DNA of 51,096 nucleotides. It comes from Thelocarpon superellum (lineage: Eukaryota). Below are positions 1 through 51,096 of the stretch, one piece after another. How positions within the stretch are numbered: the stretch's first letter is position 1; each line of letters opens with the position of its first letter. The translations under genes and the position numbers were made by a program. The stretch is taken from positions 1-51,096 of the forward strand of contig JAPEUG010000089.1 in assembly GCA_026025795.1 (NCBI GenBank), read 5' to 3'. The notes beneath the pieces are model-generated. The model made no database searches. It saw only the letters and a program-made list of their open reading frames with translations, and had not been told where the DNA came from.

Positions 1-490
1 CATGGCAGTAACCATGGATGAGATGATGACGGAGGTGTCGTAGAGGCTCTCGTTGACCTACGCACGAAGATCAGCACGGCTACATCAGATCGAGGGGAAT
101 CACAAAAGAAGCGTCATGGCATACACCTAATTGAATATCATTGGAGCCTAGAAACATCGGATGACCACCCATGCGGACGATGGCGGCTTCGGTTGAGACT
201 CTGGTACGCGTACTCCGTTTGCTAAACATCATGGCGATGGTCTTGCCGGACAAGCTACCCAGGAGAGACTCCGGGACCAGGCCAGATTTGAAGGCAAGTT
301 TGTGGAATAAAGCTTTGCGGACGAGCGTGGAGAGTTCGGAGGGGGAGATATCAGCAATGGACAGCAGATGACGAGGTGCAAAGGGAGAGATCTGGGGGGT
401 GGAGGCATGTGAGTAGGAGCGTGGGCACGAATGAAGTCGACATCGAGCGGTGCCTCTCAGCATTCGACGACCAAGGACCGACGACATCAT
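1..490 (-). CDS. ARG3: Ornithine carbamoyltransferase, mitochondrial (5' part; runs off window start)
   Basis: PRHLLSIAD...FSKRSTRTRVSTE carbamoyl-phosphate motif and GGHPMFLGSNDIQLG. Intron 58-124 (GTATGC...TAG) rejoins to VNESLYDTS. Arg/Ser-rich N-terminus resembles a mitochondrial presequence. Confidence 0.95.
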
Positions 491-798
491 GCGAGCTCGT
501 GGTCAAGCCTGCCAGGGAGGTGGAAAGTTCACATCCGCAAGGAGGTTGGCAATTGTAAGACTCGTCACAAGCACAATTGTCGATAGGCCATACTGCGAGG
601 CGATGGAAGGATTCAACGGAGACTACTAATCTGTTACTGCCATGTAAAATAATGCATTGGGCTGCGTTACGCCGTATTATGAGCCTCCAGTCTGCGGGGA
701 CGCTTGGGGGTCGAATCGTTGGAATTTGGTCAGCTCGGCAGAGGATTCCATGTGGCTGTGGGTCCACCAATCAACGCTGTGAAGCGGGAGACCAAGCA

Positions 799-960
799 TG
801 TTGAGGATGACATAACGTGTGGTTGGTTATAGGAGAGCTCAGCAGGAAATGCTGCTTCAGGTAACCCTACATATTATCACTATTTAGTATAGGGAGACCT
901 AAGCGGAGTTTTAATAGTTAGCCCTAATACTTCCAACGCTGTATTCCCCAATGCACAACA
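799..960 (+). repeat. LTR copy 1 (degenerate)
   Basis: Starts TGTTG and ends CAACA. Shares the blocks GATGACATA, GGAGAGCTCAGC, GGAAATGC, GGGAGACC, GAGTTTTAA and GTATTCCCCA with 3365-3526. Confidence 0.85.
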
Positions 961-1710
961 GTGGGAGATATCTGCTGTCGACCATGTGACTGGGAGAATA
1001 TGTCATTAGTCATCCTCGATTCATACCAATGCCCTCGGTGTTAGCTAGACTTCTTGCATCCTACATCCTCATCCATAGAATGACCTGCAACCAATGAGAA
1101 TTGACTCCTTTGGCCTGTGGCCAACACCGCTAGCGTCTAGCTTCGACGTTCCCCGGCCTGTGCATGCCATGCATGGTATTCTTGGGCGGCGTTGGCCGAG
1201 CCGATGATTCACTAAGCTGTACGAGGCGCTGGCCAAAATTGAACCTCTCGCCGGTTTTGTTTTGGCTTTCATCTATCGCAATGTCATCGTCGTCGGAAGA
1301 CCCTGCGCTGCCGTACTCAGCTCATGCCACTACGTTCTGCCATAACCATACGGAAGGTAGAGACAAGTGTTAACAGAGATTTGGCACTTGAGCGGTGTGA
1401 ATCGGGCCGCATTTCGTGCATGGGGAGATGGTAGTGGTGATGGTTGCCTGACGGCGCCGTTCGATGCAAGGCGAAGGCAATATTTAGACGATGGGGTTGC
1501 CTTTGCGACGTCTGTGCGACCAGCACTGCCTCGCAGCCCTTGCTTTCAGCACTGTCGCGGACTATGTCCTCGTGTCTTTGAGTATCCATCTTCCCCCCCT
1601 TCCTGAAGATGAAGTTCAACCCATAGAGCACACGAAAACGAGTGAGCATGGAAGCCCATGTTAGTCTTCCGGTCGTCTACTGATGTGAGATGCAGACAAC
1701 ATTGAGCGCC

Positions 1711-2020
1711 ATGTGCACAGGACACTACACGAGATACGCTTGCCACCACGAAGTGGTTACTTGGACCGAACCTTGCAAGGATCGTTGCGGGGCAATCAAG
1801 GATCGTGACTACACCGCAGCAATGTCAGGGAAATGTCCTGATTGCCAAAGGCAATGTCTGCTCTATCTACTCGCACTGGATCCTGTGCTTAACGATAAAG
1901 CGCAGTAGTGACAAGATCTTTGCTCTCCACCAAAATCGATGCTGGAAAGAACCAAAGGCTGAGGAGTTTCTGAATGACCTCTCATTGCTGGCGAACGAAA
2001 AGGGAGGGGACGTTCTTTGA
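1711..2020 (+). CDS. Small Cys-rich hypothetical protein (MC..Y.CxH...C...C...CPDC type)
   Basis: gccATG context; MCTGHYTRYACHH...CKDRC...KCPDC. A putative GC-AG intron at 1851-1905 (branch CTTAAC) joins to SDKIFALHQNRCWKEP...GGDVL*. Unspliced, the ORF stops at 1908. Confidence 0.5.
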
Positions 2021-2049
2021 GCTAGATGAATCAAATACATACCCATATC

Positions 2050-3201
2050 TCACAATCGCGATCGGATCATCTTCAAGCCCTCGAGGTCAATCAACTTACT
2101 CATGACCATTGTCGGCTGCTGCGCTTTCCAAGAGACATGAAAGTCGGGGAGCGGCTCTCCAACGAGCCCCGAATGACTGAAATCGATAAGTTTAATCTTG
2201 CTGTTGCAATCGAACATGATGTTGCCACCGCTGACATCGTTGTGGACCACATCGCCTTGGTGAAACTTCTCAGCTGCCGCTTCGAAGATAGGTAGGTACG
2301 ACAGCAATTCGGTTTTGGGAATCTTCGAAAGCTCCTCCATGCGAAAGCCAACGATCCCGCCTCTGTCTCTCAGAGGTTTGTCGGCAACCTCGACGATTGG
2401 TGAATCCAATAACCGGAACCGCTTCAGGTTGTTGACTTCGATATCGATGAGGCGTTGCGAGAGAGAGTCTCCATGTGCCAGCTTGACTATAGGAAACCGG
2501 CTCTGCCGATCGAGTCGTCGTACCTGTCCATAAGATCCAGAAGCAACCGGAGTCGAACGATTCCAATAGGATCGTTCAAGCGGAGACTGTAGAGCGCGTG
2601 TAGTGCTGGCATCGGGGATATTCGGGAAGCAACTAAGGTCCGGCGATTTGTGAAGCTGCGGGAAGCGCACTGCAAACGTCCGCCGATCATGGTCGATCCA
2701 GACAAGATATTGGCCGTTGTCTAATTGAGGTACAGACACCCGGATAGTCTGTTGGATGGTTCGTGGGTCGTCTGGAAAGTGCCAGAATCAACGCCTAAAT
2801 TGAATCTGGCTTCAACATACCCGTATGATCTCGGACAATCCTCTGTAAGGCAAAGCAATTCCAAGCGTGCGTCCGCTTCTGGACTTCGGACGGCAACTCT
2901 CGTACGAAGATACTCATACTCTTAGAAGACCTGACGGACGGAGATCCCACAGGCCAACGGCGCAAAGGACTAGTGTCTCGAGACCAGCCGCGCTCTGTAC
3001 CTTCATCAGTAGTTGCTTGTAGGGCTTGTTCAGGACCGGGTCTTCTGCCATTGACCTCGTCAAGGCAAAAGCGTCTCGAACAACGTCCTTCTGACGATCA
3101 TTGATGTCACCATCCCGTCGAATCCGCGTATGGGTTTTGCGAAGCCGCTTGATTGCCTTGCGAATGATCTCAGCTTCGGGTTTGACATGTCTAACCTTCA
3201 T
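2050..3201 (-). pseudogene. Atypical short protein kinase with helical N-terminal domain; apparent 2-bp frameshift
   Basis: Kinase motifs ASGSYGQV (Gly loop), IVKLAH (VAIK-like), EVNNL, VVHNDVSGGNIM (catalytic loop) and LIDFS. Intron 2772-2820 (GTATGT...TTCCAG) links an upstream exon. That exon joins ORF 2914-3201 only if a TG duplication at ~2948-2951 is removed. Confidence 0.7.
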
Positions 3202-3364
3202 CGAGCGTGTCTCCGACAGGGTTGAGGGACTCCGCTCCTAACAACATCGGGGAAACTGCGACGCCGACCAAATGTCTGGCTGTTCCGCGCTAGTGACTAT
3301 TGAGAGAGCCGGAGCGATCCGAGCCTTGGCCATTATTGGGGTGCTCGTACAAGAAACCAGGTTG

Positions 3365-3526
3365 TGTTGAAAGATGACATATTCAGTGGCTGGCCATGGG
3401 AGAGCTCAGCGGGAAATGCCGCGTTAGGGGTTCCCATGGATTTCGTATGGGGAGACCCAAGCAGAGTTTTAACTGATAACTAGTCAGCATTAATGCAATC
3501 GACACCGTATTCCCCAGTGCGCAGCA
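3365..3526 (+). repeat. LTR copy 2 (degenerate)
   Basis: TGTTG...CAGCA; about 75% identical to 799-960 over aligned columns by hand alignment. Confidence 0.85.
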
Positions 3527-3821
3527 TAGCACACTGCGGCCGGCAGCCAGCAGCCAAGAACCGCAACCGGAGTTGGAGACGGACGGATATCAGACACCAG
3601 CGGACGGGTGGTGACGGATGGACCCAAATCACGATATCCTCCCGTCAATCACTCCCACCACTTCTCTTCCCCCGCGTCGTGCACCGTCTCTCCATCTTCC
3701 ACCGTCGAGGGATCCCTCGGGCTAGCTAGCTTGTGCTCGCCATCGGCAGGTTCAGACATCTTGACGGATACGTCCTGCAGCGCCCATGCCGATTGTCAGC
3801 AGGCCTTGACCTCCGACAGCC

Positions 3822-6742
3822 ATGTCGGACGACCCCTCGTCGCCCCTTTTGGGGTCCACGGAGGGGACCGACCGACGTCGGCCAGCCTCGGGGAAGTCGC
3901 ATCGGTCGCTGCCATCCAACGCGTCGACCGAGTCAACACCCCTGCTCTCTCGTGGTGACGAACGCCGCACCTATGGCGATGAGCATCAGGAGGAGGACCC
4001 CACGTCACCGGCTGCCTCATCGTTACGCTCACTACAGGATGCCTCGACGAGCACCAAGACACGGCTGAGCCGCTGGCCCAGTGTCCTTGGCCTGTCCGTC
4101 CTGAGCGCCATCATCGTGCTCATCATCGCAGCAGGCTTCGTGGCGCCGACCGTCGTGGAATCGTACGCGTCGCAGGCCATTGTCTTCGAGCCCTCCAAGG
4201 TCGCCATCGATTCCTTCACGCCCGATGGGGTGCGAGCGAGGATACAAGGTACCTTCCAACTCGACGCGTCGCGAGTGGAGAACGGTGCGGTGCGCCACCT
4301 CGGTCGGGCGGGAACGTGGATTGCCCGGATGGTGGAGAGTGAGCCGTCTACCGTGCATCTCTACCTCCCAGAACGTGGCAATGTTCTCATTGGCACCGCC
4401 ACCATCCCACGCCTCGTCATCCGCATACGGGATGGCGACATCAACGAGATCGACTTCTTGACCGACCTGGCCCCCGGTGAGGTAGACGGCGTTCGCCAGA
4501 TCGCCAACGATTGGCTAGAAGGCCGGCTGGGCCAGCTCCGCCTGCAGGGCAAGGCAAATGTGGGACTCAAGTCGGGCATATTCTCGCTCGGGACGCAGAG
4601 TATTTCCGAGTCCCTTGTCTTCGAAGGTCAATATTTGTATAACCCCTTGTTGGGTCGCCCGGCGTGGTGAGGATCCCTGCTGACTTGCAACGTGCGGATA
4701 GACCACGACCTCCCAGCTATCCCTGAATACAACATCACGCGCATGATCGTCCACGAAATTGATCTGCCCTCAGGCGAGAAGGGTATGGCCGCCGACGCCT
4801 CCCTGACCCTAAGGAACCGCTACCCTGTGAAACTCGCCGTTCCGCCGCTCGCTTTCAAGATCCTCGTTCCGAACTGTGACGAGGCCGACCCTCGGATCTC
4901 GTTGGCCGAAGCTCTCTCCGATTCCATCACGATCGAGCCATATACCGACGTTCAGATCGATGTGACCGGCATCGTCCGCCAGCTACCAGATGCCCTGACC
5001 ACAGCATGTCCTGACTCGCAATCTTCTCCGCTCGATCTCTTTCTCGATGGCTACCTACACGGCGAAGACACCACCATTTTCGTACGCGGCGCCGATGCGC
5101 CGTCGAACGAAACGCCCCGATGGATTGCAGAGCTGCTGTCGAGCGTCACTATTCCACTGCCCTTCCCCGGGCACACCTTCGACAACCTCATCCAACAATT
5201 TTCCCTCGCCAACGTACATTTCAGTCTCCCCGACCCCGGCGCCCCATCCGGCTCGCTCGAGGCCCAGCCCACCATTTCGGCGACGGTCAAGGCGTTGATC
5301 AACCTGCCGCGCGAGATGAACTTTCCCATCGACGTCACCCACGTGCGTGCCGACGCCGATGTGTATTACCACGGTGATAAGTTAGGCCGATTAGATCTGC
5401 GGAAGTGGCAGTCGGCGAACTCGACCCGCATCGACACACCTGCTGGGACGATGCCCGGTCTGCTGGTGCAATCCAACGTTGAAGACGCCCCACTGGAAGT
5501 CACGGATGAAGATGTCTTCACCAAAGTCGTGCAGGCCCTGGTCTTTGGCGGGAAGGTGGTGATGTTGGGTATCAAGGCGGATGTTGACGTCGAGGTCGAG
5601 ACGGCCCTGGGAGAGCTCGTCGTCAAGCAAATCCCCGCCGAGGGTCAGGTTGCGGTGAAGCGTAGGTCCACCGTGCGAACGGCTGATGGTGATGCTAACC
5701 TCAATCGCAGCGCTTTCCGGTGGATTTGGGTCGTTGGCACCGAGGATTGGATCGCTTAAGATCCTAGGCACAAGCACAAAGAGCATCTCGATCCAAGCCA
5801 AGCTGAACTTTACCAATCCGACCGACTACAGCGCTCATGTGCCGTACGTGAGCGTCAACATTCTCAAGAACGGCACAGTCCTAGGGCAGGCGACGGCCGA
5901 GGGCGTGACCGTGCTACCGGGCCAGAACGAGGATCTCCTCGTCCAGGCCACGTGGGATCCACTGGTTCGAAGTGGCAAGGAGGGCCAATTGATTGGGCGA
6001 GAGTTGGTGTCGCAGTACATCTCGGGTATGCCGGTCTCTATCAATGCAGTCTAACCGAGCTGATCAGGATAGGATGGAATACGACCCTGGTGCTCCAAAC
6101 ATACGAAGGGTCAATCCCTTCACAGCCATCGTTAGGGAAAGCCCTGTCGGCTCTCGAGATCGAGCTTCCTGCGCCAAGATTACGCCCTCCCAAGCGTCCT
6201 GGCGACGGCGACGGCGACGGCGACGGCGATGACGAGGACGATGGGACAGATGGCGCGCCACAGTTCATCGAGGACGCAACGGTAGAGCTCACTCTCATCT
6301 CTCCATAAACTCTTTGCGGCGTTTACGCGGTCTCTCCTCATCTGTGAGCCTTCTTCACGAGCACTTTGCGACGGCGGGCTGAATTATCGGCTCCTCCTAG
6401 ATGCATCTCTTCTCCTCCACCGCCACCTTCACCCTTCTATCGCCCCTTATTGACACTACCTTCTTCATCACGCACATCAACGCCACGGCCTTTTACAACC
6501 ACACCGATCCCGTCGGCACCATCCTGTACGACCTCCCCTTTGCCGTCCCACCCCACAGCGTTGAGACGCCCCGTCTACCCGTAGACTGGAGTCTCGACAG
6601 CGTCGGCTACGAAGCGGTGCGCAAGGCCCTCGGCGGCCAACTCAAACTGGACGCCGAGGCCGTCGTGGGCATCAAAATCGGCTATTTCGTCGAACGCGTG
6701 TGGTACGTTGGCAAGCATATCGGCGCCAAAGTGCGCCTGTAG
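3822..6742 (+). CDS. Tag1-like / DUF3712-type single-pass membrane protein (often annotated 'pre-rRNA processing protein')
   Basis: N-terminal ESTPLL dileucine motif, one TM helix, then repeated LEA2-like beta domains. Exons 3822-4626, 4702-5661, 5711-6025, 6073-6281 and 6401-6742 join in frame via GT-AG introns. Confidence 0.8.
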
Positions 6743-7343
6743 AGTACCGCTCGAAGTTCACCCAGTGTCTCGGTCTCTCCTTGAACACAATCTCCCTTAC
6801 AATCTTGGTCGCGATGTATCCCTCCGCTTGAACCGTTTTTCTCCAAAATCGGGCGGGAAGGCTTCTGTATGATGTAGACGAGATCTCTACGTTGGACATG
6901 CATCTCTATATTTCCTACTTTCTATTTCAAGTTCTCTGTTATGTCTTCGTTTGTGATCGTTTGCGTTCATATGTTCATGACCAGATGGAATGGAATGGAG
7001 GGGCGAGGCGGGGGCGGCGGAGCGATTGGTCGTTGGTGGTCCCTGTATATAGTGTCCTGACAATGTACGATTGAACGACGTACGATGGGAGAGCCGTGTC
7101 TTTATGGTAGTAGAACACCAATACATCACCGGATATCTAAATCTGCCAAGTCAAAGCCGATCAATTACAAGAATGAAATAGACTTCGCTTGACGACGCAT
7201 TACTGCACTCGCTGCTCCAGTCGCTCTACTGGCACCGAGGTATGGCGCGACATAAGTAGACGGGTCGAGAAAAGAAGAAAGGGATGAAGAGAGACTTGAC
7301 CGTGCTGGAGAGGGACAGCAGCACTAGACGCATGCTTGACAGT

Positions 7344-8389
7344 CTAACCAGGGGGCAGCGCACTGGCGTCCACGACATCGGCGGCCTCTTTCTCCCCGGC
7401 CTCGTCATTCGCTCCGAAGAGCGGCGAGCGTGGCAGCGCCATCAGCCCCGTGCGCGCCGACTCGAGGATGCCAAAGGGCGAGATGAGCTTCATGAATGAG
7501 TCAATGCGAGTGGGTTTGGCGGACCTGTATCCGTGAACGTCAGTGACCGCTATCTTACAGGGGAATTTTCGCGGGAGGGAATGGCCTACAGTTCCACGAT
7601 GCAGCTCTCCGAGCTGATATCTAATACCTTGCCCCCAAATTCCTTCGACAGGGACGTGATGGCGCGTAGGTGCTCGTGCTTATGCCGTAGCGCTTCGCTG
7701 CTGGCCAACCTCGACGGGTGGAAGTCATTGCGTTGGATTTCCTCCATTCGCGCCCGTGCTACTTCCTGGCCTGCCTCACTGCCATCTCTCGTCTCCACGT
7801 CCGCGGCCGTCAATTCGCGGTGGTGAGCGAGCAGCTCCTCGAAGTATTCGGGCCCGAGGATCGACACTTTGGCGAGCAGCAGCTCTCGTTGTACGAGGGG
7901 CGCCGAGGTGTAGTCCAGCACGGCCCAGACGGGGACGAGGTCTTCCAGCTGGCGTCGGGCTTGCTCCACCACGCCGTCTTGGCCCGACAGCACGATGGTC
8001 ATGCGTGAAAGATCTTCCACCTCTGTGCTGCACACAACCAAGCTGTCGATGTTGAAGCCGCGCGCGGCCAAGATCCCCGAGACGCGCGAGAGCACTCCCG
8101 GCTCATTCTGGACCAGGCAGTTTAGCACGTGCCGCGTGGGCGGGGCGACGGAGGGCAGAGGCGTCTCGTAGAGAATGGACGAGACCGCGGCGGAGGCGGA
8201 CCATGCTGGCACGGTGTCGGACACCGGTAGGGGCGCCACGCGCCGGTGTAATGCCTTGTAGGCGAGGGCGGAGGTGGAGGAGGTGGATTGGGTCCGCCGT
8301 GGGGTTTGGCTCCGGAAAAGTGAAGCTGCCGAGGAGAAGTTGGTCTTGTGCCGGAACGGCAGAGTCCGTACAGCTCTTGATGAGGCCAT
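7344..8389 (-). CDS. ILV6: Acetolactate synthase regulatory (small) subunit, mitochondrial
   Basis: ACT domain HVLNCLVQNEPGVLSRVSGILAARGFNIDSLVVC. Intron 7525-7589. Last exon LSAKPTRIDSF...ESARTGLMALPR...ALPPG*. Confidence 0.96.
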
Positions 8390-8478
8390 CGCGAGGCCGG
8401 AGAGTTGGAAGCTGTCATATCATGTCAACGACAAGTTTTGATCATCATGAACGGAGCGTGACCTGACCTCTCCACCAA

Positions 8479-8485
8479 TGACTCA
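8479..8485. promoter_or_regulatory. Gcn4/CpcA response element (TGACTCA) upstream of ILV6
   Basis: Exact TGACTCA about 90 bp upstream of an amino-acid biosynthesis gene. Confidence 0.55.
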
Positions 8486-9056
8486 GATTTCAGGATCTGG
8501 GGCATGGGGCAGAATATTGGACGTCGGAAAGTATGGGGCGAGCTCCTCGCCTCACCGACCCCACTAAGAGCAGGCATGTTCGACCGAGATCGGAGGGCCT
8601 CCACAACTTCAAAGGGTCACAAATAAAAGCTATGACCAAATCATGTTTGGGTTCAATTCTAGGTTCTTGGACACACATAGACAGAACTCTCATCACAGTC
8701 ATTCTACTAAAGCGAGCTCATCATCTCTACACCATGCTGATGCCAAGTCTAAGTTATTCACATGTCGGTCTCCATCCCAGTCTCTGCAATTGATGAACGT
8801 GCACGCCATGTCTGGCACCATCACGTGCTCGCGTACCTCGAGGGCAGACCTCCTTGGCCTCGTCTCGTAAAATGGGCGGTCAAATCCGTCGTTCACGATC
8901 TTTGCTGCAGCTGTTATTCACTTGACATATTTCCCCGGGTGACAGTCCAAAACTTGTCAAACCTGCCCTGTACTTTTCTCCTTCTCATCTCCTGGTCCAC
9001 CCACACTCATCTTGCCACAGCTCTTCCAGAGCTGCCCGTTCACTCCTGCTAGCACG

Positions 9057-11098
9057 ATGACGGAAGAACGACCAGCCCCAAAGCGATCGCGATTCGACCA
9101 AACAGAGCCGCGCGAGCGACATGGCAGTCACGATGAGAGCAAACGTCCATCTCGATTTGACCGTCGCTCTCGCTCGCCCTCTAGCCGAGATGGACAGGAC
9201 CGGCGGACAAGGAGTCCTCTGAGCCGAGAACCCTTCAGTCCTGGCTCGGAGGAAAAGAAGAAGCCCGCCGTCAATCCTGCTGCTGCAGCTGGTAGGTCAT
9301 AGCTCCTGAGCCAGGACTCAGGCTTCCCGCTGAACTTTTCATAGCTGCTGCAGCTGCGCGAATCAACGCTCAGATCCAAGCACGGAAAGGCATCCAACAC
9401 GTCGATGTTCCCCCCATTCGATCCGTAAGGGTGTCCGGCCTGTAAAGTATGCTCCAATCTCGTCCCCCACTGACACATCCGCTTGCAGGTCGTCAGTCCC
9501 AGTGGAAAGTCCGCCTCTCCTCCCGCGTCGACCAGTGGCATTAGTGGGGACATCTACATTGCCGACGGTGACTACATCAAGGACATCGAAGTCAACGATC
9601 TGCGCAATCGCTACACACTGACCAAAGGCTCAACACAGAAGATGGTAAATATTCTTATTGCACTTTACCCACTGATACTTTCAGGCTCTTTACCCTCGTC
9701 CATGTCTCGCATCCGCTGTCGAGGGCTAGCCTTGTTTGTCTTGTGCGAGGAGCCAGAAGCTTACTTGGGCAACATAGCACTGCGCACGAATGGCTCACAT
9801 GCATCTGCTGACTCCGATTGCGTGACATCTAGATCAAGGAAGACACTGGCGCCGGTACGCTGAACCTGAAAATCTCACATGTGGACAGGACGGACCAGAG
9901 GCTTATCAATGTGAAGATGTCACCACTCGTGGAAGTTATTACCCGGACAAAAGCATGGCCACACCGTCGGTATGTGTCAAAGTCACCTCTGTGGAGCCTT
10001 CTGACGGTGACAGAATCCCCCGCTCTATCTTCACGTCACCAGCACGAGCAAGGATGGGCTCGAACGAGCGGTGGCGAAGATTGAAGAGCTCATGCAACAA
10101 GAGCTGCCCAACCTGGTGGATGAGCGGCGGTTCCGTCGGCGGGAGCCGGAACAGGTTGAGCGAGACGAGCTCGGACGGGTAAGGGAAATGGGATCCGCAG
10201 GGGGCTGAGCTGATCGTTCACAGCGCAAATGGCCCGAGGAGAAGATTACGATTGACATTGAACCAGTACCTGGATTCAACGTGCGCGCACAGGTGATCGG
10301 ACAGGGCGGGTCGTACGTCAAGCATATCGCCCAGGAGACGCGATGCCGGGTTCAGATCAAAGGAAAAGGCTCGGGCTTCACGGAGAACGCCACGGGACAA
10401 GAAAGTGATGAGCCAATGCACCTGCACGTGGCGTAGGTCTACCGGTCCTGTGAACTCTCTCGAGCTAACTCGTCCAGCGGGCCGGATCCACGAGAAGTGC
10501 AGCACGCCAAGGAACTGTGCGAGGATCTCATGAAGAACGTGCATTCCGAGTACGAGCGATTCAAGTCGAATCCGCCGCCTCAGAACTATGGCGGCGGATA
10601 CGGCGGCCATGGCGGAGGCGGATATGGTCAACGTGGAGGCGAGCGTGGCGGCAGTTATGGTGGATATGGTGGCTACGGCGGCCAGGGATCCAATAACGCA
10701 GCATCAGCCATGAGTCCCAGCCAGCCCGCACCACCCGGCACAGCGGCAGCCCCTGGCGCAAGCAGTCCGACGGACTATGCGGCGCAATACGCCCAGTATT
10801 ACGGTGGCCAAGACCCGTACGCCGCATACGGCGGATACCAGGCCTACTGCCAGTACTACGCCTACTACCAACAGCAAGCGGCGCAGCAAGGACAAGCGGG
10901 GGCTCCTGGCGCCGGTAGTCCGGGTGGAGCAGTAGCGGCTCCTCCGCCACCACCGCCTCCGGGTGATTCAGCCCCACCTCCTCCACCTCCTTCTGGATCC
11001 CCTCCCGGCGCCGGATATAATGCGGTGAGTCAAACCCGAACCAGATGTGAGACTGGCGCTGACGGTGGTGGTAGGTTCCCCCGCCTCCCGGAATGTAA
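9057..11098 (+). CDS. KH-domain RNA-binding protein (KHDC4/BLOM7-like)
   Basis: KDIEVNDLRNRYTLTKGSTQ and FNVRAQVIGQGGSYVKHI...RVQIKGKGSGF motifs; Gly/Tyr/Pro-rich tail. Exons 9057-9291, 9345-9424, 9489-9644, 9833-9854, 9917-9969, 10014-10178, 10224-10432, 10478-11024 and 11075-11098. Confidence 0.88.
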
Positions 11099-11364
11099 CG
11101 ACGGAGGGGAAAGATGGTCAAGCTGCAACATGGCGCGGTGGACTTGGATGAGAGATGGAGTAGAAATCACAAACAGTCATTAAGTAGTGCACTTCAATGA
11201 TCATCCGTAGTCGCCCGCCCACGCCGATGTAGTGCGATTTACCTGGGTATGACAATGACCTCAAGCCACGATGACGTACCAGAAAATGACAGGACTACAC
11301 CGAATCAAGCAGTATCAGAGGCAAGTCAAAGAGAAAGGGGGGTAGAGGAGCAGGGATGAATAGA

Positions 11365-13195
11365 TCAATCATATTCATCCCATCCACCATTCGCACCCGT
11401 CACGTTTTCCCGCTGAGTAGAGAGCCACTCTTCGTCCGGGAGGATCTTTTCTTTGAGTTTCTGCACCTTGGTCGGACCAAGACGGTGGATGTCGCATGCC
11501 TTGTTGCATCCCGGGTCTCCTCCTCCGTCACCCGTTCTCTCCCTTGTTTCCTCCCTTGGATGGTTGGTGGCTCCTCGACGTGAACCTGCCCTGGAGGTGA
11601 TCTCCTCTCCAAAGTAGCGACTTATCAGCGTGTGGCGGCATTCGCTGACGGATTCGCAATACGCGATTAATGCGTTGTAGCTCTCTACCCGCGAATGGGC
11701 CGTTGCTTGAGACGCTTGTACCGCACCGTGGCCGTGGCCGTGGCCGTGGCCGTGGGTGAAGGAAGTGGAGGTGGAATGGGAGTGCGAGTGGGAAGACGCG
11801 GCCCGTGCTAGCATCGTGTATCCCCTATCTCGATCTTCGCGACTGTAATACTATTCGCGGCACAGATCAGCTCTGTCGTAGTCGAGATTGGGATGTTGGA
11901 GGCGGAGGTGGAGGTGGAGGTGGAGGTGTGTTACCATAATACAAGCCGACGCCTTCTGATCCCTCCCCGCCCTACCCGCCTCCTGATAGAAACCCTCAAA
12001 GCTCTTAGGAAGCTGCCAGTGGACGACGAAGCGCACATTCTCCTTGTCGATGCCCATTCCGAACGCGGTCGTGGCGACAACGATATCGTACCCCACGTCG
12101 TCCGCGATCCAGCCACGCAGATGGTCTTCTTTCTCCGCCGCCGTGAGGCCAGCATGGTACGGCTTTGCCCCGATACCGTGCGAGCAGAGACGCGCCGCGA
12201 GGCTCTCACAGTCCCGCCGGAACAGAGTGTAGATGATGCCGCTGACGGCGTCGAGGCGCTCGCCCCTGGCGTCGAGCTCGGCACGACGGGTTGGGTCTTC
12301 GCGCCGGCGTCGGCGCACGCTTTGCAGCCAGAGGAGAAAGTCGTCGAAATGGTCGACCTCGTCGTTCTTGAAGCGCACTTCGTAGTGCAGATTTGGCCGC
12401 CGCGTCGTCATGCTGAAGATCTTAAGCGTCTTGCGGTCGAGTGAGAGCGTTTGGATGATGTCGTCTTGGACGCGTCGTGTCGCTGTCGCCGTAAGACATA
12501 TGATGGGCACGTCGGGGAATTGGTTCTTGAAGAACTTGAGGTCTTGGAACGATGGCCGGAAGTCGTGGCCCCATTCCGAGATACAGTGCGCTTCGTCGAT
12601 AGCGATGCGTGCTAGTTCGCGATGCTCGTGTACGATGCGCAGCCGTTGGCGGAATCGATCATATGAGCATTGTTCCGGCGTCACGTAGAGAAGTCGCGTC
12701 CGGGGATGTCCGCATTCGAGATCGCGGAGGATTCGTTGACGATCTGCCGTGCTGGTGTTGCTGTTGAGCGTCGACGCGTCGATGTTGGCGGCGCGTAGGG
12801 CGGCGATTTGGTTCGTCTGACATCCTTCTGAGTGTTCGTCTCATCCAGGTGGAGCAGAAGAACCCACCATCAATGCGAGCAATGGTGAGATGACGATTGT
12901 AACTGCCATGATAGAATGAGCAGGTAAAGTAGGCTCACGGGAAGGAACACGCACTCCCGTGATCGACGACGGCAGGAAGTTGAAAACAAAGACTCTTCCC
13001 GAAAGACGTGGCGGCTTGCAAGAACACATCATGGCCCTCCAAGGCGGCGAGAATCACTTCTTTTTGGACGGGTCTGTATCCATTTTGAGCTCTGCCCCAC
13101 CATCCGACTCTCTGCGAGACTAACCGGAAATCCGTCTTGCCGAACACCCGTCGCAACGTCCAGTGTATGTCGGATTTTCCTCTCACTTTCGCCAT
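11365..13195 (-). CDS. RecQ-family ATP-dependent DNA helicase (short form)
   Basis: AATSFGKSLCFQLP, IAIDEAHCISEWGHDFRP, CLTATAT, VATTAFGMGIDK, YQEAGRAGRD and zinc-binding CRH...CNKACDIH. Introns 13074-13124, 12903-12954, 12817-12867 and 11851-11934. Confidence 0.93.
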
Positions 13196-13974
13196 CTCCG
13201 TTGTCAACTGCGTTCGTGGGTGGAGATGTCTACGTCACCCACCTCATCAGAAGTTGCGAGTCACGCTCGACGAATCGTACGCATACTTTTGATAGGTGTG
13301 TTGACTCAGATAGAGAACGGGTCAACGCGTCCGATCTTACGAGGACTAGAAAGTTTTGACCCGGCCGTCCCCTGTCCCCAGTCCCCCGCAATGACGCAGG
13401 GGCCCTCCCGACGCCAGTGACAGTTATCCAGCGCTAGGGAGCCTTCTGACTGTCAACACCAGCTCCGTACAGATCCGACCACACTCCGAAGTACAGGGCT
13501 CCGCACGCCATGCCACGAGCGCGCACCTCGCATCGCGCGACTCGTAGCTCGTACACATACCAGATGACCAAGCACTGGTCATTGACTGAGAGATTGTTGC
13601 ATATACCTAGAGATTTCTAGGCTGCTGCGTTTTCGATGTGTCGGCTGATAGGCCTCAACTTATGATTGGCTGAAGTTCGATAAATCGTACGCATGCAAGT
13701 ACGGTACGTACCTGTCATCTGCTCAGCCTCGCGATGCGGGGTCAGCCTCCCCGATAAGACTGCGATCACATCCCTTCGATTCATATTCATCCAAAGGTCC
13801 CAAGCTCCATCGCACTCGGTAGGTACTACAGCGACCGCGAATAGAAGATATTTCCATATGCCTGCTAACGACGTACGAGGAGAAGAATCACGAAGAAGGA
13901 TGGTCGGCCAGGAGGCTCTTACGCCCCAAACCGTAGAGGGTGACGACTGTTCTCGTCCTGAGATTTGGGTGTCG

Positions 13975-14562
13975 ATGGACCTGCTCCACCCGAGCCGCCA
14001 TATCTGTGTCGAATGTGGAAGTTCCTCTCACGACCGACCCACCACCGTGCTCGTCAATACAAGCCACAACGCCCGTCGGCCCCGCATCTCGGTCCCGAAC
14101 TTTCCCCTCAGCCGGGCGCCGTCCTGCCGCGCATGTGGTATCGTGCCCACGGAACGATATAACGTCGGCGCCAGCAATCCCAACAACAACGCAGGTCGTC
14201 CCTACTACAAGTGCAAAGCATGTCCACGTTGGATAACGTGGGATGATGCACGTGGGGTGGCCTCGACCAACCCTCTCTGTGACTGCAACGTCGTCAGTCG
14301 GCAGGACGTGGCCGGAGAGCGAAGCTCGTCGCCGGGCTTGGGGTTTTGGACCTGTGCCACAGGGCGCTGCGGCTACTATGCCACGCGGCGGGATGGCCTC
14401 ACGCCGCTTGATCTGGCAATGGACCCCGGGGAGTTTACCCTCGAGGATGCCTCCCGTTTCCGCCCCTGGCTCTATTCAACGTCTCCGTCGTCAGACAAGC
14501 GGCAGATTGAGATGGCATACCCGGCTGCGGTCGAGTATGAGGAATTGGTCTGGTCATCGTGA
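13975..14562 (+). CDS. GRF-type zinc-finger protein (two tandem fingers); start uncertain (ORF open from 13693)
   Basis: CRAC...NPNNNAGRPYYKCKAC..WITWDD and LCDC...SR...GLGFWTCATGRCGYY motifs. Confidence 0.7.
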   Translation: MDLLHPSRHICVECGSSSHDRPTTVLVNTSHNARRPRISVPNFPLSRAPSCRACGIVPTERYNVGASNPNNNAGRPYYKCKACPRWITWDDARGVASTNPLCDCNVVSRQDVAGERSSSPGLGFWTCATGRCGYYATRRDGLTPLDLAMDPGEFTLEDASRFRPWLYSTSPSSDKRQIEMAYPAAVEYEELVWSS

Positions 14563-14590
14563 AGCACCAACTGGTTTCGGAGTCATGTAT

Positions 14591-16342
14591 TCATGGTCGG
14601 TACACAGAATTGAACTCCCCGTCTGGACGAAACGCCAACTGCAGTACGGCTTGAGCGGCCTGCACGTCTCCCTCCTTGGGCTGCCATCGTCGCTGCACGT
14701 CTTCCCACACCTCCAGCGTCCGCTCCCGGCCGGTGCAGACGGCGAAGGCGCGGATGGCCCAGGTGACCATCCATTTGCCCATGTAGAGGTCCGATAAGCG
14801 GTTGTCATACGCTTGGAGGTAGGCCGTCCATAGGCTCTCGAGCATCTCCGCCGTCCAGGGAGTGCCACGGACACCACCGTGCAGCGCAAATCCCTTCAAG
14901 ATGGCCAGGAAGATGGATCCGTGCAGCGGGACGCGGTAAAATTGCATCTCGAGCAGGATCTGGCCCACCCGCTCGAACTGACCCCCTTGAACGGCGTAAT
15001 GGCCGACGAGCAAACGAAAGGTCTGGAGGCTCGGGGCCAACGAGGAGATGGACTGGAGCCGGCGAAAGCCTTCGTGGTCCGTGCCCGCTAGCTTGAACGC
15101 CTGGAGCATGATCTTGCGCTGGCTCCGAGCCACGCGCCAGTTAGTCGGCGGTAATGGCGATGCTTCTCGCCGGGCGTGCAGATCCTTCATCCGTTCGTAC
15201 ACATGTTCCGCCGCCGGCGCTTCGCCCGCCTTGAGCAGCGACGCGATGACGCAGTTGATCACCACCGTGTCGACCACATCGCCGGCCGCAACCAGATCGC
15301 GGTATGCCGCCCGCACGCCATCACCATCAGCCTTCAGGCCGTAAAAATGAATCAGCCCCACGCGCGACATCCGATTCATCTCCAGCCCCCGCGCCTTCAT
15401 CTCTGCCAGGATCATCTCCGCCAACACGAACTTGCCCGCTTTGGCCGCAATATCGAAGAGAATGCTAAAGGTGGCGTGGTTGGCCCGAATACCGGCGCTC
15501 TGTTCCATCTCGCGAAAGAGCTGCAGCGCCGACTCGACCGAGGCTCCGGAGACCCGCGTCATGCACCGTCCGGCAAACGCCACCGCGCTCGTCCATTCCG
15601 CAACGTTCAGCGGGATCTCCGCCGCTCGCATGTCATCCACGAGGGCGAGATATCGGAGCATGGACTCCTCAGACTTGCGCTCGACGATAGAAAAGCGACG
15701 GAGGAGGACATGCACGCGGTTCGAGGAGAGTAGGGCCACCCCCGGTGTCGGCAGCGCCCGGTAGCGTTCAAAGATGTCTTCGAGAGGTGCGTCACGCTGC
15801 TTGAGCACTTCGACGAGCTGTTTGACCAATTCCTGTTCATGCTGGGTGAGGGTCGGCTTGGCGGGCGGCGTCTTGACGGGGGCTGGCTGAGATTCAGGAT
15901 CGATCAAAATGGGTACGGGCACCGGGGGTGTCGACGGCGGAGGGAGCGAGTCCAGCCCGGGAGTGTAGTCGTAATAGTCTAGAAGACCGACGTAATCCGC
16001 CCTGGACACGGACTCATCCGCGGAGAGGGCATGCTGACGGGGGGTAGGGCCAGTGCAAAAGGTTCGGCGTGGCCGTTGCGAGGCGGGAGCCTGCGAGGCC
16101 AATGGCCGACGACGCAATGGTGGAGGGGGAGAAAGCCGGGTACCGCCGGTCAATCGAGCATGCTTCCGGCAGCTTCCAGCGCGGTGGAGCAGGCCGAGAA
16201 AGAACCTGTGCAACCGGTCGTCCGTTACGGGCGACGACGGCGAGGTCCACAGACGGGATGAGAGCCGTGCGAGTGCATCCGCGGCGCTGGGAGAGATCTT
16301 CGGCTTGGGAGACCGCGGCAAGAGGAATCGCAAGCCGGACAT
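14591..16342 (-). CDS. Pentatricopeptide-repeat protein, probably mitochondrial
   Basis: Tandem ~35-aa helical repeats (EWTSAVAFAG...ALQLFREME; TFSILFDIAAKAG...ILAEMKARG; VINCVIASLLKAG...VYERM) and a basic N-terminus; intronless. Confidence 0.88.
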   Translation of the reverse strand: MSGLRFLLPRSPKPKISPSAADALARLSSRLWTSPSSPVTDDRLHRFFLGLLHRAGSCRKHARLTGGTRLSPPPPLRRRPLASQAPASQRPRRTFCTGPTPRQHALSADESVSRADYVGLLDYYDYTPGLDSLPPPSTPPVPVPILIDPESQPAPVKTPPAKPTLTQHEQELVKQLVEVLKQRDAPLEDIFERYRALPTPGVALLSSNRVHVLLRRFSIVERKSEESMLRYLALVDDMRAAEIPLNVAEWTSAVAFAGRCMTRVSGASVESALQLFREMEQSAGIRANHATFSILFDIAAKAGKFVLAEMILAEMKARGLEMNRMSRVGLIHFYGLKADGDGVRAAYRDLVAAGDVVDTVVINCVIASLLKAGEAPAAEHVYERMKDLHARREASPLPPTNWRVARSQRKIMLQAFKLAGTDHEGFRRLQSISSLAPSLQTFRLLVGHYAVQGGQFERVGQILLEMQFYRVPLHGSIFLAILKGFALHGGVRGTPWTAEMLESLWTAYLQAYDNRLSDLYMGKWMVTWAIRAFAVCTGRERTLEVWEDVQRRWQPKEGDVQAAQAVLQLAFRPDGEFNSVYRP

Positions 16343-16599
16343 GGGACGATTGACATGATGCAACGACGACCGTGGCGTGCTCCAGGATTGGTGAGGATGA
16401 TTGATGGAACATTATCGTTGGGGGAGCTCCTGAACAAACGTGGAGGTGTGGGCGTCGCCGATGCCCGAGCTCAACGGCGGAAGTTGCCGCCTCGTCTGTT
16501 CCGTGCACTGCGAACTCTTCCTGAACTCTACTCGTCCGCGTTCACCATCGACTGCCCACTGCATTGTGCAGTGATAGCCTTCCACGCTGGGGTGGAGGT

Positions 16600-17430
16600 A
16601 TGGGACGCATCAGCCTCAACGCTCTCCGGGTCCGGCAGACGGCGCAACAGCTGCTCGAGACCCCTCGGCTCACTACGCCGCCACCATGGTTCGAGGTGAT
16701 GGGGTCAATCCCGCCCGCGCCAGCCTTAGTCCGAACGCAGATCGTGCAGCAGCACCATGCCCAGCCACGGAGGAACAAGACGAAGAAGGCCAGCAAGATG
16801 TTCAAACCGCAACGCATCCGTTATGAAGAGGACGCTTTGCGGCGGGAGTTCTTTGGCGACCACCCCTGGGAGCTCGCGCGACCGCGGCTGGTCCTGGAGA
16901 ACGATGGCAAGGACGGGCGCCGGTATGACTGGAGCCACATTCGCCAACCTGGGCGGGCTCTGGATGGCGAAAGGTGAGTCTTGTTGAGCGGGTCACGTCT
17001 CACGGTGCCGATCCTGACTCGCCGCAGTGTAGTACAGCGCCAGCGCTGGCTGCTTCAGAACATGCCCGACATGAATCCGAGCAAGGCCTATGACCAAGCC
17101 CGACAAGAATTCTACGCCATCCGGCACCATGAAGACGTCGAGCGACGGGTGGCCAAAGAGGAGGCTTTGGCCGTGGGTGCCTTTTTTGGCAAGAGCTACC
17201 TCGAGGTGGGCATGGAGCTGGAGGACGAAGTCTACGAAGAGTGGAAGGCCTGGGCCAAGAAGGAAACCGACGCGGTGGAGCGGGCACGAGGCGCCGCATA
17301 CACCGGGCTTGACAATGACCCAGCTACCATCGTGCCGGGGGCAACGGAGATGGAGCCGGTCGTGGACGAGCAGGCTGAGGCAATATCAGAACCAGAGGCC
17401 GCTCTCGAAGGCCCGGGGGTAAATCCCTGA
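16600..17430 (+). CDS. RSM25: Mitochondrial ribosomal small-subunit protein mS23
   Basis: MGR...PPPWF...[41 protein letters not shown] and [10 protein letters not shown]. Intron 16974-17027. Confidence 0.93.
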
Positions 17431-18391
17431 CGCACATCGGCACTTTGCATGGATTGTTCTGGGCCACTCACTGTACAAAGCTAGCGTATTCTCCAATGCA
17501 CCCAGTGACGATGTCATGAAAGGCGGTCCGCAACATCTGATGGCAGATCCCACGCGGGCTGGCATAGAGACGATCAGTCACACGTCCTCCAAATCTGAGC
17601 GAGCTCAATGCCATGTGTAGAGCACGCGGTTCGAGCACGCTATGCAGTGGTCGACCTGCTAGGGTCGGCTGCGCTGCGAGTGCGGTCACGTGTGATGTGA
17701 CCACAGGCGAGCGGCGGAGACAACCTGGTCTCCAGGGTGTGACGGATAGAAGGTCAGCGTCAGCACACGCAGGTACGGCGGCCTCGGCCAATAGACGCTC
17801 GCCCATTGATCTCGCTAAAGACCAGACCCCGTCGCTACCGTCTCGCACCCTGCGCCTCGAGATCTCGTTGGTGCAAGGCGCCCGTAGGACTCGGTCGCCG
17901 TACCAGGAGTCCGCCCTGGTGCCCAAAGCTCAACACGGCCAGAGATCGGCCCAATGCCACCAGGGACCCGTCACGATTTTCCAGGAGCACGGGCGTCGTG
18001 GCGACGGGCAGGTGATCCGCGCAAGAGGGCTCGCATAGCTAATGCCAACATCTGATCAGCGTCCATTAACGTAATCCGTAATCGATGCGGCGCTGCTCCC
18101 GCGGCTCGCTGCTCGTTGCTGACGGCCACGGCGACGGCCACGGCGACGGCCACGGGCGCCTGCACTGCACCATCGCTGCCGTCCAATCAGGCGCGCTTCA
18201 TCGATAGCCGGAATTCTTCAAACGCTGTTTCTCCCCTTCCGCCCCTTCTCCTGCCTCCACCTCTCCGCTCCATCCTTCCTCTCCTCCCCCACCCCCACCG
18301 TCGCGGGACTGCCGCCATCGATTCGACGTCGGACGATTGGCCACACCCGCCGTCGTCGTCGTCGTCATCGTTGCCGTCCGTCGTGCGCGAC

Positions 18392-20602
18392 ATGGATCGT
18401 CCGCCGCCCACACGCCCGATGCGGCGCGCTGGCAGCGGCCGCTTTCCCGTCAAGGTCAGCACCGGCGCCGGCGACTTTCCGCCCGATCCCGCCTCGCCCG
18501 CTGGCGTCCAGTCCTCACGACCCAATCCACCCGCAAGCTCGCGATCCCATAGTCGCGTGCCGTCGCAGCAGCAGAATCATGTCATCGCCGCCGCCGCCGC
18601 CAGTCGGAGGCCCGCCGCCACGCCGCTCGTCATCGGCCTCGAGCGGTCGCGGAGCAACAGCGAGGGCATCTTGCAGGCCGCCCGGTCCAAGCGCATGGGC
18701 ATCGTCTCCCGCAAGACCTCTGAACTCGGCACCGTAGTCGAGGCCCGGCCCGCCCGCCTTAGCCATTATCGCGGCCTGAGCCATGGCTCGGTCATGGACG
18801 ACAAGTCCGCGAGCAACGGCACCCCCAGCAGCGCTGATGGCTCCTCGGGACCCGTCAGCCCGGCGGAGAACGATCACGTCCGTGGCACCTACGTGCGCCG
18901 TCTGTCGAGCCTGCCCGAACATAAGCGTGAATCCCGCTCGCCCAACCACGTTGTCGAGGGCGCCAAGGGGATCCTGTATGCGCTGCACCTCGTCCAACCG
19001 CACATCTCCACCCTCATCATCGTCGTGCGCGACGAGCGCTCCAAGCGGAGCAGTCTCGAGCGAGTTTTCTACAACGCCGCCACCCACGTCGACGAGCTCG
19101 ACCGGGAACTGCACCGATTTGAGAAGGCCGACGACGAGGACGACTCGTCCGCGACAGCCTCTGTTGACGGCATCCGCCGTGCCTGTCTGACCTGCGTCAT
19201 GGCCTACCAGGTCGTTGGCTCCCTGCTGCTGCGGAGCGTGCGCCGCATCGTCTCCCGCGGCGATCCGCGCTACGTCCGTTCCTTGCTGCTGTTGGTCTAC
19301 AACAGCCTGGTCGAGGTCCGCAATGCCTGTGTCAACGTGTCCATGCTCTCTCGCTCCCGGCGGCAGCCCCGTCGCATCGCGTCCAAGCACCGACCCCGCG
19401 AACGCTCGCTCACGCCGACACAAGAACGGGTGCAGCCGGGCCAGCGACTTCGAAGTGCCACCGTCATCAAGCATAGCGGCAGCAGCACCGCAACCGCGAC
19501 CGCGACCGCGACCGCGGCCGCGGCCGCGGCTGCCTCTACGTCGAAGGGACGGCGTGCGCAGATACAACCGCCGGCGCCGCTGAAGATCAACGGTAATGGT
19601 CACCCCAAGCCCCCGGCCATGTCGAATTCCCAGTCCAGCGGCACAAACGGCACGCCCGCCTCGGCCGAGGCCTTTGCCATTCCGAGTCTGATCTATGGCG
19701 ACTCATCCCGGCATGATCACGGGGTGCAGAGCCCCGAGGAAGCGGAAGAAGAGCGGCAGTTCGAGAAGATCTTCCTGACCCTCACCCGGGCGTACGAGAT
19801 CGTGCTCAAGGCGCTGCCGTCGGTCAAGCACCAGTTTGTGCGATGCATCGAGGTGTGCAAGAAGCAGGAGACGCAGAAGGAGTTGAAGTCCCTGTGGCAT
19901 TCGCTCGACCAGCGATGCTCCTTTGCCATGCAGATGGCCGAGACCGTGCGGACCCGCCTCTCGACCATCAAGCTCAAAGAGCCCGGAGTGCGCAACGAGA
20001 AGGAGTTCTGGGAGCTTTGTAACACCTTTGTGAAGGTACGCCACCTCCGAGTCCTCGCGCGTAAAACACCGCATGCTGACGAATCCCAGGCCTTTGTCGA
20101 GACGGCCCTTCTGGTGAAGGACGCGCGAAAGCTCGAGCTCATCCCCAACGACGTGCTGCAGATCTTGCGCCCCGTCCAACAGGCCGTCAAAGAGGTCGGC
20201 GTGTTGATCGATGCCTCGCCGTGGAAATATCTGGCCGCACCCCAACCTTCGTCGTCGGCACCACCCGCCATCACGCAAGCCATGATCCACACTGGCCTGC
20301 AGCAGGCCTTGTCCGGGCTCAGCGTCGTCGGCCAAACCGCGCCGAGCTCGACCGCGCCGGCACTCGGGCCGTACGTCACGCCGCTCCCGGCCACCCCCCT
20401 CAGCGCGGCGCTCGGACCCGCGGCCCAAGCCACGGTCCCATTCATCGTGCCGTCGCAGCGGCTCAATGTCTTTGACCGCGCGGATATGCTACTCTCCGCG
20501 CCTTCGCGGACCTTGAACGGCGGCGTGACGGACCTCCATGGGCAGTCGCCCAACATCCTCAGTCCGTTGGGCTCGCGGAGTCACTCTCGACACCCGAAAT
20601 GA
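18392..20602 (+). CDS. RAM-network SOG2-domain protein (no N-terminal LRRs seen)
   Basis: SGRFPVK, ERSRSNSE, RRLSSLPEHKR, SSLERVFYNA..HVDELD, GDPRYVRSLLL, FEKIFL and TPLPATPLSAALGPAAQATVP. In-frame intron 20036-20089. Confidence 0.85.
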   Translation: MDRPPPTRPMRRAGSGRFPVKVSTGAGDFPPDPASPAGVQSSRPNPPASSRSHSRVPSQQQNHVIAAAAASRRPAATPLVIGLERSRSNSEGILQAARSKRMGIVSRKTSELGTVVEARPARLSHYRGLSHGSVMDDKSASNGTPSSADGSSGPVSPAENDHVRGTYVRRLSSLPEHKRESRSPNHVVEGAKGILYALHLVQPHISTLIIVVRDERSKRSSLERVFYNAATHVDELDRELHRFEKADDEDDSSATASVDGIRRACLTCVMAYQVVGSLLLRSVRRIVSRGDPRYVRSLLLLVYNSLVEVRNACVNVSMLSRSRRQPRRIASKHRPRERSLTPTQERVQPGQRLRSATVIKHSGSSTATATATATAAAAAAASTSKGRRAQIQPPAPLKINGNGHPKPPAMSNSQSSGTNGTPASAEAFAIPSLIYGDSSRHDHGVQSPEEAEEERQFEKIFLTLTRAYEIVLKALPSVKHQFVRCIEVCKKQETQKELKSLWHSLDQRCSFAMQMAETVRTRLSTIKLKEPGVRNEKEFWELCNTFVKVRHLRVLARKTPHADESQAFVETALLVKDARKLELIPNDVLQILRPVQQAVKEVGVLIDASPWKYLAAPQPSSSAPPAITQAMIHTGLQQALSGLSVVGQTAPSSTAPALGPYVTPLPATPLSAALGPAAQATVPFIVPSQRLNVFDRADMLLSAPSRTLNGGVTDLHGQSPNILSPLGSRSHSRHPK

Positions 20603-21365
20603 CGGCCTCATCTCGTGTGTCTCCCTGTCGATTTACTTCTGCTTTTCGCATCGCATAGCGTCCGGTTTCGGGTTGGGTTCGGATCAAGCGCAGAGCATCA
20701 GTTGGCGTGGGTAGAAAAGCAACGGCGACAGCGACGGCGACGGTGAAGGCCTCGGAGCGTGATGCTCTCTCCGAAATTTCCTTGCACCAGCTTGCCCTCA
20801 TCTCTGCCCATGTCGCAGTGGCATGTCACATGATAATGTCTTTCATGTTGGGCCTTGACTAGTCCAGCGCTTCTCCAATGGCACTTGACCGGCTCGCGCA
20901 ATAGTTCGCGTGAGGAACGCTGGTCGTCCCACCATGTACTGTATATACCCTAAGTTCACAATCAAAACGAACGTCAGAAAGATATCTTACCTGTGCCGGA
21001 TTCGAACCGTCGCCGTCCTCTATTTGCAGTTGGGAAGAGGCCAAAAACTGTTGCTGAAGTGGGGCAACGTTTCGGTGTTGCAGGACAGAGACCGGAGTAA
21101 CAACTTAACTCAGACGCTAATCAAACACTGTCACCTCAGCCACCCATCCACTCCATACAAAAGTGTTCTTGATCCATCTATCTACTCATATCAAGCAGTC
21201 CAACTGTATGGTGAGGGCGTACTAAGAAACTAAGCAGCCATCCTGGGCATAACCCTGTGCATCGCCCCGAACGTGTTGAATCTTTCGCCTCCGCTCGTCG
21301 CATCGCGCTTCTTGGATCTGGTACGAGTCGTGAAACCTCTGGGTGTTTGCTCCTACCTGAAACCG

Positions 21366-21971
21366 TCATGTCCCCCACTCGATGTGTCCCAAGGCGTGTA
21401 TCCCGTCCTCTTCGGTTTCTCTCCGTCGTGCATCATCTACATCGGCGTCTTGGAAGGTTAGGCGATCCCCGTACGAGATGCCTGTGACCAGCTCAGTCAG
21501 AGTTCCGGTGCTGTGCCTGCCTCACTTACACAGCTCCTCTCCGGGATGAATCTCTCGCAAGGTCATATAGCGCATCAACTGGTGATCTACGTCACGTTCC
21601 CATCCCACGTTCTGATGCAAGGTGGAGTGATTAAACATCGATCCCAATCCCAAGATCAACGCCTGGGTCGTTCCGCGTCTGCCAGTCTGCTCATCTCGGT
21701 ATGGCCAATTACTGTAAGAAAGGTGCATATTAGACGAGGATGGTCCGGATAGTCCGGGGTGGATCATGGCGACCAACTAGCTGTAATGATAGAGGGAGGT
21801 GTGTTTGATGTGGCGTTCGTTCTCGCCTGGATCCAGGACCAATACTGGGCATACGTCGAGAATGGTACCGGACCGGATATGACGCGTGGCAAACACTCCT
21901 CGACCTTTGGGAGTATCCATGATCAGGCCGAGGTCGGGCGACCGTTGTAGGGGAATTGTGGCAGCTTTCAT
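21366..21971 (-). CDS. Small SET-domain protein methyltransferase (fission-yeast Set7-like)
   Basis: KGRGVFAT, LGLGSMFNHS, REIHPGEELCISYG. Introns 21712-21777 and 21482-21529. Confidence 0.9.
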
Positions 21972-22043
21972 CTAACGTCCTACCCTCTTGGTCGTTTCAA
22001 TGGCGTGTTCACTCTGCGAGTCGGAGGCAACCGAGTCTCGGCC

Positions 22044-22198
22044 TGTTGCGCAGTGGGAATACAGTGTAGATAGTATTATTAAGGCTAGCTGTTAGAACTC
22101 TGCCTGGGCCTTCCCATACCAATTTTATGGGAACCGACAAAGCGGCATTTCCCATTCCGCCTTCCATGACCAACTGCTGGTTATGTCATCTTCCAACA
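22044..22198 (-). mobile_element. Solo LTR (copy 3, inverted relative to copies 1 and 2) with perfect 5-bp TSD
   Basis: TGTTG...CAACA ends, flanked on both sides by CGGCC (22039-22043, 22199-22203). The reverse complement aligns end to end with 3365-3526. Confidence 0.9.
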
Positions 22199-22385
22199 CG
22201 GCCGGACCACCGAGCAAGTCACCTGACCAGGCGACAACGCTTCGCCTTCGCGATACGGGGCGCGTCACCCAGGTCCCACTAGTCCCACGGCGTGACGACG
22301 ACCGGCCAGGATCCAAGACCCGCGCTTTCCCATGCGATCCATTGATAGATGAGCACGATCTTGGACGAGTCGATCGCCTTTCACC

Positions 22386-24298
22386 ATGCCTGCGTGAGTC
22401 TCGAGAGCTGTACATGCTTCGAATCTGTTTGCTCACCACCCTCAGTCCCGGGCATCAACACCGAGAGAGCGCGGCTGGGGCCAACCCATTCGAGGTGCCG
22501 GGGCAGCGAGTGTCCCCGTGGACGGCACAACAGATAGCCACCTTGACGAGTCGATTGGATAAGCTGCTGGGCCCAGAGTACATCTCGTCTCGACCCGGGC
22601 CTGGGGGCAAGAAGATATCGTACCTCGCAGGAGACCAAGTTATCGGCCTCGCCAACGAGGTCTTCGGATTCAACGGATGGTCTTCAAGCATACAAACGGT
22701 GGCCATTGATTTTGTGAGGCTAATGATAGGCTTGATCTTCACTCGGAGCTGATGGATCTCAGGCGGATGCGAACAGTTCGGGCAAAGTCAGCATCGGACT
22801 GTCAGTCACCGTTCGAGTGACTCTACGAGACGGGACGTTTCACGAGGTATGTCTTGATGGACGTGGCGTGGACCAAATTGACCGTCTCCAAGGACATCGG
22901 CTATGGGAGCGCCGATAACATGCCGACCAAGGCGTTGGCCTTTGAGAAGGCGAAGAAATCGGGCACGACGGACGCGCTGAAGAGGACGCTGAGACAGTTT
23001 GGCAATGTGTTGGGGAACTGCCTAAACGACAAGACGTATCTTGATCGGGTGAAGAAGATGAAGGTGCAGCCGGTATGTATGGCGAGGCGATTGAGGCTCA
23101 CGCTCTAACTGGGGTAGGCCAAATGGTCAGAGGACAAACTACATCGACACCCAAACTTTGCTCCCGTCAAAAAGGAGCCGTCTTTCGCTCCGGTGAAGAT
23201 GGAGCCAGACGCGGAGATGGGCGAAACTGGGACGTCCAATCATTGTAGGCCGATGGATCTTGAGACCACTATGTAAGGAAGTTTGCTGACGAACGATGGG
23301 ACAGCATCGGGCGGCGATCCAGACGACGAATTCGGGGGCGATGAATTTGATGAGGTCGACTTTGCCGAGAGTACAATGCTCGATGGAGCAATGCTGGACG
23401 ACGTGGTTGCTTCGGCACCAGCGGCCAATGGGCTGGGAGTAGGTCTCTCTTTCTAAAGAAAAGAGGATCCAATCTTTGACGGCTTGGCAGCGAAACGGCA
23501 CCGTGGGACCGCAGGGAAATCAAGGACGACCATCGATGCCATCCGCTCCTCGAACGCCTGTCGCAGCAGGGCCTCCCGCACGAATGGGCCCTCCTCACAA
23601 CGCTATTGCCTCAAATGGACAGAGAAGCAACGGGCCCATGCAGACGAGCACCAACCACCGCCCACCTCCGTCCAACGGCCCACAGGCCGGACAAGGTTCT
23701 GACGCATCCATGCCATCCCCTGGATTCTACACTGCCCGCGCAGCCCCTCTCGTCCAAGCTTCTGAGACGGCTCCGCCTCCGAACGCCCCAACGTTCAATC
23801 CACACGCGGAAAGCCCGTCGATTCGCAAAACGAGCGGCATCGATCACTCCAAGACGAAACCTGTCACTCGAGACGTGCAAGCGGGCGTGGCCACGGTAAC
23901 AACCACCACGAGTGTCGTTCGACCGACTGCTCTGACCTCGGGATCACACGGTCCGATGGGAGCAGGCGACCAAACACGCAAGGTCGGGATGCCAAATGTG
24001 TCCAGCCCGATGCTGAATCGTGGCAACGCTTCGTCGTACAAGCCTCCTGGGCCGGCCCTGGGAAAGAGGGTGTTGGAAGGGGGGATGTAAGTCAGGCCGT
24101 TCATGCCACCTTGTCTCATGTTTAGACTTGAGAAGGCTGATGGGGAGCAGAGCACAACGCGCCCCTCTTCACGAAGTTCCACATGAGCATGTCAACGTAC
24201 AGAGCAACAACCCCGCGAACAGTCACAGCGGCAAGACGATGGAGACGAACGGGGGTGGGACCGAAGCGAAGAAACCGCGGCTAGGTGGCCTTACTTAG
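22386..24298 (+). CDS. RAD52: DNA repair/recombination protein Rad52
   Basis: Micro-exon ATGCCTGC, intron 22394-22445, then [57 protein letters not shown] and [13 protein letters not shown]; several further introns. Confidence 0.95.
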
Positions 24299-24565
24299 GA
24301 GGGAAGGGGAAAGGGGGTCACGAAACAGGATGAAGGTGTCAACTGTGTGCGCTAGGAATGGAGGGCGTAAGACTGGAATAGGCAGAGTACTGGCTTAGAC
24401 TGGACTTAGTATATACTGATGGTATTAGTAAGTACTATGACCAAAGAGAAAGACGTCGTTTGTCGCCGTCACGTCTGAGAGGAGGGAAGAGACGAAGCAC
24501 AGGGGAGGATAGTATGTAGAACGGGCGCCGAAAGACGCCAGGGTCTCGTCTACGAGGCAGCATTT

Positions 24566-24609
24566 CAGGCCTGTGTCAGGCCTGTGTTAGTCCTGTGTTA
24601 TTCCTGTGT
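24566..24609. repeat. Four degenerate tandem 11-mers (CAGGCCTGTGT)
   Basis: caggcctgtgt caggcctgtgt tagtcctgtgt tattcctgtgt. Confidence 0.8.
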
Positions 24610-25482
24610 CACTCTAGAGTTGACATGAACGTAGGCCTGGCAGGAGGACAACCGACACGCTGATAGCACGCCGATGACATAGACAACACAAACTTTCGTA
24701 GACGAGAGAACAGTAGACTTGTTCGATTCGATTGTCGTTTCTTGTGCGCGCGCCTGCATTCAAGAGAGACGTGTGTCATGTGTGCGGAGAACAGCACTGG
24801 AATTGAGTTTGATTGAAGTGCCTGCTTGCTCGTCCATCTCATCTATCGTAGTCTTTCGTCTGGCTGGTCTGCTGGATCCTCCCGATCTGACCGATCTGCT
24901 TGAAGTAAGAACTCTAACTTTCTTCCACCTCCCTTCCCCCGTTCGTCTCCGTCCGTGTCGCCCATTCAGACCGATGATGACAGAGGACAGTCCCGACGAT
25001 GTCGCTTACATTCGGAGGACAGAGACAGGGAAAAGATGGGAAGGAAATGGAGGGTAGAAAACCAGAACGAATCCATTCCGTCAACTTTGTCTGTCCCGTT
25101 CCATTTAGTTCTCAGCTCAAGCCAGCCCAGCCCACCAAATTCCTCAGAGCCAATCACGTCGCCGCCGTTATGACAGGGTGATCTGACTGAAAAAGGATAG
25201 CTGTGATGTCTGCCTAAGCTGATGCAAAAGGAGAACGGACCGGACTTTGACGTCGCAGGGAGTCAAAGAGGTACTGGCCAATTTGGTGTCGCCCGACATG
25301 TCTTGTGAAGGAGGCGTAGTTGGTGTGGCCGAAGCGGAACCGGATGTAACGCAGTCAAGTCCTGGGCGGCCGGAAATGCAGGTGGTGGTCAGCATTGTCA
25401 AGGAGGGACGACGATGCGGCGTCGGTGGCGTCGGAGAGATGGAAGACAGCTCATGTCACGTCTCCTGATGTATGCCCCTCCC

Positions 25483-28148
25483 TCACCAGCCCCGTCGTCC
25501 TCCTCCATGGCCACCACCACGACCTGCCGCCCACTTCGACGTGGTCTTCGACACATTCTCGTCCGCTCCTTCATGAGGTGCCCATTTGGAAACCGAGAGG
25601 CTCGCCGGCTTCGACACGGCGGCCGAAGACGGAGGTACGTGTTGACCGATTGGCGGGGGCCCCAGGGTGGCGCTGGTGCCGGTACGAGGGGCAGCCACGG
25701 AAGCCGGCTGCACCGCCACGATGGTGGCCGGGCCTCCCTCCTGGAGGGAAGCTGGACGGACCTCCGCCGACCCCTGCTCGGTCAGCGGGGTCGGCTGAGT
25801 TAAGGCTTGTCGGCGGGAGCCTAAGGCTCCAGCAGCCTCTCCTACTGCAAAGATAGAATCAGCAAGTTGGTCGGGTCCAGTAGCACCGGCAAAGCTCAGA
25901 TACACACCCCCGCGGATCACGCCCGTCTCCTCAGGGCGAAGACCGGCCAGGTTGGCCCGCTCCGCTCCACCCACCGCGCCTCCTCCCTGTCCTTGGGACG
26001 TATCGGTGGAAAGAACGGGGCGGCGGCCCTTCAGGGGGGGGGTGTCACCACGGTCGGTGTGCTCCACGGTGATCCCGCCCGTGGAGGGCCCCGCGCATTG
26101 CTCTGGCTGCGGCACGGTGGGCGTGCGTGCCAGGAAAGAAAGGAGGCTTGGTCGTTGGGCTGACGGGGCTTTCGTTGCCGGGCTGAGGTCCCAAGGAAAG
26201 GTGGGGACTGGCACGGACACGTCAATTGAAGGGTTGGACGTAACGGCGTGTAGCCGCCGCGCTGCACCGCGTGCATCACCGCGTCCGTCACCATCCGTGT
26301 TTTGAGCATTCGGCGTTTTGTCATGTGGCACTGATGGCACGTCGCTGGACACCGCCTCTCGCAAGTATCCCTCCCATAATGACACCGTCTTCGAAGGCCG
26401 CGCAGGAGAGTCGAATCTGAGTCCTCGCAGGCCGGCGGTGATGCCATTAAGATCGTCCTCGGGCGCGTCGAAAGCCCCGGAGATCTCGAGCAAGTCGTTG
26501 AGGCTGTCCATGGGGTGTTGCTGGACAGGAACCGATGATTGCCCTCCCAGGCCGATATCAATGAGCTGCTCATCGAAGCATAGCAGGTCTTCGCCGACCT
26601 GGGCTACATTTTCCGACGCTACTCCTTGCTCTTCCGCATCATCGTCACCAAGTAAGTCACAAAGAACGGCCGTAGGCGTCGTTGTTGGGCGCGGGGCCAT
26701 CGGCTGTGCGGTCACGGACTTCTCTGGCGCAAGCTTCGTCTGAATGTACGGTTCCGTGCTCAAATTTGCGCCGATCGATGGGGACGCCATCCGCAGTGGA
26801 TGCAGGGCATTCCAAATACTCATATCTCCCATGGCGATCGGTGGAATAGCGGATCTCGGGGGGTCCGCCTTCGCGTCTGTCGATGGTGGGGCGATTGGCT
26901 TCGCCAAGGTAGTGATCGTCTTGGTTGGCTTCGCCGTCATCGCTAGCTTCACCGTCGTTGTCTTGGCCGGAGTCGGCAAAGGGACGTTAGGAGCCCCGGA
27001 GGCATGACGAGACGCTGCCAGGGACGAAGGCGCAGGATCCTGGGGAGATATTGGCGGCACGGGGGCACGATGAGATTCCAACAACGAGGGTCCAGCTGCT
27101 GGAGGAGGTACCGGACGACGTGAAAATAATTGATCGGCTGCGGAGAGGAAGAAGGCTCCGTCTTCCACCAGCGGCGGCTGGAACGGAGTGGCTCCCGCCT
27201 CAGGCCTATGAAAAGAGTGAGCACTGAAAGGGTTATCTCGAGGGACTTCTCACGCTGGCCGTTGCGGACGAGGCGCACGAGGTTCGGGTGCTTTATGCGG
27301 GGCACCACGCGGCCATCGAGCACCACTCGATGACGAGCGAGCTCGGGATACGCTAGGAAAGATCTCAGCTTGACCAGCGGGGGCAATACCTTGGAAGACG
27401 AGACGATCGATGGTTGTCTCGTTCTCATACGAAAGCACCGACGGCCACTCGGGGGGTGAGGCGTACTCAGCTGTGTCGGCGACCCGTGACGTGGTTCGCT
27501 GGCTCGCCACACCTCCGCGCGCTGGCACCGACACGGAGCGAGCGGGGCCCAGCCCCACACCGATTTGGACTCGAGCACTAATGACGGGTTAGCGAGGTGT
27601 TCTCCACGGCAGAGTTGGAAAGAGGCGTGACGTGCTCGTTGGATACCCCCCGGGTTGCTGCACGGCCACGGCCGCGGCCCGCGCCGGGGCCACGGTTGGT
27701 CGCGTGGGTGGGTGCTAAACGGTTGTTGATGTGGACAGAGGCCGATGGCTCACGACCTTGGCCGAGGCCTTCAACCATCCGGGCTCGATGCTCATTGCCG
27801 GTGCTAACGTGATGATCTCCGTTGTCGTCTTCGTCGTCGTCTTCCACCAGGGCGGCTATTGGATGTCAGCCAGACCGATCGGCCACCGAGGCGAGCGGGA
27901 CGTACTCTTCCAGGCCGTGGTGATGGTCGAGAGGACCTTGTTCCCTGTCTGATGCATCTTCCATTCTTGCGTACCCGGCTGATTGGCCCGTTTGGTCCGA
28001 TCCAGCAGCGCAGTATCGACATGCTGGACCTTCCCTTCGATGGGCAGATTGCGACGGCGTTCATTGCCGAGATCAGCCTGCACACGGGTGGTTCAGCAGG
28101 CGTTGAGAGTAGACCATGTACTCTCGCTTCGGTCGGGAACTGATTCAT
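25483..28148 (-). CDS. Hypothetical low-complexity (Pro/Ala/Ser/Thr-rich) protein, multi-exon
   Basis: ORFs 27856-28083, 27578-27847, 27250-27558 and 25483-27168 join in frame through canonical introns (e.g. GTATCC...GCTAAC...TTAG; GTGAGA...CATAG). The protein ends with two SKWA motifs and an RGG tail. Confidence 0.65.
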
Positions 28149-29062
28149 GGCGATGGACCAGCCCAAACACATTCGAAGGCCCAAACTCAAGATCAACCCC
28201 ACAACGGTCCTCATGTCACGGAGATTGATGGACGCGAGGGGGGGGGCGGGTTCCAGGTCGCAAAGCGTTCACTTCGCACGCAGAGCAGTACAGGTGGGAA
28301 GGAGGAGGTGTCGCTCGCCAGGCGCACGATCAGCTGCATCGCCATCATGCAGCGATCTCGCCGAGATCGTCGACACGACGAGGACATGGTGTGGGGCGCG
28401 AGGAAAACACGAGGTGGGAGAGACAAATTTGCTTACCAGGGTCTGTGCCAGAAGTAGGGCTTGATCGGCATCCATGCCGGCGTTGGCGGCGGCGTTGGCG
28501 TTGCGCCCCCCCCTGTCAACCACTGATCCGGGACGGGCGCGGATTCGCTGTGAGACCGACCCACAGTCGCTTGAGGGCGGAATGGACGAATAGCCGGGCG
28601 GGAGGGGCTGCAGCGGATAGCTGGGGCAGGGGTCCCCTGGCCCGTGCAGGGTGGCGTTGATCGCGTCGTCAGGCCCGCTCGGCTAAAGGTGGGAAGGGGG
28701 AAAGAGCAAGGGAAAGGGCAAATCGACGGCCAGGCTGGAGAAACAAGCGGCAGAAGAAGTTGAAGTTGAAGATGATTGCTGTCAAATGCAGATTCATCAC
28801 CTATGACACTGCGTTGTTTAGGTGTCCGTCTTGTTTGCCGGCCGGGCAACGCGTCTCGTCGTGCAATTCACTGCTCCCGCCAGACATTCAGACGCGCCGA
28901 CACAGTCGCGTGCCGCGGACCGGCAAGTCGTCTACAACAATGGTCACTCGTGGTCAGATCCTCTATACGCTGGGGGTATTCGCGCCAGAAGTTGATTCAT
29001 CGCTACTGCGGCATCGACTGCAACTCCTGCTACACTACAGTCAATCCCGTCCCAGGCTCCGT

Positions 29063-29572
29063 CTACGTCGGCCGGATAATCTCCGCCTCCAAGGGCGTGC
29101 CATCCGCCAACACCACCTTTTCACTACCCATCATGACGACGGCCACGCGACAGGGCTCCGTGCCATTGTTGGTCCATTTGTGCATCGTACCCCGCTGCAG
29201 CACCACTTCGCCCGCCTTGACTGTCACCTCCATGCCAGTGTCGAGCGTCAGGGTGACCTCGCCCGACAGCACAAAAGCGTAGTCGAGAGTGAGGGAGCGG
29301 TGCATGGGGCTGCCACCACCAGGCTGAAAGTCGCTGATGCAGAACAGGGCGCCCTCGGGGGCCGGGCGGGGAATCGTGTTGGCCGCAGGCTGGAGGCGCT
29401 CGACGTTGCTGACTGGCACGCGGGTCGCCGTGTGGAAGGTGGAGAAGCCCGTGCCGTTGGGCCCAAAGGGCTTGAAGATGGGCGCCGGAGCGTCGGAGGC
29501 GATGATGGACTTTCCATCCGCCGTGTGCGCGGTCGCAATAACACGCGGGGGCGCAAGCTGATTGGCGGCCAT
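29063..29572 (-). CDS. Cupin-2 barrel protein
   Basis: RVIATAH..DGKS, PGGGSPMHRSLTLDYAFVLSGEV, GEVVLQRGTMHKWTN. Confidence 0.9.
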   Translation of the reverse strand: MAANQLAPPRVIATAHTADGKSIIASDAPAPIFKPFGPNGTGFSTFHTATRVPVSNVERLQPAANTIPRPAPEGALFCISDFQPGGGSPMHRSLTLDYAFVLSGEVTLTLDTGMEVTVKAGEVVLQRGTMHKWTNNGTEPCRVAVVMMGSEKVVLADGTPLEAEIIRPT

Positions 29573-30099
29573 GTTGACGCGATAGGTGGAGATGTGGGGT
29601 GTGCTTGAGAGCGAATTGAGTGGATGGAGTGAACTGAGAGGGTCCTTGTCGATTGAGAACTTGAGTTACAAGTCGGGTACTGATGATTGATGTCAGTGCA
29701 GACGGGTCATGGGGAGGATGTTGGGCCATTTTATATTCGGCTTCTCCGCAATGCTCATAGCTGTCCATAGTCGTGGCTTCTCACATCTGCTTCGAATTAC
29801 GGATCATGTTGGCTCGTCTTAGAGATCATTACGAGGGGCCCAATGAGGGCTTTGGTCAGGCGAATTAGTCACCCGGTCCAGAGTGCGGATCAGGACAGCG
29901 GGAGGGCCTAGCAGGGACCCGTTCCGCCAACCAAATGGCAAGAGAACTGCCGGCGACTGGGATCCGTCGGATGCGCCCGTCGGATGAGTGCACGTCCCGT
30001 CGGATGCGCACCCAGGCACGTCGGATGCAGGCGTGGGCGGACATGGGTCGGTCTTGAAGTGATTTTCCAACGCCAGATAGCTCCAATTAGACGACCATC

Positions 30100-32691
30100 A
30101 TGACTCTAGAGATCTGCCTCCGTGGGCAGCAATTGAGCCGTCCTGCCGTCAAGGTATGCCGCGTGTCCCTCATCGTGATCACGCGTTGACCGATCCTCGC
30201 AGTGTCTCCGTCTCTCGTATCGACCGTCGACCAGACCCTTCCGACGGAAGCTCGCGACGCTTCCCGACACAACACATGGCCCACCTCCGGCCAGATCTAT
30301 ACCTCCCTATCCCAAGCTCTTAGGAAAACTGCAAGAAGTCCGGCGTGTCTTAGGCTCATCTCCACTTAGCTTGGCCGAGAAAGTTCTGTATTCGCACCTA
30401 GACTCCCCCGCACAAGACCTCACCGCAGCCAATGGCTCGTCAATTCGGGGCACGGCCAATCTCCGGCTCAAGCCCGACCGTGTGGCCATGCAAGATGCCT
30501 CGGCTCAGATGGCCTTGCTCCAATTCATGTCCTGCGGTCTCCCGTCCACCGCCGTCCCGGCCAGCATCCACTGCGATCATATGATTGTGGGCCAGAATGG
30601 CGCCGATACCGACCTCCCGGCCTCCATCAGCGGCAACAAAGAAGTCTTTGACTTTCTCGAATCGGCGGCCATGAAGTACGGCATTGAATTCTGGCCACCG
30701 GGCGCCGGCATCATCCATCAGACTGTGCTGGAGAATTACGCCGCGCCGGGCTTGATGATGCTGGGCACGGACAGCCACACGCCAAATGGTGGTGGGCTGG
30801 GAGCCATTGCCATTGGCGTGGGAGGAGCTGATGCGGTCGACGCTCTGGTCGATGCTCCGTGGGAATTGAAGGCACCCCGTGTGCTGGGCGTACGGTTAGA
30901 GGGGGCACTCAGTGGCTGGGCTGCCCCAAAAGATATCATTCTCAAGTTGGCCGGCGAGCTAAGCGTGCGAGTATTTTAGCCAACTTCCACGTTTGTTCGT
31001 AAGACAGCTGACGTGAAACCAGGGGGGGACGGGATACATTATCGAATACTACGGCCCAGGCGTCGATACATTGAGTTGTACGGGCATGGCCACGATCTGC
31101 AACATGGGCGCGTAAGTCTCTTCGGGATCGCGTGGGTAATGGTCACTGATGATGGGACAGGGAGGTCGGTGCAACAACGTCATTATTCCCCTTTTCACCC
31201 AGTATGATTCCATATCTTGATTCAACGCATCGGGCTTCGACCGCCGCGGCCGCCGCGACGATTGCTTCGATGCCCGACGAGCAGAACCTCCTGCGGGCGG
31301 ATTCCGGAGTGGAATATGACTCGCACATCACCATCAACCTCTCCACCCTTGAGCCACACATCAACGGTCCATTCACGCCGGACCTCTCCACCCCACTATC
31401 AAAATTCGCCGACACGGTCAAGAGCAACCAATGGCCCGAGACATTCTCCGCCGGCCTGATTGGCAGCTGCACCAACAGCTCGTACCAGGACATGACGCGA
31501 GCAGAGGATCTAGTGAAGCAAGCCTCGGCCGCCGGCCTGGAACCACGGGCGCCCTTCTTCATCACGCCAGGCAGTGAGCAGATCCGGGCGACGCTGGAAC
31601 GAGACCAGACGCTCTCGACGTTCTCCCAGGCAGGTGGGATAGTCCTCGCCAATGCCTGCGGCCCGTGTATCGGACAGTGGAAGCGCACGGACGGAGTCGA
31701 GTCCGGCGCCCGCAACGCCATCCTCACCTCGTACAACCGCAATTTCCGCGGCCGCAACGATGGCAACGCCGAGACGATGAACTTCCTCGCCTCGCCTGAG
31801 ATCGTCACTGCCATGTCCTACGCGGGCACGACGGCCTTCAACCCACTGACAGACACCCTACCCACACCCTCAGGCGAACGTTTTCGCTTCGCTCCCCCGC
31901 AGGGCTCGGACCTGCCCAGCGCAGGGTTTGCACAAGGCAACCCGGCCTTCCAGCCCACCTCTGCCCTCCCAGACCCACAAACCAAAGTGGTCATCGACCC
32001 GCACTCCTCGCGACTCGCCCTCCTCGACCCCTTTCCCCCCTTTCCCGACCACGAGCTCACGGACACCTACGTCTTGTACAAGGTGCGCGGCAAATGCACC
32101 ACGGACACCATCTCAGCCGCGGGCCCATGGCTGAAGTACAAAGGCCACCTGCCGAACATCAGCGAAAACACCCTCATCGGCGCCGTCAACGCGTCGACGG
32201 GCGAAACGAACGTGGCGTACGATGTGGACGGCACCGCGCACTCGATCCCGGCGCTCGCCGCGCGCTGGAAGGAGCAAGGGCGCACCTGGCTGGTGGTCGC
32301 GGAGCATAACTACGGCGAGGGCAGCGCGCGCGAACACGCCGCGCTCCAGCCGCGCTTTCTGGGCTGTCGCATCGTGCTCGCCAAGAGCTTCGCGCGCATC
32401 CACGAGACGAATCTCAAAAAACAGGGCGTCGTGCCGCTTACCTTTGTCGACGAGCGGGACTACGATGCCCTCGACGCCTGTGACCAAGTGGACACCCTGG
32501 GCTTGCACGACGTGTTGACGCGGGATGAAGGTGGGAGGGAGGGCGACAAAGGAGTGAAGCTTCGAGTCAAGAAACGCAACGGCTCCGCGCTCGAGATCCG
32601 CGTCGCGCATACCCTCACGCCGTCCCAATGCGGCTTCATCCTTGCTGGGAGTGCGCTGAATTTACTTGCGCGAAATAAATCTCCTAGATAA
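30100..32691 (+). CDS. ACO2: Mitochondrial aconitase-family protein (Aco2/AcoB type, homocitrate dehydratase)
   Basis: [60 protein letters not shown] and [10 protein letters not shown]. Introns 30154-30202, 30971-31022 and 31112-31160. Confidence 0.92.
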
Positions 32692-32930
32692 ATTTCTACT
32701 CCCAACCAGTACCGCACTACTGGATCTATCTGCTCTGCTCTGCTCAAGTTGACTCGTTCGTTGGCTTGAATTTTTCGGTCTACCTGGTTGTTATACAATG
32801 ACTCATGCCCAAGAACTCCACGCACGCCTCCTTCCCATGATATCACGAGCGAGCAAGCGAGGACCGTCCTCGGCGAGTAGGTCGAGTAGTGTCTCTGGCA
32901 AGGCAAGGCAAGGCAAGGCAGGCAGGCAGG

Positions 32931-34178
32931 CTACCGCTTCTTGGTGGTAGGTCTCGGCTTGGCCTCCTCGGTGCCAACACCATGCATCATGACCTTGGTG
33001 GGATACTGCTGGTTATTGGACGCGTAGCCCTTGCTCCAATCGTAGCTGATGGCGTAGGCGAAGATGTTGCCGTTGCGGTTGAAGGTCGTGGCGGAGATGG
33101 TACCGCCCACGGCCGGGTACCCCTTCAGTCGGTGCTTGGCGTCCTTGTCCCAGAAGTGAAAGGTGCCGTCTGACCCGGCCGTGCTGAACGTTCCGTGCAC
33201 CGGGTGGAAGGAGATCGCATTCACCGAGTACACATTTGCTACGTCGCGCTGGCCCGGCGGCGTTTCGCGGTGGCACTTGAATGAGAAGTTGGATCTAGAT
33301 GACATGTTAGCTTGGAAGGGGAGGGCAGGACGGGGGAGATGGGGGAGATGATGGGATGGTGGGATGGTGGGATGGTGGGATGGTGGGATGGTGGGATGGT
33401 GGGATGGATGCTTACGCTTGGTCTTTCTCCTCCACGTATTGAATGGCGCACCGGCCCTCGATGCTGCCCACGGCAAACCCACTGGAATCCGTGAAACAGC
33501 TGACCACTCGCGTCTGCCACTTGAGCGGGCTCTGCATGGACTTGTAGAACTTGGTCGGTTCGCTGAGGTTGACGATGTTGATGTACCGATCCGCCGTGCC
33601 AATCACCATCAGTTTGTCCCGGACATCGAGCGTGTACACGCGCTCTTGACACGTCAGCGTCGCCACGGGACTCGACTGTCGAAGGTCCCAGTATTTGACC
33701 GTCTTATCCCACGACCCCGTCACCAGCATCGGCTGGCTCGTCCCCGGCGCCTCGATGAACCGGACCACCCGGATGGGCTGATCGTGCGCCGCCACTTGCT
33801 GCGCCGTTCCTCCCCCGGCTTGAAGATCCAACATGCGCGCCGCTTTATCCGCTCCGGCCCCCACCACCTTCGTGCCATCCTACTTCATCTTAGACCTGTC
33901 TCCGCGCAGAAGGGGCTAGCTCCACGTACCTTGGACCAGTGTGTGCTTAAGACGGGTCCCTCATGTTCGAACAACGCCTTCCCCTCGCTTCCTCCCGACG
34001 CGTTGATCTCGTAGATGCGCACTTTCTTGTCCCATGAGGCCACGGCAAGATGGTCCGACTGCGGTGAAAAGGCAATGTCGGAGATGCTGTCCTCCGGCGG
34101 CGCGGTCAAGGCCACGTCCTTCGTGAGGTCGCCCAGGGTGCTGCTGGCCGACGACGAGCTCCCGAAGAGGGACGACAT
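32931..34178 (-). CDS. RAE1: WD40 mRNA-export factor Rae1/Gle2
   Basis: PEDSISDIAFSP, SPLKWQTRVVSCF, GSIEGRCAIQY, FSFKCHR, TAGSDGTFHFWDKD and YDWSKG. Introns 33880-33929 and 33295-33415. Confidence 0.95.
33351..33410. repeat. (GGGATGGT)n tandem repeat inside RAE1 intron 2
   Basis: About seven copies of an 8-mer, directly visible. Confidence 0.9.
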
Positions 34179-35304
34179 GGCAGATGAACCGCTCCCGTCA
34201 CCGTGGCGCTGATGGAGAGATCGCCGACAGTCGGCGAGAGGATATGCTCCTGGGCGTGTCGTGTGAGTAGCACTGCTGGCGAACTCCCCACACCTCCAAG
34301 TTGATCAAAGCGCCGGCCGCCTCCTACGGTACGTCCACAAAAAAGTACGGTTGCCTGTAGCCGTGTGTCACGTCGCTAGTCGCGCGGGAGCTTGACACCA
34401 CGCACACACGGGCGACAAAGGGTCGGTCACGTGTGGTGTAGTCATCCATTCCGGCAGAATCAGGTGGAATGAATTTCCCATCCGAGCGACAATTTTCCTC
34501 ACAACTCCTCGCTCAAAGAATCGCAGTCAAAGCTTACAAACAGAGTCATCCGTTCAGGAAGTCTCAAAAGAAACCTCGCTTTGGGAGAAAGTCCCCGGAC
34601 ATGTTCTCGATCTCGAGAGCGAGCGGAAACGCGCCGCCATAGAAGCAGCTTGCGGCTTCTCGTCCCTTCTTTCGTCCCGCCCTTCCTCGGTCCGTGGTGA
34701 TCCGCCATTACTCTCCTCAGACGACTGGTAGCCGGGTGGGATCGGGGGGATGGAGAGACCCTAGTGACGAAGATATGAGTCCGTGCTCTTGGTCCCCTCC
34801 CCTTCCTGGTTGCCGGCTGGATGGTGCAGAGGAGGACGCTGCGTGGTGAAGGGAGCGAGCGTGGCGGAGTCGGGGGGGAACGAGAATACCTTCGTCGTGG
34901 TCGATAGTAATGCGATTGCGTCGGCCACCCGTCCTTCTGGGTCGGGTGCGCGGCGTAACTCGATGGGGCTTATTCTTGATGCGAGGAGTCCACATCTCTA
35001 CTTTCCAAGGGTCTGTAGCTTATGGCAAAGCGGGGACGACCGATTACGCTTCCTGCCACCGTGAAGGCGGAGGAGGAGGCGGACGAAGTCGTCTCGACGC
35101 CTGGTCATACAGGCCAGACTCCATCGTTCACATGATGATATACCAATCATAGAGTCAAGCACTGACGTGGCTCCGGCTACCGGAGTCGCTTTGATGACTA
35201 CGTATTGCGTTATGGTATCTGATGAACCGTCGGTGGAAGGAAGGTGCGGGAGAGATGAGGTGGATTAGATAGAGCGTTATGAATTGGGTAGCATGTCCAT
35301 TCTA

Positions 35305-37249
35305 TCAACACGTGCGTGCACCACCCTCATCTGCATTTGGTCAGCCCACAAGCGCAGAGGTCCGAAGGCGTCGGACTCACTTCGAATGATTTTGGCGATG
35401 GCCTGGATCAGGCTGATGCTGAAAACGCACGCGCCAAAGATCACACAGGTGACGGCAGGGATGGTCTTCCAGCTGCGCGAGCTCAGTTTGATGTAGCACA
35501 GCGGAGGAAGGATATAGGCTAGGGCACACGCCGACGTGGCCCCGATCAACTCAAACACGGCCCCGAGATCGCACGTCATGAGCGACAGTGCCATGGCGCT
35601 GACGACGAGCGAGGTGGAGAAGATAAGATGTCGATTCGGATGCCATGGCTCGTCGGGGAAATAGTAGGTCGTCATCACCTCTCGGCATACGAATGCCTCC
35701 AACGGCAGCGTCGTAAGCATATTCAGACCGAAACAGCTGTTGCGCCCGTCGTCAGGGTCGGATTGACTGGCCAAGACCTGATGGACACTCACAATCGAGC
35801 AACATTGACCATGATGTTGTCCGTTGGAAAGTTGTTGAGCACGTTTCCCTTTGTCTTGTCGCCAAAGGTGAGAAATCCCGCCAGTGCCATGGTCAGGCAA
35901 GCAAGCATCGAGATCCCCGTCGAATAATGCGTCACGCGTGCAAATCGATCCATGGTCGGTTTTCGGAGGGATCCGTAGATGAGCAGACTGTTGTGGTCTA
36001 GAAGCCCGCCGTTAGAATCGGGGCGAAAGAAGGCATCGCAGTCTTACGGCAGACAAATGCTGTCCGAGTCAGTTGAGCCTCATCTCGGGCCCGATGCCGA
36101 GTAACGTACCAAATGAAATGACCCCAATCGCTTGGAAAACGCCCGAGTTGACGGTGAGAAGGGGGCCACTAAAGTGCCCGCGAAGATCCGATGAGACACC
36201 GAAGCCTTGCGTGATGATCGTGACCAAAATGATCAGCATGCTGATTAGCGCCAGCGCCGATGCTTTTGCCAGCTGCGCCGGATCAGCACCATCTTAATCG
36301 GCTCAGGAAGGATACTACCTTGGCAATATCTCGATAGAGGGTCAATGGATAAGATACTCCCAGTACAAAGAGAACAATGATTGCCCGTCGGTCGGTGAGC
36401 AGCCAGAGCACGGGTATCGTGGAGAGCGAAGGGAAGAGGGCCACCATGACGTGGGGAATCGTGTCGCCGATGATGATACAAAAGGCCACCATGCCACCAA
36501 AGGCAAACGCCCATTGCGCGACGGAGATGGCAATGAGCCCGGGTCGGCCGAAGCAGTGTTCCATGGTTGATTGAAAGGAGTCGGCGCCGCTCAATTTGGA
36601 GTTGACCACGATCAGGCGAATGGTCCAGTCCACCTGACCCACACGCGTCAGTGGCGTGCATAGCGGACGATGCCAGGGCTTCACCCCGGGCGGGACGGAC
36701 CGTGATGGTCAGGAATATCAGGAGCAGAATCCCCATGGTCAATCCCGCTTGACGGAAGGCGTACGGCTGTCCGATGATGCCCGCCCCAATGATGCTATTC
36801 GCCATGTTCATAAAAGCACTTCGCATCCCACTCTTGGGCCTTGCGCTCTCCAGCAGGTCATGCACGTTGAAATCGAGATTGCCTCCAGCCACAGTGACAC
36901 TCGGCGCCTCGATATCGGTCAACAGAGGCGCCCGGTGACCCATGCTATCTCTCCTGCCCCCGGCGGCATGATGTGACAGGTAGTCCTCCGCGTCCGTCCA
37001 CGCCGCGTCCGTCGACGGAGCGCGGCCGTTGGCGGGGGTCTCATGGGCACCATCAAGCTGGAACGAGGCCGGATGGGGTTCCTGGCTACCGTTGGCCTGG
37101 AAATGTTGCTGGCCGACTTGGCCATCGCCCGGCAGCGTGATGGGGCTGGCGTCGGATGAAGCAGCGGATAAAAAGGAGTGGTTCTCGCTGCCTGCGTCGT
37201 CGTCGTCAGGCTCACCTTGATGCAGGCTTCCTGAGCGGTCGACGGCCAT
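35305..37249 (-). CDS. AVT2: Vacuolar amino-acid transporter (AAAP/SLC38 family, Avt2-like)
   Basis: KSGMRSAFMNMANSIIGAGIIGQPYAF, multiple TM helices and GATSACALAYILPPLCY. Multi-intron; final micro-exon NEGGARTC*. Confidence 0.88.
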
Positions 37250-37382
37250 GGCATCATCTTACACAAGGCACGCTCGGCTCTAGATGCCGCTGGTCCGCTC
37301 TGCACCGCATCGCCAGATGCAGTCTGGCAGCCGCAGTTTCTCATCTTCATCTCATGGTCAACTTGAAGCTATCAAGCTTCGC

Positions 37383-37389
37383 TGACTCA
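37383..37389. promoter_or_regulatory. Gcn4/CpcA-type element upstream of amino-acid transporter
   Basis: GC-TGACTCA-GC about 135 bp upstream of the ATG. Confidence 0.45.
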
Positions 37390-38069
37390 GCACGCGGCTC
37401 GATGTGATTTCTTCCCCCTTCACCCCTCCTCCGTCCACCGCTATGTATGAGGAGCTCGCAGAAGAAGGAAAGTCTTTGCGCGATAATCTCTGAGCTCGGT
37501 TCCCAGCGGGAATTTGCATTGACGATACGGGAGTCGCTGATCGAATTCGAGCCCACCTATTGTCCGATCTCTGCTGCGAGACCTGATATTAGTCTCAGCC
37601 AAAGCGGTACTGTTTAAATGAACATGCGCGAGCTCCGTCGCTTCAAGCTGGGGGAAAGACGAAAGCGGACCGCAACTTCCGTCTCGTATGGTTCATCGTG
37701 GGCTCGTCCTTCTGCTTTATAAAGTTGCTTCTCCCTCCGAAGGACTCTACCATGGAGGTGATACCCGCGAGGCCTGTTTTCTACCTCCTCTCAGGAGCCA
37801 CAACAATCGTGCAGCGTTAGGATACAACGGAATCCTGAACATTTAGCTATGCCACGCCCAATGTGGGCCGATCCGATGTTGAGCCCCATTCGTTCATCGT
37901 AAGGTCGTCGGTTTCAACCTTCTGTCCTTTGCGCAAGACGTCTCGTGCAACGGGGCAAGCGTTCGTTCCAGGCCACTCCGTCGACGCTCGCAGACCTTTC
38001 TTTCCCTTCCTCCAAGAATCTCTCGGCAGTCATCGAAAGGACTGCCTCTTCAACGCAAGCCTATCCAGC

Positions 38070-39263
38070 ATGGCGGCCCGCACCCCCTTGATTATCTCGT
38101 CTTCCATGAATCTTGCCCCGAGTACAGCGGCTCTAGGCCTGGATGAGAAAATGGATCGCGAGACATCGCTGGAGGCAACCCGTCTCCGCTTTCATCTGGG
38201 AATTTATACCGGCAGATCGGATTCCCGAAAGGGATCCATGTACCGAATCGAACCCTTATTCTTCATCGAGCCGATATCTCTCCATCATCCGGTCGCAGCT
38301 TGTTCTCTGACCACATGCGGCGGCAAGATCATGCCGACAGTTGGTGGATATGGATACCGCGTTGCTCTCGCCCCGAGCATGCGAGGCCTTCCCTCTGCCG
38401 GTGCGTGCAGACATCGCGTTCATGTCAGGTGTTGCCGGTGCCGCTGACTGGCTGAGATTGGTCTTGCTAGACTTCTATCATGTCGCATGTTTCGAGCAAA
38501 TCGCCGACTTCACGCATCCAGACGTGGTCGATCGAATCCAGCTCATGACGCGCTTCAGTCCGACAACCTCCGACCACCTTCGAGGTCATGACCTTTGCGA
38601 CGGAGGCACTGAGAGGCTCGTCCTTCAATGGAAGTGGCAACAGGCTCACTGGAGCAAGCAGCAAGCCGGCAAGGCGAGAGATGCCTTGGAACCCGGACTG
38701 GAGAACCTGTTGCTGCGGGCAGGTTCCAGAACCTGTGACAGCGGCGAGGTTCCCTTGCGCAGCGCTCACATGTACTTTCGCTATCTCCTCGACCTTGCTC
38801 CCATCGAGATGAATGACTCGACCGACATGGAGGAGGAGTGGAATCTTTTCAAGGTCTACCTCCCCGACGATGACGACGAGAGGAGTGTGGATGACCGGCA
38901 TCGACTCAGCCGGGCCCTGGATCAGTGGTGCACCGATAGGGTATGCAAGGATGAGATGAGATGCCCTTCTCCTGCGTCTTTTCCGCTCCCAGCGACGCTC
39001 CCGCTTATCCATTGCAGCACAGCTTGGCTGACGAAGACGTGAAGTTGGTCGTGGGAACGCCGTGGGTCTCACGCAGCTTTCGCCACAAACAGTTGAGGAA
39101 GTGGTATGGCGCAGGAGGGTGTCGGGGAATCCAGCGCCTGTCGCACATGCCGAAGCCGAGCATGTCCGAGGACTCACCGGAGATGCAAGCAGCCAGGCAT
39201 GGTCAGTATTTCTCGCCTACAGTTCCATGGGCGTTCACGGGGCGGATGAGAGCACGAACTTGA
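38070..39263 (+). CDS. Hypothetical protein with PARP-type zinc-finger-like motif
   Basis: Exons 38070-38400, 38471-38940 and 39018-39263 join in frame. The splice assembles ACSLTTCGGKI...YRVAL...DFYHVACFE. Confidence 0.65.
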
Positions 39264-39776
39264 GAAGGTCTTTGGCATTCCTCGACCGTCTGTTTCCTGG
39301 ACACTCCGCTGCCTGCGTACCTAGGTAGAGAGAAGCCAGAGATGATCATGGCGGCAGGCTGTAGACTGGAGACGATACATGATGATGCACTCCACTTTCA
39401 CTCTCGCGAGCAGCGATCGGTCACTTGGCTCACGGATGATCTGGACGACCACGAGCCTGCGATTCGGCGGTGTCGAGCACCTTCCCGGCGGGGGGGTGCG
39501 AGAGGACGGCCAGAGTCAGAGCTTTCGTGCTGGTGCTGAGATTGAATCCTTGTCAGACGTGTCTCTACAACCAACTACGACATTGTAGCGGGGGCAGTGG
39601 CAATGCGACATCGCGGAGCGAGAATGCACATAGGATGGCGTTCATGTGGCAATTAGCATTCATAGACTATGTATAGAGCGCACGGCAGCGGTGCGCTACC
39701 GGAACTTGGCCTGGGATATGCCCGGGCACGAGAGTCGGGGTATAGTAGGTACAAAAAGGCGGTGAATGGTACAGGG

Positions 39777-41349
39777 TTACCCGAATAAGACGGGCAGCAT
39801 TATCAAAGTCGCGCACGCTGATAAAAGGTAGTAATGGTGAAGGTCGAATCGTAGAGGTGAAGGAGCTGCGGCGCTCTTGGACGCGCTCGCCGTGCTGCTC
39901 GCCGTGGCAGCTGAAGAGCTGGGCAACTTCGCTCCTGATGATGGTGTCAGTGGATGCACTGGAAGACTGCCCAAATGGCAGAAGTTGGGGAGCAGCTCAC
40001 CGGCCGAAGCCCGGGACGGCGCGGCAGACGGCGCAGACCCCCCGGGTGGAACGAGGGAGCCAGCCGGGGGCGGAGCGGTGGACGAGGGTGAAGATGAGGC
40101 CGCGGAGGCGGGAGCGGAGGAGCTGCTAGCCGCAGCTCCTTTCGCGCCAAAGCCGATCCGGTTCTGGTCAAAGTCGAAGACCGTGTACACATTCTTCAAA
40201 AAGGTGTCACCGAGGAGCCATTGATCTGGACCGAAGGGCTGATGTCCCACGATATACGTGTAGCAGAAGCCGCCGCTGGTCGCGGGACCGAGGTAGTCCT
40301 TGGGGGAGACGTTGAAGGTCGTGCCGGAGAAGGTGAATTGGATGGGTTGGGTGGAGGAACACGGGACCTCGAAGGTCTCGTTGTCCTGTTGATACTTTGG
40401 GAATTGCGAGTGAAGTTGCTTGGCGTCATCCGGAGGCATGAGGACGTACGACGTGCCGGTGTCGATGATGGCGGATTTGCCCTTGAACTTGGCCGCCTGG
40501 CCGCCGACACCGGCATCATCGGCTGCAATCTCCCAGAGCCCGTTCGTGGCGACGGTGTTGGTCCACGTGAGGGGGCCGGTGAACTTGGATTGATCCCACG
40601 CGCCGAAGTTGATCTCGCCATCCGTCGCTCCATCCGACGCCCGCTCGAGATTCACGCCGATCACGTTCGCCTTCAGCTTGTTCTGGCCAGCGATGACCGT
40701 CATAATGGTCGGCAGGTTGGCTTCGGCCGGGTCCGGTCGGGCCAAGCCGAAGATACCGTCCATGGTGTACCCGAGGAAGTCGTCCGACACTTGTGACGCG
40801 GATCCGAAGGAAAGTGGGATGTTGAAGCCAGCGAACGAGATGGTGTCATTTACCACTTGACCATTGACAGAACCCTTGCCATACGTCACGTTCCACGGCT
40901 GTCCCGTGGTGGCGAACGTCGACGATTCGCTGGCTCCGAAGGTAGTGTGAGCCGCGCAGGCTTTGCTCGTGCAATCGGAGCCCATGATCCACGTGTTGGC
41001 CGCCTATCGCGACCGTCAGTCATCTTGAGCCTGCAAACAATGGGAGAGGGGAGGAAGAGAAAATGCATACCCCGGTGTCGAGGAGCATGTGCAGGGGCGT
41101 GCCACTGGACCCGAACTTGGCCGTCGAGAAATAAGAGATGTCCGCTCCATCCTCATCGACGGCCGCACTGTTTGGCAGCGTTGGCTGTGCGGACGCGTAG
41201 ATCTTGTAGTTATTCGTGCGGCGTACGACCCGACTTCGGAGCCGGTTATTGGAGCCCGAGTCCGACCCGGCGTTCAGGTGGTAGGGATAAAAGGCTGACA
41301 CGCATGCTGAACCGAATGCCAACGCCAGGAGCCCGTGGCGAAAGAGCAT
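39777..41349 (-). CDS. ctsD: Secreted, probably GPI-anchored pepsin-like aspartic endopeptidase (CtsD-like)
   Basis: Signal peptide; catalytic LLDTG|AANTW (intron 41004-41070) and AIIDTGTS; LLGDTFLKNVYTVFD; Ser/Ala tail with a hydrophobic C-terminus. Probable intron 39935-40000. Confidence 0.88.
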
Positions 41350-42651
41350 GGTCCGAAGCGCTCCCGAGAGGCAATCATGTATCGGACAGGGACGGGCCGC
41401 CGGCCAGGAAGGGAAGGGGCTCCTAACGGACGAGGGGAGACATGTACCGGGGCGAAGGGTCGACCAGAGGAGGCGGGCGATGATTCAGGACGCGGTGAGT
41501 CGTCTGAATCTGCCCACGCAGGTCGAGGCCGGTCGGGAGTGGGGGGGAGGGAGGGTAATTATTGGGAGGACGAGCGATGACACCGTCCCAGCATTAGATC
41601 AATCGGACGGGGTACCAGACGCCGCCGTGGTCAGGAGGAGAGGGACAGATTACGGGGGTGGAGCAGCGGTCGGACGACGTGGACTCGGTATGGGAAAGGG
41701 CCTAGGTCCGGTTCTCGCACGGGCAGCAGGTCCAGGGCGAGAAACAGAAACGACAGACGGAGAAGCGACGGAAGCAAACGAATGGACGAGAAGAAATCCT
41801 CACTCGTATGTCATGAAATCGACACCAACGAGACCTAGACGTGGCGGACGGAGATGGCGGAGAGGAAAGGAGAGGTAGGGGTGGAACGGCGTTGATGTTC
41901 GGGCGGGTGGGTTTGTGTTCGAACGGGCCGAATGTGGCATGAGGGCGGATTCCGCCAAACGAAGCAGGGCGTACGAGTAGTGTCTCGGCCAGAGCTCATA
42001 CGCCAGACTTGGCATCGTCTTGCGATCTACTGCTCTTTCTCACTGCGGGCCCAGGTACTCGGCGGCCGTACGAGAGCACGAGGGCCACTCCGTCCTCGTA
42101 CTCCCACCCGTAATACTCGGGCGAACGCTCGTACCGCGGCGGCAGAGCCACGTCCACTTTCCCTTGGTTTGCTTAGATTTCCTTGGCGAGCGACTCGTTC
42201 CTGTACCTCTACTCGGGCATGTGATAAGCGATCCCTTTTGTGCAGTGTCGCTCGGCGTCGACCCCTGCGGCCAAGATCTGGCTGGGCCAATGATGGGGGC
42301 GGCTGAGCAGCCACTGTTGATCGCGCTCGGGTCGCTTCCGCCGCACCAATCGGCGACAACCTGGCGTCGGCGGGTGGAGGCCCGTTGATCTGCTACGCTC
42401 CAAGCCGCCGGCACGAGGCCGCGTGTGAGTGGTGCAATGGCTGTCATCGGGCTGAAACGCAACGACTTGGGGCAAATTACTCCATCGCTTGAAACGGGGG
42501 TCCCTTTCCCCACGGGTGATGTGGTTCCAAACCAAGAACGAAAGTGTCCGACCTCCCTCTGAGAGCAGCGATGGGAGGATCGTCAACGCCGTCACGGACC
42601 TCACCTGTCAGACCAGCATGCGACGGAAGGAGTACCACACGATTTTTTTCC

Positions 42652-42684
42652 GCGTAGCTCTGCGTAGCTCTGCGTAGCTCTGCG
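42652..42684. repeat. (GCGTAGCTCT)x3 tandem repeat
   Basis: Three exact 10-mers plus a partial copy. Confidence 0.9.
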
Positions 42685-45084
42685 AGTGCTTTAGTATGAC
42701 GGAAATTTCCTCCGGATCCGTTCCGTCTGCTTTTGCGTCGGTACCATTGTCGTGGCGTTGGCAGCGTTGACAGCTGCCGCTCCCCGTTGCCCTCCAGGCC
42801 TGGAGCTTCTCTCTTCCCGGCGTGACCATCTTCACCCACGTCCCCATTCACGGCGTATCACCACATACGGATTCACTGAACAATGCCCGTGCCCGCGGCT
42901 GCATCGTCCATGGGCGCCTCATTGCCAAGTTAGTCCCCCTCCCCAAGGGCGTACGCGTGGTGCTCGAGAACGGGCCAGAGGTGGAGGTGGCCTTCCCGGC
43001 CAATCGACCACAACCGCAGCCAGCATTGAGACATCTCGTCGAGCAGCTGGATGTCCCACGGCCATCGTCTCCAACATGGGCGAGAATAACGCACGCAACG
43101 AACCATATAGCGAGAGCGGCGCCAGGGCAGTCCTCATCGCTGGTGATGCCGGAGCCCTTGTCAACATTGTCGTTAAGGCCATGAATTCCGGTATCATGGC
43201 TGCCGCAGGCGCATATCCAACTTTGCGACGAAGAGTGGCAACGAGCCTTGCAGCAGTCCAATCAGCATAAGGCCGAGAAAGCTGAGGCTAGAGACGGCGT
43301 GTATGATGTCTCTGCTCTTTCATCGAGACAATCGTCCATACAGCCCGAGCAAAGCATCTCATCAAAATTGTTTGCACACCTATGTCTGGCTTGGATTGAT
43401 GGGTGCGCCCCACCATAGATTATCTAGCAAAGTACAAAATAAAGAGGGAGCGCTCCATGGTAGACCATCCTGCAATATTAGACTTGGAGGGGATGCTCCT
43501 TGCTCGCTCTCCAAGTGTCTGTAGCCCTTTGTCCGCTGGTGTTAAGCCGACTTCCTCATCCGGTCATTTCTGCATTACCCCTCCCGTACGGCAACAGGAC
43601 AAATGGAGTGGTTTCAGGTTTCACTTGATAATACAGTGGACGTCAACCTAAGATACAGAAGCGTTTCGCAAACAGTGGTTACCGTTGAAACGGAGATGGG
43701 ATGGTCTCCGTGAGACGCCACTCATGCCCAGGCGTTTCGTCGCCATTAGCGCTGACGTGATCACCAGATTCATCTAGTCGTAGTAGCGGACTTTGAACGA
43801 AATCAACTGACTATTGCGGGGCCAACTCCCAAGCGTCTACGCTCGTATTCAGGTCAGTCAGTCTGATACACTCTCGGCTTGGTTAGGGAGACGCTCGCTC
43901 CTCTTGGTCAGGAGATATTGCGGAGCGGCGTGAGCTCGGACTGGGGACGAATCGGAGGCAGGATGTCTGTGGAGGTGGGGAAGATCGAGCGAACACGAGC
44001 TACGAATTACCGGTCATAATTGAGAAGGTCCGATTCTCTCAATGAACGCACTCCTGCAGGCAACCTTTGGACGGATAGCATGATGACGATGACGACGAAA
44101 CCCACGGCGATGATCAAGACAATTGCGATAACCGCATGAGCTTTCGTTTCGAAACAGCACGTCACCAAGGTCACAGGTTGAAGTGATGCAGTGTCAAGCC
44201 ATCAGGAACGTCTCATGGAGCATGAAGAGCACTAACAAATGGGGCGATGGAGCTTCATGATCAAGGCGCTCGACACGTCGTGTCAACAAGGCATTCCAGA
44301 GACTGCGAAATGCCGGGGTTAAGCAAAGAGTGGGAGGGCAAGACGCACGGACCATACTGGGTGCCGATGTCGCTCGGCAGGGGTTCGTGTACAGGTACGA
44401 GTACGAGTACTGAGTTACGGCACTTGGGTCGGATCCCTGGGGCTTCCTTTCTGCCCGCCGCTCCCTGGCGCGCCAACGTCTCATTGACTTTTGTTGAGAG
44501 CTTATCGGCCGATGACACGCCACCTCGCCCCGCCATTCGTGCATGGACGGCGAAAGGTACCCCAACATCGGTCGTGGAGATGTGGAGCACGCTGCAAAAG
44601 GCAGCACCCAGAACGGCACCCGTGCACGTTGGAAAGTCTTGTCGAATGTACGAGTACTCGGCGTTTCGCACTCGTGCTTCTAAAAGTAGCTCGGCCGCGT
44701 CCAACTATGTGTGCACCGTTTGCACCCATCGAACCGGGGTCGCCAAGAGCAGCCTCATACCTGTACATGGAATGGTTGAGGAGGTTCTCGTAGCATACGT
44801 TGGCGTAATACAGGAATTTCAGGCCTGGTGATCCCATCCGTCCCCTCACCTCCCTCGAATCTTCTAGTCTGTCTCCATTACCTCCATTCGCCCCGCACAT
44901 GAGATGACTCTCGTCCTCCCCGACAATTCACTACACTTGTAGCTCTGATCTCAGGAGGTGCTTGCAGGTCGGGATCCGTCGGGGTGCTAGCTCGCCCTAC
45001 GTCAGCGCCTCCTCAACCACGCGAACGGGCACAGTGGTACCGAAGATACAGCACGCCTCACCATCAACACCAAACATACCAATA

Positions 45085-45956
45085 ATGCCATTCCAATCCA
45101 AGCCGACCATTCAGAGAGCCCTGCTGGATATTCGATCCCGCTTGCGTGGCCGGTCGGGGTCGAAATGGCTGGCTGCCCGCTCGCTGCAACTCGAGGTCGG
45201 TACCGCGTCGTCAGGTATCAAACGCGAGCCTTGTGAGCCTTCGTTGACAGACCAACTGTGGGTTTCTAGGTCAAGGGCAGTCTTGCGCGCAGCTATGGCA
45301 GTGCATCGGCTGTAATTCGAGCTTCATCAGGTTATGGCTTACGGCCAAACAGGTACGTATGCGCACCAAAGAAAGGAGAAGGCCTCCCGAAGCAGGCGAC
45401 CACCGCATCGTGCCCAGCAACAGTCGCTAACCGCAGGGGGTCGGCCCCTGTCCCCCGCAGCTCCCCGACGCCACGATTCCATAACCGACGTACGTTCAGC
45501 CAGAGCTCCATGCTCGCGACCCGCAACGATACATCCACGATCGATTACGCGTACATGCCCGAGCCGCCAGCACCCCCAACGCCGCGTGAATGGATTGCGG
45601 TGCCCTTTTTGCCGGACAACTTTGCGCCGATGCGGGATCCTGGGGCGGCCGAGGTGATGGATACGGCGGTCATGCGGCCTCAGATTTCGACGGCGGCCCT
45701 GGAATCCACGCACGTCCATGCTCCGTCGGCCATGTCAGAAGTCACGGACAATGCGGCGATGAAGATCGATCCCTACGAGTTGACCAAGACGGTGAATGGG
45801 GCGGCGGCGGAGGCTTTGAGTAAGCTCCAGGGAAAGGGAGCCGCCACATTGCGGGCCATCAAGGATGGCGACGAGGAGCCAAGTGTCTTCAAGGAGATCT
45901 GGGACGGGTTCCTGGATGATTTGCTGGGTACTCGTGCCAAAGCTAGGAGTGCGTGA
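45085..45956 (+). CDS. Conserved fungal hypothetical protein, possibly mitochondrial
   Basis: DTSTIDYAYMP...VPFLPDNF...APSAMSEVTDN...IWDGFLDDLLG. Basic N-terminal exons join via introns at ~45196-45269 and 45353-45436. Confidence 0.7.
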
Positions 45957-46065
45957 GTTTCGAGCGAGCGAGCGAGCGGGCGAGCGGGCGGGCATGGCTT
46001 ATCCTTTCCCAATGACTTGGATCGATCGACAGCATGATTCTCTTGCGATGTATTACCTAACGAGT

Positions 46066-47311
46066 CTATCTGCCGCCGGGGACTTTCAAGAGCGCCCCTC
46101 CATCAACCGCGATGATCTCGCCATTGACGTACATGTTCCGCGCCAGAAAGATCTTAGAACCGTCAGTAGAACCCCGATAAGGCGTGTGGAGGACGTACCA
46201 CTGCCTGCGCCATCTCTTGATCACTGCCAGCCCGACCGGCCGGAACATGGCCCTTCTCCTGCACCTTTTCCTTTGGGAGGTGGCTCTTTTGCTTCTCGTC
46301 GCTCTCTTTGGTCGTCATCTCGCTCGGGAAATAGCCGGGTGCAATGCTGTTGACGCGAATCGAGGACTTTTCGAACTCCGCGCTCATCAGCTTGGACAGA
46401 TGCACCGTTGCCCCCTTGGCCGCGTTATATGCGAAGTGGCCTTGCGAATGCGCCATGATGCCGGACATGGATGAGATGACGATCACCGACGCGGAATGAC
46501 CCGTAGATCGTGAGGTGCCAGCCTGGAGCAGGGGGAGGAAGGCAACGCTGCAGCGACGGTGCGATTAGCAACGGACGAGTGAGGAGGTCCTGGGAATGGC
46601 TCACGTAGTAAAGTAGACTGCTGAGACGTTGGTATTGAACACGTCGCTGGTCGGTTATATTAGAGCGCTCCGCCAAATACGTCCCAGTGAGCCTACCTCC
46701 ATTGCCCGAATTCCTCGCTGCTCCACAGCTTGTCCTTCAGCGCCTGTCCATGAGCCTCGTCGGGCTCGGCTTTAGGGCCGGCGATACCGGCATTGGCAAC
46801 TGTCACTCTTTGTCAGGTATCGAACTGGCCAAATAACGTCTCAGACGAACTCAGAAGGTCAATGTGCTTCTCTTTCGAGCCAATCTCCTGGACGATTCGG
46901 TCTAGGTCGTCCTTCTTTGTCACGTCACACGGGCCGACTCTGCCATTGATCTGCTTCAGGACTGCGTCAACTCGGGAGGGTTCATCGCTCACGGTATGAT
47001 TGCGCCGTTCTGTCCAGGGTGATGTGTTTGAGCAGCATTGTGTAGCGCTTCCATGCCTATTTTCTCATCAGCGATAGGAATTGTGCGAGGCCAACAACAA
47101 TGTCGTACGTCGACCTGTGATGTAGACCTTTGCACCTTCGCAGAATCTACGTCAGCGGTGATCATTGACTCCTCGGGCCAGGAAATTCACCGTTGGCAGC
47201 GAGTGCCTGAGCCGCCATCAACCCAATTCCCGTCCCTCCGCCAGTGACCACGCAGACGTAGTCCTGGACCGAGAAGATGTGCTCGACTCTGAGATCATGC
47301 GTGGACGCCAT
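46066..47311 (-). CDS. Short-chain dehydrogenase/reductase
   Basis: VVTGGGTGIG, ANAGI, ISSMSG, YNAAK and IRVNSIAPGYFPSEMT; many short introns. Confidence 0.92.
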
Positions 47312-47589
47312 GGTGACAGGTTTGCTCGACCAATGTGACTGGAGACCGTGATAGTTTTCCGGCCGAGATGCGAGGCCTTTCTCGAGCTCTTCAGAATCTG
47401 TTGTCGTGGCAAACTTCCATAGGGATGTGAACTTTGTATGATGTCTCGACGCGAAAATACGTCATTTGCCAAAGGAAGCGGCCGGTGTACGAGTACGGTG
47501 GATGACGTGGGGACGTTCGCCCCACCAAACACGAATTAGCCGTTGACGAAATAACTTCAAAGCCGTGCGCACATGCACCATGGCCCTAA

Positions 47590-48168
47590 TCATCGTCGAG
47601 CATTCAAGGCTTGCATATCTTCGATATTTCCCTCGCCATCTCCACGATCGTGAGGGGCATAGTGATGCATAGCTTGTTCAGCGGGCGTCCCATTTGTCGA
47701 TCGCGATAATTCTGGGCCGCTGTCGCCCAGATGTCGGTCGATGATCTTGAACTTGGCCTGTGCACGTTTCAGACGATCATCAAAGTGGGACACTGAGTCC
47801 TCGGAGTTTTCGATGCTGAGCGTGGCCGGCGTCACCATGGCTTGCACGCTGGTGAGATGTCGCTCGAGACGGGATCGTGCTGGCAGCGGCTGTAGCGACG
47901 CCAGCCCCTCCAAGCTCGGCCGATGCACGAGAGAGTCTTCCGCAGAAGGCGTCGTCACCTCCGCCTTGCGACAGAGCCTTGCAGCAAGGATGTCACTCCG
48001 ACCGTGCAGTCGGCCCATGATCAGGTACTTCTCAAACCCTTTCTCCAATCCAAAGGCACGGCCCTCGCGGTGCCCTGCCTGCGATCCATCTTCGATCCCG
48101 AGCTGGTATCCCTCGCTGTAGAGCGTATCTTCCAAGGCAAGCAGGGTCTCGAACGGATCGCTTGCCAT
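47590..48168 (-). CDS. LTO1: Lto1/ORAOV1-family (Yae1_N domain) Fe-S maturation adaptor
   Basis: DPFETLLALEDTLYSEGYQLGIEDGSQAGHREGRAFGLEKGFEKY, with the repeated GxxxG pattern of the family. Confidence 0.8.
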   Translation of the reverse strand: MASDPFETLLALEDTLYSEGYQLGIEDGSQAGHREGRAFGLEKGFEKYLIMGRLHGRSDILAARLCRKAEVTTPSAEDSLVHRPSLEGLASLQPLPARSRLERHLTSVQAMVTPATLSIENSEDSVSHFDDRLKRAQAKFKIIDRHLGDSGPELSRSTNGTPAEQAMHHYAPHDRGDGEGNIEDMQALNARR

Positions 48169-48312
48169 TCCTGCCGAGAAGCTCGCGTCCGCATGCATCT
48201 GGTTGGCGAAGATCTGACCAGGGCTGGGGCAAGGGCTATTCTCTGTTCATCGGCGGTACTCGTTCGAGCAACGTCCGAGCGCGCCTGTAGAAAAGATACT
48301 CGGCTGCGCCCG

Positions 48313-48319
48313 TGACTCA
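48313..48319. promoter_or_regulatory. Gcn4/CpcA element in the LTO1/MES1 divergent promoter
   Basis: Exact TGACTCA about 135 bp upstream of the MetRS ATG. Confidence 0.5.
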
Positions 48320-48453
48320 AGCGCCTCAAGCGCTCAATGACTGGGTTCTTCGACCGATCTGTCTCGGCCGAGGAGTCACACCCACCGTGAGCGGGACTAC
48401 CAAGTCGGGTGGGAGAGCTCTCCTGGCTCGTGATCTCCAATCAATTGTCCAAT

Positions 48454-50361
48454 ATGGCGTCCACACCGGTGCTCCCGCAGAAGGGGCGGCGAAATGTTCT
48501 CATCACCAGTGCGCTCCCGTATGTCAACAATGTGCCCCACCTTGGCAATATCGTCGGCAGCGTGCTCTCGGCCGATGTCTTTGCACGCTTCTGCCGCCTT
48601 CGAGGTCACCCCACCTTGTACGTCTGCGGCACCGACGAGTACGGCACCGCGACGGAGACCAAGGCCTTGGAGGATGGTGTGACCCCAAAAGAGCTGTGTG
48701 ACAAGTACCACGCCCTCCACGCCCAAGTCTACCACTGGTTCGAGATCGGCTTCGACATCTTTGGGCGAACCACGACCCAGCAGCAGACGGCCATCGCGCA
48801 AGATATCTTCCTGAAGCTCAACGCCAACGGCTACCTGGAGGAAAAGGAGACGACCCAGCCATACTGTGAGAAGCACTCAGCCTTCCTGGCTGATCGCTTT
48901 GTCGAGGGTCAGTGTCCGCGGTGTCAGTACGACGACGCGCGAGGCGATCAATGCGACCGATGCGGCCACCTGCTCGACCCCTTTGACCTGATCAATCCGC
49001 GGTGCAAGATCGATGGCGCAACGCCGGTCCCACGACAAACCAAGCACGTGCATCTCCTCCTCGATAAATTGCAGCCGGCCATCGAAAAGTGGTCGAGCCA
49101 GTCCAGCGAGGAGGGCGCCTGGTCCAAGAATGGCCGCATCATCACCGAGTCATGGTTGAAGGAGGGTCTCAAGGATCGAGGCATCACCCGCGATCTCAAG
49201 TGGGGCACGCCTGTCCCCTTACCCGGCTACGAGAACAAGGTGCTGTACGTCTGGTTTGACGCATGCATCGGCTATGTCTCCATCACCGCCAACTACACGA
49301 ACGAGTGGGAGAAATGGTGGCGAGACCCCGAGAACGTCAAGCTGTACCAGTTTTTGGGCAAAGACAACGTCCCCTTTCACACCGTCATCTTTCCCGGCTC
49401 GCAGATCGGCACGGGCGATCAATGGACCATGCTGAATCACCTCTCGACCACGGAATATCTGAATTACGAAAACGGCAAGTTCTCCAAGTCGCGGGGCATC
49501 GGCGTCTTTGGCAACACTGCGCAAGAGACGGGCATCCCCCCTTCCGTCTGGCGCTACTACCTGCTCTCCTCCCGACCCGAGACCAGCGACACGCAGTTTG
49601 AATGGCGGTCTTTCATCGCCAAGAACAACTCCGAGCTGCTGGCGAATCTCGGCAACTTTGTCAACCGGCTGATCAAGTACGTCAACGCCAACTACAGCTC
49701 CATCGTCCCGCACTACACGGCCCAGATCGACGACGTGACCTTCGACGATTTCAAAACGGACGTGGATATGCTCTTGAAAGCATACGTGGAAGATCTTGAA
49801 GCGGTCCGGTTACGGTCGGGGCTGGAGAAAGCCATGGCCCTCTCGGCCCGCGGTAATCTCTTTCTGCAAGAGAACCGCCTCGACAACGCCCTCCTCGCCA
49901 GCCAACCCGAGCGCGCCGCCGCCGTCGTCGGACTGGGCCTGAACCTGATCCACCTTCTCGCCAGCTTGTTCCACCCATACATGCCATCGACGGGAAGCTC
50001 CATCACCACCCAGCTGGCGACGACGCTTCTCAATATTCCTGACGCGTGGGAGACGAGCACCCTGGCACTGAAGCCCGGCCACACCATTGGGAAGGCCAGC
50101 TACCTGTTCAAGCGGATCGACGACAAGAAGGAAGAGGAATGGCGCAACATGTTCGGCGGCACGCAGGCCGACCGGCAGAAGAAGGATGCCGAGGCGGCCA
50201 AGAAGGCCGCCAAGAAGGCCGAGAAGGCCGCCAAGAAGAACAAAGGCGGTGCTGCCAAGCCTGCCACTGGTGCTACTGCTTCCGCGACTCAGCCACCCCC
50301 GCCTCCTCCGGCGGACGTGGCCGTGGAGAAAGGGCTGGGGCAGTTGAATGTGGCGGATTAG
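48454..50361 (+). CDS. MES1: Methionyl-tRNA synthetase, cytoplasmic
   Basis: ITSALPYVNNVPHLGN (HIGH), GTDEYG, zinc knuckle CPRC...CDRC, YVWFDA, FLGKDN and KFSKS (KMSKS); intronless. Confidence 0.97.
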   Translation: MASTPVLPQKGRRNVLITSALPYVNNVPHLGNIVGSVLSADVFARFCRLRGHPTLYVCGTDEYGTATETKALEDGVTPKELCDKYHALHAQVYHWFEIGFDIFGRTTTQQQTAIAQDIFLKLNANGYLEEKETTQPYCEKHSAFLADRFVEGQCPRCQYDDARGDQCDRCGHLLDPFDLINPRCKIDGATPVPRQTKHVHLLLDKLQPAIEKWSSQSSEEGAWSKNGRIITESWLKEGLKDRGITRDLKWGTPVPLPGYENKVLYVWFDACIGYVSITANYTNEWEKWWRDPENVKLYQFLGKDNVPFHTVIFPGSQIGTGDQWTMLNHLSTTEYLNYENGKFSKSRGIGVFGNTAQETGIPPSVWRYYLLSSRPETSDTQFEWRSFIAKNNSELLANLGNFVNRLIKYVNANYSSIVPHYTAQIDDVTFDDFKTDVDMLLKAYVEDLEAVRLRSGLEKAMALSARGNLFLQENRLDNALLASQPERAAAVVGLGLNLIHLLASLFHPYMPSTGSSITTQLATTLLNIPDAWETSTLALKPGHTIGKASYLFKRIDDKKEEEWRNMFGGTQADRQKKDAEAAKKAAKKAEKAAKKNKGGAAKPATGATASATQPPPPPPADVAVEKGLGQLNVAD

Positions 50362-50648
50362 CAGAGAAGACTTGATTTCCGGGGAGGGATCAAGCACAAT
50401 ATCAAGCACGGTATCAGGCCTCGACTTGGGATCCAGAGCTCAAATGTGATCTAGCGTGATACGACACGGCCGATAGGATGAGATGAGATGTCATGAAATG
50501 AAACGGAATGAAACGGGATATTGTTTGCGGCAGCGGCTTCGGCTCCACGCTTTCCATTCCCTTCCTCTCCTATTTCCTCCCTTCTCCTTTACATCCTTCC
50601 GCCTTGCATCCATTCTGTGTCTACCTTGCCAGTCCAGACACATGTCCT

Positions 50649-50678
50649 GTCACGTCACGTCACGTCACGTCACGTCAC
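50649..50678. repeat. (GTCAC)6 microsatellite
   Basis: Directly visible. Confidence 0.95.
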
Positions 50679-50967
50679 ATTGAAAGAAGAGAGTAAAGCG
50701 GCCAAAGGGGCGAATCAAACTATCGCCAGCTATGGCGGGCGCATATAAAAATGAATGATGGAGTTGGAGATGGTGGTGAAGATTGATGGCATACAGCGTA
50801 CTTAGTGTACATGCAAGAAAATTGGGGGACACGTGTAGATGGTGAAAGTCGAAGTCGAGGGTGGGGTGTAGGGTGAGAAAGGGAAGAGGGACGAAGAAGC
50901 TGAGAAGTGGTGGATAGTTGGAAGGGTGTAGGTGGTAAACTTCGTATTAAAGGGGTGGAGAAGACAG

Positions 50968-51096
<129 letters not shown>

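Follow-up and report, generated by a model that had tools for sequence, protein, structure and literature searches.

The LTR-bounded unit that lies between the divergent ARG3 and Tag1-like genes of Thelocarpon superellum is now a fixed, immobile fossil and not a working gene-carrying mobile element, because it is single-copy, its two LTRs are 76.5% identical, and it is also present in a close relative. The locus as a whole, part of the 51,096-nt stretch of DNA that was analysed (the window), consists of two old, decayed LTR copies on either side of a single-copy fungal kinase-like gene (Table 1). The reading that we tentatively prefer, with a rough probability of 0.45, is that an LTR-bounded block integrated once, long ago, into the divergent promoter of ARG3 and Tag1. 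A close rival, which falls somewhat short of an even chance, invokes two independent solo-LTR insertions around a resident kinase gene, one in the ARG3 promoter and one in the shared kinase/Tag1 promoter; each element would have been reduced to a solo LTR, both duplications would have been lost, and the resemblance of the outer flanks would be due to chance.

Table 1. Features of the locus and of the third LTR copy (positions in the window).
Feature	Position	Strand	Description
ARG3-type ornithine carbamoyltransferase, first exon	80-490	-	OTCace_N, E 2.6e-19
Left outer flank AAGCA	794-798		candidate target-site duplication half
LTR copy A	799-960	+	162 nt, TGTTG..CAACA, 42% GC
Cys-rich open frame, putative	1690-1908	+	72 codons, open reading frame only
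Kinase-like gene, last exon, kinase domain	2050-2771	-	239 codons plus stop
Intron inside kinase-like gene	2772-2820	-	49 nt, GTATGT..CAG
Upstream coding segment, second frame	2821-2917	-	homologous to residues 78-113 of P0003
N-terminal ORF	2914-3201	-	95 codons, homologous to N-terminal domain of long homologues P0003 and P0005
LTR copy B	3365-3526	+	162 nt, TGTTG..CAGCA, 50% GC
Right outer flank TAGCA	3527-3531		candidate target-site duplication half
Tag1-like gene, at least two exons	3822-5759	+	Tag1_C, E 8.1e-37
LTR copy C, solo LTR	22044-22198	-	155 nt, TGTTG..CAACA, perfect 5-bp target duplication

A default repeat search with exact seeds (seed 12, minimum 60 nt) missed the A/B pair, and a looser one recovered it as pieces D5 and D9, together with the inverted copy C (I1, I2, and I7). 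Local alignment of positions 500-1300 against 3100-3900 returned exactly the two intervals of copies A and B (score 88, shuffle maximum 27, n=30), with homology stopping precisely at the TG and CA termini; the two 162-bp direct repeats with TGTTG..CA(A/G)CA ends described in the initial annotation are thereby borne out, and the pair has the form of two direct LTRs with TG..CA termini. A global alignment of A and B contains 117 matches, 36 mismatches (the identity of 76.5%), and 18 gap columns. Compared with C, identity is 75.8% for A and 77.4% for B, and the local alignment scores of A-C and B-C are 62 and 110, so A and B are no nearer to each other than to C and are not each other's closest relatives, as the LTRs of one element would be. 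The higher score of B-C than of A-B speaks for two insertions. Since the LTRs of a single element start out identical, the same comparison argues against a retrotransposition version of the one-integration reading, unless that event was among the family's oldest; the three-way site patterns of A, B, and C have no outgroup and so do not tell whether A and B form a sister pair. The motif GAGAGCTCAGC is common to A and B and absent from C, a point in favour of one integration, but it is a subfamily trait that also occurs in other copies and is not private to the pair. The low GC content of A is not clearly RIP-like: its 23 private differences comprise 10 C-to-T or G-to-A changes, 7 opposite changes, and 6 transversions.

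The flanks point the other way and favour one integration over two. The outer flanks, AAGCA and TAGCA, match at 4/5 positions, while neither copy has matching flanks of its own (A, AAGCA/GTGGG, 1/5; B, GGTTG/TAGCA, 0/5), as had been noted initially. After two independent insertions, each solo LTR would be expected to retain a duplication of its own, in the way that C does with 5/5, and the values of A and B are therefore counted for one integration. A match of at least 4/5 has a chance probability of 0.017 from base composition and of 0.0195 empirically, from window 5-mers at the same spacing, and a 5-bp comparison with one mismatch at 1.7-2.0% is thin evidence. Two insertions would nevertheless need three coincidences, namely the loss of the duplication at A and at B while C kept it in full, and an outer match expected in about 2% of cases; the joint probability of this pattern would be roughly 1e-3, compared with roughly 0.5 under one event, if our assumed decay rates apply. 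If old solo LTRs lose their duplications at the rates that we assumed, the likelihood ratio would be roughly 100-500 in favour of one event.

That the repeats are LTRs, as initially proposed, is confirmed by a multi-copy family, evident from contig depth and core-motif counts, and by the solo copy C. The latter carries CGGCC on both sides (22039-22043 and 22199-22203, + strand) and lies just upstream of a Rad52-family gene (Rad52_Rad22 match in ORF 22096-22749); its description as a third copy with a perfect 5-bp duplication stands, apart from the length, which is 155 nt and not 162, and the orientation, which is on the minus strand. A degenerate 28-nt core motif occurs three times in the window and not once in 100 shuffles. 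In the source run, 22-23 further contigs overlap the LTR core of B at 3438/3439, so that at least 22 contigs beyond this one carry the repeat core and the LTR family is a dispersed one. Contig depth in the source run has a bin mean of 1423 at 3401-3600, compared with about 150-180 in the flanks, and in the LTR core it is about 9-fold (bin mean) to 26-fold above the interior; it amounts to 3916 at 3438 and to 1283 at 3406, so that about two thirds is gone upstream of 3412, and three source-run contigs end at 3365 with a differing upstream sequence (agreement 0.59). The core motif had no match in the metagenome contig collection (metagenome_contigs). A small-RNA-derived LTR of the Cassandra type was ruled out, because an Rfam search of 500-3900 gave no match at E up to 1 and the window contains no tRNA gene. 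LTRs of similar size are on record for a fungal Copia element, in which they measure 165 bp (bioRxiv 10.1101/2025.11.13.688278).

The positions of the copies lend weight to two insertions. Copy A is found upstream of ARG3, at 308 nt from its start codon, and copy B upstream of the Tag1-like gene, at 295 nt from its start codon; B is also upstream of the kinase gene, with 163 nt (3202-3364) between it and the start of the N-terminal ORF. With C included, three copies occur within 51 kb of DNA rich in genes, and all of them precede a start codon by 190-310 nt. This points to a dense family that seeks out promoters and makes two separate promoter-proximal insertions plausible. The family may thus be dense enough for close pairs in the same orientation to be common, which is counted against one integration.

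The 2.4-kb block between A and B is host-type DNA and not the interior of a retroelement. None of the 77 stop-to-stop frames (at least 30 aa, 600-3700) matches gag, protease, RT, RNase H, or integrase at E up to 0.05. A polypurine tract is lacking before B, where the longest purine run has 6 nt, is not adjacent to the LTR, and is of a length reached in 22% of random 30-mers. No primer-binding site was recognised after A, where the sequence begins G-TGG and for which the window offers no tRNA gene for comparison. The initial finding that gag/pol motifs and a clear primer-binding site or polypurine tract are missing therefore holds; it is counted against the favoured reading and is what two insertions around a resident single-copy gene would leave. 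Across the interior, source-run depth is 124-242 per bin, compared with a single-copy level of about 150-180, and the additional source-run contigs on it represent only a minor variant of the same locus. The several genomic copies with a shared interior that characterise TRIM/LARD elements are hence not seen in the source-run depth, a measure taken from contigs that a diverged copy of <80% identity would escape. The contig data revealed neither a donor locus or an empty site nor another copy of the block.

Of the two non-housekeeping genes that had been proposed between the repeats, the kinase was verified. Its last exon contains the Gly-rich loop and the Lys, Glu, HxD..N, and DFS motifs; the beta-3 Lys, the alpha-C Glu, the HxD..N loop, and the DFG-type Asp are all in place, and an alignment of 14 sequences, that of the window included, shows K96, E111, H170, D178, N183, and D196 to be invariant. 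The Pkinase (PF00069) score of the window protein is 23.2 bits, below the Pfam gathering cut-off of 31.7, which 5 of the 12 scanned homologues pass (P0001, 35.9; P0007, 34.5; P0010, 33.5; P0011, 32.1; and the repetitive P0006). The family profile matches solved kinases with a best E of 3.3e-12, and its match to GCN2, CK2 alpha, and CDK12 runs from the N-lobe to the DFG motif. The nearest relative, P0001, aligns with the kinase exon over 95% at 52-54% identity. Named relatives are mostly from lichen-forming fungi, and the homologues P0002, P0004, and P0007 reside on contigs of 2.4-3.2 Mb; membership in an ordinary fungal gene family is a further point for two insertions. The GC3 of the kinase, 0.55-0.59 compared with 0.71-0.80 in five resident genes plus two Tag1 exons, fits a block that came from elsewhere.

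Upstream of the intron, the segment 2821-2917 aligns with P0003 at a score of 102 (shuffle maximum 41). In contrast to the long homologues P0003 and P0005, the N-terminal ORF of the window gene is out of frame with this segment, with the break at about 2936-2960. Despite this break, the kinase-domain frame is open, and the ATG at 2917-2915 would begin a 272-codon short form of the protein. A gene model with three exons, 341 codons, and an intron of 77 nt at 2843-2919 is doubtful, as the supposed intron is coding sequence in P0003. In the 49-nt intron, the minor source-run variant has four substitutions and a 4-nt deletion; its change at 2843 is, by our reading, synonymous in the P0003-homologous frame.

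The second proposed gene, by contrast, could be confirmed only as an open frame. The Cys-rich frame has no Pfam family and no homologue, its atlas score of 0.90 is borderline and its recognition low, and its GC3 of 0.53 resembles that of non-coding frames. Both flanking genes were confirmed by their OTCace_N and Tag1_C matches, and with them the placement of the unit between divergent ARG3 and Tag1-like genes. The proposal that a non-autonomous element disperses a two-gene module is not supported, given a single-copy interior, LTRs as diverged from each other as from C, only one verified gene, and a frame break relative to the long homologues. A TRIM/LARD-type LTR retrotransposon that currently or recently spread the kinase together with the Cys-rich frame is barely credible: the direct LTRs with TG..CA ends, the near-matching outer flanks, and an intron-bearing kinase opposite in strand to the intronless Cys-rich frame, as expected for passage through a + strand RNA if the LTR orientation is as assumed, would agree with it, but the interior is at single-copy depth with extra pieces from the same locus only, the LTRs have diverged by several indels besides their substitutions, no primer site was recognised and the polypurine tract is missing, the Cys-rich frame is without homologue, the nearest kinase relative anywhere is as distant as P0001, and neither the LTR motif nor the kinase (423 pattern matches, none confirmed by tblastn) was found in the metagenome contig collection.

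Contigs from two moss-metagenome runs agree at 95-100% with copy A over 834-984 (7 differences), with the interior over 1150-1356 and 2523-2759, and with the flanks. The arrangement is therefore older than the split from that close relative. Runs X2 and X3 contain no contig over 1401-2400 or 2801-3200, which is not evidence of absence, and run X4, from another organism of the same study, has contigs on the conserved coding parts 2-60 and 4429-5236 only, in which ARG3 is never joined to Tag1 and which say nothing on an empty site.

For the preferred single integration, A and B would be old, decayed LTRs of the dispersed TG..CA family that bound one event. The target would have been a former divergent promoter of roughly 600 bp between ARG3 and the Tag1-like gene, and the integration would have created, or preserved, the 5-bp duplication that today reads AAGCA/TAGCA. 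The block would have contained the small eukaryotic-type kinase gene, and its route of arrival can be pictured in three ways. Insertion at the DNA level through LTR homology is possible, if on the unlikely side: at a donor locus, recombination between two LTRs might have released the block that they flanked as a circle, or ectopic repair might have copied that block, which might then have recombined into a resident solo LTR. Such a route needs no primer site or polypurine tract, keeps introns, and accounts for A and B being no more similar than family members picked at random. Rather improbable is a single retrotransposition of a chimeric non-autonomous element that had acquired the kinase gene, for which a host gene would have been transduced in antisense, followed by one integrase insertion that made the AAGCA duplication; in antisense, the kinase intron would survive passage through RNA. 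That a full element inserted and had its interior replaced later is very improbable.

If the single-event reading is true, an LTR family carried a block with a host gene into the promoter that two housekeeping genes share, which bears on how accessory genes enter conserved, gene-dense fungal regions, and the ARG3 and Tag1 promoters may have been rewired. The antisense version would make the locus a fossil of retrovirus-style gene transduction in a filamentous ascomycete. If A and B are independent, the locus is an ordinary one, with solo LTRs in the promoters of a compact genome. Under either reading it is no active vehicle for gene spread.

Among known systems, small atypical eukaryotic-type kinases of Pezizomycotina share their invariant Lys, Glu, HxD, Asn, and Asp with the window protein. 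The domain stops soon after DFG and therefore has no activation segment or APE region and no lower C-lobe. The repeats resemble fungal solo LTRs of the Ty1/copia or Ty3/gypsy type in their short TG..CA units, the 5-bp duplication (at C), many dispersed copies with unlike flanks, and sites just upstream of genes; they differ from them in that A and B have no duplications of their own and show a near-match across the pair instead. Copia and gypsy elements cannot be told apart by TG..CA ends and 5-bp duplications, and in the absence of an internal region the superfamily is not assignable.

Non-autonomous LTR retrotransposons of the TRIM/LARD kind are known, as are LTR elements that have captured host genes, for example maize Bs1. 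Like these, the unit has a pair of LTRs that enclose coding sequence of host type in place of gag/pol; in contrast to TRIM/LARD elements, the primer-binding site and polypurine tract that define them are either absent or beyond recognition, the interior is single-copy, and the LTRs are as diverged as unrelated copies. For yeast, Møller et al. (2015; PMC4751563) show that Ty circles arise through genomic recombination, and they suggest that elements might move without passing through RNA. Their study deals with the Ty elements themselves, in S. cerevisiae, whereas the cargo here is a host gene of a filamentous ascomycete, for which neither a circle nor a donor site nor a reintegration was observed. 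Circles formed between LTRs, or relocation through LTR homology, nevertheless predict the pattern found here: a block between two non-identical LTRs, an outer duplication retained from the resident LTR, unrelated inner flanks, and no requirement for signals of reverse transcription.

The direct repeats that the initial annotation had proposed, copies A and B, were recovered with exactly the boundaries listed in the table by local alignment of positions 500-1300 against 3100-3900 (score 88 vs. a shuffle maximum of 27, n = 30), and the alignment ends at the TG and CA termini. The two copies are 76.5% identical (117 matches, 36 mismatches, 18 gap columns) and, because they are so far from identical, the pair was not detected by an exact-seed repeat search with default-like settings; a looser search recovered it, in pieces only. 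The third copy, C, and its perfect 5-bp duplication were found as proposed. A search with a degenerate 28-nt core motif gave three occurrences in the window and none in 100 shuffles.

Features of the LTR-bounded locus and the third repeat copy
Feature	Position	Strand	Remarks
LTR copy A	799-960	plus	
LTR copy B	3365-3526	plus	
LTR copy C	22044-22198	minus	155 nt, inverted; CGGCC on each side
Cys-rich open frame	1690-1908	plus	Putative gene only
Kinase-like gene, last exon	2771-2050	minus	Open, 239 codons
Kinase-like gene, intron	2820-2772	minus	49 nt, GTATGT..CAG, well supported
N-terminal ORF	3201-2914	minus	95 codons; homologous to the N-terminal domain of database proteins P0003/P0005; different frame

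A, B and C are LTRs belonging to a genuine dispersed family, whose copy number was read from the depth of public-run contigs aligned to positions 1-6000. In X1, the probable source run of the assembly, flanking and interior bins have depths of 124-242, and bin 3401-3600 reaches 1423; positions 3438/3439 are overlapped by 22-23 other contigs, and three contigs break off at 3365 and carry unlike sequence upstream of that point (agreement 0.59), a pattern that copies at separate sites should produce. Little additional depth falls on copy A, in keeping with its place as the most diverged of the three, with 23 private differences against 14 in B and 15 in C. The stretch GAGAGCTCAGC is common to A and B and missing from C. 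About two thirds of the X1 core depth is lost upstream of 3412 (1283 at 3406 vs. 3916 at 3438); other copies also carry this stretch, which is therefore a subfamily mark and not a private bond between A and B. The hallmarks of LTR insertion by an integrase are present in the TG..CA ends and the perfect duplication around C; these features do not separate copia-like from gypsy-like elements. Each of the three copies is situated some 190-310 nt upstream of a start codon, which may point to integration targeted at promoters or to a survival bias in a compact genome; for C the distance is ~190 nt, measured to the predicted start of a Rad52-family gene.

Consistent with the earlier description of an interior devoid of gag/pol motifs and of a clear polypurine tract, none of the 77 stop-to-stop frames of at least 30 aa in 600-3700 matched gag, protease, RT, RNase H or integrase (E up to 0.05), and no purine run in the 30 nt ahead of B exceeds 6 nt; the run of that length is not LTR-adjacent and is equalled by 22% of random 30-mers. 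Consistent matches in these frames were to kinase families in one frame only, beside three further weak, unrelated matches (E 0.005-0.03). A whole-window scan took in 145 of 161 longer frames (the other 16, in 83-6305, were partly covered by other scans) and revealed no retroelement protein but housekeeping genes only: acetolactate synthase small subunit, RecQ-type helicase, PPR, MRP-S25, SOG2, Rad52, aconitase, WD40, amino-acid transporter, aspartyl protease, SDR, Yae1, and MetRS. No tRNA gene was found, and the interior has no Rfam match. Within a WD40-gene region, an 8-nt tandem repeat, GGTGGGAT, is present in ~10 copies (33334-33413), and several coding regions (6193-6245, 18110-18167) contain periodic 12-nt repeats of GGCGAC type.

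Of the proposed two-gene module, the kinase stands. The Cys-rich frame has no Pfam family and no candidate homologue, comparison with small Ascomycota hypothetical proteins by language model gives it a borderline score (0.90; recognition 2167, under the 2300 mark), and its GC3 of 0.53 does not differ from that of nearby non-coding frames. It is regarded here as a putative gene only, which reduces the module to one gene.

The kinase-like gene has a sole relative in the word-indexed database, P0001, with 52% identity to the last exon, and an exhaustive representative search retrieved 151 relatives (E up to 0.001), of which 76 reach 1e-10 or better. Organism names were present on four of ten looked-up clusters: the lichen-forming Piccolia, Candelina and Psora (3 assemblies), together with Mycothermus. 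All 14 aligned sequences, the window's protein among them, share the beta-3 Lys, alpha-C Glu, HxD..N and DFG-type Asp without exception, and over the span from N-lobe to DFG motif the family profile matches the solved kinases GCN2, CK2 alpha, CDK12 and TTK (best E 3.3e-12). The Pkinase score of the window's protein, 23.2 bits, is under the Pfam cut-off of 31.7, which 5 of 12 homologues scanned pass. Judged by its sequence, the predicted product is a short, atypical eukaryotic-type kinase ending soon after DFG. X1 depth rises to 385 at 2633 from about 151-157 at 2602 and 2706 (summed); the excess consists of additional contigs matching a limited stretch of the kinase exon at no less than 80%, and might stem from a piece of a paralogue or from short, spurious matching. 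In P0006, a database protein of 1069 aa, 15 separate stretches match the catalytic-loop region, which resembles an array of kinase cores in tandem, or else an artefact of assembly.

Upstream of the intron, 2935-2825 in a second frame reads RSSKSMSIFVRELPSEVQKRTHAWNCFALQRIVRDH, whose counterpart in the long homologue P0003 is residues 78-113 (alignment score 102 vs. a shuffle maximum of 41, n = 300). This segment and the preceding N-terminal ORF both match one continuous ORF in P0003, and since they are out of frame with each other, a frame break lies at ~2936-2960 relative to the long homologues. In one reading, the ATG at 2917-2915 would start a 272-codon short form and keep a product, similar in length to P0001 (278 aa) and P0002 (282 aa). 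In a second, which also keeps a product, removal of 2919-2843 as a 77-nt GT..AG intron would bring the frame back at the cost of conserved coding sequence. A minor X1 variant of the locus carries a C-to-T change at 2843 that is synonymous in the second frame, which favours this stretch being coding; in the same variant, the 49-nt intron has four substitutions and a 4-nt deletion. Both ORFs are stop-free, which implies that the frame break is recent or an assembly error.

In X1, 538-589, 1920-1990 and 2760-2843 are each covered by single contigs at ~48x with clustered differences from the window, at a total depth of about 141-167x. These differences, among them the 4-nt deletion at 2815, occur within the LTR-bounded block as well as beyond it. 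A second, minor version of the entire locus, at ~0.3 of the depth, thus appears to be present in the sample; it may represent another haplotype, nucleus type or strain. The age of the arrangement was assessed in two moss-metagenome runs of one study. Contigs from these runs match A plus 24 nt of the interior (834-984, 7 differences), the 24 nt being below the 31-letter threshold for bridging, as well as the interior at 1150-1356 (4 differences) and 2523-2759 (3 differences: 1 synonymous, 2 replacement), the flank at 3698-3955 (8 differences), and Tag1 coding sequence (0-1 differences). A close relative therefore has this LTR copy and this block as well, and the arrangement predates that split.

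We tentatively prefer, at a rough probability of 45%, one ancient integration of the LTR-bounded block between the divergent ARG3 and Tag1-like genes. The flank pattern is as first described: the outer pair AAGCA/TAGCA matches at 4/5 positions (chance of at least 4/5: 0.017 from composition, 0.0195 empirically), while the own flanks of A (AAGCA/GTGGG) match at 1/5 and those of B (GGTTG/TAGCA) at 0/5. Resident genes have a GC3 of 0.71-0.80 (ARG3 exon 1, 0.57) and the kinase a lower one of 0.55-0.59, a modest point in keeping with an outside origin of the block. It is nearly as likely that A and B are two independent solo LTRs, and the identities count against a single event, as A-B (76.5%) are no closer than A-C (75.8%) or B-C (77.4%). 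Moreover, the family may be dense (three copies in 51 kb), such that close same-orientation pairs may be common, and the position of all three copies makes separate promoter-proximal insertions plausible. However, independent solo LTRs should each retain their own duplication, as C does perfectly, and the joint probability is near 1e-3 under two events vs. about 0.5 under one, an estimate which assumes that 15-30% of old solo LTRs lose a recognisable duplication.

Within the single-integration reading, a DNA-level route through LTR homology is favoured. The block would come from a donor locus, excised as a circle or copied by ectopic repair, and would then recombine with a resident solo LTR. 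Such a route would require no primer site or polypurine tract and would retain introns; the resident LTR's duplication would stay outside, and the resulting LTR pair would never have been identical. The LTRs of one retrotransposed element are identical at the start, and a chimeric retrotransposed element is unlikely here. The initial observation itself holds, and its interpretation is supported in part. An element still dispersing a module, as had been suggested, is highly improbable, as the interior is at single-copy depth in X1 and the LTRs are decayed.

Bs1 and TRIMs are examples of LTR gene capture in plants. For a fungal LTR pair carrying a host kinase, no case was found in the literature searched, which does not imply absence from print. 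Fungal Copia elements with 165-bp LTRs have been described, together with gene capture of the Helitron type, not the LTR type (10.1101/2025.11.13.688278). For yeast Ty elements, LTR-LTR recombination circles and the idea of RNA-free movement are documented (PMC4751563).
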